In this document: positions 1 to 64,000 of the stretch, piece by piece
Position numbering within the stretch: the stretch's first letter is position 1
Layout of the letters: every line of letters begins with the position of its first letter
From: Diadema antillarum
Lineage: Eukaryota
Direction of reading: 5' to 3'
NCBI RefSeq assembly: GCF_040938485.1
Contig: NW_027270889.1
Span: 558,001 to 622,000, forward strand
Length of the DNA stretch: 64,000 nt
Notes under the pieces: generated by a model
Database searches by the model: none
What the model saw: only the letters and a program-made list of their open reading frames with translations
What the model was told of the DNA's origin: nothing
Made by a program: the position numbers and the translations under genes

Positions 1-300
1 ACATTGCACAAATGTCCCTTCTTGTAAGGGTTGCCACAAACGTGTCTGCAGAGCAAGTTAAGAAAGACTAGTGAAATAGTCTGTACATTGTATTAAAAAA
101 AAGAAAACAATTCTTCTCAAAAGCCATGATCTTTTTTTGTCGTTGTAAGACTTGATATATAAATGAAAGAGGTCGGTCATCTCTGTTTCTCTTCCTCCTT
201 CTCTTCTTCTATTTCCCCTTCTCCCTCCCTTTCTCCTTCTTCTCCACCGCCACCACCTTTTTTTTCTTCTCCTTCTTCTCCTCCCTCCTCCTCCTCTCCG
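1..300 (+). repeat. Intron segment duplicated at ~1168-1450
   Basis: CATTGCACA.ATGTCCCTTCTTGTAA..GTTGCCACAAACGTG...AAATGAAAGAGGTCGGTCATCTCTG present at both positions, each followed by a CT-rich tract. Confidence 0.8.
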
Positions 301-748
301 TTCTACTTCATCCTTCCGTCTTCTCCATCTCTCTTCTCTTTTTACTCTTCCTTCCTCATTTTTCCTTCTTTTATTCCCATTTGTTATCATACACGAGAAT
401 GTTGTCCATGGGAGCTTATACTAGCACCTCAAAAAATATTTTGGCCAAACGTTCGAGTACGTGATCATGTTATCTATTTGTCGACTGGTCTTTGACAGAC
501 TCATAAAACAAAACTCGTTACCAAAGCATAATATATATACTATACAAACTTTAAAAGCAAGAGGAACATCCAGGCGCCTTAATGGATTTTTTTTATCACA
601 CAATGTACTGCAGTGGTTCAAGGCAAGATTAAAGTCGAGATGACAAGACAAGTTAGTGACGTGCAAGGTGTCCTTTCATTTCAAACCCGTACATCTTTGT
701 AAAATGGAAGTAAGTGCGTGGAGTGGATGTTTGTTTCCCTCTATACAG

Positions 749-1084
749 TTCCACTTGCTACCCCACCTCCACCAGTCACAATTCGCCTCGTCGGAGGGTC
801 GCATCCCCTCGAAGGCCGGGTGGAAGTCTTTATGGACAACCAGTGGGGAACGGTGTGTGATGACGAGTGGAACCTGCCCGACGCAAACGTCGTCTGCCGC
901 CAGCTGGGATACGGGGCTGCCGAAACAGCCCAGCTAAGGGCCAGGTATGGAGCCGGAACTGGCCCGATCCATCTCGATGATGTGAGGTGCAGCGGTAACG
1001 AGGAGACCCTGACGTCTTGTCCGCATACATCTTTCCACAACTGTGCTCACGAGGAAGACGCGGGGGTGATTTGTAGACCAGCAG
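749..1084 (+). CDS. Exon: SRCR domain 1 (6-Cys, group A-like)
   Basis: tatacAG|tt ... gca g|GTaata; IRLVGG..EGRVEV..WGTVCDD.W...DANVVCRQLG..GPIHLDDVRC.G.E..L..C....HNC.H.EDAGVIC. Confidence 0.95.
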
Positions 1085-4000
1085 GTAATAGCACTTTCTT
1101 ACTAGGGTCATCTTGGACATAATCACTGTGAATGTTGAGTTTCATAGGTGTGAGACGCAGCAAACAGCATTGCACACATGTCCCTTCTTGTAAAAGTTGC
1201 CACAAACGTGCCTGTAGAGCAATTGAAGAAAGACTAGTGAAATAGTCAGTAAATGCTGACATGGTTAAAACAAACAATAAAACAAGTCTTCTCAAAACCT
1301 ATGATTTTTTTTTGGTCAAATTTGATATAAATGAAAGAGGTCGGTCATCTCTGATTCTCTTCCTCCTCCACTTCTTCCTCTTCCCCTTCTCCCTCAATTC
1401 TTCTCCTCCACCGCCACCACCCTTTCTAATCTTCTCCGTCTCACTCCTCCTCCTCCTCCTCCTCCGTTTCACTTCATCCTTCCGTATTCTCCCTCGTCCT
1501 CCTCTTGTTGCTCTCCTTTTTCTCATATTTTCTCCCTTTTCTCCACATATTTCTATCTCCTCCACTTTGGTTCTCTTGCTCCTCCTGCCTTCTACCAGAA
1601 GTAGCTATCAGTTGTCCTACTCTGGAGGTTCCCCTCCATGGTAGACTGAATTGTCTCCGAGATGCCCAGCCGAATCCAGTCTGCCTCACACAGTGTAATG
1701 AAGGTTATCAGCGATACGGAGAAAGCCGTTCCCTGTCCTGTCTCCCATCTGGCAACTGGGACGCCGAGCCGTTGCGGTGCGAAGGTGAGCGCTCTGTGAC
1801 CTAGTGTTAGCAGCTCCTAGAGGGGTTGTTTTTGCCCGTTGTGTAACGGAAAGAGTAATTGAATTGATAATGATAATAAGGTCGTATTTATCCATGGTAG
1901 CTTCTTCAGTGTTACTACTTCTCTACCAGAGGGTCCTGCCATTGTGATTTCCTTAGGCTTTGCCAGGTACTCATTTATACACCTGGGTCGAGAGGGACAT
2001 TGTGGGTAAAACATCTTGTCCAAGGACGTAAGCACTGGGTGGGATTCGAACTCGAGTCCTCCGATCGGGAGTCGGGAGTCTTATCCATTATGCCACAGCG
2101 CCCCCACATGAGTTGAGGTCGAACATGACTGTGTCCTGAGATGATTAATCAAGTTGGAGTATTGTCGTCTTTTGGAGTGTGTAAAATCAAGTTTGTATTT
2201 AATGATAAAAGAAGGAGTGCCACTATTGTTTTGTGTCAGCAGCTATGAGACTTCTCCACATCCTTGTCCATTGTATGTGTATTTTCCAACTCCCTGCATA
2301 TGCTGTACGTGGCATAATTATAGTGGATAAGACTCCCGACTCCCGATCGGAGGACCCGAGTTCGAATCCTGCCCAGTGTTTACGTCCTTGGACAAGTTGA
2401 TTTTTCAGGTTATGTTTAAAGATATCAACTTAACTTGTTGATGGTTGTTACAGTGTTTTCATCATATCTTGTCAAACCTTTCTGGAAAGATGAAAAAAAC
2501 ACACATACACACCATGCCCTTTTTACACTCTTTCTTTCATGTGCACTGATGGGCTATTCTCCTTCTCAGCTCGGCCGATACTCGAGTGTCCCTCCGGTGG
2601 GTTTCTCTGCAACAGCAATCGACTTTGTGTTCCCTCAGATTGGCGCTGCAACGGGAATAGGGATTGCCCGTTAGGCGAGGATGAAGAGCAGTGTGACGCA
2701 CGTGAGTTTCAAGTCACGTTGCCATGGTAACTGATAAAGTACCCAAAAGCGTTTCACGTGGATGGAGGACGTCCTCCAAACTAAGGATTGCTCGAAAATA
2801 ACACGCCATCTTACTTTCTACGCATCTTATTCTAAGCATATAATCTTAACTGAAATATGGAATATCTTCTTTAATAGATATGACGCTCTGGAAAACAAAT
2901 TAACTCTTTACAATATGAATATGCCCCGAACGTATCCGTTCAGTGAATGCAGACATAGTAGAAGAACACACCGGTGAAATTTTAGGACAATTGGACAATT
3001 AAGCCAAAAGTAATGAAGTTTCAGCATTTTTAATCAAAATAAAGCCATCTGCTGTCATTGGAGTTTAAGGCTACAATAATAATATTTGGAATGTCAGAAA
3101 AGTGAAACGATAAGACAACATATCTAGCGGGCCTACACATTCCCTCAACTTACTATCGTATGTTAAGGCAGATATGTTTCCTTTTGTCTTCTTTAGACAT
3201 ATTCCTTTTTCATTGCGTCGGATATATGAAAAGTGTCTGAAATTGTTATTATATTTTCTCTATATCGTTCAACTGGTATGTAACTGCAAGCAGTTAAATT
3301 GTAGCCTAATGCTGCAATAGTGACACCAAGCTCTTAGGCCAAGTAAAAAAAGAAAGTAGTTTCTCGTCCGGGTTTTTTGAGCAAGGCGATGAGGGAGGTC
3401 CTTACTATTTGATATCTTTAATAGGAAGTCGTAACTATTGAACAGATTGTTCGATTTTCCTCGAACTTCATTGATGTGTTTTACAAGAATATTGCTCTAC
3501 TTCCTGATTTCACATTAGTATTTTGAGAAAATTCTCCATATTGTTGAGTGAATACTTTGGTAAGTATTTCTATGATTGGTGACAACACCCGTTGACTCCT
3601 TAACTCACTCAACAGCACCAGTGGCTATTCGCCTCGTCGGGGGGCCGAATCAGTACGAGGGACGTGTTGAGATTTTCCTGAACAATCAGTGGGGTACTGT
3701 GTGCGACGATCAGTGGAATCTGGTCGACGCCAACGTCGCCTGCCGCCAGCTTGGATTCGGCCCTGCCCTGGCCGTCCGTTTCAGAGCCAGGTATGGCGCG
3801 GGTACTGGCCCGATCCATCTCGATGATGTAAGGTGCACGGGCGAGGAGGAGACCCTTCCATCGTGTTTTTACATATCCTCCCACAACTGTGCTCACGATG
3901 AAGATGCTGGAGTGATCTGTAATCCACCAGGTTAGTGCTGGGTTATGCAGGTAATGGTCGTATAGATGCAATCTTTTTCCCATTGCTCCTCCATGCGGAG

Positions 4001-5316
4001 TAATAAACAGTTAACCTTGCCATGTTTGCCTACGTATATTTGGACTGAAAGAAAAGCTTCGACTCAGAGAAAATTCGACTTTTGGGGGATTGAGATTACT
4101 AAACTATAACTGTATAAGGAAAAGAGGACTCGCAAAGACCATTGAATGAAGCGATTATCCGACTTAAGTTAGGTTGACTGGATGAACTCGTTCTAATATC
4201 TATTTTTCTGGCCTTTTTCATTTCATTAATCATCAACATCTTAAGTTTTATACAATAGTCATTTTATCAGAAACCCAATTACAAGTTCTAAAGTCTTAAT
4301 CACCTTGATATCGGTAAAGGTGAAAGTTATCATGGGAAGTGATTACAGATTCGATTACAGACGAGCAAATGTCAAACGTCCAAAGTTTGTTTGACATAGC
4401 AATACAGGTACCGAGTACAGGTACAGAGACTGAGAGTCGTGCATATGGTTCGTCAACATGTGCATTATGCAAGTAATATCAAGAGAAAATAATCATGAAT
4501 ATACACATGGCAATGTCGGCGTCACTGAGACAGCAAGAAGCTCAAGTGAAAACTTTATTCTTTTTTTTTTCAACAGAATAGACTGAGTAATGTGTGTCAT
4601 TGAACATGTATTATTTCTTTTTTTATTTTCGAATAATATTCAGGAAGCAAGGAATAACATCATTATACAGTATGATCAGTACAAAAGGCAAAATAATGAC
4701 ACAATTGCAAAGATAGAGATTGAGAGATTGAGATGACACTTTGATAATGTCATTCTTCTATAACATGGACAAAAACAGAACAAAACAAAACACTGGCCCG
4801 AATTCGGGTTATGCAAATTTCTCCTGCGTAAATACGATTGACAGATTGCGTGCGCCAAAAGACGTCCAGTAATCATGGTAACGAACGCCATTAATACGCC
4901 GATGTCGAAGGTATGCCTATTTCACGCTTATTTTAGACCATGGTATATAAGTTTAAACCAGGTTTAAACCACCTTCGTGAATTTGGGTCGATATTGTGTC
5001 TCGAGAAAATTGGTGAGGAAATTGTTTGGGTATATAGATGCTGCAATAATCATTTGACCATGTCAAGTTTCTTTTTTCCTGCTGCCCCCCCCCCCCCCCC
5101 CCCCGTGTGCACCTGTTGTCATTGACCAGCCCCACCGACGTGTCCCATTGGTCAGTTCCAGTGTAGAGGTCAAACTTGTATCAGTAAGAGGCTCTATGAT
5201 TTGCCCAACTCTACGCCACTTGTAGAGTAGTCAGTGTAATGATAATCAATTTCAAGGAAGGAAGAGCTAGAAACACATGTCAGAAAGGAAATGTAAAACA
5301 AAATATATACATACAG

Positions 5317-5368
<52 letters not shown>

Positions 5369-8300
5369 TTGTATTTCAAAATTGCTATGTAATCATAACA
5401 CAAGATGTCTTTATTGGATCTACTTTCCGATGCTTTATTCTTTGGTATGTCACTTATTATAAGAAGAACCAAAAAAAAAAAAAAAAAAAACTCATGCAGC
5501 TTGTTTGTGGGAGCCATCGTTATTCATAAGCATAAACTCTTATACATGTACTCTTTTCAAACGCGGCTATTTGCAGCTAAAATTATCATAAAAGCAAGTT
5601 TGTAATAACTGCAGCATGCATTTTAAAAAAGCTCGCACTAATCCAATGCCTGCCAGGATGCAAAACAAGTGATAACACTAGTGTCCAGCTTTTATTTACC
5701 ACTGAAAAACAATTTGACTCTTGTTATCTATCGATTTCATATTAACTTGATTCTCTGCTTCAATGGCGTTTTACACTACAGCGTAGAGAGCTAATGTGTA
5801 CCCGATGTTTTGGCAAATTTGGATGTACAATACGTTGACCATATTGACATGTTATTATTGTCAATCGTTCATGACACGTCTTATATACGTAAGGCATATT
5901 CTTTTGCGGTTCTTCGAGGCTCCTAGATGTATTTTGGGGCGCTAAATGCTTTAACAAATCCAAATTTTTCAAAGTGTGACGACGCACTGTACGCCATGAT
6001 CGACAGATAGATTTACAAGAAACAGCGGATATGACGTATCTAAACTTTACCAATATTCGAACCCCTGCCTCCACTAACAAACCCCGGATACATACGTCTT
6101 TTCGCCATGCTGTGATATCATGGGTCCTTACGTGCAGTTTCTATAAGCAGATGTCAACACATGCTCGTATGTTACATTTTTGACCTTATTATTCAAATCT
6201 CATTATTTCATCGCACTCTTCTAACGTTTTTAGGTAGTTGACAGTTCACAAAATGAATTAGTTAGCAAGCATTATTTTGACAGATTAATGGCTACCAGAA
6301 TAGATTAACCAACAAACCGATGAGCTGATGAATTAACAGGCTGATTCCTTGACTGTCTGCTGACTGTGTAGCTAATCAGATGATAGATCGATAGTTGATT
6401 AATTCATCGAGTGATTAATGTGCTGAACACTCGTCTTCTGTCAGTATTCAGCATGCTGATGCTAAAGGGAGGGGCGGGAGACGTAAACTTCAGCCCTTCA
6501 AAGAAAAGTTACATAAAAGATGTGCACCATACTTTATGTCAACGTTCCATCTTTGAATGAAAATTAGGACCAGTTATTTCTAGCTAGCTACAGTGAGTGT
6601 GAATCATAAGGAAACCTCAGGCTGACGAAGTTGACACCCTGTTCGTATGTGCTAGTGTAGAGATGATTCGCCTGGTTGGAGGACCTTCACCGTACGAAGG
6701 TCGCGTCGAGGTCCTCGTCGAGGCCACATGGGGCACGGTGTGCGACGATGCCTGGGACTGGAACGATGCCACAGTGGCTTGTCGCCAACTGGGATTCGGG
6801 CAGCCGTTTGAGGTCATGGGATCAGCGGCCTATGGCAGCGGGCACGGTCCTATCCACCTGGATAACTTGCGATGCCATGGGGATGAAGAGTCGCTGGTGT
6901 CTTGTCCCCAGGCACTGTATCATGACTGCCATCACGATGAAGATGCAGCAGTGGCCTGCAGGCAGCCGGGTTAGTGTCACACGCAACCAGATGCCACTAC
7001 AACCACTGACAACACACAGACATCAGAAGCATATTCTGTATAATCCTGCGTCATTCAGCAGTCCAAGCAAGTACCCTATCAGGGATAAAACTGAATTACC
7101 CTCTCAGGGCTATTTAGCGGCTCAACGAAGCGTTGCGATCGTTATCGCTATTCTTGTTGCCGGACGTTCCGATTTATGACTCAAAATGTTGCGGAGTTTG
7201 CAGGCTCGTGCGAGCGCTGCACGCTGGCAATGATGTGGGTGGTCTTGTGTATCCATCATTCACACAGTCCGCGCCGTTTGTATACACCCACATGCAGGAG
7301 ATAAGTCACAGCGTCACATACCAACGGCCGGGGATCGCACATCGCGATAAGATGGTTTTGACAATTTGCACAAATCGAAGCTAAAACTACACTAAGTGCA
7401 CATAGTCGTTGCAGGATGATACCACACACACACACAAACAAACAAAACAAAATACGCAATGCACCTCTCAAACAGAACTACACTCAAGTGCACATAGTCG
7501 TTGTAGAATGATACCACACACACACAAACAAACAAAACAAAATACACAGCCCCCCTCTCAAATGGAAGTTGGAATTTTTTCGCAGTTATATAATTCTCCC
7601 ACAGTCCCAAGTAGATATAACACAAAATGCCTAATTGGTCCTCCAAAATATTCTGTCAATGCATTCATGGCATGACAGGGAGGTGGCAAGAGAATATAAC
7701 TATGCCTGATTAGACAAACTGTACCGTGCTAATCATCCATGATCTCAGTGACAGCTCACTGGTATCGAGGAAACCCAACTACACACAAAAACAACATCAT
7801 CCAACCCCCTCCCAAGTAATCTGCATAGTATGTGTTTCGCAGTGATTATCTACAACCAGGGAGGTGAGACAAAACCTCTCACCTCCCTGCTACAACAGGC
7901 ACTGCCGATCGAGAATGCCAGAACGGCCAGGGTAATAAACTTTTCGATGTCACAGCACTTTCCCAAGATCGACGCAGGGGCGTGATCAATTCACATTTTG
8001 ATTTTTCTGATTACCTGCGTTGACACATCTTCTAATGTCCCCTGGAGATCATACTATAAAGAGGTAAGCATTGGTGTCATCCTACACAATGTATTTCCAA
8101 AATTTACAGTTTTGATTTCATGTATATCAATGTGGGATGAGTTAGGTACCTTCTCACAACAGCGAGCTTTGGCCCACGAAAGCGGCGGCCAAGCAAGCAA
8201 GGCGAGTCAGAGAGCAATACGATCGTCGGCCATTCCACGTACACTGGGCTAACTGCGTATACGGGAGGCAACAGGCAAGCGGTGTGTGCGCGTTTTTCTC

Positions 8301-11300
8301 AGTTCCAGTAGCGATAGCCTGACAAAATGCAAAACGGATTGAATGAGGCTAAGTGGACAAAATTTTCGAACAAGCCGTGCTTTTACAGAGAGCGTGTGAA
8401 TTTTGCTCACCCCGGATTATCCTGCAAAAGGGTCTATGAAAGCAAAAACTAATAATCTTTACTCTGAGGGAAAATGAGCGCAATCCGCGGTGAGCAAAAA
8501 ATACTGTGTATGTTTAAACGCCGACAAGTCGAAGCGGTTTTGTCGGTTGCCATAGACTTTACACGTGAGGGTGATTCGCTTGGCACTGAGCCAGGTTCGG
8601 CGAGCTCGCTCGATCATCCCGTTTTATCCTCTATAGGGTATTTCGGCGTTATCCTCTATAGGGTACTTGCTTGGACTGTTCAGAGGCTAACGGTCTCTTG
8701 TTACTAACTGGATGCGCATGTTATTTATCATGACTAACTGCCATGCATGCATGACGTATACTCTTTTTTCTCCTTCTTTTTTGTTTTGTTTGTATCTGAA
8801 GCAAAAAGGCAGTTTGGATTGCGTCCAGATTCAAAAACAAAACAAAACAAAACAAAACAAAACAAAACAAAACAAAACGCGCTTTCTGTTTTAGTGCTTA
8901 GAGATTCGTGGAAATATTGAACAAACCTTTGCTCGTGAGACGGAGTAGTCATCAGTGGATAATGCCGGTAATCATGTATGTTAGGTTCCGTAGAACCGCC
9001 TCCCTACCCCATCCGTCTGGCTGGAGGATCGTCCGCTCTGGAAGGCCGGGTCGAGATCTTTCATAACAACCAGTGGGGCACAGTGTGTGATGATGACTGG
9101 GACATGGCCGATGCCAATGTAGTCTGCAGGCAGCTCGGCCTCGGATCCGCCTCGAGATACGTGTTGGCTGGCGGCTTCGGCCCGGGGACCGGTCCCATAC
9201 ATCTCGATGAGGTGGCGTGCACTGGGTCTGAGGAGATGCTCGTTGGTTGCCCAAGAGCCAGCAGTCACGATTGTGGTCATTTTGAAGATGTTGGAGTCGT
9301 TTGCCATCCACCAAGTTAGTGGTGACAAATGTTTGTTTCTTAAGAAGATCCGGTTCTCCATTTTTCTTGCTAGCGTATGTGGTCAATGGTACCTTGAACT
9401 GAACTCCACTTCTTTGGATTCAAATCCAAAAGAAAAGATACATGTACTTTGTAATGAAATTATCATGTGTGACATCATATCAATTCTGTTATTTTCTTTT
9501 GACCATTAAACATTCTCCCTCCTCGTCCTCTTCGGTTTCTTCCTTATTGTACTCCTATTTTTGGTACAATGAATTGTCATCGATCTTTTTCATCTCACAT
9601 GCAGCATGATTAGTGTCTCGTATATCTAATCTCTTCCAATATCTAAGTTGATAACACACACTAAAACATATTTTTTCTCAGGAATAGCATGTGGTAACTC
9701 TTATGATCACGCTTTACCCTTGATTTGCTGTGGAAAATACTTGGGTGTGGGATAGTTTTTTTGCACTTCTCATTTCTTGCTTTACGGTTCGTGAAACGAT
9801 CTTTCATAGACAGCAAGTAGACATGTTTTATTATGAGTATGGGCTACAGCTAGTATATGATATAGATACATAAACATGAAATATAATTATGTGACCCGTC
9901 ATCATGAAACCCTGATAGATGGTGTACCCACTTTTTCTGACTTAATTTTAGAACAGCAGACTTACAAGTTAGTGAGAAAGCTTGCCATTGACTATGCTGT
10001 CGCGTCGTATCATAAGATTTTGTAATCACAGATCATTACAATGCATCTTGTCATCAGTGAGTCTACGAGGATGCCTTGCGTTCTCTTTAAAGTTTACCAA
10101 CTATACCACAGCTGTGGTTAGGGGTAGTTAGCATTCATGAAAATTGCCTCTTTGTGGAGAAGTCAGGTATTCATTGATGTATCAGTACTATGTCCAACCC
10201 AAGTGAAGCTGCCTTATTACTAACAGCGTACACTTTGTCACAATGGAGACAACTTCTCTTGCTAACCTGGTCAGATGTATATAAGTCTAGCTCATGTTAT
10301 TTCTCTACTTATTTCTCTCTCGCTATTCATTTATCTCTTCCTCTCCCTCCCTATTCCTCTCTCACTCTGTATATCTTTTTCTTACTTTATCTGTTTCTCT
10401 TTCTCTGTCTGTCTGTCTCCTCTCCATTTCTCATGTATTTGATATCTATCTGTCCATCTCTATCTATCTATACATCGATCTATCCATCGATGTATACATC
10501 TATACATCTATCTGTCTGTCTATTTATCTATTTATTCATTTATCTATCTATCCATCCATCTATCTATCTATCTATATATTTGTCTGTCTGTCTATTTACC
10601 TTTCTATCTATCTGTCTACCTATTTGTCTGTCTATTTACCTTTCTATCTATCTGTCTACCAAAATCTTCTACTCTATTTCTCCATGATAGGTAACTGTAC
10701 AAATGGATGTGTACATGGTGCGTGCGTTGGCCCTGATATGTGCAGGTAAAATTTATGTATTTATTTTTGTAGGAAAGATATATTAGCTACTGCAGTCGCA
10801 CAAATCACTATCGTGTTTATCTTATTCATTTCGAAAGCAAAATTTAATTGTGGACATTACCTCCCCTAGTGATTAAACTATACTCTTGTGTGATGTCATG
10901 CCGAAATACAGTTAAACTTATCTACAGCGGCCACCCTAGGGAGATGAAAAGAGCGGTTGGGCCGCTATAGACAGATTATCAGACATTTTGTGTGTGTAAT
11001 AGGCTCATTACACGCATGTACATGTATATTATCATTGTATTCATCTATGAATACTTACATGTACCAAGGAGGTACTAGTACCTCCTTGCATGTTCATTAT
11101 GTGTATGATATTGCACGTGTTTCATGCATGGAACAATGCCGGTATTGATCGAGTTGTTGCACAGTAGATTGCGTACATCAAACATAATTAAAATTGATGC
11201 CAGCATCATTATTACTGAATGAAGGGAGAATGCAGCTGTGGCGATCACTGAACTGTTAGCCATGAATTATCGGCACGGCTGCAAAGCAGCAAACACACTA

Positions 11301-14300
11301 TTAATTATTCGTTCGGCTGCGGCTCCGTATAGCTCTGTGGCCGCTATATACAGGTTAAAATCTACTGGCTCTTCTCTAAAGGGGGGTCAGTGGCCGCATA
11401 GGTGGCCACTATAGACAGGTGGCCGCTAAGGCAGGTTTGACTGTATCTAATTACATTAGGATGTTTAGGAATTTCTGAACATTGATTGATAAGATCATGA
11501 ATGTGAGACTTTCCTCTCGTTATGTGAGAGTGAGTTGAAGAAGAATAAATTTGAAGACGAAATTCGCATCAAAATTGAATGTTTGTTTCCTCTTACTGTC
11601 CACAGCTGTGAAGATGGCTACAGGGGCCCCTCGTGTGAGGATTGCGTGCCGTTCGAAGGATGTGTCCATGGAAGGTGTGAGAACCCTGGTGATTGTATCT
11701 GCCGGCCAGGATGGGGTGGCGTCCTTTGTGACACAGGTAGAACAAATCATAACAATTTATAACAAAAACAACAACAATAACTACAACAACAACAGCAGCA
11801 GCAGCCGCAGCAACAACAACAACAGCAACGACAATAGGAGCAGCAACAGCAATATCATCAAAAACAACACCAACATCAACATCAACAACGTCAATTGAGT
11901 AGCCGTAGCAACAGCAGCAGCAGCAACCACAACACAATCCACCCAAACAAGAGCACAGAGAAACTCTCGCAAAAGAGTATGCTTGTCCAGGCAGAAGCCC
12001 GTGGGCAACGACTCGGGTGTAGAGTCTACCTGTGTGAGAAAATCTTTGGTAGATATCGCCTTTCCCAAATTCCCAAATATGACATTGTTTCACATACTTT
12101 AGTCCCGACAAAAGCAATTAAGTGAACAAAGAGTTGAAAATCTGTAAACCGTATACCGATCACCTAACAATCTCTATCATTATCATCATTCCCTACAAGT
12201 TTCTTTTTTTCAATAATTGTTATTATTGTTATCATATAGGGTGGAACATCCTATTACCGGACGCTTTTCTTTGTGGCTTTGAATTCCGTACTCATAGAAT
12301 GAAATTTCGGCTAAAAACAACACCACTTATTCACAGACTCATGGAAATTACGAATTCAGCCAACTTACGTCATTTCTTCGTTCCAGTTTTTAGAAAATAT
12401 GCTTCAAACATACCCCTCTAAAAATAGTGGTTTTTTGCGCCGTGCAAAATCGCATTGTATTACCGGACGCTATTTTCGTAATCGAATAATCGAGGTCTTT
12501 CGCACCTAATCCTTGCACCAGAATCACAATTCATCCCACAAATCACCGTACACATTCTCACCGAGCGGATGACACAAAAAAAAAAAAATCTGCAAATGAA
12601 GCTCAAATTTCGTATTTTACAGTAAAATGTCTGTCTTGACCATTTCGAACAGTTCACGCAATAAAACCTTGTGAGAAATCGACAACTGGTTAGAGTATAC
12701 GTGCTTTGTCTATGGGAGCTGCACGCGCGGGTGATGAGTTGCGTGCCCCTTGCGCACAACTATTCCGCATCGTTCGCGTTTGAGGACGATAGCTACAATT
12801 TTTCCGATATTGATTAGTGAACTTTTGGTTCTAATAGAATCTTCAGCATTTTTCCTGTATATGAGTGGGATTTCATAGAATTTCAGTCGCGAAATGTGAT
12901 TCAAACATGCATAAATATTAACTATAAGCGAGGTGCGGGTCACTCAACTATAAATTTGAGGTAAAATGTGAATTTTTTCGTGTTTTTACATTTTTATGTG
13001 GCGTTTTTTGCGATTTCGGTCCACACAAAGTTCTGTGAGGGTAATCTACGAAGTCTCGCGCGTACAGAAATGTCATTAGTACGCAAAAATGTGCGTGTCC
13101 GGTAATACCATGGTGTCCGGTGACACCATGCTTGCCTATACTATTGCTATCATTACCATTACCTTATTACCAAAAATGCTACTGCTATGATGATCGTAAT
13201 CATTGTTGCTATTGCTGTTATCATTATTAACAATATTATCAGTATGACAATGATAATTGATTTTTTTTTCTATTTGTCTCGGAAAGAGCTCGTAAGCAGA
13301 TGTCCGGTTGTTGCAGCCCCTCCTCATGGGAACTTGACCTGCACGGAGGATAGGGTCATCGGTTCGGTGTGCACACTTCAGTGCGAGGAGGGGTACAGGG
13401 TGCAGGGGCCCCCGGACATTTCTTGCCTGGAGACAGGCGAGTGGGACACTTTGCCCCCACAGTGCGAGCGTAAGTGCACCCTCGAGTGAGCAATGGACTC
13501 GATGTAACGTCACATTGTGTCGAAGCTGACACAAGATGGCCATACCTTCGCAAGGTCTTTGGGCAAGGTTTTGGCTTGCCAAAAGATTTAACCAAACCAA
13601 ATCTTTTGGCTTGCCAAAAGATTCAACCACTGTGCATAAAGTTGCCGGAGTTTGTGAAACTCCACGGACGGTCATACGATCAAATATCCTCGTGAATGAC
13701 CCGATGTTTACACGATCAGAACCAATTCCGAACACTTTCTTTTTATTGTGTGTCAATCTTTCTTTGCTCGATTTCGGGACAGTGTGACGACTGCATAATA
13801 TATAGCCATACACGTATCCACGTATTGCAGGCATATTGATTTTACGTTTCCCAGCTTGGTCCTGACAAAAGCAATCATTGAAAAAATTGTAAACCGTTCA
13901 TTCATCCCGTATACTATTAGNNNNNNNNNNNNNNNNNNNNNNNNNNNNNNNNNNNNNNNNNNNNNNNNNNNNNNNNNNNNNNNNNNNNNNNNNNNNNNNN
14001 NNNNNNNNNNNNNNNNNNNNNNNNNNNNNNNNNNNNNNNNNNNNNNNNNNNNNNNNNNNNNNNNNNNNNNNNNNNNNNNNNNNNNNNNNNNNNNNNNNNN
14101 NNNNNNNNNNNNNNNNNNNNNNNNNNNNNNNNNNNNNNNNNNNNNNNNTCATTATCATCATTATCATCATTATTATATATCTATCATTAGAACAACACTG
14201 TCAGCATTTCTCCCTTTTTCGTATTTGTCTCGGAAAGAGCTCGTTAGAAGGTGTCCAGCTGTGAATGCCCCGCTTCGTGGAAATTTGACTTGCACGGAGG

Positions 14301-17300
14301 ATAGGGTCATCGGTTCTGTGTGCACACTACAGTGCGAACAGGGGTACAGAGTCCAGGGACCGTCAAACATCTTCTGCCTAGAGACAGGCCAATGGGACAC
14401 GATGCTTCCCCACTGTAATCGTAAGTGCGGTCCACGAACAACTGTGCGGTGGATGAAAATTCTAATGAAGGTGGTATCACATATCATCTTCTCGAGAAAA
14501 TCAATATGTGAGGCTAAAGCATTTTACAAGATTTATAGAGATAGAAGTTTTCAAATACCATGTCTCCATTCTTTGCGTCGTCCATAAATTAAGCCTTCAC
14601 ATTGATTTTGCATTCAGAGAATTTATTCAACAGCTGATCATCATAATAATGCGGAAGCTCAGTAGTGCCACAGAGAAAGTTTTTTTTTCTACTTCTCGAG
14701 CTTTTCGGGGCCGACAACGAAAGCATAAAACGAAATGTTAGATCTTGTCTTTTGGACTGAGAAAAGGGGATTGCTAGTAACTGATCAGTGGGAATCAGTG
14801 GGGATGCTGGGAGGTGATTGTTCCAATTCTTGTGGGATTCACTTAAGATTAGATTATACAGCATATCTATTGTTGTGTGAAAATTATTTGCTTCAGAACG
14901 GTCTCATATTCAAGTAATGTGCAGTTTAATGCCCCGTCACTGTGCAGGCCGCCTGATAACCTGGAAACATTAAGCTGCACATTACTTGAATATGAGACCT
15001 TTCTGAAGCAAATAATTTTCACACAAGTACTCCTAAATGAATCTCACAAGGATTTTAACAATCATCCCCCAACATTCCCACTGATTCCCACTGATCAATT
15101 ACTATAGCCATCCCCTTTAATATTTCCGGTGGTGAAATGATGAGAAGGCAAGATGCTATGGCTATGACATCTAACCCTCTCGACTTTTCGAACCCGTAAC
15201 CCTTTCTTTGCCAATGAGTCAAATGTGCACAAATTTTGCACACAAACCTATTAATAGGTAATGAAGGTGGCATTCAGAGTTTAAAAGTCAGGAAGGCGAG
15301 AAACTATCCATTCTTCTCAGAGGCACCTATAAGCTTCCGTACTGATTCTAAAGTTGCGTGTGTCTGGACAAGAGTCAAGCACCTATCCAATCACCATCTA
15401 GTCAACCATCAAGAAGGGGTAAAAACAACATAAAATTCTTAGAAGTGTTTGAATTATTCAAGGTCTTCTTCCGGACCTATTTGTAAAATTGGTTAATAAC
15501 ATGATTTGTTTTAGTGAGAAAACTAACACCCCCAATAAAACCCAAATCGCCTTGTCATTATCAAGGTTTTACTGCTGTATTTGATGGCATACGATTAAAT
15601 ACATCTTAGGTCATGCACATGCATCTGTCGATTTCCGCCCTGTAGGGATCCGGTGCCCTCCATTGGAGCAGCCAGCCCACGGAGAACTGATGTGTCCTTC
15701 GGGAAACATGAGAAATGTTTTCGATGCCGTCTGTACTGTCGTGTGTGACGAGGGCTATACCAGGCAGGGCCAGAGAAACTCCGTCCGTTGTCTTGAGACG
15801 GGCCAGTGGGACTCCACGGTGGAATGCGAGAGTGAGCTTGAAAAGTTTGAATCTTAACTTTTCTAAAATGTTTACGTTCATCATTGATCTCAACATCAAG
15901 ATTTTACGATTCAGGCAGGAGGTACTAATAATGGCTAAGTTATGGTTTTCCTTTAAAATTAGGGCTCCTCTCCTCCAACAAAGTCATAAGTTATCATTAC
16001 CAGAATTTTGATGGTCTGACTTTCTCCAACGTTATCGGATTAAGACTAGTGAAGAGTCACATGTCTGTGATGCTATCGGAGTAATTAATTTGGGAGACGG
16101 TCACATTTAAGTGGTCTTTTGACGCGTAACCGGAATGTCCAAGATCTATGAATTCTCGAAGAAAAGATGATTTAGATTTAGAGTAAAAATTGAGGTTTGT
16201 TTAAAATCAAAAGATTTTTTTTTCTTCCCACTGTTCATATAGTGAGGTCTGAAACATTTTGCAATATGTGTGTACATATGTCGTTTTGGTACACATCAGA
16301 AGTTTTGATCGGAAGTTAATGAGAGAGTAACGTGATCGACAGTATCATATCCTCCAAGTCTGTTTTCTAAACACGTCCTGTACTAACATCTCGTGTAGAA
16401 ATTGAGACAGCAATTTATCATTGCAAAGCTTGGAAAATTAGAATAACAAAAGCTGAAATTACTGTTTGGTGACCTAATTGGGCTTTTCTGATGTCATGAG
16501 AGAGATTGAAGTTGAGAAAAGGAGGCACGAAAGAAAAATTATTATCAAGTCCATCGTCTTCCAAGTAGATAATAAGATTTTGTTCAAACTTAATTTGAAA
16601 GAAACTTGATGCAACTGAACAACTTGTGACAGAAGAAAACAGTAAAGATGAACAAAAAACACTTTCAAACATTACTAGCATCACTTTACTATATCGGCGC
16701 TTTTTTGTTCTCGGGTAATCAGATAGTGTTTCATTGAAGCTGTCCTTTTGTTTTTGTCTGGTAGTTGAGCGTTGTGACGTTCTACCTCCACTTCCCCTCG
16801 GCAGCATGAAGTGCACCCAAGATAACGTTTTTGGTTCCACTTGCGTCTTTGCGTGTGACGATGGTTTCCAACTGAATGGACCTTCTTCCAGGGAGTGTGA
16901 TGCGTTTGGCTCCTGGTCGCAGTACCAGCCAGTGTGCGAAGGTGAGACTATAATAAGGCTTGACATTCTGGCTAATTCATCCTCTCCTCCTCCCCCTCCC
17001 CTCTCCATCCCTTCACTATCATTCTCTCTATCTAGGCCCCCTACACATGTCTTCCTCGACAGACAACAAGCACTACCACCCCTTCCTTCACCTCATTCTT
17101 CTTCTATTATTATTACCACTANNNNNNNNNNNNNNNNNNNNNNNNNNNNNNNNNNNNNNNNNNNNNNNNNNNNNNNNNNNNNNNNNNNNNNNNNNNNNNN
17201 NNNNNNNNNNNNNNNNNNNNNNNNNNNNNNNNNNNNNNNNNNNNNNNNNNNNNNNNNNNNNNNNNNNNNNNNNCTATTACTACTACTACAACTACTAGTA

Positions 17301-20300
17301 CTCCTCCTGCTAACGTTACTACTTCTACTACTACGACTACTAGTACTATTTCTACTACTACTTTCCCCTTTCTTCCCTTCCCCCTTCACACGTCTTCGAA
17401 GGTGACCCTCTTCGCCTTTATTCATCATCTGCCCCTCTCCCATCCTCCTATGATGCTATGCAAGCCCATTTCAGTTTAGAGAGAAGCATTATTCTCAGTC
17501 ATAAGCTGTTTTATGTTTATGACACTCAGTACAGCAACGACTTGCTCTGTTCTTTGCTTTCCCTCGTTAGCTGTTCGCTGTCCTCCGGTACTCCCACCCA
17601 GCTTCGGGATGATGACCTGTACGAATGGCGCAGGCCTTGGCTCGGTGTGTACCTCCAGGTGCGGCTTTGGGCACCGACTCATCGGAACCAACGTGACAGA
17701 GTGTGTGGCCGAAGGCAGATGGACAAATGACCTGCCCAATTGTACCGGTAAGAACAAGGGGAGAGGACTGTCTCTTTTTATGTCACAAACTGCCAAAACT
17801 TGAAATGTTTCGTATTTGTAATACTGCATTGTATACTGTCTGTGGCACAATGTGCGTTCATTAGCTCTTACAATATAGCATTATTCCATTTCGTAAAACT
17901 TGCTGGGCACAATCTTTTTTTTTTAAGACTTAATCAGATATGCACGCGATAAACGGGACTTGGCCATGGTGACATCATCATGATCATTTGTGTGAAGACA
18001 TAATGTACCTGACAAAACAAAAAAGAATATGCAATGCATCCACATCAGTCCAGAAGGTCAGCTCTCCGTGTGTCATCATTATCCAGCTTAGATATCAATT
18101 GGGCAACATGTCTGTATCATTCTATACTTCATTTTGTTCTTCGATACCTTGACAGTAGGGATGGTAGATCCATTGTGTTCTCGAGGTCGATTGTTCACCA
18201 GTCAGGCTATAAAACAATTTGTCTGTCTGTCTGCCCACCTGTCTTGATTTCGTTTCCATCTATCAACAGCCTAGTCAGAATTGAGAAATTACATGTATAT
18301 TGATGATCTAGGTGAAGTGTGAGAGGGCAGTTGAGTGAGAAGTTATTGAACAAAATGTGATGAAAAGTCAGTGTGGTGGAGCTGAAGGTCATATTCTAAA
18401 AATGTCACCATACGTGAAGCGCGCGGGTCATGCTCAGCCTGCGCTTTATGAGATGGAATGCTGATCATTATGTCACACCTACTCCTCCTCCTTGACCTAA
18501 GAAGTTGCTTTGCTTGACCCAGCATAGAGATTCCAATCCAGATGCCATGTATGATATTTTTACTCTCTGGTACTCACAGATGACCGGTTGCCAGAGTAAT
18601 CAGTGATACGGCACCTCAAATAATAAAGTATTTGAAAGTGTAGAATCTTAATGTCAACTCTTCCTCCTCACAATTTCTCCCCGAATGTTCTCAAGTTATT
18701 ACTTGTCCACCGCTGGAAGAGATTCCAACCAATGGACAACTTGCCTGCACAATGGGCGGGCTGTATGGCAGCCTCTGTAAGTACACCTGTGACCGTGGCT
18801 TTACCGTCCACCCTCCAGCAGCATCGCTTCGTCAGTGTTTGGCAGACGGCTGGACCGGAGAAGTGCCAGAGTGTCGAGGTAGGCGGGAGCTGTCTAGGCG
18901 TCCAGCCCAATATCAATGCTTACCGAAAATAAGTACCAGCCTACTTTATTTTCACGTTACTCTCTTCAGAGAAATAAAAAGGACGTGGTAAAGAGATATG
19001 TGTGTATATTGAGAGGGATGTAACTTCCGCTTTCCCGGTATGCCTCCATAATGAAGTACAGGTGTCGCAGATAACAACGAGGATTACAGGGGTCATCTCG
19101 GAATACACGTCATCAAGTTCTTCAGTCCCCTAGGCACCACCTACACCTTGGGTCCGTTTCATGAAAGTCTTATTAGAGACTTCATAAAATGAATTCACTT
19201 CTCTTTGAAAGTTTGGCCATTTTGAGATGTATGCAAGACTCTTATGTGATAACTTCACGAAACGGAACCGGGTTTATAATTCAAATTAAATATGATTTTA
19301 GCTGGCTGATCTTGAGAGGGTTGATTACGGAAGCTTGTGAAGTGCCACCAAGAAGATGAGATAATTTTACCTTGCCTTCTTGACTTTTTTCTTGTCCAAG
19401 AAAGCGAAAGACGAGATCTCGTCTGCTCTCTGTTTATGTCAGAGTAGGTAAGAAGACGAATAATGAGGTGTCCTCTTTTTTATACCTTTCATCTTATCTT
19501 CTTACGGACTCAAAAAGGCGAGATGACAATATCTTCCATCTTGCTTTTCCGACCCGCGAAGACGAGAAGACGAGATGGCGAGCAAAACTCGCATTTTTCC
19601 TGCGACGTATTCTGTTAATCATGTTAGTGACATGGAAACATATCAGCATAGGGAAAGGTGCATTCGCATGTCTTTCGTTAAAGTTATTAGTAATTAAGCA
19701 ATAATCGACAGATGAAGTCAAGTGCAGAATCTTTGTTTGTAACCCTTTTTGCGATCGTGTCAAAGTAGTTTGCAGACAAGATAGTGTAGAAAGTACTATG
19801 AAACAAGTGACACGTAGTTGTATATTCGTTTGCCACATGCGTGATGTTGAGGGTATCATAAACAAACACATGTCAACATGCTTGGCATTACATGGTATAG
19901 TTCTTTTAATACTTCGTCCCCATCCTTTCTAAATGTTTTTTACACCCCTAACCATGTTATAAACCATTCTCGGGTCCGTTTGTGCCCTACCACTCTCCCC
20001 GTAGATACCATGAAGCCCGTCTTCCCGTCCTGTCCGGTCGCCTTGTTCTACGTTTCGGACAAGCTGCAGGAGACCGCTGTTGCCTTCTGGCAGAATCCTG
20101 TGGCAACCGATAACTCCGGAGAGACCATCAGGGTAGAACACGTCGCTGGACCTCTCCCCGGTGACTCCCTTGCTGGCGGTTCGCACGTCGTGGACTACGA
20201 GGCCAAAGATTCTTCCGGGAATACTGCTTTCTGCAACTTCACCATATTTGTCAGAGGTAAGATGGGAATTGCATTTTTTTAAGTGAGGGTATCACCAATA

Positions 20301-23300
20301 CGTAGGTGCCGTGCACAGAGCAGCGTTTTAGATGCATTATGGGATAGCACATGGGACAAACTTGCCCCGGTTTTGGCTGCGCATGCACTTATATCACGCT
20401 CTGTCTTTATAAAGAGGTATTTTTTGTTGAAGATTTCTTCGCTTTCCATCATGTGACCAGCACAATGAAGCCTTGCAGTAGTGAGCCATGACTCTAGTGA
20501 CCGCAAATCAGTAAAGCTTAGACACTTTCAACTCTTTTAAAGGGATTGTATAGTTTTGGTTGAGACCTTATTTCAGGTTTCTAACATTTTTGGTGAGATA
20601 ATGAGAAACCTCTTATAAAATATGGAAGAGCATGTAATTCTATGAGGAATTCAACGTTCATTTGATGAAAATTGGTTTTGAAATGGCTGAGATATCCAAA
20701 AAAGAGTGATTCTAATAAAGTGTGGGACCCACACTTTATTACGATCGCTTTGTTTTACTTTGTTTTTGGATGTTTCAGTCATTCCAAACCCGATTTTCAT
20801 CAAATAAACTTTGAATTCCTCTTAAAATTGTATGTTCTGTACTATATCATAAGTGTTTTCTTCGTATCTCGCAAAAAGTTAAAAGCCCAATTCTCATCTC
20901 CACCAATACTGTACCATCCCTTTAAGCTGAATTATAGCCAAGAAAAAAGGGCTAGCAACTGAAAAGCAGACAAAAAAAACTCCATTGAATCGTATGGGTA
21001 CTGCGACTCGCGTGAGACAACCGGAAGCGAACAAGGGACCGAGGAATCCCACAGTGCACCTGTGACAGAGCTCTTCAGCGTGCGCAGGAGTTTTTTACGT
21101 CATTGGCGATAGCGAGAATTAGGTGGCAACATCGATCTGTGTTCATACTCAGCTTCGATGAACAGAACAAAGCGAAACAAGCAGAACAGGGAAACATTGT
21201 TCGAGTCAAAAGACAGTGCCTTGAAACGATCATTTTTGGTCATATTGGAATGTACAAATTGAATGAGGTAATGATAATATCACTCCACATGTGTCTGCTG
21301 CATCTAAATTGTTGTTTCTTTTTTATAAAATCAATTACAAGAAAACATATTTCTTATCGATTTCCTTGAGAGCCGAGAGTGTAGCTATAACGACTTTGTA
21401 AAGTGAGAATTATATAAACTGCAAAATTGATTACCAAAAATGATTATCGTAACAATTTTTTTTTTTATACAAAGCAATGGCAGAGTTCCATCCTATCCTT
21501 GCTTCCTGAATCAACGATTGTATCTAATTTTCACACTCTGCAAGCCTAACAACGTTTTGTGTTTGAGTCAACTTGATATCTGGTCACAGATTCTTTCTGG
21601 TACAATGTAATTGTTCCAGTCGTAAAGAGGAAAGACAATGGTGATAGCTTGATATAGACCTCGCACGCATATGTAGTTTCTGAATGCTGTTTTCATCAGC
21701 TTTTGGGGGAATAAAATTATAAATGTTCTTCAAAATATTGTGCATACCATACTCTGGTTTTTGTCTGATTACCACAAATTTCGCTAGTCACATAGTCAAC
21801 GAAAGAGGTAAAAAAATGGCCTCCAAGAACACATCGTAATGTAGATGGTCTCCATGCAGAGAAATCGTCAACTTTGCTTCTTGAATCATTAAACAATACT
21901 AGCAATTGAATCATAAAGAATGTTTTCTTTCTTTGATTTAAAAAAAAAAAACACCACACAATAACAATGATGACCAGTCATCCGATGTGCCGAGCTGTCG
22001 AGTAGCGATAGCATGTCTATCAGCTGTTCCCATGGTAACCTGCTGGATTCTGTCTGTACCTTCTCGTGCGAGAGACCCGGAAGTTCTCTGGTTGGAGTAG
22101 AGTCGGTGCAGTGTGTCTACGAGAACGAGAATACTCGATGGAGCAACCCACTGCCCTCTTGCACAGGTGAGCACTCACCCAACCGTAGACGTGGTTCAGG
22201 AAGTTTGAACCTCAAACCTTGTCTCTGTAATTTTTTTTTTCTCCCTGAATTCGAACGTAATGATTCTTGAATCTGGAAGACACGGTATACGCAGGGGTAT
22301 CATAGAGTTTGAATGCTGATCCGGTTCGGATATATTCAAGAATCCCCCGTAATGAATTGTTCTAACATCGTTATTATGATTATATGTAAGGAACACACAC
22401 CGCTGGAGAATTTCGACTGAAGTCGACCGTTACCCGCCGGTGAGCGTACGCTTTGAAGCACGTCACATTTGTTGCACATCCATTCGAGCCAACATCTCCC
22501 TACATTACAGGGTGTACAACTCAACGCAGAACCTTGCCCATGATATTTTTTTTTTTACTACAATTACTTGTTTCCATGAATACGTGTCGGTCACAAACAG
22601 GAGTGTGATCGTTTCCATTCATAGCTACGAGATACTTAATTTGACTTTTAGCACACTTAGGAATCATTTTTACTTTGTGTTGTTTTTACTTAAATGCAGT
22701 ATAAGGAGCCTTTATCATCATGATAAATTATGTACATTTACAGGTCTTCAGCGTCCTGTCTTCAGGGATTGTCCGATGTCACAGGTGGTCGTAGCCAGTA
22801 ACAATAGCGAGTCAGCCGTAGTGACTTGGGCCCCGCCCATAGCAACGGACAACACCCTTAACGTTATCCCGGCTGTCCTCGTCATCGGACAGGGACCCGA
22901 GAGCGAGTTTGACGAAGGACTGCACATTGTGGTGTACAAGGCCAGAGACGCTTCCGAAAATCTTGCCTGGTGTAACTTTACCATCACAGTGCAAGGTAAG
23001 CGATTTATCATTAACAAAATAATGTTTGATTCCCACCCCCACCCCCTCCCCGCCCCTTGGTAAAGGCTCACATTCTAATTCACACCTTACAAGCCAAGAG
23101 TAACTTAGACCGGTTTCGCAGCATACGACGTGAGAATGAAAATGTAAAAAGAAAATAAAACAAAGGAAAACACCCTCTCCATTTTCCCTTTCTCCCACAC
23201 AACAAAGCCTACGTGTCTTATATCATCTTACTGTCATTTATTCTGATAGGTTCGGAAAAGCCAGTTTCTATATCATATTACATATCTTTTTAAAACTGAA

Positions 23301-23963
23301 GATCTCCTCTTCAGAATGTGACTGTAAACTAATACTTCTATTCCACAGAGATTGTTTTTTTTCCTCATCGGTCACTTGTCGTTTTGTCATTGGTCTCTTG
23401 TCGAAAGCAAAGTTTGTCGCTTCCGATAATCAACAATTGACTCGACAGTCAACCAACACAAGGCGGATTCATCAGACCGCGATTCGATAAACTTCGGTTG
23501 GTGGTCGGAAGCAACAAACTTTGCTTCCTACAAGAGAACGCTGAAAATTTTTATTCATTTATTTATTCTTTTTTCTTTTGTTTGGTTGTGTTCGTGATGC
23601 AGGGCAGGGTATATTTTACTTTAAGTAACCTCGTTGGGTAATTTTTTTGATTTTTCTTCTCCCTGCCATGCCTGCAGTCATACGCTGCCCCAGCCTTCCT
23701 CAGCCTGATGTTGGAGCAATAGAGTGTACGGGTCAAGTTCTTGGGTCAGTGTGCACCAAGGTGTGTCCGGACAGGTACGGACTCCTTTCTGGACCATCGA
23801 CCGTTGAATGTCTCAGGAACGAAGATATGGGCATGTGGTCAAACCAGCTTCCAGACTGCGTTGGTAAGTCCTCTGGAAACTGGCATGACAGTCGGCATAA
23901 CACAAATACAACCTGATTAAGAAGTGCGCCCCCATAATGCCACTCCCCCCCCCCCAACACACC

Positions 23964-24021
<58 letters not shown>

Positions 24022-24681
24022 TAGACATTTTTGATATTTTGTTCTTGATCGATGGTGACGGTTAACTGTTTTCTATCAGGTCAAAAAAACCCCCAAAAAA
24101 CAGTAGTCCACGGTTCCCACAAAGGAATCCAGAAAACCGTCAGTAACTTGAAGTAATATATATTCCTCTTTATACTCAATTGGTACAATGTTTTTGGAAA
24201 AAAAAAAATTCTACTCAAATTTTGTGTGACTTTATCAATTTGTCATAGTGGTGGGTTAGACAATTATTTATGTTCTCCTCACTTCATTTCTCTTTTTGTC
24301 TATGAATCCATCCATCCACCTTTATATCCATATATCCACCTATCCATCAAATCATCTATCCATATTAATCCTTTCATTGTTCTATCCATCAAACCATCTA
24401 TCTTTGCATCTATCCATGTATCTATGTATCTATGCATCTACCTACCTACATATAATCTATCTATCTATCCATCTATCTATTCATCTATGCTATCCAATCA
24501 TCTATCCATCCATCTATCTATTTATCTATCTATCTATCTATCTATCTATCCATCCATCCATCTGTCTATTCCTTTATTATATTAATTTATCCATCTATCT
24601 ATCCATCCATCTATGTATCTATATCCATCTATCCAATTATCCGTCTATCTATTATCTATATATCTATCTTTCTATCTATCG

Positions 24682-24728
<47 letters not shown>

Positions 24729-27700
24729 AATATGTATCAATCCATCACTCTCTGTCTGCCTTTCTCAGATGACAGTCCACCGATTCTGACTCCCCTGCCA
24801 CCGTCAAGACGAGTCTTCGCCGAGCCTCTCCAAACGAGCGTCACCGTTGACTGGGAGCCCCCTCGGGTGGAGGGCGAGACGGAGGAGATTACCGTGGTGC
24901 ACGAGGCGGGGCCCGCTCCAAACAGCGACTTAGAGGAAGGAGTCCACTGGGTATCGTACTATGCAGAAGACAGCGCAGGGAACGTTGCCAAGCATACTTT
25001 CAATATCACAGTGATAGGTACTGAATTTAGATGGCTTTCGCTCTGTTTTTGTTCTTAGCAGTAGTAGGGCCTATTAGTAGTATTAGTAGTTAAAACAGAG
25101 GGGTTATAGATAATAATGGTAGTAACAACAATAATAGTAATAATGATAATAATAATGATAACAATAAAAAAAATAATTATAATAATAATAATACATCCAT
25201 AATATATGATTCTGTTATCTTTTAAGATTCATAGTAGTAATAGAAGTTATGGTAGTAATATCACCTAGTTATCATCATCACCATCATCATCCTTATCATC
25301 ATCGTCATTATCATTATTACATTTATAACATTTTTAACAAATATTTCAAGATATGATGAAAAGTTTATAACAATGAATTCTTTGTCTTACAGATGATAGA
25401 ATAAAATACAATCGCAAACTTACTTGAAGAATAGGGTCACTTTAAGAGGAAACATCGTGATTAATATTCAGTAATTCTATATTTATGTCCGTGGAAATAT
25501 TAACCCACTGGCTTTGATATTTACAACAGTGGTCCGCTGCCCCGAACTGGAAGTAACCGGTAATCCCAGGGTAGACTGTAGCCATGGTAACCTCCTTGGC
25601 TCCTCCTGCTCTGCTGATTGTCTCTATTTTTCAAACCTGGTTGGATCCTCGGTTCTCGAATGTCTCTCAGACGGGAGGACGGAGGTGGGAAGTTGGAGTG
25701 CTTCTCTTCCATCTTGTCAAAGTGAGTTATAGTATATCACGACGAAAGAAAAACCCTTCTTATTTAATACGCCAATGTACCGGGTAATTTGTCCGTCAAT
25801 CATGTCAGTTGCAAAGAAGAAACCTGAGTAAATTGCCAGGTTAAGGAGATGGTATAGTGTTGGTGGAGATGAGCATTGGGCTTGTAACTTTCTGCTAAGC
25901 ATCAAGAAATCACTCATGAAATAGTACAGAGCATGTCATTCATCGGTTTTTGAATGGCTGAGACATCCAAAAACAAAATAGGACAAAGAGACCGTAATAA
26001 AAAGTGGGTCCCACCTTTTATTAGGATCACTCTATTTTGGATATCTCAGCTGTTTTCAAACCAATTTTCATCAAATAAACGATGAATTCCTTTTGGAATC
26101 ACATGCTCTTTCATATCACATAAGAGGTTTCTCGTTATCTCACCAAAGAATGCTAGAAACATGAAGTAAAAACTCCCTTTAAGTCAGTAATAAGAAGATC
26201 AAAAGAAAATACTGTAATGTACCTTGTCTTACATTCCACTGTCAGCCATCTGAGTGTGATATATTGACGTCAAATGGTGACGAGATTGTATGCGGATAAA
26301 ATGAGTACTTTAGTCCAAAACTGGTCATAAATCATCTGTTGGTAAAACGTGCTGATGTATATGTGACATGAGAGGGCAATGGATGAACAATTCACATCCT
26401 GGAGACTTCCAAACACTATCTCTTTGCATTTTGATATTCGAAAGTGCTTGCAGAGATGCAATATTTGTATCTACTTGACAGAACAAAAAAGGCGGTCGTG
26501 TTCATAATTATGGAAGTTATGTCACATATTTTTGGCTAAAATCACTTGTTTCTACTAACCTTTCAAAGAAAGAAAATCTGTCAATGTGCACACGGCTCTG
26601 ATCATCTTTCTCTAGTTTCCTACACCTACCTACTCACTCAATTCCGATCATTGCAAAAACAATCATATAATTTTGTAAAAAAACGGAGTAAAGATAAATT
26701 GAATCAAATCAAATCAAATCAAATAATATTAATATCAAAGAATGAAGTTCAATTCTGATAAAAGTGTTGTCAACGCACATAGTGGGAATGATGTGATGCA
26801 TGATGTAAATCATTACAATCTGTGCAAATGAATGCATTGGATTTGCATTATTCAATCCTTCAAACATTATTTTGTTGATATATTTTATCCATTTTTTCCA
26901 TTCTTTTTTATAATATTTCGACCCATCAGTTCAGACGTGTCCAGCCCTGGATGTCCCGCCATTTGCCACGATGAGTGAGTGCCCTGCCGGCGAGGTGGAG
27001 TCCCATGAATTTGGGATCAGCTGCAAGTTCACCTGCCTCGAGGGATACTTCGGCGTGGGCGAGCCGAGGAAAGTGTGCCGGGCTGACGGGTGGTCAAGCA
27101 CAGACTTCCGGTGTCAGAGTGAGAGTGCCCCTGCTTAGCGTTTCCAACACTTCTAGAAACATCGTTGTACTTCGCAGTCTTTAGTCCCACAGCGTTTCCA
27201 ACACTTCTAGAAACATCGCAATACTTCGCAGTCTTTAGTCCCACTAAGTATGACAAGTGTAATGTAAATAGAATGTTGATCGTGGCAAAGCGAGAGCGTA
27301 GGGAATTTAAAATTTTCTTATCTGCTTTTATACAATCCACAGCACATTTCGATACATTTTTTATTTTATTTGGGGGGGGGGGGGGGAGGAGGGGGAGAGT
27401 TGCATTTTTTCCACCTTTACTTTGTTTTGCCGCAATTTGCTTTGAATGCCGATTTGACTGGTGCAACGAGCACGTAATTGGAAGCTTGTTTATAACTGTA
27501 CTTGGTGACATTACTTTTTTTAAGAAGACACGGGTGCCTGTGTTATATTCAGTTATTTGTGTTGTTCCATTAAGAGCTTGGTATGTTGTTGTTTTTTTTC
27601 CTTCTGAAAATTTTCCATCAAATTTGCCCCAACCTGTTTTGTTTTGTGTTTTTTTTTCAAACGCCAGGGCTACCATGTATGCCACTGCAACAGACTGCAG

Positions 27701-30700
27701 GTCTGATCATTTTCCCGGATGATTGTGTGACGGCGCCAGTGTACGGTACGGTTTGTGGCGTGCAGTGCAGGAGGTCTGGCTTTAGTCTTCTGCGTGAAGA
27801 CCTGACGGAGACTCGCTGCACGGCGGACGGCACGTGGGAGCACAGTCTTGAGGAGTTCAGTTGTCATGGTGACTACATATTTTCATCTTTCACCGAGTTT
27901 CTTCCTCAGCTAAGTTCATGAAGTTAGACTCCCTGTGGCCCTGTCAATGCATACCATACATGAAATACGTTAAAAACAACAACAACAAACAACGGTAAAC
28001 TATCCACCAATGCTACAAAGGCTATTGATATCCCAGGCCTTGCCTGGAAAACTTCCTACATTAGTTTCGTTCAGGCGGCGATACTCAACCTTGAGAATAA
28101 GCTAACTTAGGATAAGCTCTATGGGACGCCAAATGTCGCACGGTCAATTTCGTTGCGAAATCAATTGTGCGACGTTTGGCGCCCCATAGAGCTTATCCTC
28201 GAATTTACATTTGTAGCTTATCTTCGTCACCGTCAGAACGTAACTACAATTCCTTGACCCCAAATATCCCTAAACAAACAATCGAAAACAAAAACTACTG
28301 ATTGCCGAAATATAGAACAAAAGGGAACCTTTGTCCGTTTTGTCCCACAAATTAAAAGTTTTAATATGTTCATGAAACTAGAGGTGCAAATGCAACATCT
28401 CAAGCTACATTGTAGTATGTTTAGGTATTCCATACTGGAGTCATTCCACTATGTTCCAACGAGTTAATCTCCTTTAACGTTAGCGTAAGGAGTGCAAAAT
28501 TCTGTTGCTGACATTTAAGCTGAATGAAATCTAACATTTACATTCTCTTTCATCTTTGAAATATAAAAATTAGTCCATTTCCATAAGAGAAACAAAAAAG
28601 TGAAATGTTTCAGTACTGCACTATAAATAAAAAAAGACAATCCTTTATCATACAAGACAATGAAGATCGGAGGGGCGTTGTATTTTTATTTTTTGGTGGT
28701 GGTGGTATTTGTTCTACTGATTCTGAGTTTCTCGGTTTAAAATTGTATATGAGTATTTTCATATTTCTTGCTTTCAATACCAGAATAATATCATCAACCA
28801 TTTCAGAATTTCAGTGCATAATGCACTTCAGAGGTCGTAGATGTTATAACACTCTGCAGCATCTGAAGTCGCACTGCTTATGCTACGGTACATGCATAAT
28901 GTAACTGTTGTGATTATATTGGTATGGGGGAATACGTACTCAGTTGCATTTAAACTTCATTCATATCATGTCCTGTCATTCATTCATTCATTTTTGGAGC
29001 CAGTTTTGTCATAAGTGGGCTAATTTCATTTGTGTGATATGTTTTGAAGATGAAGTTGGACAATGATAATGATATATCCTAAGACAACCGACATATCATG
29101 TCCTGTCATTCATTCATTCATTTTTGGAGCCAGTTTTTTCATAAGTGGGCTAATTTCATTTGTGTGATATGTTTTGAAGATGAAGTTGGACAATGATAAT
29201 GATATATCCTAAGACAACCGACGAATACAGAGATAGCAAGTCAAGAATATTATGCTTAATTGATTTATAAGACATTTCGGTAATGGGGCACCAATATCTA
29301 CTATTACAAATAAACAATTTATTGATGTTCATGTGGGTATGAAAATTTACAAGTGTATGACAATCGTAATTAGACCTCACAAGACTCGGAAATGATGAAT
29401 TGTGATGTCCTCTCAAACCCTAGATGTGGCTGCACCGGTGATTGAATATTGTCCAGCGTCCACCACCGTCTCAATCACCGAGAAGTGGGGAGTGGAGGTG
29501 ACCTTCCGCCAACCTATTGCCCGGGACAACAGTCAAGGCGACCTGCGTATGGTAACCTCGCCGCCGGACGTGGCTACACCGTACAACATTACCCAGGACA
29601 CGCAGTTCTCATTCACTTTTTATGATGAGGCCAACAACAGCGCAGAGTGCCGATTTGACGTGTTCGCAAAATGTGAGCATTACATGTGGTGTTTGAGACT
29701 AACCCTTTGCCAATAGGAAGGAGAAGGGAGGGATACAGTGATTCTATTAAAATCATATCGAAGGTTTGAATTTGAACAAGGTACCGAAGTATTCTCTTCT
29801 TTTCTTTTCCTCAAAATACTTTCTAATCAATGTTAACAGATCGATATGGTAAAGAAATATATGTAGACTTGTAGAATTGGCAATTAGGTGAAGATATCAA
29901 CTTTTATCCATCCTATCAAGATAAGAATTACAAACACACATTAATCTCATATGTTTATGCCTTTGAATGATTCGATTTCTTGCTTGCGTATAGCAACCAA
30001 ATTTCACACGATGCTTCGTTAATATCAAATTTGTATTTCCGACGTGTGATTTGAAAGTTATCAGTTATCTGTTGCATCAATAAATAAATCTGCTATATTA
30101 ATAAATTTCATGCCAAGTGTTTTGTGTTTACGATGTTTTATCTCTTGTTCTTGTGTTGATCTATTGATCTATTGATTTGGTTTTGAAGTCGTTAGCTGCT
30201 ATAAGAGAAATTAATCCCATGCAATATTTCTTCTTGCTGTTATTGAAGATGAACTGCCAGCGGATATTCTTCTCTGTCCTAATGACACCGTCATTGAGAC
30301 CTTGGAGTCGACCCTAAATGTGTCTTGGGAAAGGCCGCTGTTTGAGGGGGAGGATCGCGAAAACATCGTGGTGTCCGCCAATGTCAATACCACGTGGAAG
30401 GTGCTACAGCTTGGCACTCACGTCATAGAGTACATCGCGGTCAACACTCACAGCGGGGAAGAGACGGTGTGCAGCTTTAACATCACTCTGGAACGTGAGT
30501 ATTTCACTTCACGAAGGCATTGTTATGAGTTGCTTGATTCCCTGATGTATTTTGTTCTTGTTAAGGGTCGGTTAAGGTTTCAAATGTTTTCTCGCAAATT
30601 GTATATATTTACGATTAAACCTGCTCTTTAAAGAGGAAAGAAAATGATAAGAAATATGAAATATTTTCAATCATAACTTCAAGCATATTTCATTTCATGT

Positions 30701-33700
30701 GACAAGCGAGGTATCATAGGAAGTGTCAAACTGCATACTGCTTTATTTGATAGCGGACTTCATTTAAGGTTAAAAAATGACGCTTAATTAGTTTTGCAAT
30801 CAAACTCGTCACACATCAACCATAATGTTGTTCTATTCACAGCGCCGCATTGTCCCACGCTGGAACCGCCACACAACGGCGCCCTCTCTTGTCGCCGATG
30901 GCCCAGGGGAGAATTCTGCAGCCTCTCATGTGACGATGGCTACGACGTGCCGCGGCTGCCTTCGGAGGAAGCTCCGCCTTCCATGTATTCGTGCATGAAC
31001 TCCAAGGAGTGGCAACCACATTCAAATGTCCCAGACTGCTCAGGTATTATACCACGTGACCTTAAACTTCTTTCAAAGTAGACCACCAAATATGAGTAAA
31101 GTGGAACATTGCAAATTTGTACTTGTATAATAGGGATAATGACGAAAATGCAAGAATTTAGTTGCCCTTAAAATTTTACGACAATAGTCATTTTTGTGGA
31201 GAAACTTCACTCATAATTGAAGCATATCATAACCTGCCTACCGACAAAACGATCTTGGCTTGATTGGATAGGCGATCTGGCATGGCATTTTTGTTTGTTT
31301 GTTTGTGTGTTTTATTTCAAAATTGAAAATCCCGAAACACACAGCTGGCTGGGGGTAAAATATCGAAACTCATTTGATCGTAGTTAACAGTGACTTTATT
31401 TCCATTTCATATAGATGCTTAGTCACGTGGAAGCGTGAACTTTGTAACGACATTACTTTTCCGTTCGCTATGTTAGGTTTGATAGGACGTACAGTGTATC
31501 TTGAAATCGAGATTCAAGATTCAAGATGCCAATGTTGTTTTCCATGGTGCAATATTCCTGATAAACCCCGCGACGTGCTACCATTAAATTTTACTGTATT
31601 TCCTCGCTTTTTCCCCAGAGGAGCGGAATCGTAGAAGGAGCAACCTTCCAGCAGAGATGTACCACACTGGAGATTGTGCTGATGTGTCAACCCAGGAGCA
31701 GATTGCCCTGGCTCTCATGACCATCTTCAGGTCGTCCGACTCCGGGTCCATCTGTGAGGAGAATGATGCGGAATGCTCCATCAATCATGTATCCGTCACA
31801 TGCGGCTCGCAGGATGCATTTCGGGAACTTCCCCCGACGCGTCTGAACAAACGCAGCGCGTTTACATCCGGAAGGCTCGCATCCATGTGTCCGCCTAGTC
31901 AGCGGGGGGAGATGACGCGGAAGAACGTTACCCGTATTTCCTTCAACATCGGTTTGGAAGACGGGATGTCAGCTGCTGCAAACGGTGACGTCGATCTCTC
32001 TGAGCTGCGTGAACAGTTGGACAGCGCTGCCCAGAACATGGCGTCCCGATTTGTCGACGTTCTCTCCAGCACGTTGGAAGATCTTCTCACAGGGAGCCGT
32101 GACATCGACTCACGGTTGATGGAATGGCTCTGCGAACCCGTCGTGCAGTTTGGTGAAGTGGAAATCGAATGCGACGATGGCTTCGTCCGCCAGGCGACAT
32201 CATCATTGAAATGTGGTGAGTATTCCATATCAAATAAACTGTCATTGCGTCCTGTCATGCCTGGACACCAGCGTGGATCAGGTGAAACATGTGACGGTGA
32301 CTTATAAATTTCATTATAAATGATTTGATAAAGAAAAAAGTTTTCGGCATATTGGCATTTCACGTTTCCAAGTCGTCACGCTGTCCATGTACCCTGAATC
32401 TCACTATATCCCTCCAAAAAGTGCAGATGCATGCACTAACAAGATTTGGGTCAAGATCCTAAAGGTCGAGGACTTTGCCTTGTGATCAAAATGTTCTCGT
32501 TTGTACCTTGTATGCCATGGTGCATGTTAAATCCTTCAGTAGCCATGGTAGTTGGTCTGTATAAATAGATTAACACTGAGTGACTTATACACAACTAAGG
32601 TTTTGTTCGTTAGCTTAAACGCAGGACATGGTTTTCTTTTGACACTTTGTTTGTTTGTTTTTATTCAGTGGCATGTCCAAGAGGCTTTTACTCCGCGGGA
32701 AGTGAGTGCATGCCTTGTGCCCAAGGATTCTACCAAGACAAGCCTGCCCAGACATCATGCGAGCCGTGTCCACCGGGGCAGAGCACGTCAAGAACGGGCA
32801 GCAAAACAATGGATTCCTGCACTGGTATGATATGCTGAAGATTTACAACATTGGACATCAATAATTGATATCATAGGGTTTTTGCTTCAATTTGTGTGAA
32901 ACCCCCGAACTGCAGTACTGGTTTTGAAAGGGGTTCATGTGTCCTTTGTCTCTTTTGTGGAGTCTATATGTTTTTGCAATGATGTGTTAAATCTGATAAT
33001 TTGTTTCTGGTTTTAGCATTTTGTGTATGTACAAATTGAAGATAAATTAAGTTGACATACAGAACATGTGTCCATTTGAGCTACAGGCGATGATGTGATG
33101 TAAACTGGTAAAGCACTGCTGAGAAACAACTGAATAGTTCGGAAGACCGCTATACAAATGTTTTGCAGTTTGTTGTTCGTTTGTTTTCAGAACGCCCATT
33201 GCATCTGGTGTCAAATATTGTTCCTTAGCGTTGTTTTAGTTAATCTACTTCTTTTAGGAATGTAGATTAAAAGACCAAAATATAAATGGCTTATCCTGTA
33301 ATTTCCTACTTGCCAATAATATCATACAATGTATCAAGCCAAAAGTAATTCAAAAGCTGTACATATGACTTCAATATCATGGAGATTCAAGTAGAAAAAC
33401 TTCCTAAAGAGAACAGATAATACTAATATTGCAAAATTAGATAACTGACATCTGCTTCAGCTCCAATTAAATGTCTTTGTAAATTGGTACTGTACAAAAT
33501 TGTTCATCACTGAGGAAGAAAATTGGTTTAAGGGACTACTATCTTCTGCCAGTGCCACTCTTAACTGCCAATCCAATTTTGTGTTACCATCAAAAACAAA
33601 TCCTATTAGATAGAAGAAGTGTTACAATAGTCATTCAGAGACAGAAAATCAGCCTTTTTGGTCGAATATTTTTAGGGTCTGATACTTGAATATGCATCTT

Positions 33701-33774
33701 TTCCTGTCAATACACGTGTGTATATTATTTTTTTCGGGTATGACATCATATCACATGACAATGTCCCATTATAT

Positions 33775-33817
<43 letters not shown>

Positions 33818-34120
33818 TATATATCATCATCATAATAAAACATATCATATGTTATGATAAAAGAATATGATTTATTGAAATGTATAATTTATGCATTTAA
33901 TATTGTATAATCTGATACTGTAACATAAGAGCTTTCCTTTGGATTTTCTTCAGACAAATGCCCCCCTGGCCACTTCTCCCCAACTGGATTGGTCCCCTGC
34001 TTCCCATGTAGCCGGTTATCCTACCAATCACGAGAGGGCCAGAGGTCATGTGATCCTTGTCCCGCCCACCATTTGACTAATAGCCACGGAGCTGTTTCTG
34101 TGAAGGAGTGTAGGCCGTAG
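749..34120 (+). CDS. Whole gene model (28 exons in window, 5'-incomplete): secreted SRCR/CCP/LDLa/EGF/HYR/GCC2 mosaic protein with an SVEP1/polydom-like C-terminal core
   Basis: All 28 domain-sized exons have AG/GT boundaries and join in frame. All junctions are phase 1 except one phase-2 junction within the EGF pair. Exon lengths sum to 6200 nt and end at TAG 34118-34120. No signal-peptide exon or TM helix in the window. Confidence 0.85.
1599..1784 (+). CDS. Exon: sushi/CCP domain 1
   Basis: taccAG|aa ... gaa g|GTgagc; SCPTLEVPLHG..C...CLTQCNEGY......CLPSGNWDAEPLRC. Confidence 0.9.
1885..2103 (-). mobile_element. tRNA-derived SINE
   Basis: Minus strand reads GGCGCTGTGGCATAATGG (A box) ... 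GAGTTCGAATCCC (B box), then a non-tRNA body (CGACCCAGGTGTATAAATGAGTACC). Confidence 0.75.
2309..2397 (+). mobile_element. Truncated copy of the same SINE, inverted relative to 1885-2103
   Basis: GTGGCATAA..GGATAAGACTCCCGACTCCCGATCGGAGGACCCGAGTTCGAATCC..GTCCTTGGACAAG, near-identical to the minus-strand copy. Confidence 0.75.
2570..2701 (+). CDS. Exon: LDL-receptor class A domain
   Basis: tctcAG|ct ... gca c|GTgagt; [37 protein letters not shown] (6 Cys, acidic motif). Confidence 0.92.
3616..3930 (+). CDS. Exon: SRCR domain 2
   Basis: caacAG|ca ... cca g|GTtagt; full SRCR consensus; shares RARYGAGTGPIHLDDVRC with SRCR1. Confidence 0.95.
5130..5243 (+). pseudogene. Decayed LDLa pseudoexon in the SRCR2-SRCR3 intron
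   Basis: gaccAG|c then APPTCPIGQFQCRGQTCISKRL(Y)DLPNSTPLVE* followed by out-of-frame QCN. Aligns to the intact LDLa exon ([10 protein letters not shown]) with C4->Y, loss of C5, a stop at 5228 and a frameshift. Internal GTAAGA donor at 5184. Confidence 0.6.
6661..6969 (+). CDS. Exon: SRCR domain 3
   Basis: gtgtAG|ag ... ccg g|GTtagt; [30 protein letters not shown]...HDCHHDEDAAVAC. Confidence 0.93.
7386..7565 (+). repeat. Tandem duplication, ~91-bp unit x2
   Basis: ACTACACT.AAGTGCACATAGTCGTTG.AG.ATGATACCACACAC at 7386 and 7477. Confidence 0.8.
8994..9314 (+). CDS. Exon: SRCR domain 4
   Basis: ccgtAG|aa (alternative in-frame acceptor at 8985) ... cca a|GTtagt; [30 protein letters not shown]...HDCGHFEDVGVVC. 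Confidence 0.93.
10440..10680. repeat. (TCTA/TCCA/TCTG)n compound microsatellite; similar tract at ~24300-24740
   Basis: Direct reading. Confidence 0.9.
10691..10745 (+). CDS. Exon: N-terminal part of EGF repeat 1
   Basis: tgatAG|gt ... tgc ag|GTaaaa (phase 2); GNCTNGCVHGACVGPDMC; joins next exon as C-S-C. Confidence 0.85.
10909..11443. mobile_element. Tc1/mariner-pogo-type MITE
   Basis: TA|CAGTTAAACTT..AGCGGCCACC ... GGTGGCCGCTAAGGCAGGTTTGACTG|TA; imperfect TIRs, TA TSD. Confidence 0.7.
11606..11736 (+). CDS. Exon: end of EGF1 plus EGF2 (Delta/DLK1-type tandem)
   Basis: ccacAG|c (phase 2) ... aca g|GTagaa; CEDGYRGPSCEDCVPFEGCVHGRCENPGDCICRPGWGGVLCDT. Confidence 0.9.
11755..11940. repeat. 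(AAC/AGC)n trinucleotide tract; other SSRs include (TA)n at 5320, 33775, 39010, 39220, 42050, (CA)n at 23965, (ATC/ATA)n at 35455, (CTA)n at 17275 and 60230
   Basis: Direct reading. Confidence 0.9.
12239..13136. mobile_element. Non-autonomous DNA transposon (TA TSD, ATTACCGGAC subterminal motifs)
   Basis: TA|GG..ATTACCGGAC at left (motif repeated near 12460); GTCCGGTAAT..CC|TA at right; absent from the paralogous intron upstream of CCP3. Confidence 0.6.
13287..13469 (+). CDS. Exon: CCP domain 2
   Basis: ggaaAG|ag ... gag c|GTaagt; CPVVAAPPHGNLTC...GSVCTLQCEEGY...CLETGEW....PQC. Confidence 0.9.
13921..14149. other. Assembly gap (229 N); second gap at 17122-17273 (152 N)
   Basis: N runs, adjoining simple-repeat sequence. 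Confidence 1.
14238..14420 (+). CDS. Exon: CCP domain 3 (recent duplicate of CCP2)
   Basis: Same splice context as CCP2 (tttgtctcggaaAG / c|GTaagt) and same 183-nt length; shares GNLTCTEDRVIGSVCTLQCE. Confidence 0.85.
14765..15116. mobile_element. MITE with ~120-bp TIRs, TTAA on the right flank
   Basis: AGGGGATTGCTAGTAACTGATCAGTGGGAATCAGTGG... is the reverse complement of ...CCACTGATTCCCACTGATCAATTACTATAGCCATCCCCT|TTAA. Confidence 0.7.
15646..15831 (+). CDS. Exon: CCP domain 4
   Basis: ctgtAG|gg ... gag a|GTgagc; RCPPLEQPAHGELMC...VCTVVCDEGY...RCLETGQWDSTVEC. Confidence 0.9.
16765..16941 (+). CDS. Exon: CCP domain 5
   Basis: tggtAG|tt ... gaa g|GTgaga; RCDVLPPLPLGSMKC..FGSTCVFACDDGFQLNGPSSRECDAFGSW...PVC. 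Confidence 0.92.
17571..17747 (+). CDS. Exon: CCP domain 6
   Basis: cgttAG|ct ... acc g|GTaaga; RCPPVLPPSFGMMTC...GSVCTSRCGFGHRLIG...ECVAEGRWTNDLPNC. Confidence 0.92.
18696..18878 (+). CDS. Exon: CCP domain 7
   Basis: ctcaAG|tt ... cga g|GTaggc; ITCPPLEEIPTNGQLACTMGGLYGSLCKYTCDRGF...RQCLADGWTGEVPEC. Confidence 0.9.
20005..20256 (+). CDS. Exon: HYR domain 1
   Basis: ccgtAG|at ... aga g|GTaaga; DTMKPVFPSCP....VAFWQNPVATDNSG....G.H.V.YEAKDSSGNTAFCNFTIFV. Confidence 0.93.
20541..20921. mobile_element. TTAA-flanked MITE (Kolobok/piggyBac-like), family copy 1
   Basis: TTAA|AGGGATTGTATAGT ... ACTGTACCATCCCT|TTAA; central palindrome TAATAAAGTGTGGGACCCACACTTTATTA. Confidence 0.8.
21978..22166 (+). 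CDS. Exon: CCP domain 8
   Basis: gaccAG|tc (A-rich, atypical acceptor) ... aca g|GTgagc; IRCAELSSSDSMSISCSHGNLLDSVCTFSC...WSNPLPSC. Confidence 0.85.
22744..22995 (+). CDS. Exon: HYR domain 2
   Basis: ttacAG|gt ... caa g|GTaagc; RPVFRDCP....VTWAPPIATDN....F.EGLHIVVYKARDASENLAWCNFTITV. Confidence 0.93.
23395..23536. mobile_element. Small MITE (32-bp TIR)
   Basis: CTCTTGTCGAAAGCAAAGTTTGTCGCTTCCGA / TCGGAAGCAACAAACTTTGCTTCCTACAAGAG. Confidence 0.55.
23678..23863 (+). CDS. Exon: CCP domain 9
   Basis: ctgcAG|tc ... gtt g|GTaagt; IRCPSLPQPDVGAIEC..LGSVCTKVC...ECLRNEDMGMWSNQLPDC. Confidence 0.9.
24769..25017 (+). CDS. Exon: HYR domain 3
   Basis: tctcAG|at ... ata g|GTactg; DSPPIL...VTVDWEPP....EEGVHWVSYYAEDSAGNVAKHTFNITV. 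Confidence 0.92.
25530..25721 (+). CDS. Exon: CCP domain 10
   Basis: caacAG|tg ... caa a|GTgagt; VRCPELEV...CSHGNLLGSSCSADC..LVGSSVLECLSDG...WSASLPSC. Confidence 0.9.
25845..26178. mobile_element. Same TTAA MITE family, inverted and internally deleted
   Basis: TTAA flanks at 25841 and 26179; homologous body and central hairpin. Confidence 0.7.
26930..27118 (+). CDS. Exon: CCP domain 11 (this frame is absent from the ORF track)
   Basis: catcAG|tt ... cag a|GTgaga; VQTCPALDVPPFATMSECPAGEVESHEFGISCKFTCLEGYFGVGEPRKVCRADGWSSTDFRCQ. Confidence 0.88.
27137..27244 (+). repeat. Tandem duplication, 54-bp unit x2
   Basis: AGCGTTTCCAACACTTCTAGAAACATCG...CTTCGCAGTCTTTAGTCCCAC at 27137 and 27191. Confidence 0.85.
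27668..27868 (+). CDS. Exon: CCP domain 12
   Basis: cgccAG|gg ... cat g|GTgact; LPCMPL....FPDDC....YGTVCGVQC...F......TRCTADGTW.....FSC. Confidence 0.85.
28109..28199. repeat. 91-bp hairpin (MITE-like)
   Basis: AGGATAAGCTCTATGGGACGCCAAATGTCGCAC / GTGCGACGTTTGGCGCCCCATAGAGCTTATCCT. Confidence 0.6.
28962..29222 (+). repeat. Tandem duplication, 130-bp unit x2
   Basis: CATATCATGTCCTGTCATTC...AAGACAACCGAC at 28962 and 29092, one visible substitution. Confidence 0.85.
29424..29672 (+). CDS. Exon: HYR domain 4
   Basis: ccctAG|at ... aaa t|GTgagc; DVAAPVIEYCP....VTFRQPIARDNS....FTFYDEANNSAECRFDV. Confidence 0.92.
30249..30494 (+). CDS. Exon: HYR domain 5
   Basis: ttgaAG|at ... gaa c|GTgagt; DELPADILLCPND...NVSWERP....LGTHVIEYIAVNTHSGEETVCSFNITLE. 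Confidence 0.9.
30843..31043 (+). CDS. Exon: CCP domain 13
   Basis: tcacAG|cg ... tca g|GTatta; HCPTLEPPHNGALSC...GEFCSLSCDDGYD...YSC....W......PDC, like the post-HYR sushi of SVEP1. Confidence 0.92.
31619..32215 (+). CDS. Exon: SEA-like/SVEP1-type linker with basic cleavage motifs
   Basis: ccccAG|ag ... tgt g|GTgagt; 597 nt open; RNRRRS, RLNKRSA and ISFNI resemble the SVEP1 linker between sushi and ephrin-receptor-like repeats (recalled as RIKRSA...LIFNI). Confidence 0.85.
32669..32824 (+). CDS. Exon: GCC2/GCC3 (ephrin-receptor-like) Cys repeat 1
   Basis: attcAG|tg ... act g|GTatga; CPRGFY...CMPCAQGFYQDKPAQTSCEPCPPGQST...GS....C. Confidence 0.93.
33954..34120 (+). CDS. Terminal exon: GCC2/GCC3 repeat 2 and stop (absent from ORF track)
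   Basis: ttcttcAG|ac; DKCPPGHFSPTGLVPCFPCSRLSYQSREGQRSCDPCPAHHLTNSHGAVSVKECRP*; TAG at 34118-34120. Confidence 0.88.
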
Positions 34121-34430
34121 CACCAGCCGCTATGCATGGATGAACACTGGGCTTGTCTCCTATATAGTTATCTATCTACCGATTATGTTCATACTCTGTT
34201 GTGACATATCGACTCGCTCAATTTAGTAAAGGATTATATTTCTGGTTTGCTTCATTTTCTTGCCATATTTCTAGAAAGCTGAAATAGTTATGATTTATTA
34301 ACAGTTAATGATTCCTGTGTGTGATTAGTTGAATGCCTTTTGTAAGAGTGAAAACTATTATGTTTCATTTGAGTATGTGCTGCGAAATTAGTTAGTCTGT
34401 GACAAGACTTTATAATTCCCATTTTCTTTT

Positions 34431-34917
34431 TGTCACGGATAAGTAGTCATAATTGACTTTAGATCAGTAGGCCGAAAATTCTTACTTACATTTATCCTTT
34501 TAAAATGAATGAATGATTTTAGGTCAGCTAAAAATAAGGGACATTTCCTTTCTGGCTGCTACCTTCCATAGCATATCTGTTAAACCTATTCATATATGTG
34601 TTATTGTCAATCTATTTCTGTTTTTTTTCCCTTTTCACTGTATGATATGTTCGTAGTCGTATCCGAATATTGATTGTCACGGATAAGTAGTCATAATTGA
34701 CTTTAGATCAGTAGGCCGAAAATTCTTACTTACATTTATCCTTTTAAAATGAATGAATGATTTTAGGTCAGCTAAAAATAAGGGACATTTCCTTTCTGGC
34801 TGCTACCTTCCATAGCATATCTGTTAAACCTATTCATATATGTGTTATTGTCAATCTATTTCTTTTTTTTTCCCTTTTCACTGTATGATATGTTCGTAGT
34901 CGTATCCGAATATTGAT
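34431..34917 (+). repeat. Tandem duplication, ~244-bp unit x2, in putative 3' UTR
   Basis: TGTCACGGATAAGTAG...CCGAATATTGAT at 34431 and 34675, near-identical. Confidence 0.85.
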
Positions 34918-37900
34918 GTATGCATTGTTTTTTAATATGTTCCATGCTTTGGTGAAATAAAGAAAATCAGTTATGAAATGGAATATCAACAATTTTGACA
35001 ATTTTTTCTTAAATGTAGAAGGGTGTAAATGTAAGTGGCTGCAACCAGAAGGAACGAGTATGTACTGGCAAATGACTGGGCATTCTGTGTACGAATCAAA
35101 CTTGGTCAGTACTAGAGGGAAACTGTGAAAAAACGACAATGCAAACAAATCAAAATACAAAAGTTTTCTTTACAAAAACTCATACCTTTGTCTCAGCTTT
35201 TCTTCTTCTAAAATGATCTCATTTAGACATGCAGTTAATTAAGGTGTGATCGGGTAATCAGCAGGTGCCAGTTGTGCTTACACTCATTAGCCGCGGTCAC
35301 ACTGGCAAAACTTTGAGATCGCCTTCTTAAACTTTGCGATCTTTTCTCTGTGTGATCACAGCTACTGAAAGGAACGAGTAGTTCTGTACTTTCTTATGGG
35401 TACCTCTTGGGGTCCTGTTCGACGTTAATTTGATTTCCATAATGTGATAAAGGATGATAATAAAAACAATGATAATAACGATAATAATAAAAATAATCAT
35501 CATCATCATCATAATCATAATCATAATCATAATCATCATAATCATACTCATAATTATAAAAATAATAATAATAAAGTACATTTATAATGGGCCGTATCTA
35601 TCATTACTGATACTCTCGGCGCATGAGAGCCTGTAAGATTCAACACATTAATAATGGCTTAATGATGGCTTAAGATGTTTAGAAATCTGAAATGCTGTTT
35701 GGTTTCTGTGCATTTTCTGTTAAAAAAATCCACAGTGGCAACATTTTGGATAACATGATGTGGAGTTATCTGGATCAGTTTTAATATTAATTAAAGAAAA
35801 GAATAACTTATTGCACACCTGGCTATTGATCTTCAGACTTACAGAATTGATACGAATGCGGCTCTGAGTACCTGTTCTTTCATTCTGAAGTCTATTACGA
35901 GATATATTGACTATAATTGAAGGACCTGTAATTTGGGCTTCTTAGCAGGCCATTATCTAGAAGATCAAAGTGGTTGTGGACATGTACTTAAACTATGAAT
36001 TAATTGCTAGAGGAAATGCAACATATTCAGAAATGAGGACAATTAGGAATGCAGAGATCCTCATAGTCTTTAGCATGAAAGAGTCAATGTTTGTTGCAAC
36101 TCGGTTAGAGTCTGCCTTAATCACGCGTAAATGTCTCCAAGGAACATGCTGCAGTCTTGCCTGTCTTCGTCTTAAATTCTGCTTCCTCTTGTAGAAAGTC
36201 TGTTGAGTGTCGTTTAAATGTAATTTTTAATCTATTTTTTTAAATATAAGATGTAAAGGAAATCAAGTGTCATGAATTATCGTTGTGTCAAACAATTGAA
36301 GACTCTACCTCCACATTATGCGAGCCGAGATGGGGGCCGGTAGAGAGTGGTAGTAGAAGAAACTGTATATTCATATACCCCATTTAGATATAAGATGAAG
36401 GCTGCGTCTCTATATGGTATGCACCAAATAGATTTACACGAAAAAAAAAAAATCAACCGAACCGTAAACAACAACGACAAATTGCTAATTTTATAATGTA
36501 TGTGATCAGCTGTGCTTTGGTGACTTTCCTATGCAATAGAAACCTCATTGTTTTTGAAAATATATGTACTGTCTCTTGATGTATTTTCAGCTACGTAGTC
36601 ATTTAAGTCAGCAAATTTTGAATTCAGAATGATTGTGTTTAATTGCGATCGTGCATATGTCGTGGGATGAATATGGGCTACTGCAAGCAACATTTTTTGC
36701 AGCTTTTTCCTTGTGCACTTAAGCACCATATTAAAGAAAGAGGAACGAATCGAAGAATGTGTGATTTTTAACTTACAAATCAAGTTGCCTTAGAATAAAA
36801 AAATAGATTAAAAACTTTATTGCAACGATTGAAATGAAAAATAATGGTGCATTATCTTGGTTCCCGTACATTTAGCCATAAACTAAACTGGCTAAAATAT
36901 ATAGCTTAAGTTTTGTTCTTGCAGGAAATGCCGAACCTCGGTATTTCTGCTCGAGAACGGAGGATACATTCATATATTGCAATACCTAACATTCAAGAGT
37001 CAACATACAGGTATTAGAACCGGATTATCATGTAAAACATATGAACACGAGATCTTTCTTATTACAATAAAATACTTGGGACAGAAGCTCATTTATTGAT
37101 GAAAGCAAATATATCTAGAGTTACAGAAACTTTATGTCTATGAAAACTTGAGGAGAAAGATATATACTCTATAGGAACAAATATGAAGTGATAACGGTGT
37201 TATTGAAATGAGGATGAAATGTTCTTACAAAATCAGCATTGTGTACGCACGTAGCAGCTGTTTTTATTGACCCCTTTTCATATCTAAAATTGGAAAGAGC
37301 TCTGCATTGATTACTATCATTTATTTCACTCCTGAATATGGTATTCAGACTGATTGATCAATATTCAATTCAGTTCAAAGTTTATTTCATTTTCGACAAA
37401 AACATATATATTTCACTTTCTTTGATAACAGAGAGTAAGATACACAAGGCATTGTGGAATAAAAAAGACTCTACATTAATTGTGCAACCTTATCACTGCT
37501 TACAGTAATCATACATTGTCATGAAAACTGAAGTGGTAGAAATGAAAACATAACAATAGGCAAAGTGCGAAAAGTAGAGGGACCCACTAAGAAGACATAG
37601 TTTTTAGAATGCGGGCCCCTCTGGTAAAGAGCATCAATAGAAAGGTAACTTGAATTTATGCATATTGTTTTGTATTACTTTATATTGAAATGATGTATTA
37701 TTTGAACTTGAATTTGAATTTGAATTTGAAGCACAGTAAATAAGATAGAAGAAGAGAATTATGATATCATTGATATATCTTTCTGATATCATATCATAAT
37801 ATCAGAAGTAAGAAGAATATGATATCCTTATGATACAAAATAATCACTTGGCTGATAGTGACAATACTCTCAGAATGATGGCAATAATGACATTCAATAT

Positions 37901-37930
37901 AGCATGTATGAAAATACACTGTGAAGTTAG

Positions 37931-38312
37931 AGGGATTCCAGTATTGGTAGAGATGAGAATTGGGCTTTTAACTTTTTGCGAGATACCAAGAAAACACTTA
38001 TGATATAGTACAGAGCATACCATTTTAGGAGGAATTCAAAGTTTATTTGATGAAAATCGGGTTTAGAATGACTGAAACATCCAAAAACAAAGTAAAACAA
38101 AGCGATCGTAATAAAGTGTGGGTCCCGCACTTTATTAGAGTTGCTCTGTTTTTGATATCTCAGCCATTTTAAAACCAATTTTCGTCAAATAAATGTTGAA
38201 TTCCTCATAGAATTGTATGCTCTTTCATATTTCATTAGAGGTTTCTCATTATCTCACAAAAAAAAATGTTAGAAACCTGAAATTAGGTTTCAACCAAAAC
38301 TATACGATCCCT
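37931..38312. mobile_element. Same TTAA MITE family, inverted
   Basis: Near reverse complement of 20541-20921; both copies give the same spurious ORF MVLKWLRY... Confidence 0.8.
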
Positions 38313-39008
38313 TTAAGTTTGGCACTCGATGAAGAAGGCAACCGATGCACTGAACGTGGGGTAAAAATGTGAGCAGACGAAGGCAAGAACAAAATCACAC
38401 TGTCCGTCGAGACTAGAAATGATTACAATTAAGGGATTTAGAATAACGAGCAAAGCAATTAATTGTGTGAATAATGACTATGCAACAGGGATTCTATGTG
38501 GAAATCAAGGAGAAAATTATCCATTGTTGCAAAATGGAATTGAAACGAAGAGAATGTTGGTCAACCGCAAACTGTCACCACGACCTATTTCAAAGTTAAT
38601 GAATGACGTGAACACCTCTATTAACATTCATCGTTAATGACAAAAACATATCAAAATTGAGCGTTAACTCGGTACGCGCTATGACTTGCTAAAAAATAAA
38701 ATACATGTCCATCATATACATGAACATGGATTTATTTCCTATATGCAATTAATATACACACGTAATAAATCTCTTGATAAATCTCTCTCTCTCCTTTTTT
38801 TTTTTAAACAAACAAAATAGAAATGTATATGAGACTTGAAGAGAGGCAACTTTCCACAAAGTATACAAGGAAGCAAATCATTTGTTTTTCGCCAGATGCA
38901 AGGGCATACACCAGTCGGCTAAACAGGTGAATGCGTTGATTGCAATATTAGGAGAAAATCTTTGCCGAGAAGATATAGGTATAATAGATAAATAAATAAA
39001 TAAATAAC

Positions 39009-39065
<57 letters not shown>

Positions 39066-39204
39066 GATAGCACTTACATGACATGCAACATAGTAATGAT
39101 AGCGAGAAGAAATTATGATGATAATAATGATGATACAACAAGAAGTAGAGGAATCACTCGAATCATTATACCAGAGCAGAAACTAACTTTTGTGACTCCA
39201 ACAA

Positions 39205-39274
<70 letters not shown>

Positions 39275-39713
39275 TGGCGCACACACTCGGTCGTCAACAA
39301 ACCTCCTGTATTAAGCTATACTGATGGTAATGCGCTTGAATACCTCTCACCATTTAATTGAGAGACCAACCTACAGTGAAAGTGATGTCGAGCATGAAAC
39401 CTGAAAGTTAAGTCCTTTCAAATGCTGGAACACGGAAGAGAAGCCCCTTAAGTGTTTCCTGATTAACTGGTCTTCATGCATATTCTTCAGAATGTTCTAA
39501 AGGACGAGATATGAGCGGACTGGGTGCACCGGTGGCATTCATACTCGTGGAGTTATCCCCTTGTGGTGGTATACAGGAAGTGCGCATCTTTCCCTATCTC
39601 CATTCATGCGAAAGACTGGGACGTTAAAAATTATCGGGACTAATTCTGTGTGACCGGTTGTAACACAATCAGGGATGTAGATAGGCATGACATTTATCTT
39701 TTTCTTATTTTAA

Positions 39714-40303
39714 AAGGATGGTATAGTGTAAATGGAGATGAGGATTGAGCTTTTAACTTTTTGCGAAATATCAAAAAACACTCATGGAATGTTACAGGGC
39801 ATACCATTCCAAGAGAAATTCAAAGGCTATTTGATGAAAATCGATTTCGAAATGGCTGAGATATCCAAAGACAAAGTAAAACAAAGTCCCACCTTTTGTG
39901 AGGAGCGTTTTGTTTTGGATACCTCAGCCACAAGCATCTGCTTCTATGTAGGTTCCTTCCACACACAATTTTATTTACCCGTCATGAATGTACCCTTGAG
40001 GATGATTTCAAATCATTTTTATATGCTATGTATAAATGCTATTTGTATACTGACCTTTAACTTATAATCTATGTGTTACTTTACATTGTCATTGATGGAT
40101 GCTGTAAACATAACTCTATATGATTTGTGTGGAAACCTAATAAATGAAATGAAATGAAAAAAAAAACAACATATTTTCACCAAATAAACATTGAATTCCT
40201 CATGAAATTACGTGCTCTTTCATATCCATACGTGCTTTCTCTGTATCTCGTCAAAAACGTTAGAAACCTGAAGCCAGGTCTCAACCAAAGCTATATCATC
40301 CCT
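39714..40303. mobile_element. Same MITE family, longer variant
   Basis: TTAA|AAGGATGGTATAGT ... CTATATCATCCCT|TTAA; homologous ends with a different internal segment. Confidence 0.65.
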
Positions 40304-42046
40304 TTAAAGCAAGACAGTCAGAGAAAGAAAGAAAAAAAGCTCTGAGATGCACCGACAATGACAACGGTCGTGATAGTGGATATTCCAATGGAAAAGTACC
40401 TATACAGGAAATAAATTCATAACAGCCTAAAATTAGTTTATAGAGTGAAATAGACACAACTAAACTTACAAATGAACGTGATGAAGGAATAATGAGGCTA
40501 TACTAGTGAATGATTGCAATGACGTGTGAAGAAAATCTGAATACTAAAAATTAAAGGGAATGTAGACAAAATGTTAAAATTAGACAATCAGCATCGGCAG
40601 CACAAAATATATGTATGGGCTCTCCCCAAAAGTACAGAAACATTGAAAACAGACAAGTAAAGTTCTATCAAAGAGAACAACAAAATGTTATTACCATTGC
40701 CTTGACATATCATTCTACCTCAGTCCAGTTCATTGTTTTGACTGAAAAGAACTTGTACTTATTCAACAAACAGCGATGATGAGAAGGCATTTTATTGTGT
40801 GACATGCAACTTTTGACATCTTTGCACTCGAATGATAAGGGAAAAAATCATGACCATCACTGTCACTTGTCAAATAAGAATCATTGATATATAAAAAGCT
40901 CAACTAATATTATTATTGTTATTATTATTATTATCATATTCATTATTATCATTATCATTATTATTGCCATTATTGTTATCGTCATTCATTGCTTTTGTTT
41001 CTATGTTTGCCTTCTGTTTGTTTGTAATCATTTACCGGCATGTATGTATGCATGTTAATATGCATTACGTATATGCTGGTATATTATGTTTCAATTTTCT
41101 CATTCAGTACCTCATCTTGTATCCCTCAACAACCCGGTCGGATGGATTGATGCCTCATGTTAAATTACTTTTTTGTTATTAATGTTAAAATTTCCCCATA
41201 TATCCTGCATCCGTGAACGAAGTACCATCAACAAACTATATGTGTCATGCGCACTCCAGATGGACAAGAAATGGATAAATGCCAACCGTGACTATTTTGT
41301 GTGTTTTCGCGTACAAACGGAGCTGTTACATTGGCAAGCCTAAGCACGATACCACATATTCGCGGTGCTCTCTCTGCTGGGTCACTAAAGTTATTGCACA
41401 TCTTGACTCCATTGTGCAATGTCAAACAAGATCGAGGAAATGTAAAGATTAAATTTGGTTCTCATGATTGACTAGCAAATTTTGTTTTAATGAATTGTAC
41501 AGTTTTATCATTTGTGCGAAAGCTTTAAATATCAAGTCATGAAGGACATGTTATCTTTTTTTCATGTTGTATAGTCAAATTGTATAATTTCAATTCAATT
41601 CAATCATAGTTTATTTCCAATCAACGAAAATAAAAAAACATAGTACAAAGAATACATGTCATTAAATAATATTGTTCAAACGTTTGCAAAAGATTCATGT
41701 AATATACGAGACAAATTATAGAACAACATAATGTACAATAATTAGGAGGAACACTGTATAAATACTTCGTGGGCTAGCGGAAAATAAATTCGATTATGGA
41801 AAACAGCGATCCACTAAAAAGCAAAGCTTGTCGGACGAGGATCGCTAGATGAATAATAAGTAGTCAATATATATAGTCAATGACACAGAAGTCGTATGCA
41901 CAATATGAAACAATTTCCCCAACCAAATTACAAAGTGAAGACAGATAGTGTGGATTCACTCATTAATGCAGCGTCATTACATCATGCTAACATTATGCAA
42001 AGAAAAATGTGAATAAAAGCACATGTATACAAATATAAATAAAACG

Positions 42047-42083
<37 letters not shown>

Positions 42084-43247
42084 CAACTGTATAAATATGT
42101 AAATACATAATTATCATACCGTGTATCCTTACATAATATATTTACATTGAATACATGCATGCATAAATACATAATCATACATAACGTTTAATTTAAATGA
42201 CTCAACTTGATCAACTTAAGCAGAATCACACACACACACACACACACTCAATGTAAAACATTCTACAACCTGCTCAAGATGCTGTGATCTCCCAATAAAC
42301 CACACCACGAACAGAAATGGGAAGGAACTCCACCTGAATAACGACAATCAAGACAAAATACTCATTGACCTGCTGTAAACTAAAGCAACAAGTAGACTCG
42401 TCTCATCACTGAACTTGACACTGTCAAATGATAATGATTTTGGGTGTTTAATACCTGTCAATGGTGCCATCCTCACCTCATATTAAGATGACATTACAAA
42501 ATAATTGAGGCAAAATTGGTGACGACACGTGTCTCTTACTGGCATAATGTGCGGATGCACTTTGGTTTTCATTATTGTTTTTTTTTTTCCTCCAGTTAAG
42601 TCGATGTTTTGCTTTGTATGGTTCATAGACCAGACTAACAGGACACTGGTGAAGTCCACACAACTCTAAAATGCTAAAAGAGCGGTGGTGACACTAAGAA
42701 CTACCCCCCCCCCCGCGTTTATCTTTATCCGTTCAAAAGAGGAAAAACGAACAACGTATGGAAGCCTGCACTTCCGTCTCCGAGTTGCGCCTATCGCTAG
42801 TCAGGGATGAATCACTGCTATGACCTGTCACAATGGGATAAAACGCTTTTGGTCTGGTAGAGGCGCATTACACTCCGCGATATGCCCCAACGACGCCACA
42901 CCACAGATTAGGAGGCTCAGTAATAAGCCTGCTGTGATACCAAGGACTGGTAGTTAGTTGAGAGCTGCTTAGCGTGAATGGTAAAACACTGGCACAGGAG
43001 TGTGGCAGTTTTCTTCGAGCAATAACAAAAGATTAAAGATCTAGCAGACATGAGAACTTCTAGCCGGCAGACTGAAGGAGAACTGTGGTTTGATTTTGAC
43101 GTGAGCTAGCAGTACGCTGGGATTGACATTGTTGGTGTTTATATGAAATTAATCTTGTTTGGATCTTGGATTGGTTTTTCCCGTCAGCAAACGAAAGCGT
43201 ATACTTTCATAGCACTTCGTTCCACTTGGATTACGTACGCCGTCACA

Positions 43248-45026
43248 ATGGTTAATCCTGTTTCTTTGTTCATTCGAACTGTCATCTGTTTTGGTTGCTG
43301 CTGGACATGTTTTGCAGTGAACACAGTTGAATTGCCCAAATTTAACGGACAGACCATCGATCTAGTCTGTGAACGACCCCAAGGAAGTCTCCAAGAGCCT
43401 TCGATGATATGGAGGTCCGTGAGTTCGGACATCCAACTCACGAGAGACGACTACATTTACCCGAACATTGGGGCGTTGTACACTCGAGTACACTTGTCAC
43501 AGACGTCATCGGCAAATGAGTACAACTTGCAGATCACTGATGCACACGAGAGTGACTCTGGAAAGTATCAGTGCGGTTATGAGTCGCCACAGGGGGCATT
43601 TACAGAAATAACCACTGTAAATGTCGTTGTTCTTGATTCGGAAATAACCCCAGAATGCAGTAGCAGGATATTACCAAGTGATGGACAGGCAGAGGGTGAC
43701 GAGTACGACATCAGTTGCAGATGGTCACGCAATCTGCAAAGTGGTCATGCTTTGATTTTCATAAATGGACAAGAGATAAAACCTGACGCATTACTGTTGG
43801 ACAGTGTGATCGCCCGCGCCGTCTTGACAAGCGATGACGTCGTCACATGTCAGCTGATTGACCCGGTAACCAGTGAGATAAAAACTTGCGAGAAGATCGA
43901 TCTACCACAGGATGGCTTGAAGGTTCGGACGGATCCTCTTGTTGCAGTAGTTTCTGTTGGGGACGATGCTGAATTCAACTGCACTGCTAAGGCGGACCGC
44001 GACATCGAGAGCTACGTTTGGATTCTCAGGGCAGATGCGGTTATCCGATTCCTCGGGCCCAGGATTGGTCGGTTCCGGACTGACGACGGTTCTCGTCGCT
44101 TGACTCTCCTCGCTCTTGAAGAAGAGGACGACATGCTATGGGTGAAATGTTCAGTCACAACAACGGATGGCAGCGTAGTTACGACCATGTCAGTCATACA
44201 CGTGCTGCCAGCAACCGTCGACCCAACGAGACGCGATCCCCAAGAACTGCCGAGGCGAACGACAACGCCAGTGCCGGTGACGTCAACGACGGCGATTGAC
44301 ATCGGGACCCCTATTCGCAATGTCACATACGTTTCCGAGGTTCCGACGCCACTTCCGGTGATCGTTATCTCTCTGGCCGCTGCAGGAGGATTGATTGCAG
44401 TCTTGATCATCTTGGGCGTGGTCTTGCTCCTGATCAGAGCTTTCAGGAGAAACTCCAAGCAGGTTGATGGGAACACAGTCAACACCAGTTGGGTGATGTC
44501 TACCCCGGAGATTGCCATATCGGACGAGGTCCCCGAGCCACGACGCTTCGGCCGCAAAAAGAGCCGCTCCAGCTCTAGAAAATTCCTGTATTCGCGGAGG
44601 AGCAGTAAGAAAAAGAATCGTACCAACGGATCTTTGCCAAACGTATCAACCGGGGTGACGACCCACTTGCCTCCACCTCAAATCATCCCCGATCCACGTG
44701 GTATCTATCAAAATATCCCCAGGAGCACATCCTCCTCATCCCTACAATCTATGCAAAGCAGGAATAAGATGCGTGCCGGGATATCGCACGGGTATGAAGA
44801 CGTAAAACCCGAGCCTCCAGACGTGATCCGCTACAAAAAGCCACGCCCCAGGCACCACCTACAGCTACGCCCTGGGGATGAGGGAGGTTACGCCTGTATT
44901 GAGAACCCCGACGAGGTTCCACCTATAATCTACGCGGATTTGGACCTTTCAGCGAGCCCGCCCGTGACGAATGCCAACAATGAGACTTTTGATCCGAGCA
45001 TCCTTTATGCAAAAGTCAATAAATAA
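43248..45026 (+). CDS. Single-exon type I Ig-superfamily receptor (592 aa): signal peptide, V-set Ig, two further Ig-like domains, Thr/Pro stalk, TM, tyrosine-motif tail with two ITIMs
   Basis: ATG 43248 in good Kozak context (acaATGg) followed by a hydrophobic signal; the upstream ATG at 43143 is less likely. V-set motifs DLVC..W..YNLQI....ESDSGKYQC; TM LPVIVISLAAAGGLIAVLIILGVVLLLI; tail IYQNI, GYEDV, GYACI, IIYADL, ILYAKV. Confidence 0.9.
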   Translation: MVNPVSLFIRTVICFGCCWTCFAVNTVELPKFNGQTIDLVCERPQGSLQEPSMIWRSVSSDIQLTRDDYIYPNIGALYTRVHLSQTSSANEYNLQITDAHESDSGKYQCGYESPQGAFTEITTVNVVVLDSEITPECSSRILPSDGQAEGDEYDISCRWSRNLQSGHALIFINGQEIKPDALLLDSVIARAVLTSDDVVTCQLIDPVTSEIKTCEKIDLPQDGLKVRTDPLVAVVSVGDDAEFNCTAKADRDIESYVWILRADAVIRFLGPRIGRFRTDDGSRRLTLLALEEEDDMLWVKCSVTTTDGSVVTTMSVIHVLPATVDPTRRDPQELPRRTTTPVPVTSTTAIDIGTPIRNVTYVSEVPTPLPVIVISLAAAGGLIAVLIILGVVLLLIRAFRRNSKQVDGNTVNTSWVMSTPEIAISDEVPEPRRFGRKKSRSSSRKFLYSRRSSKKKNRTNGSLPNVSTGVTTHLPPPQIIPDPRGIYQNIPRSTSSSSLQSMQSRNKMRAGISHGYEDVKPEPPDVIRYKKPRPRHHLQLRPGDEGGYACIENPDEVPPIIYADLDLSASPPVTNANNETFDPSILYAKVNK

Positions 45027-47025
45027 TTTTACATTTACTTATCTGTTTTGCCTTTGGATTTCCCGTTGAAGGCGAAGATATGACTTCAAAATGTGAGCAT
45101 AATATGAGCATTAAATATATCAAACAACTTTTAGGAAACGTTTGGACTTGACGTGATGATGAGATATTCTCACCAGTCTCGCAAAGCTGGAGTATACCAC
45201 CTCAGATGTCCGTGTGGTGTTAATGATAACGTCTCCTAAAGAGGAACTGACGCAATGATCAATAAAAATAATGCTTAAGACTACTGGAGTAGCTTCAATT
45301 CCACCACAAATTCCGTACATGAATTATTCCATAAAAATTCGTCTTGTTTTGATCGATACGTCTTGTTATCTATAAGTAATTTGTAAATATAAATTGTATT
45401 TATGTGAAGTGTGTACTTATATTAGAACGCGTTGTTCGTACAAAACAGATAGTCAAAAGAAGTGAAATACTCGTTCCTTGGATTTGTCCCCCGATGCGAG
45501 GAAACCGTTTTAAGAGTTAGTTTGTCACCTGCACTTTGTGTTCGTTGGAACACGTCATATAACTTTGAATTTATTTTCAGTAGAGATTTACTTATAAATC
45601 AAGCGTTTGTCAGGAGCAAGTTTTGCCATGTACAGGCCCTACTTGTAGATGAAAATGTTGTTGCATTACGTCATAGCATACCTTTGTAATTCAATTCCTG
45701 CCGGCGGGTGTGTATTTAGTGTGACATGAATAGTTTGCAACGTGCTTGCTCTTTAATTGTGTAATCTATATAGTTTATATTCCTTGCGAATAAGGATATG
45801 GTGGTCCCTTGACATTTAATGCATTGCATTCAAACAAAGTGTGTGATCAAATCAAAGAAGATAATCGTTGTCCCTTCTCAGTCTTAGGTCATTTGACGCG
45901 GCCATATGCCTGAAGTGACATATATTACGATTCATTACTGCCGTAGGATATCCACTTTGCGATATCAAGTCAGATTAAACCCATGCAATATAGACAGCAC
46001 AGTAGTCAGCCAGAACATTCACCTGTCAAAGGGTAGTAGAACCGGATATCGTCACCTTAAACAGCATCCTGGTTTTGCAGTCAGAACTGGAATTTGCCGC
46101 AACTTCTTTTTGTTGTTGTTATTTTTTTATCTCTCTCCCCTCTTCCTGTCTCTGTCATACAGATATGATCTTATCTTGTGTACAAGTCATGGCATTTCAT
46201 GTGTGCGCGTGTCCGTTTTCATGGAAATATTGCGTTTTGACACTGCAATCGGTGCCGCAGTTTAACTATGACATGTTAACGTGTAAAAAAGAAAAACAAA
46301 GTATGTTGTTTAAGAGGACTAGGTGAGAGCAATGATTCGCCCATAGAGGTTACAGGTTTCCTTGGTACATACGTTCACTTTGTGACGATGCGTCACTTTG
46401 AGTCCGTCTTTGCTCAGTGGCAGTTGAGATTTTTTCTTTTCTTTTTTAGCACTGCTTGGATTTAACCAAAACAAAAATTACAAACTGAAACCTAATTCAC
46501 GTGTACCCTGAAGTTCGGTGAATGCTAATTATGCTATTTTGTCATGATAGCGATTTGCTTGTTAATGTCAAGGTTTTATTGCCAAAAAAAGTGGCGATCG
46601 ATGGTTATCGATGGTAACGTCATTTTCTTTTTTTCCTCTTGATTTGTCTGTTTATCAAAGAGATAGTAACTAATACTCCCCTGTGTCATCAATCCGAGGT
46701 AAATTCATTGTCGATGAGCCATATCATTTCATGCACAATTCATTGTAGCTGACACATGCTCATCAAAATGATGGTTTATGAAAGAATAATTCTATAAATC
46801 GTTGGTAATGTGCTCTTTTGCCATACTCTTTTTTTCTAGATATTTCTAGCGTTTCTCGATTGTGAGTGTTCAGTTAAATAATTGGCCGTCGTTTAGTCAG
46901 TTTTCTTCAACAAATGCATAGTGGAGGTCAGGGATTCCGGTGTATCAGTAGCGAGAAAAAGATCCATGCTTTAAAGAAAATTCAATAACACTTTCTATAT
47001 ATTCCAGTTATATATAAATGGATAA

Positions 47026-47408
47026 AGGGACTGTACAGTACTGGTTGAGGTGAGGGACTCGTGTTTTGAACATTCCTAAGTGAGATAATGAGAAACCTCT
47101 TATGAAATATGAAAGAGCATGTAATTTTAAAAAGGATTCAACGTTTATGTGATGAAAATTGGTTTTCAAATGGCTGAGATATCAAAAAAGTGATAATAAC
47201 AAAAGGCGACAGGCCACAACTTTATTAGGATCTCTTTGTTTCACCTTGTTTTTGGATATCTCAGCCCTTTCAAAACCGATTTTCATGAAATAAACTTTTG
47301 ATACCCCTTATAATTGCATGCTCTTTGACATCTCATAGAGTGGTTTCTGAATATCTCGCAAAACGTTAAAAGCTAAATCCTCGCCTCGACCAGAACTGTA
47401 CACACCCT
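47026..47408. mobile_element. Related MITE with ATAA TSD
   Basis: ATAA|AGGGACTGTACAG ... CTGTACACACCCT|ATAA; body homologous to copy 1. Confidence 0.7.
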
Positions 47409-48939
47409 ATAAAACGAAAATTACGAATACGTACCATTTCATAGTTTGATGATATCTGAAGTTATTCCAACAGACCTTTTGTCTATCGTCATTCTAAGAG
47501 ATTATTAAGGTGCAGTCAACCTTGATTACGTCGAATTCAAAGGAACTTTTATAAATACATTGGCATACTGTGAAGATATATATAATGCGATAACGGCATG
47601 CAGGGAAAATTAATACTGAAAATCTATGGACTAAATTTCGACTTACTTCACTAAAAGTCACACATGTCTGTATCTGTTCGGGTATCACCTTTTGTTTATT
47701 CGACTTAGCCGATTTTAGGACTTGCATGAGGTTAACTGATTATTGATATTATAATGTGGTTGTAAAATGTTGTGATAGTACGTGATATTGTCTTTTTCAC
47801 GTCTATGATGTTAAGTTGAAGTACTATGAAGAGGGAGATTAAATTTAGTTTCCTGTATTGCTGAATCTTTTGATCATGCTCTGCCTTGTCTTTGTTTTTG
47901 GTTACAAGTCTCTTAGATCTTCTGAGATTCATACTTTGAATAATTCACGAAATGCTCCATGAAATTTCAGCAAAGAGAGAAAAAATGAAACAATTTTACG
48001 GTCTACCTTGCTTATTCGTCATAATTCGTCTCAAGTCTGTACAAGACCTATAGAAACCTGGTAACAATTCACATGCTGGTTTGCTTAGCCGCCAAAATGA
48101 GAATGCTGACATTGATTATTCATCTCTATACCTAGATATGAGATACGATGACATGGAGCCTATAACTCCGGTCAAGGTTTGTCTGTTCGCACCCCCCCCC
48201 CCTAATAGTCTGACCCAAAGGCATTGAAAGAAACGAATCCTTCCATGGAGAAGTGTCGCCAGTGATAACGTATTTCATCCGATCGAGCCACGCGATGCAT
48301 CATGTGATTTGCTTTTGTTTGTTTCGTAACATCTACTCTTTGCCTTCCTTATTCTTACTGGCCCAGTTAAAGGAGTCCTCCGGATGATTTTTAGTATAAC
48401 TTATACATATGAGCAACTATAAATTGGTTAAACTGGGTTACACTGAGTTTCAGAATTTGTAGTGATTGGGATGAGGAATAGGAGTGTTTTCAAAATTTAT
48501 AACGAATCACAATGAACGAGGATGATGACACGGCAGTCTCACTACAAGAATGCATGAGTTGGGTTCAAGGAAGCAGAACAAAAGAAGAAAACACGCATGA
48601 ATTCTACACAGGTGAACTTGTTGAGCACGTGGTATTGTTATGGAATTACATTGCTACATTTCTGAAATAATAATTATGTGAGGCTCTTATGTTATCATCT
48701 TCGTTCAGTGTAATTTCTTTTTGGCTTTTCAGAGTATTGATTTCTCTGCTCAAGAACTACAATAAATTCCACAAATCTATGCATGGAGCTGTTTATTTAT
48801 TTACTACAGAGTGTGAAATTATGAAAATCGTCTGGAATGCCCCTTTAAAATGTCACCAACCACCAAACATTGAGGGCCCCATTTCCCGAGAAGACAAAAA
48901 GTAGTAGAAACAGACTTTACGACTTTACTACATTAATGT

Positions 48940-49180
48940 ATGGCTATAAACACGTATATACACGTATACCTTCCACGTACTCGAACAATTTTCGCTAAAA
49001 AAACGATAATGTATACGGGCCCTAGATACTGGAATGACCTCTCCCCCGAAATAACAAGCTGCTCGTCCTTACATTCCTTTAAACGTAAATTAAAAGAGTT
49101 TTTATTGAGTGCATATTTTGCAGACACTGAACAGTCGTAATGTCTTATGTAATACTGTGGTATGTTATTGTCCAATCAAA
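48940..49180 (+). mobile_element. 3' remnant of a CR1/L2/Crack-type LINE ORF2
   Basis: LPRTRTIFAKKTIMYTGPRYWNDLSPEITSCSSLHSFKRKLKEFLL matches the G...WN.LP.......SL..FK..LK..L C-terminal motif of these clades. Confidence 0.7.
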
Positions 49181-49716
49181 CATTTTGTCAACACGTTGCA
49201 GATTCCATTTAGGGTCTTGCCATCGGGCTCTCTGTATTCATCATTAGCAATTCCACATTCTACTTCGTTTCCCTCTCTTCCCCTTTCCCTCTACCCCTCT
49301 CTAATCTTCTATGCAGAGCTTGACGGCAGGCACCAAATGGCTTAATAGTTGTACATGTTACTTTTTGTGTCTTACTGATCATATCCTGGTGAAAGTTTTA
49401 ATGCAACAATAGTTCATAGTATATATACCAAAGTAGGCTGTATAATAATGATGGCTCGGTCACAGTAAGTTCATATTAATGTATAGTTTGTTTGTTTTTC
49501 TTCTTCTTCTTTTTCTTCTTCTTTTTTATTACATAAAATTTGGCAACCTTACATCATCATTCTGGTCTTATCTTCTATCCGTTCTCCGTTTCTTTTTCAC
49601 AAACACTGATTACTCGGGGCTTACAGCCAAACAAGCTATCTTTCATGTAGGTCCCGTCATACTTCTCTTTGATCAACCCCATTTCGATTTCGATTTTGAC
49701 CAGTTATCATTACATG

Positions 49717-49859
49717 TAATTACTGTGTTATCACCATGTATATTGTTTGTTTTCTGCACATTGTTCACAAGGTAAAAGAACTTGTCTGGTTTCTGTTGTA
49801 ATGTTCATAAATGAGAAGTATGAAAATAAATGAATTGAATTGAATAGAATATGACAAAT
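49717..49859 (+). repeat. 143-bp dispersed duplicate (second copy 51565-51707), ending in AATAAA-(TGAAT)n
   Basis: The two copies appear identical by eye; the tail resembles a non-LTR retroelement 3' end. Confidence 0.75.
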
Positions 49860-50149
49860 GGGACGGAGACGTACTTCCTATGGCCGGTATTAAATCTATT
49901 ATTTATTTTGGTGTCTTTGGTGATCTGTATTATAATTAAACCTTTGCTGATTGCCACGATGACTGTTGATCCGACAGGACAAACAATATGTAATAGCTTG
50001 TCCAATGCGCTTCTGTTTTCCAGGTAACCAATTATACCCAAACCATGGCAGCAGTGTTATAATCAGGTTTGCTTTCCAGTTGTAGCTGATATATATTTTG
50101 ATTCTTGTGACCTTTTATATATATATATATATATATGATGATACTTGTA

Positions 50150-50365
50150 GTCCGCGTGTTGGTACCAGTATAGAAAAGACGAAGAAGTAGAGTGGTAATG
50201 CATTTTGACAGTCCGACGGTGCTATTTATTCAGACCAAATTTTCGACGAATACATTCGTCTTCCTCAGGGTCGACAATGACAATTCGTCGAAAATTTGGT
50301 CTGAATAAATAGCACTGTTGAACTGTCAAAATGCATTACCACTCTACTTCTTCGTCTTTTCTATA
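50150..50365. mobile_element. Penelope-like terminal fragment with inverted duplication, inserted in (TA)n
   Basis: Arms ~50169-50252 and ~50283-50365 are near-perfect reverse complements; related fragment at ~51451-51563. Confidence 0.55.
50233..50274 (-). ncRNA. Minimal hammerhead-ribozyme-like motif (Penelope type)
   Basis: Minus strand: GACC-CUGAGGA-A-GACGAAUGUAUUCGUC-GAAA-AUU-U-GGUC. Stem I GACC/GGUC, stem II GACGAAU/AUUCGUC, palindromic AAUU stem III. Confidence 0.5.
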
Positions 50366-50411
50366 TATATATATATGTATATATATGTTATATAAACATG
50401 TGAATGTGTGT

Positions 50412-50445
<34 letters not shown>

Positions 50446-51720
50446 TCATTCAGGCGTTTTCGATCAGCACCATGCCATGTCAAGCTTTAATGTCCCTTTA
50501 AAACAAAACAAAACAAAAAACAAAACAATGGACGGCTCAATGTCAAATAACAACAATTATGTCACCGTCGTTCTTTTCACTAGTGGGCGTTTCCATGAGT
50601 TGCTAAATATGAAATAATCCAGAGCGTTACATTACAGCGAAGAAACAAATAACCAAAGATGCAGCGATCTGCATTGGCCAAAGTGTGTTAAGTAAAGTTC
50701 ATATCAGTACACTCGGTATCTGTACTGCGATTGAAAAACCCACTGTTAACCACAAAATGAGGACCACAGCTAATTACAAAAGCATAATGAACCGCCTACA
50801 TAACTGTATGTTCCTAGGAATTTGGTAACGACGCACGCTCTGTCAGTGGCTTGTTATCAAAGATGGTAATCTCCTTTACAGGCTCCAGGAATATGAAAAC
50901 TATTAAAAAAGTCTCTGGGACTACAAAAACAATCTCCTATTGTCCTCTATTTATGTCCTTTGAATTGAAAACGGAATGCCGAAAATCAATATCGAATGGA
51001 ACTGAACTGAACTGCACTGAGCTGAACTGAAATGAAAGGCGAAAATTTCACTTGTCCCTTGTAGTGTTGCACTATGGCATCATGAGGAAGCTGTTTATAA
51101 AGTAATATACACTCAAAATATTAACTTCAATTTGAAAACTCAGGAGTGTTTTTCATTGCATCCATCACGATTTCCTAAGCTTTTTGGTAAAGTGTCCTTC
51201 ACGAGTTGCAAAGCATTGAATACTCCGAATAATAAAGGTTTCAGGTAAGATATAATAATTCCTGTGTATACTTAAAAGACTCTGGTTAAGATTTTTCAAT
51301 AGGCCTTTATGAACGTTTATGTAATTCATAATGTACATAAATACATATACGTACATACATACATACAATACAATACATTTATATATGTGATATAAAACAT
51401 ACATACACACCCGTGTATATTATATATATATATATATATATGTTGATAAGGTAGTCCACGTGTTGGCAAGATAAAAAGATAAGTAACAAAGCTGCAACAA
51501 AGTTCATGCTGTATTCACCAACGGTTTATTTCTTCACACAAATTTTCGAGCGTCTCGCCGCCCTTAATTACTGTGTTATCACCATGTATATTGTTTGTTT
51601 TCTGCACATTGTTCACAAGGTAAAAGAACTTGTCTGGTTTCTGTTGTAATGTTCATAAATGAGAAGTATGAAAATAAATGAATTGAATTGAATAGAATAT
51701 GACAAATAGTTAATATGGTT

Positions 51721-51751
<31 letters not shown>

Positions 51752-52157
51752 TTCATAATATTATATAATGCAATTCCCATAACTTTTAAGAATTTGCGGC
51801 AATTATCCATACTTTTGTAAACTCAGATATTTCAAGAACTGTCTCAAGAGTGTGAGTCCGTGTGTTTGTATTACGGAATGAGGGAAAACCTGGTGGGGCA
51901 ACAACATGTCACACATTCTGACACCGAAACAAATCACCACCACTAACATGACTAATCAAACTTAAAGTAATGAAAACTTTATTCTTCCCTCGCCTCCTCA
52001 GACGGCATGGTCCCAGCCTCGAGCCATCTTGACTTTCAACCGTGGGCCGAACAGGCCACACCCACTTTGTACCAACATGCATATTCATGACAGTTTGTTT
52101 GTGTTTATTTGTGATTGTGTATTATAGAGTTTTGATAGGAATTATTAGCCGAAACAT

Positions 52158-52577
52158 AATTATGAAGATGGGAGTCATAAGCAATATATCATAATGACAT
52201 CACGGTGGTGTCACATCAAAATTTCACTATCATTTGTCCTTCATAATCTGCATTATAATCATTTTGTCGTAATTTTCGAGGCGAAATAGTTAAATATAGT
52301 GATTTTATACATGTTTCCTCGACCCACATGAATTGTTTTACTTCTATATTTACTTTTAACTCGTAATTTTCGAGGCGAAATAGTTAAATATAGTGATTTT
52401 ATACATGTTTCCTCGACCCACATGAATTGTTTTACTTCTATATTTACTTTTTACCTCGAAAATTACGACAAAATGATTATAATGCAGATTATGAAGGACA
52501 AATGATGGTGAAATTTCGATATGAGACCGCATTGATGTCATTATGATATTACTTATGATTAACCATCTTCGTAAATT
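52158..52577. mobile_element. MITE with ~120-bp TIRs and an internal 94-bp tandem duplication
   Basis: 52232-52281 is a perfect inverted match to 52454-52504; tandem unit starts at 52268 and 52362. Confidence 0.65.
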
Positions 52578-55226
52578 AGGGAAGGAAACCACCAGCAGAC
52601 AATGGTATTAAACTTTAAAGAAGAATTATATCGAAACAACAGGAACATCACAATGCATGTTTAAACCATATATTCCACATCTGCCACACATCCTGTGGAC
52701 ACGAATCGCAATTACACATGCACTTCCTTTTTAGTTAGCCTGGCCTATGACTTCTGTTTGTAATACTTCAGTGCATAATGATACTCTTGGTATACTCGTA
52801 CTATACTGTAGAATGACAAGGGGGGGGGGGTGAGAAAACAGTGACTGATGATTCGTTCTTTGAGACTTCGATACCGACACTTAGTGAAAACAAAAAAAAA
52901 AAAGGTGTAAAAATTATTATGTACCATTCGACTAGTGTGGACTGAGACTAGGCATCATTTGATGACCTGAACACGTTTCTTGATAATCATAAATAACATA
53001 TCCTGGACACCACGTTGCCATTTTAAGGCTCAAATGCAATCTTGCGTAGCTCAATCCTGCAATGTACTGACCCCCCCCTTTTTTTTTTACTTTGGTTTAT
53101 TCCCCCGTTCAGCCTCCGCGACCACTTTCCCTGTCAGTCCGCTCTTCTCAGCTATTTCTCCACCCGACCGGTCCTTTCTCTGCAATTGGGTCATTAGCTG
53201 ATGTAGTCAGGTGGACCGTAGCACGACTTCACCCAGATCAGTAGAAAAGCGGTCATTCATTAATGTGTGTCGAATACCCAATCAAACCACGTGAAATTCG
53301 AATGCACGCGTGACTGCTCACTTTAAAGAACTATCTAATGCGAATTAATGCATGTCGACTTTTTTGGATTCGTAATACGCTCAACATAACTTACATGGCC
53401 AAATGAATATCTTGATACATGCCATATTATTTCATGGTTATATTTTCTACTCATATTCTTCAGATATATGTAGATACACCTCCAAAACACCAATTAACAC
53501 CCATTTACCAATCATGGCTACAGTACTTATTTGATTGGTAAGTACTATGACTAACAGAATACATTTTCATACTAATATGAAACAAAAGACATTGCAGTAA
53601 TCCATAGCAATGATTGACAGATTGGTTTGGAAGATTTTTTTTCCTGTGGGCGTATTCGAGTAACCTGAAGAAAAATAAAGAAGCAGAAATATCTTAATTA
53701 TAGAATCATTATGGCATATACTGAGAATTTCTTTTGGCCACGTGAAGTGGTGACGAGGGTATAATGAATCGATCCAAAAAGGGTCAACATGAATTTTCAC
53801 AGCATTGTCTCTGTAATAAGTAATGAAATCATTATTTGTCTCAATAAATTTACAACATATTTTGATTGATTGATGACATTTAAACGAAGAATTATATCGA
53901 TAGATCTAGCGGTGTAAACCAGTACCTTCATGTAAAACATCGTTGATATAAATATAACAAGCTCTGTGTGTGGTTAGATTTTTAAAATCATTGTGTCCGT
54001 GTAAGATTTATTTAAGTTATTTTGCTTGATTAACGATAATAACAAAGAAGCGTTGATATTTTTAAAGGTAAAAAAAAATCGGATGATGATGATGATTTGG
54101 TTTTGATTATGGGTATTGTTCCCGCCTTACCTCCCCCCCCCCTTCCTTCCCTCACGTACATAAACACACAAACAGAAACACACGCACACATACACTCACA
54201 TACACTCACATACTGTACACTCACAGTCACACGCACATTCTTTTATACTCCATGCCCTTGCCTGATGCGCGTTGACTATGACAAAGGAAACAATGCTTCT
54301 AGAGACAGGTGCATGTATTCAGCACTACAGCAAACTGCGGGATTCCTTTCCCTTGTTTAGCATTTGAATTGATGGTTAGCCCCCCCCCCCCCTTCTTTTT
54401 TTTAAGGGAACGATCCTCAATGACACCTATGTAATTCGTGTGAGCACCGATTATTCAAATGAATACAACATTCCTAATGAAGCCCCCCCCCCACACACAC
54501 ACACACACACACACTCACTAACGCGAAAACATTCCATGGATGCCAATGATACAATATTTCTTCCGTAATGTATACACCTTATGACAACAGACGGACAAAC
54601 AGAACACGCCTGCCGTGTTCGGCTTTGCCTTCCCCACCCGCATTTTGCTGCGCGATTTCTCAAATTGCAATTTATGCAAATGCAGGCCGAATGTATAACC
54701 CATATCTGCCGTGTAGCTTTTAATTTTGTTTTGTTTCAATCACATGATTACCCGAGCGAGAAGGTACAAGCTGGGTAGCTAGTAATAGACAAGTAGGGGG
54801 GGGGGGGGGTGGACAGAGTTAGAGCCTGGTAGACGAAACCCATTTCTAATCCATCACTTTCACTGAGCAGAACTGGAAGCGATGTGTAGGCGCTCTGCTT
54901 CGAGCATCTTCCCGAATAGCGTGATTAAAGCTACATCGTACGGACACAGCAAGTAAGTCTGTACTCGGCTCATGTTACAAATTATCTTCTCTTTCAACGT
55001 TCTGTAGTGTGTTCTCCTCTTGAGTTTCAATTTGCACAGCTGGAGTAACATTAGACACTTCACATTATTGCTCAGTGCGTCGCCTTTTATTTCCAAGAAT
55101 CTGATCCACGCATGTAATATTACCCTCCTCAAGCCTATAGACTATGGACATTGCTGTTACTCCAGTGTGCAGTATGTAGAGTGACCTAAAGTATTATCAG
55201 ACGACCACGCTGCTGGTAGATTTACC

Positions 55227-55335
55227 ATGGAGCTATTCGGATTCAACCTGACAGCCGGGCGGGAAACGTACGTTCCAGGTGACGTGGTCAACGGTGAGAT
55301 CATTCTGCAGTCGAGCGCCTGCGAAGTCGTCGACG
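55227..55335 (+). CDS. Alpha-arrestin (ARRDC-like) first coding exon
   Basis: accATGg start; MELFGFNLTAGRETYVPGDVVNGEIILQ matches the arrestin-N start (Y.PG..V.G.V.L); gac g|GTgagc donor. Confidence 0.75.

Positions 55336-64000: not shown

Follow-up and report, generated by a model that had tools for sequence, protein, structure and literature searches.

The window, a stretch of 64,000 nucleotides from contig NW_027270889.1 of the Diadema antillarum genome, contains on its forward strand a gene for a predicted three-domain immunoglobulin receptor, the features of which are listed in Table 1. The ORF listing of the window gave a frame at 43143..45026 (+) of 627 aa, in which the ATG at 43248, the start adopted by an earlier note on this DNA, yields a protein of 592 aa. 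We regard 43248 as the better start because the alignment with the Lytechinus pictus orthologue begins at this Met, and because the other Diadema haplotype has no in-frame upstream Met; the upstream ATG at 43143, which would also bury the signal peptide, was rejected. The context of the preferred start is CACAATGG. The intronless 3-Ig receptor frame described at 43248-45026 was thus confirmed as one frame of 592 aa; the term intronless holds for the coding sequence, and an intron in the 5′ UTR is possible. ATTAAA at 45110 is a second candidate polyadenylation signal. The gene was absent from the Diadema protein collection when this was searched, and therefore is apparently unannotated.

Table 1. 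Coordinates of the receptor gene and its features in the window
Feature	Positions	Strand	Remarks
Acceptor-like polypyrimidine tract and AG, tttttcccgtcag	43175..43187	+	Candidate end of a 5′-UTR intron, read from the sequence
Coding sequence, complete, single exon	43248..45026	+	592 aa plus stop; colinear throughout with the single-exon L. pictus P0001
Signal peptide, aa 1-23	43248..43316	+	Hydrophobic, with Cys-rich h-region; hydrophobic N-terminus in the L. pictus orthologue too
Ig domain D1, V-like	43317..43634	+	Cys41-Cys109, Trp55, DSGKYQC; Pfam, AF2 strands, conserved columns
Ig domain D2, short, C2-like	43635..43913	+	Cys157-Cys201; AF2, family alignment
Ig domain D3, membrane-proximal	43914..44213	+	Cys245-Cys301, Trp258; Pfam ig, AF2; conserved
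Pro/Thr-rich stalk, aa 323-366	44214..44345	+	One N-glycosylation sequon, NVT
Transmembrane helix, about aa 371-396	44358..44435	+	Without charged residue; followed by RAFRR
Cytoplasmic tail, 196 aa	44436..45023	+	Seven Tyr invariant across four urchin orthologues
Polybasic Ser-rich block, RRFGRKKSRSSSRKFLYSRRSSKKKNR	44538..44621	+	Contains Tyr448; invariant in four orthologues
GIYQNI, Tyr487 in conserved Y-x-N context	44700..44717	+	YQNI, YQNI, YVNL and YANL in four orthologues
ITIM 1, IIYADL, aa 560-565	44925..44942	+	Tyr562 (TAC codon 44931); LIYAEL, VIYAEL in orthologues
ITIM 2, ILYAKV, aa 585-590	45000..45017	+	Tyr587 (TAT codon 45006), then N-K-stop; ILYAKV or HLYAKV in orthologues
AATAAA	45261..45266	+	Candidate polyadenylation signal, inferred from sequence

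Pfam, AlphaFold2 and the N-terminus identified the product as a type I membrane protein with an Ig-like ectodomain, and the architecture proposed earlier (signal peptide, V-like Ig, two further Ig domains, stalk, transmembrane helix and long tail) was borne out by Pfam, AlphaFold2 and sequence. The AlphaFold2 model, built from a 42-sequence alignment, has three beta-sandwich domains with a mean pLDDT of 90.5, and a canonical Cys pair is found in every one of them. The cysteines of D1 are 68 residues apart, and the region at aa 32-126 was matched by V-set (1.8e-7), I-set and Ig_3 (3.5e-8). In D2 the cysteines are 44 residues apart and a further Cys pair, 137/214, is conserved, while D3 was matched by Pfam ig (1.3e-4, aa 234-313). 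Pro, Thr and Ser make up 19 of the 44 stalk residues, and in camarodont orthologues the stalk is lengthened by PTLN/PTLD repeats.

L. pictus P0001, of gene LOC135157725, was the reciprocal best hit and 1:1 syntenic orthologue of the gene, having a single coding exon and an arrestin-domain gene downstream, as at the Diadema locus. The two proteins are 61% identical in the tail and in D3, 40% in D2 and 34% in D1. Word-indexed searches with the whole protein and with the tail alone found no annotated orthologue other than that of L. pictus, and there was none in the protein sets searched for S. purpuratus, L. variegatus and D. setosum; an exhaustive phmmer search returned paralogues and, from urchin assemblies, P0009, a fragment of a tail that falls into one 90% cluster with P0090. 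The ENA orthologue L033 has a frame break within the repeat stalk, which is probably a low-coverage assembly error because the Logan contigs L042 and L043 keep a single frame across that point. Patiria P0020 was rejected as an orthologue despite its shared tail ending, since it is the orthologue of a Diadema paralogue at C1436:425199. By these comparisons, the gene is a conserved sea-urchin gene.

The two ITIM-consensus tyrosines of the tail, Tyr562 and Tyr587, were found exactly at the codons and the 25-residue distance claimed for them, with ITIM 2 ending two residues short of the stop. Lack of conservation of these motifs in orthologues had been set beforehand as grounds for refuting the claim; instead, the Tyr, the +1 Ala and the +3 Leu/Val of both ITIMs were invariant in four urchin orthologues, as was the F-D-P-S preceding ITIM 2. 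Position -2 of ITIM 2 is Ile, Ile, His and His in the four, and the HLYAKV of two camarodont orthologues falls outside the strict ITIM consensus. The consensus [ILVS]xYxx[ILV] is loose and overlaps YxxΦ sorting signals. When the tail was shuffled 100,000 times, at least two ITIM matches occurred in 3.5% of shuffles; in a post-hoc test, only 0.024% had two motifs spaced by 18-32 residues of which the latter lay no more than 8 aa from the end. Conservation of the motifs is a stronger argument than the shuffle statistic. The 25-residue spacing equals that of Y223/Y248 in PD-1 and is within the range of 22-26 of PECAM-1, PZR and SIRPα. The Y-x-N around Tyr487 matches the Grb2-SH2 consensus.

Comparison of the two Diadema haplotypes gave a dN/dS of 0.27 for the whole gene and 0.14-0.48 by domain; with all domains below 0.5 there was no indication of diversifying selection, in a test that is weak with only 24 differences. 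All 11 allelic amino-acid differences are in the ectodomain, seven of them in D2, and the transmembrane helix and tail show one synonymous change and zero amino-acid changes. A lower pS in the transmembrane helix and tail than in the ectodomain (0.006 versus 0.053, Fisher p=0.011) falls within a generally blocky heterozygosity and was left without interpretation. Judged by these ratios, the gene, which is solitary, is under purifying selection.

Sequence comparison further identified the gene as one lineage of a large echinoderm family of intronless 3-Ig receptors, found in urchins, sea stars, brittle stars and crinoids. A search for paralogues, suggested in the earlier note, yielded about 40 or more Diadema loci, and in the family tree the gene and P0001 formed their own lineage (SH-aLRT 100). 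The ectodomain pattern kept in the 42-sequence alignment consists of invariant or near-invariant C18, W32, C86, C114, C134, C178, C191, C222, W235 and C278 (ectodomain numbering, not that of the full-length protein), and the window gene has the full pattern of three Ig domains, Cys/Trp set including the extra D2 pair, stalk, transmembrane helix and tail. The coding sequences are single exons, the gene span being 3 x (aa+1) in L. pictus, Patiria, Anneissia and Amphiura, and all Diadema paralogues match as uninterrupted frames. The C-terminal tandem ITIM/ITSM design was seen in ten members of a non-redundant set of 44, whereas chance would give 0.04 and 0 of 2000 shuffles reached the observed number, although phylogenetic dependence among the members makes this statistic overstate the support. 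The recurrent tail, seen in paralogues of four echinoderm classes, has EGLxYADLDL followed after 20-30 aa by xYAx[ILV] close to the C-terminus, and no other tail feature is kept as widely in the family as this terminal tandem pair.

Many members are already present in databases under automatic names derived from generic Ig similarity only: proteins called kin of IRRE-like, nephrin-like, Dscam2-like, peroxidasin homolog, cell adhesion molecule 2-like or uncharacterized in Asterias, Patiria, Acanthaster, Amphiura, Anneissia, Antedon, Lytechinus and Diadema are true paralogues, which share the Cys pattern and an identity of 20-30% across the three Ig domains, and many have the same tandem tail. 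A recently expanded Diadema array at C128:1.16-1.28 Mb (C496:1.49-1.64 Mb in the other haplotype) encodes near-identical ectodomains, the tails of which are long with ITIMs, short or missing, and the two haplotypes differ in the genes they carry there. A full-text search of the freely accessible literature found no earlier description of an intronless 3-Ig family in echinoderms, and the family is apparently undescribed.

The partner phosphatase supposed for the tail has its gene in the same genome: a SHP-2 orthologue at G000 C495:42172-61953 encodes two SH2 domains and then a PTP domain on one strand, and one of its exons matches residues 47-101 of the N-SH2 domain of human PTPN11 (E=3.6e-33). 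We lean, by a little, towards the view that the gene product is a phosphotyrosine-dependent, SHP-2-docking contact receptor of the SIRPα/SHPS-1, PZR, PECAM-1 or CD155 kind. The fast-evolving distal domains, V-like D1 and C2-like D2, would bind a ligand on another cell or surface, and the slowly evolving D3, transmembrane helix and tail would pass the signal on via tyrosine phosphorylation. Upon engagement, a Src-family kinase would be expected to phosphorylate the tail, whereupon pY562 (IIYADL) and pY587 (ILYAKV) could engage both SH2 domains of urchin SHP-2, which would relieve its autoinhibition and position the phosphatase at the contact site. The remaining invariant tyrosines could recruit adaptors, for example at Y487 (Y-x-N, Grb2 type). 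The sequence data show the architecture, the conserved motifs, the orthology and synteny, the family membership and the SHP-2 gene, while tail phosphorylation, docking of SHP-2 and the direction of the signal, like the ligand and the cells involved, are inferred. Docking of the SHP-2 type is not always inhibitory, and positive signalling is possible.

SHPS-1/SIRPα, PZR (MPZL1), PECAM-1 and PD-1 are likewise type I IgSF proteins whose tails have, at their C-terminal end, an (I/V/L)xYAxL/V-type pair spaced by 20-30 residues. A first motif of the form ΦxYADLD is seen in SIRPα, PZR and G6b, and a second motif a few residues from the C-terminus in PZR, CD33 and SIRPα. Beyond these short motifs, however, there is no detectable homology of ectodomain or tail to SIRPα, PZR, PECAM-1 or PD-1, and the Diadema protein differs from them in having three Ig domains (V-like, then C2-like, without a C1-set match), an intronless coding sequence, and a tail with five more invariant tyrosines and the polybasic block. 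The V-set followed by two C1-set domains that defines the SIRP family was not found: there was no C1-set Pfam match, and D2 has the Cys spacing of 44 and an extra Cys pair. The resemblance to SIRP, nectin and CD200R that had been read into the domain order proved only generic, as Foldseek against PDB and VIA-align did not discriminate among families, matched generic Ig chains throughout and tied nectin-like, DIP, NCAM, neuroplastin and Fab chains. The nectin/CADM V-C2-C2 ectodomain, shared by nectins, Necls and CD155/PVR (Necl-5), is compatible in fold, with Necl-4, nectin-1 and CD155 among the best full-length Foldseek matches, but E-values and Z-scores tied with many unrelated Ig chains and there was no family-specific sequence match, Pfam C2-set_2 included. 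CD155 has an ITIM in place of the PDZ ligand (PMC7286890), whereas the Diadema gene has two ITIMs and is single-exon.

Immune and contact inhibition in vertebrates depends centrally on SHP-docking tandem ITIM/ITSM receptors, whose pre-vertebrate record is sparse and consists of a few examples from amphioxus, oyster and Hydractinia. The locus is a concrete echinoderm candidate, with a conserved tail, a partner phosphatase gene in the genome and a phylum-wide intronless family whose coding sequences are convenient for cloning and expression. Present annotation misses such genes (Diadema) or misnames them (nephrin-like, Dscam2-like, peroxidasin homolog).

The role first proposed was that of an inhibitory checkpoint-like or self-recognition receptor. 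As an immune receptor of this kind the protein would sit on coelomocytes and oppose an activating ITAM/Syk-type pathway as KIR, LILRB, SIRPα and PD-1 do; this role is an extrapolation, and we consider it unlikely. The conserved tandem ITIM design, the variable distal Ig domains (34-40% identity), the confinement of 11/11 allelic amino-acid differences to the ectodomain and the related Diadema array with its tail variants and haplotype differences are consistent with it. There are also invertebrate precedents, namely amphioxus BbLcLRR (PMC8211107), oyster NCAM1-SHIP2, with an NCAM1 homologue (PMC11841013), and Hydractinia Alr (PMC9546547), which have ITIM-type tails in genomes encoding SHP/SHIP. 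These come from other phyla with no sequence relationship shown, and the ectodomains differ, with LRR in BbLcLRR and Ig plus Fn3 in the oyster and Hydractinia proteins. The Alr genes form a clustered multigene IgSF family in which D1 is V-set-like (PMC9546547), but they are multi-exon and alternatively spliced whereas the echinoderm family is intronless. Against the checkpoint role, the Diadema gene stands alone, has a 1:1 syntenic orthologue in Lytechinus and shows the low dN/dS given above, and the Diadema paralogue search found no paired activating partner with matching ectodomain for its lineage. A solitary, 1:1 syntenic gene under purifying selection accords no less with a conserved contact or signalling receptor (SHPS-1/PZR/CD155-like) than with an immune receptor. 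A broader proposal, that the gene is an old lineage of a family reaching from crinoids to urchins, that the family tail was ancestrally a tandem ITIM/ITSM (EGLxYADLDL ... xYAxΦ-COOH) homologous, rather than convergent, with vertebrate SIRPα/PECAM/Siglec/PZR-type tails, and that the C128/C496 array encodes KIR/LILR-like paired receptors that tell self from non-self in an invertebrate deuterostome, strikes us as improbable.

Equally improbable is a homophilic or heterophilic adhesion molecule of the nectin, Fasciclin-3 or MCAM type, whose multi-adaptor tail would have a positive morphogenetic output and bind Grb2 at Y-x-N and a Src/Csk-type SH2 at YEDV, with the basic block on membrane or cytoskeleton and SHP-2 not a key partner. 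The single-copy orthology is conserved, the seven invariant tyrosines and the polybasic block, also invariant, point beyond a single partner, and the best full-ectodomain Foldseek matches include Necl-4, nectin-1, CD155, NCAM, DIPs and neuroplastin, with Fasciclin-3, nectin-3, MUC18 and CD22 as the closest language-model clusters (leads only). However, the structural matches tie with unrelated Ig chains, and Pfam and phmmer gave no significant match to named adhesion families. Orthology to a non-immune adhesion molecule would have counted against the earlier claim, and the word-indexed and phmmer protein searches found none, to such a molecule or to a named vertebrate family. Nectins end in E/A-x-Y-V and Necls in EYFI. 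The Diadema protein ends in ...LYAKVNK, without a PDZ ligand and thus without the nectin/Necl C-terminal PDZ or band-4.1 plus PDZ motifs (as defined in PMC7286890), and the C-terminal tandem pair is the tail feature that the family most widely retains.

The preferred reading, a SHP-2-docking contact receptor, was also weighed against two other uses of the tail tyrosines. It is very unlikely that they act as YxxΦ sorting signals for AP-2/AP-1 μ subunits, directing endocytosis or lysosomal targeting in place of phosphotyrosine signalling. YADL, YAKV, YQNI and YEDV all fit YxxΦ, and a YxxΦ at the extreme C-terminus, the position of LAMP-type signals, recalls these; the conserved -2 residue, +1 Ala and flanks (VP..IYA[DE]LD, FDPS.LYAKV) exceed the needs of YxxΦ, however, the paired, fixed-spacing design recurs in the family, and a tail of 196 aa is far longer than typical sorting tails. 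An ITAM-like activating module, YACI-x10-YADL, recruiting a Syk/Shark-type kinase in Diadema was rejected as exceedingly improbable: the Diadema tail matches Yxx[LI]-x6-12-Yxx[LI] and both Y548 and Y562 are invariant, but the spacer is of 10 residues against the canonical 6-8 (6-9 in PMC9546547), and the first-half +3 residue is Val (YASV) in 3/3 camarodont orthologues, so that the ITAM form is not conserved.

ORF listing of the window revealed a single long open reading frame on the forward strand (43143..45026), which encodes 592 amino acids from the ATG at 43248. Tyr562 of the motif IIYADL (codon TAC at 44931) and Tyr587 of ILYAKV (codon TAT at 45006) are 25 residues apart, and ILYAKV is followed only by Asn, Lys and the stop codon. 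The coordinates given for the frame and both tyrosine codons in an earlier note were all correct, and the structure that it described, three Ig domains, stalk, transmembrane (TM) segment and a tail with a tandem ITIM pair, was confirmed. The ATG at 43248 is preferable as start to that at 43143, which was set aside because the alignment with the Lytechinus pictus orthologue begins at Met 43248, the second haplotype has no upstream in-frame Met, and the start context is CACAATGG. A polypyrimidine-AG upstream of this ATG (43175-43187) is a possible acceptor for a 5′-UTR intron; therefore "intronless" holds for the coding sequence only. The protein had no exact match in a 15-billion-protein collection, and the gene thus seems unannotated in Diadema.

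Pfam found generic Ig models only. AlphaFold2, given a 42-sequence family alignment as input for the ectodomain, predicted three beta-sandwich domains (D1 to D3 from the N-terminus) with a mean pLDDT of 90.5; the cysteine pair 137/214 of D2 is nearly invariant across the family. The best full-ectodomain matches of Foldseek were neuroplastin, Necl-4, NCAM, DIPs, nectin-1, CD155 and CD22 (E ~1e-14 to 1e-11, TM-score 0.25-0.47). In VIA-align, Fab heavy chains, whose V plus C match D1-D2 (Z 14.4, rmsd 8.5 Å, 189 residues), tied with DIPs, and the nearest language-model clusters were arthropod Fasciclin-3 and chordate nectin-3, MUC18 and CD22; none of the three methods discriminates between Ig families. 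In the ectodomain, a V-like domain precedes two of C2/I-like type, a nectin/Fas3-type layout without demonstrable orthology. Of the families to which the earlier note likened the receptor, nectin/Necl does not fit for want of the C-terminal PDZ ligand, and SIRP for want of C1-set domains.

Features of the receptor, its neighbourhood and the related tandem array (identity, Diadema versus Lytechinus; tyrosine sites from the four-orthologue alignment)
Feature	Position	Strand	Detail	Identity	Source
Sushi exon	13856-14584	+			Pfam
HYR exon	22440-23060	+			Pfam
V-set, I-set, Ig_3, Ig_2	aa 32-126				Pfam
ig	aa 234-313				Pfam
D1, V-like	Cys41-Cys109		68 residues apart; Trp55; DSGKYQC	34%	
D2, short	Cys157-Cys201 (canonical)		second pair 137/214	40%	
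D3	Cys245-Cys301			61%	
Stalk	44 residues after D3		Pro/Thr/Ser 19/44	27%	
TM helix	after stalk		no charged residues		
Cytoplasmic tail	196 aa		seven tyrosines	61%	
Tail Tyr site			FLY-SRR, inside invariant polybasic Ser-rich block		alignment
Tail Tyr site			Y-x-N: YQNI / YQNI / YVNL / YANL		alignment
Tail Tyr site			YE[DV]V		alignment
Tail Tyr site			IxY[KS]KP		alignment
Tail Tyr site			GYA		alignment
Tail Tyr site			[IV]IYA[DE]LD		alignment
Tail Tyr site			FDPS[IH]LYAKV		alignment
Array loci	C128 / C496		L003-L006, L009-L016, L018, L019, L022, L025, L032		

Among database homologues, only LOC135157725 of L. pictus (604 aa) was of comparable length; it is encoded by 1815 contiguous bases in one coding exon. 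Synteny is kept between Diadema and Lytechinus: in both species an arrestin-domain gene lies downstream, and its first coding exon (window 55227-55337, +; L. pictus L034:17825-17935) is 68% identical over 37 aa. Since the two proteins are of similar length, are reciprocal best hits and share a single coding exon and this neighbour, we conclude that they are orthologous. Two further urchin orthologues were found, on ENA contig L033 and on Logan contigs L042 and L043. PTLN/PTLD tandem repeats lengthen the stalk in the camarodont orthologues, and just after them L033 (ERZ26222911; 4878-6753) has a frame break, probably a low-coverage assembly error because the Logan contigs are without it.

All seven tail tyrosines were invariant in the alignment of four orthologues, both ITIM tyrosines among them; therefore the ITIM proposal survives the objection foreseen in the earlier note, that the motifs might not be kept in orthologues. 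Two camarodont orthologues have His at position −2 of the last motif, a blemish on this conservation. When the tail was shuffled 100,000 times, a pair 18-32 residues apart with its second member at most 8 residues from the end arose at a frequency of 2.4e-4, in a post hoc test. Comparative evidence gives good support to the mechanistic core of the earlier proposal, in which the pair would engage a phosphatase with tandem SH2 domains.

The SHP partner suggested earlier has a gene in Diadema. SH2, SH2 and PTP domain matches occur in order on one strand of contig C495 (42,172-61,953) of the searched assembly, G000, and are mirrored on the other haplotype (C644:1534967-1554409). One SH2 exon (L035:9747-9911) aligns with human PTPN11 (SHP-2) over residues 47-101 at E=3.6e-33, ahead of PTPN6, and the N-SH2 exons are very near the human sequence. 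Read exon by exon, C495:42172-61953 is the SHP-2 (PTPN11/corkscrew-type) orthologue in Diadema.

Polymorphism, another check proposed earlier, was present: both haplotypes are in the assembly, and the 98% identical copy on contig C2907 differs by 13 synonymous changes and 11 non-synonymous ones. The 11 amino-acid replacements are confined to the ectodomain, with 7 of them in D2, and spare the TM segment and tail; overall dN/dS is 0.27, with no domain above 0.48. Heterozygosity was blocky over 43500-46250 (versus L002, C2907), about 3% in ectodomain-coding 43500-44250 versus about 0.35% in the tail and 3′ flank (44250-46250), with synonymous divergence of 0.053 and 0.006 in the respective parts (Fisher p=0.011); this may be ordinary coalescent variation.

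With moderate confidence, we read the gene as an SHP-2-docking contact receptor, whose conserved multi-tyrosine tail would dock SHP-2 through the C-terminal ITIM pair, with the fast-evolving distal domains outside. An immune inhibitory role would be a sub-case of this reading and is unlikely; the gene is a solitary, syntenic orthologue under purifying selection, and the "immune checkpoint" or "self-recognition" label of the earlier note is not supported for it. That the protein is an adhesion scaffold is somewhat less likely still, and that the tyrosines are sorting signals is improbable. An ITAM-like module can be dismissed as very improbable. For the favoured contact receptor, the closest systems in mechanism would be SHPS-1/SIRPα, PZR, PECAM-1 and CD155, which dock SHP-2 and whose tails share the logic ΦxYA(D/Q)LD ... 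xxYAxΦ-COOH. Invertebrate precedents for ITIM receptors are amphioxus BbLcLRR (PMC8211107), an oyster NCAM1 homologue with SHIP2 (PMC11841013) and the Hydractinia Alr family (PMC9546547).

The paralogue search proposed earlier yielded at least about 40 distinct loci in the Diadema genome, most seen twice owing to haplotigs, which match the full ectodomain at 22-33% identity in unbroken frames of 300-1180 codons. Exhaustive protein searching found homologues in Lytechinus, Diadema, Asterias, Patiria, Acanthaster, Amphiura, Anneissia and Antedon, all "uncharacterized" or auto-named (kin of IRRE-like, nephrin-like, Dscam2-like, peroxidasin homolog, CADM2-like); the non-echinoderm names noticed were generic hemicentin-like Ig-repeat proteins only. 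Sea star, crinoid and brittle star members also have single-exon coding sequences. Many tails end in EGLxYADLDL or a close variant, 20-30 residues and then xYAx[ILV] near the C-terminus. This tandem design was found in 10 of the 44 non-redundant members whose tail reaches 60 aa or more, against 0.04 expected by shuffling (0/2000 shuffles reached 10), the members being non-independent. In the ectodomain tree, such members fall in both major clades, at no fewer than five places forced by starred branches; the window gene and LOC135157725 form their own lineage (SH-aLRT 100), nested in a clade (99) whose named members are all echinoid. Full-text literature searches found no description of the family in echinoderms. 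The signalling logic is familiar; what is new is the lineage, its intronless coding and a phylum-spanning family that appears undescribed.

Of greatest interest as a lead is a tandem array beyond the window, made up of closely similar intronless 3-Ig genes (C128:1,160,434-1,282,641 and C496:1,492,069-1,637,457; tree branches 0.05-0.11), whose near-identical ectodomains are combined with tails that are long and ITIM-bearing, short or missing. The tails diverge sharply: some are of 390-450 aa, ending ...SHYADIGDVTYASVDDE, others of 25-30 aa, ending NQIYAEVDQ or DKIYDNIDK; one member has no tail, and L006 carries Glu in the TM segment. Gene content is 10 loci on one haplotype versus 13 on the other, counting fragments and a locus with an in-frame TGA. 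By analogy, this layout looks like that of paired receptors of the KIR/LILR type. Within the window, a multi-exon mosaic gene, to which the Sushi and HYR exons found by Pfam belong, lies upstream of the receptor (10,000-32,000, +), and N runs occupy 13921-14148 (228 bases) and 17122-17273 (152 bases).
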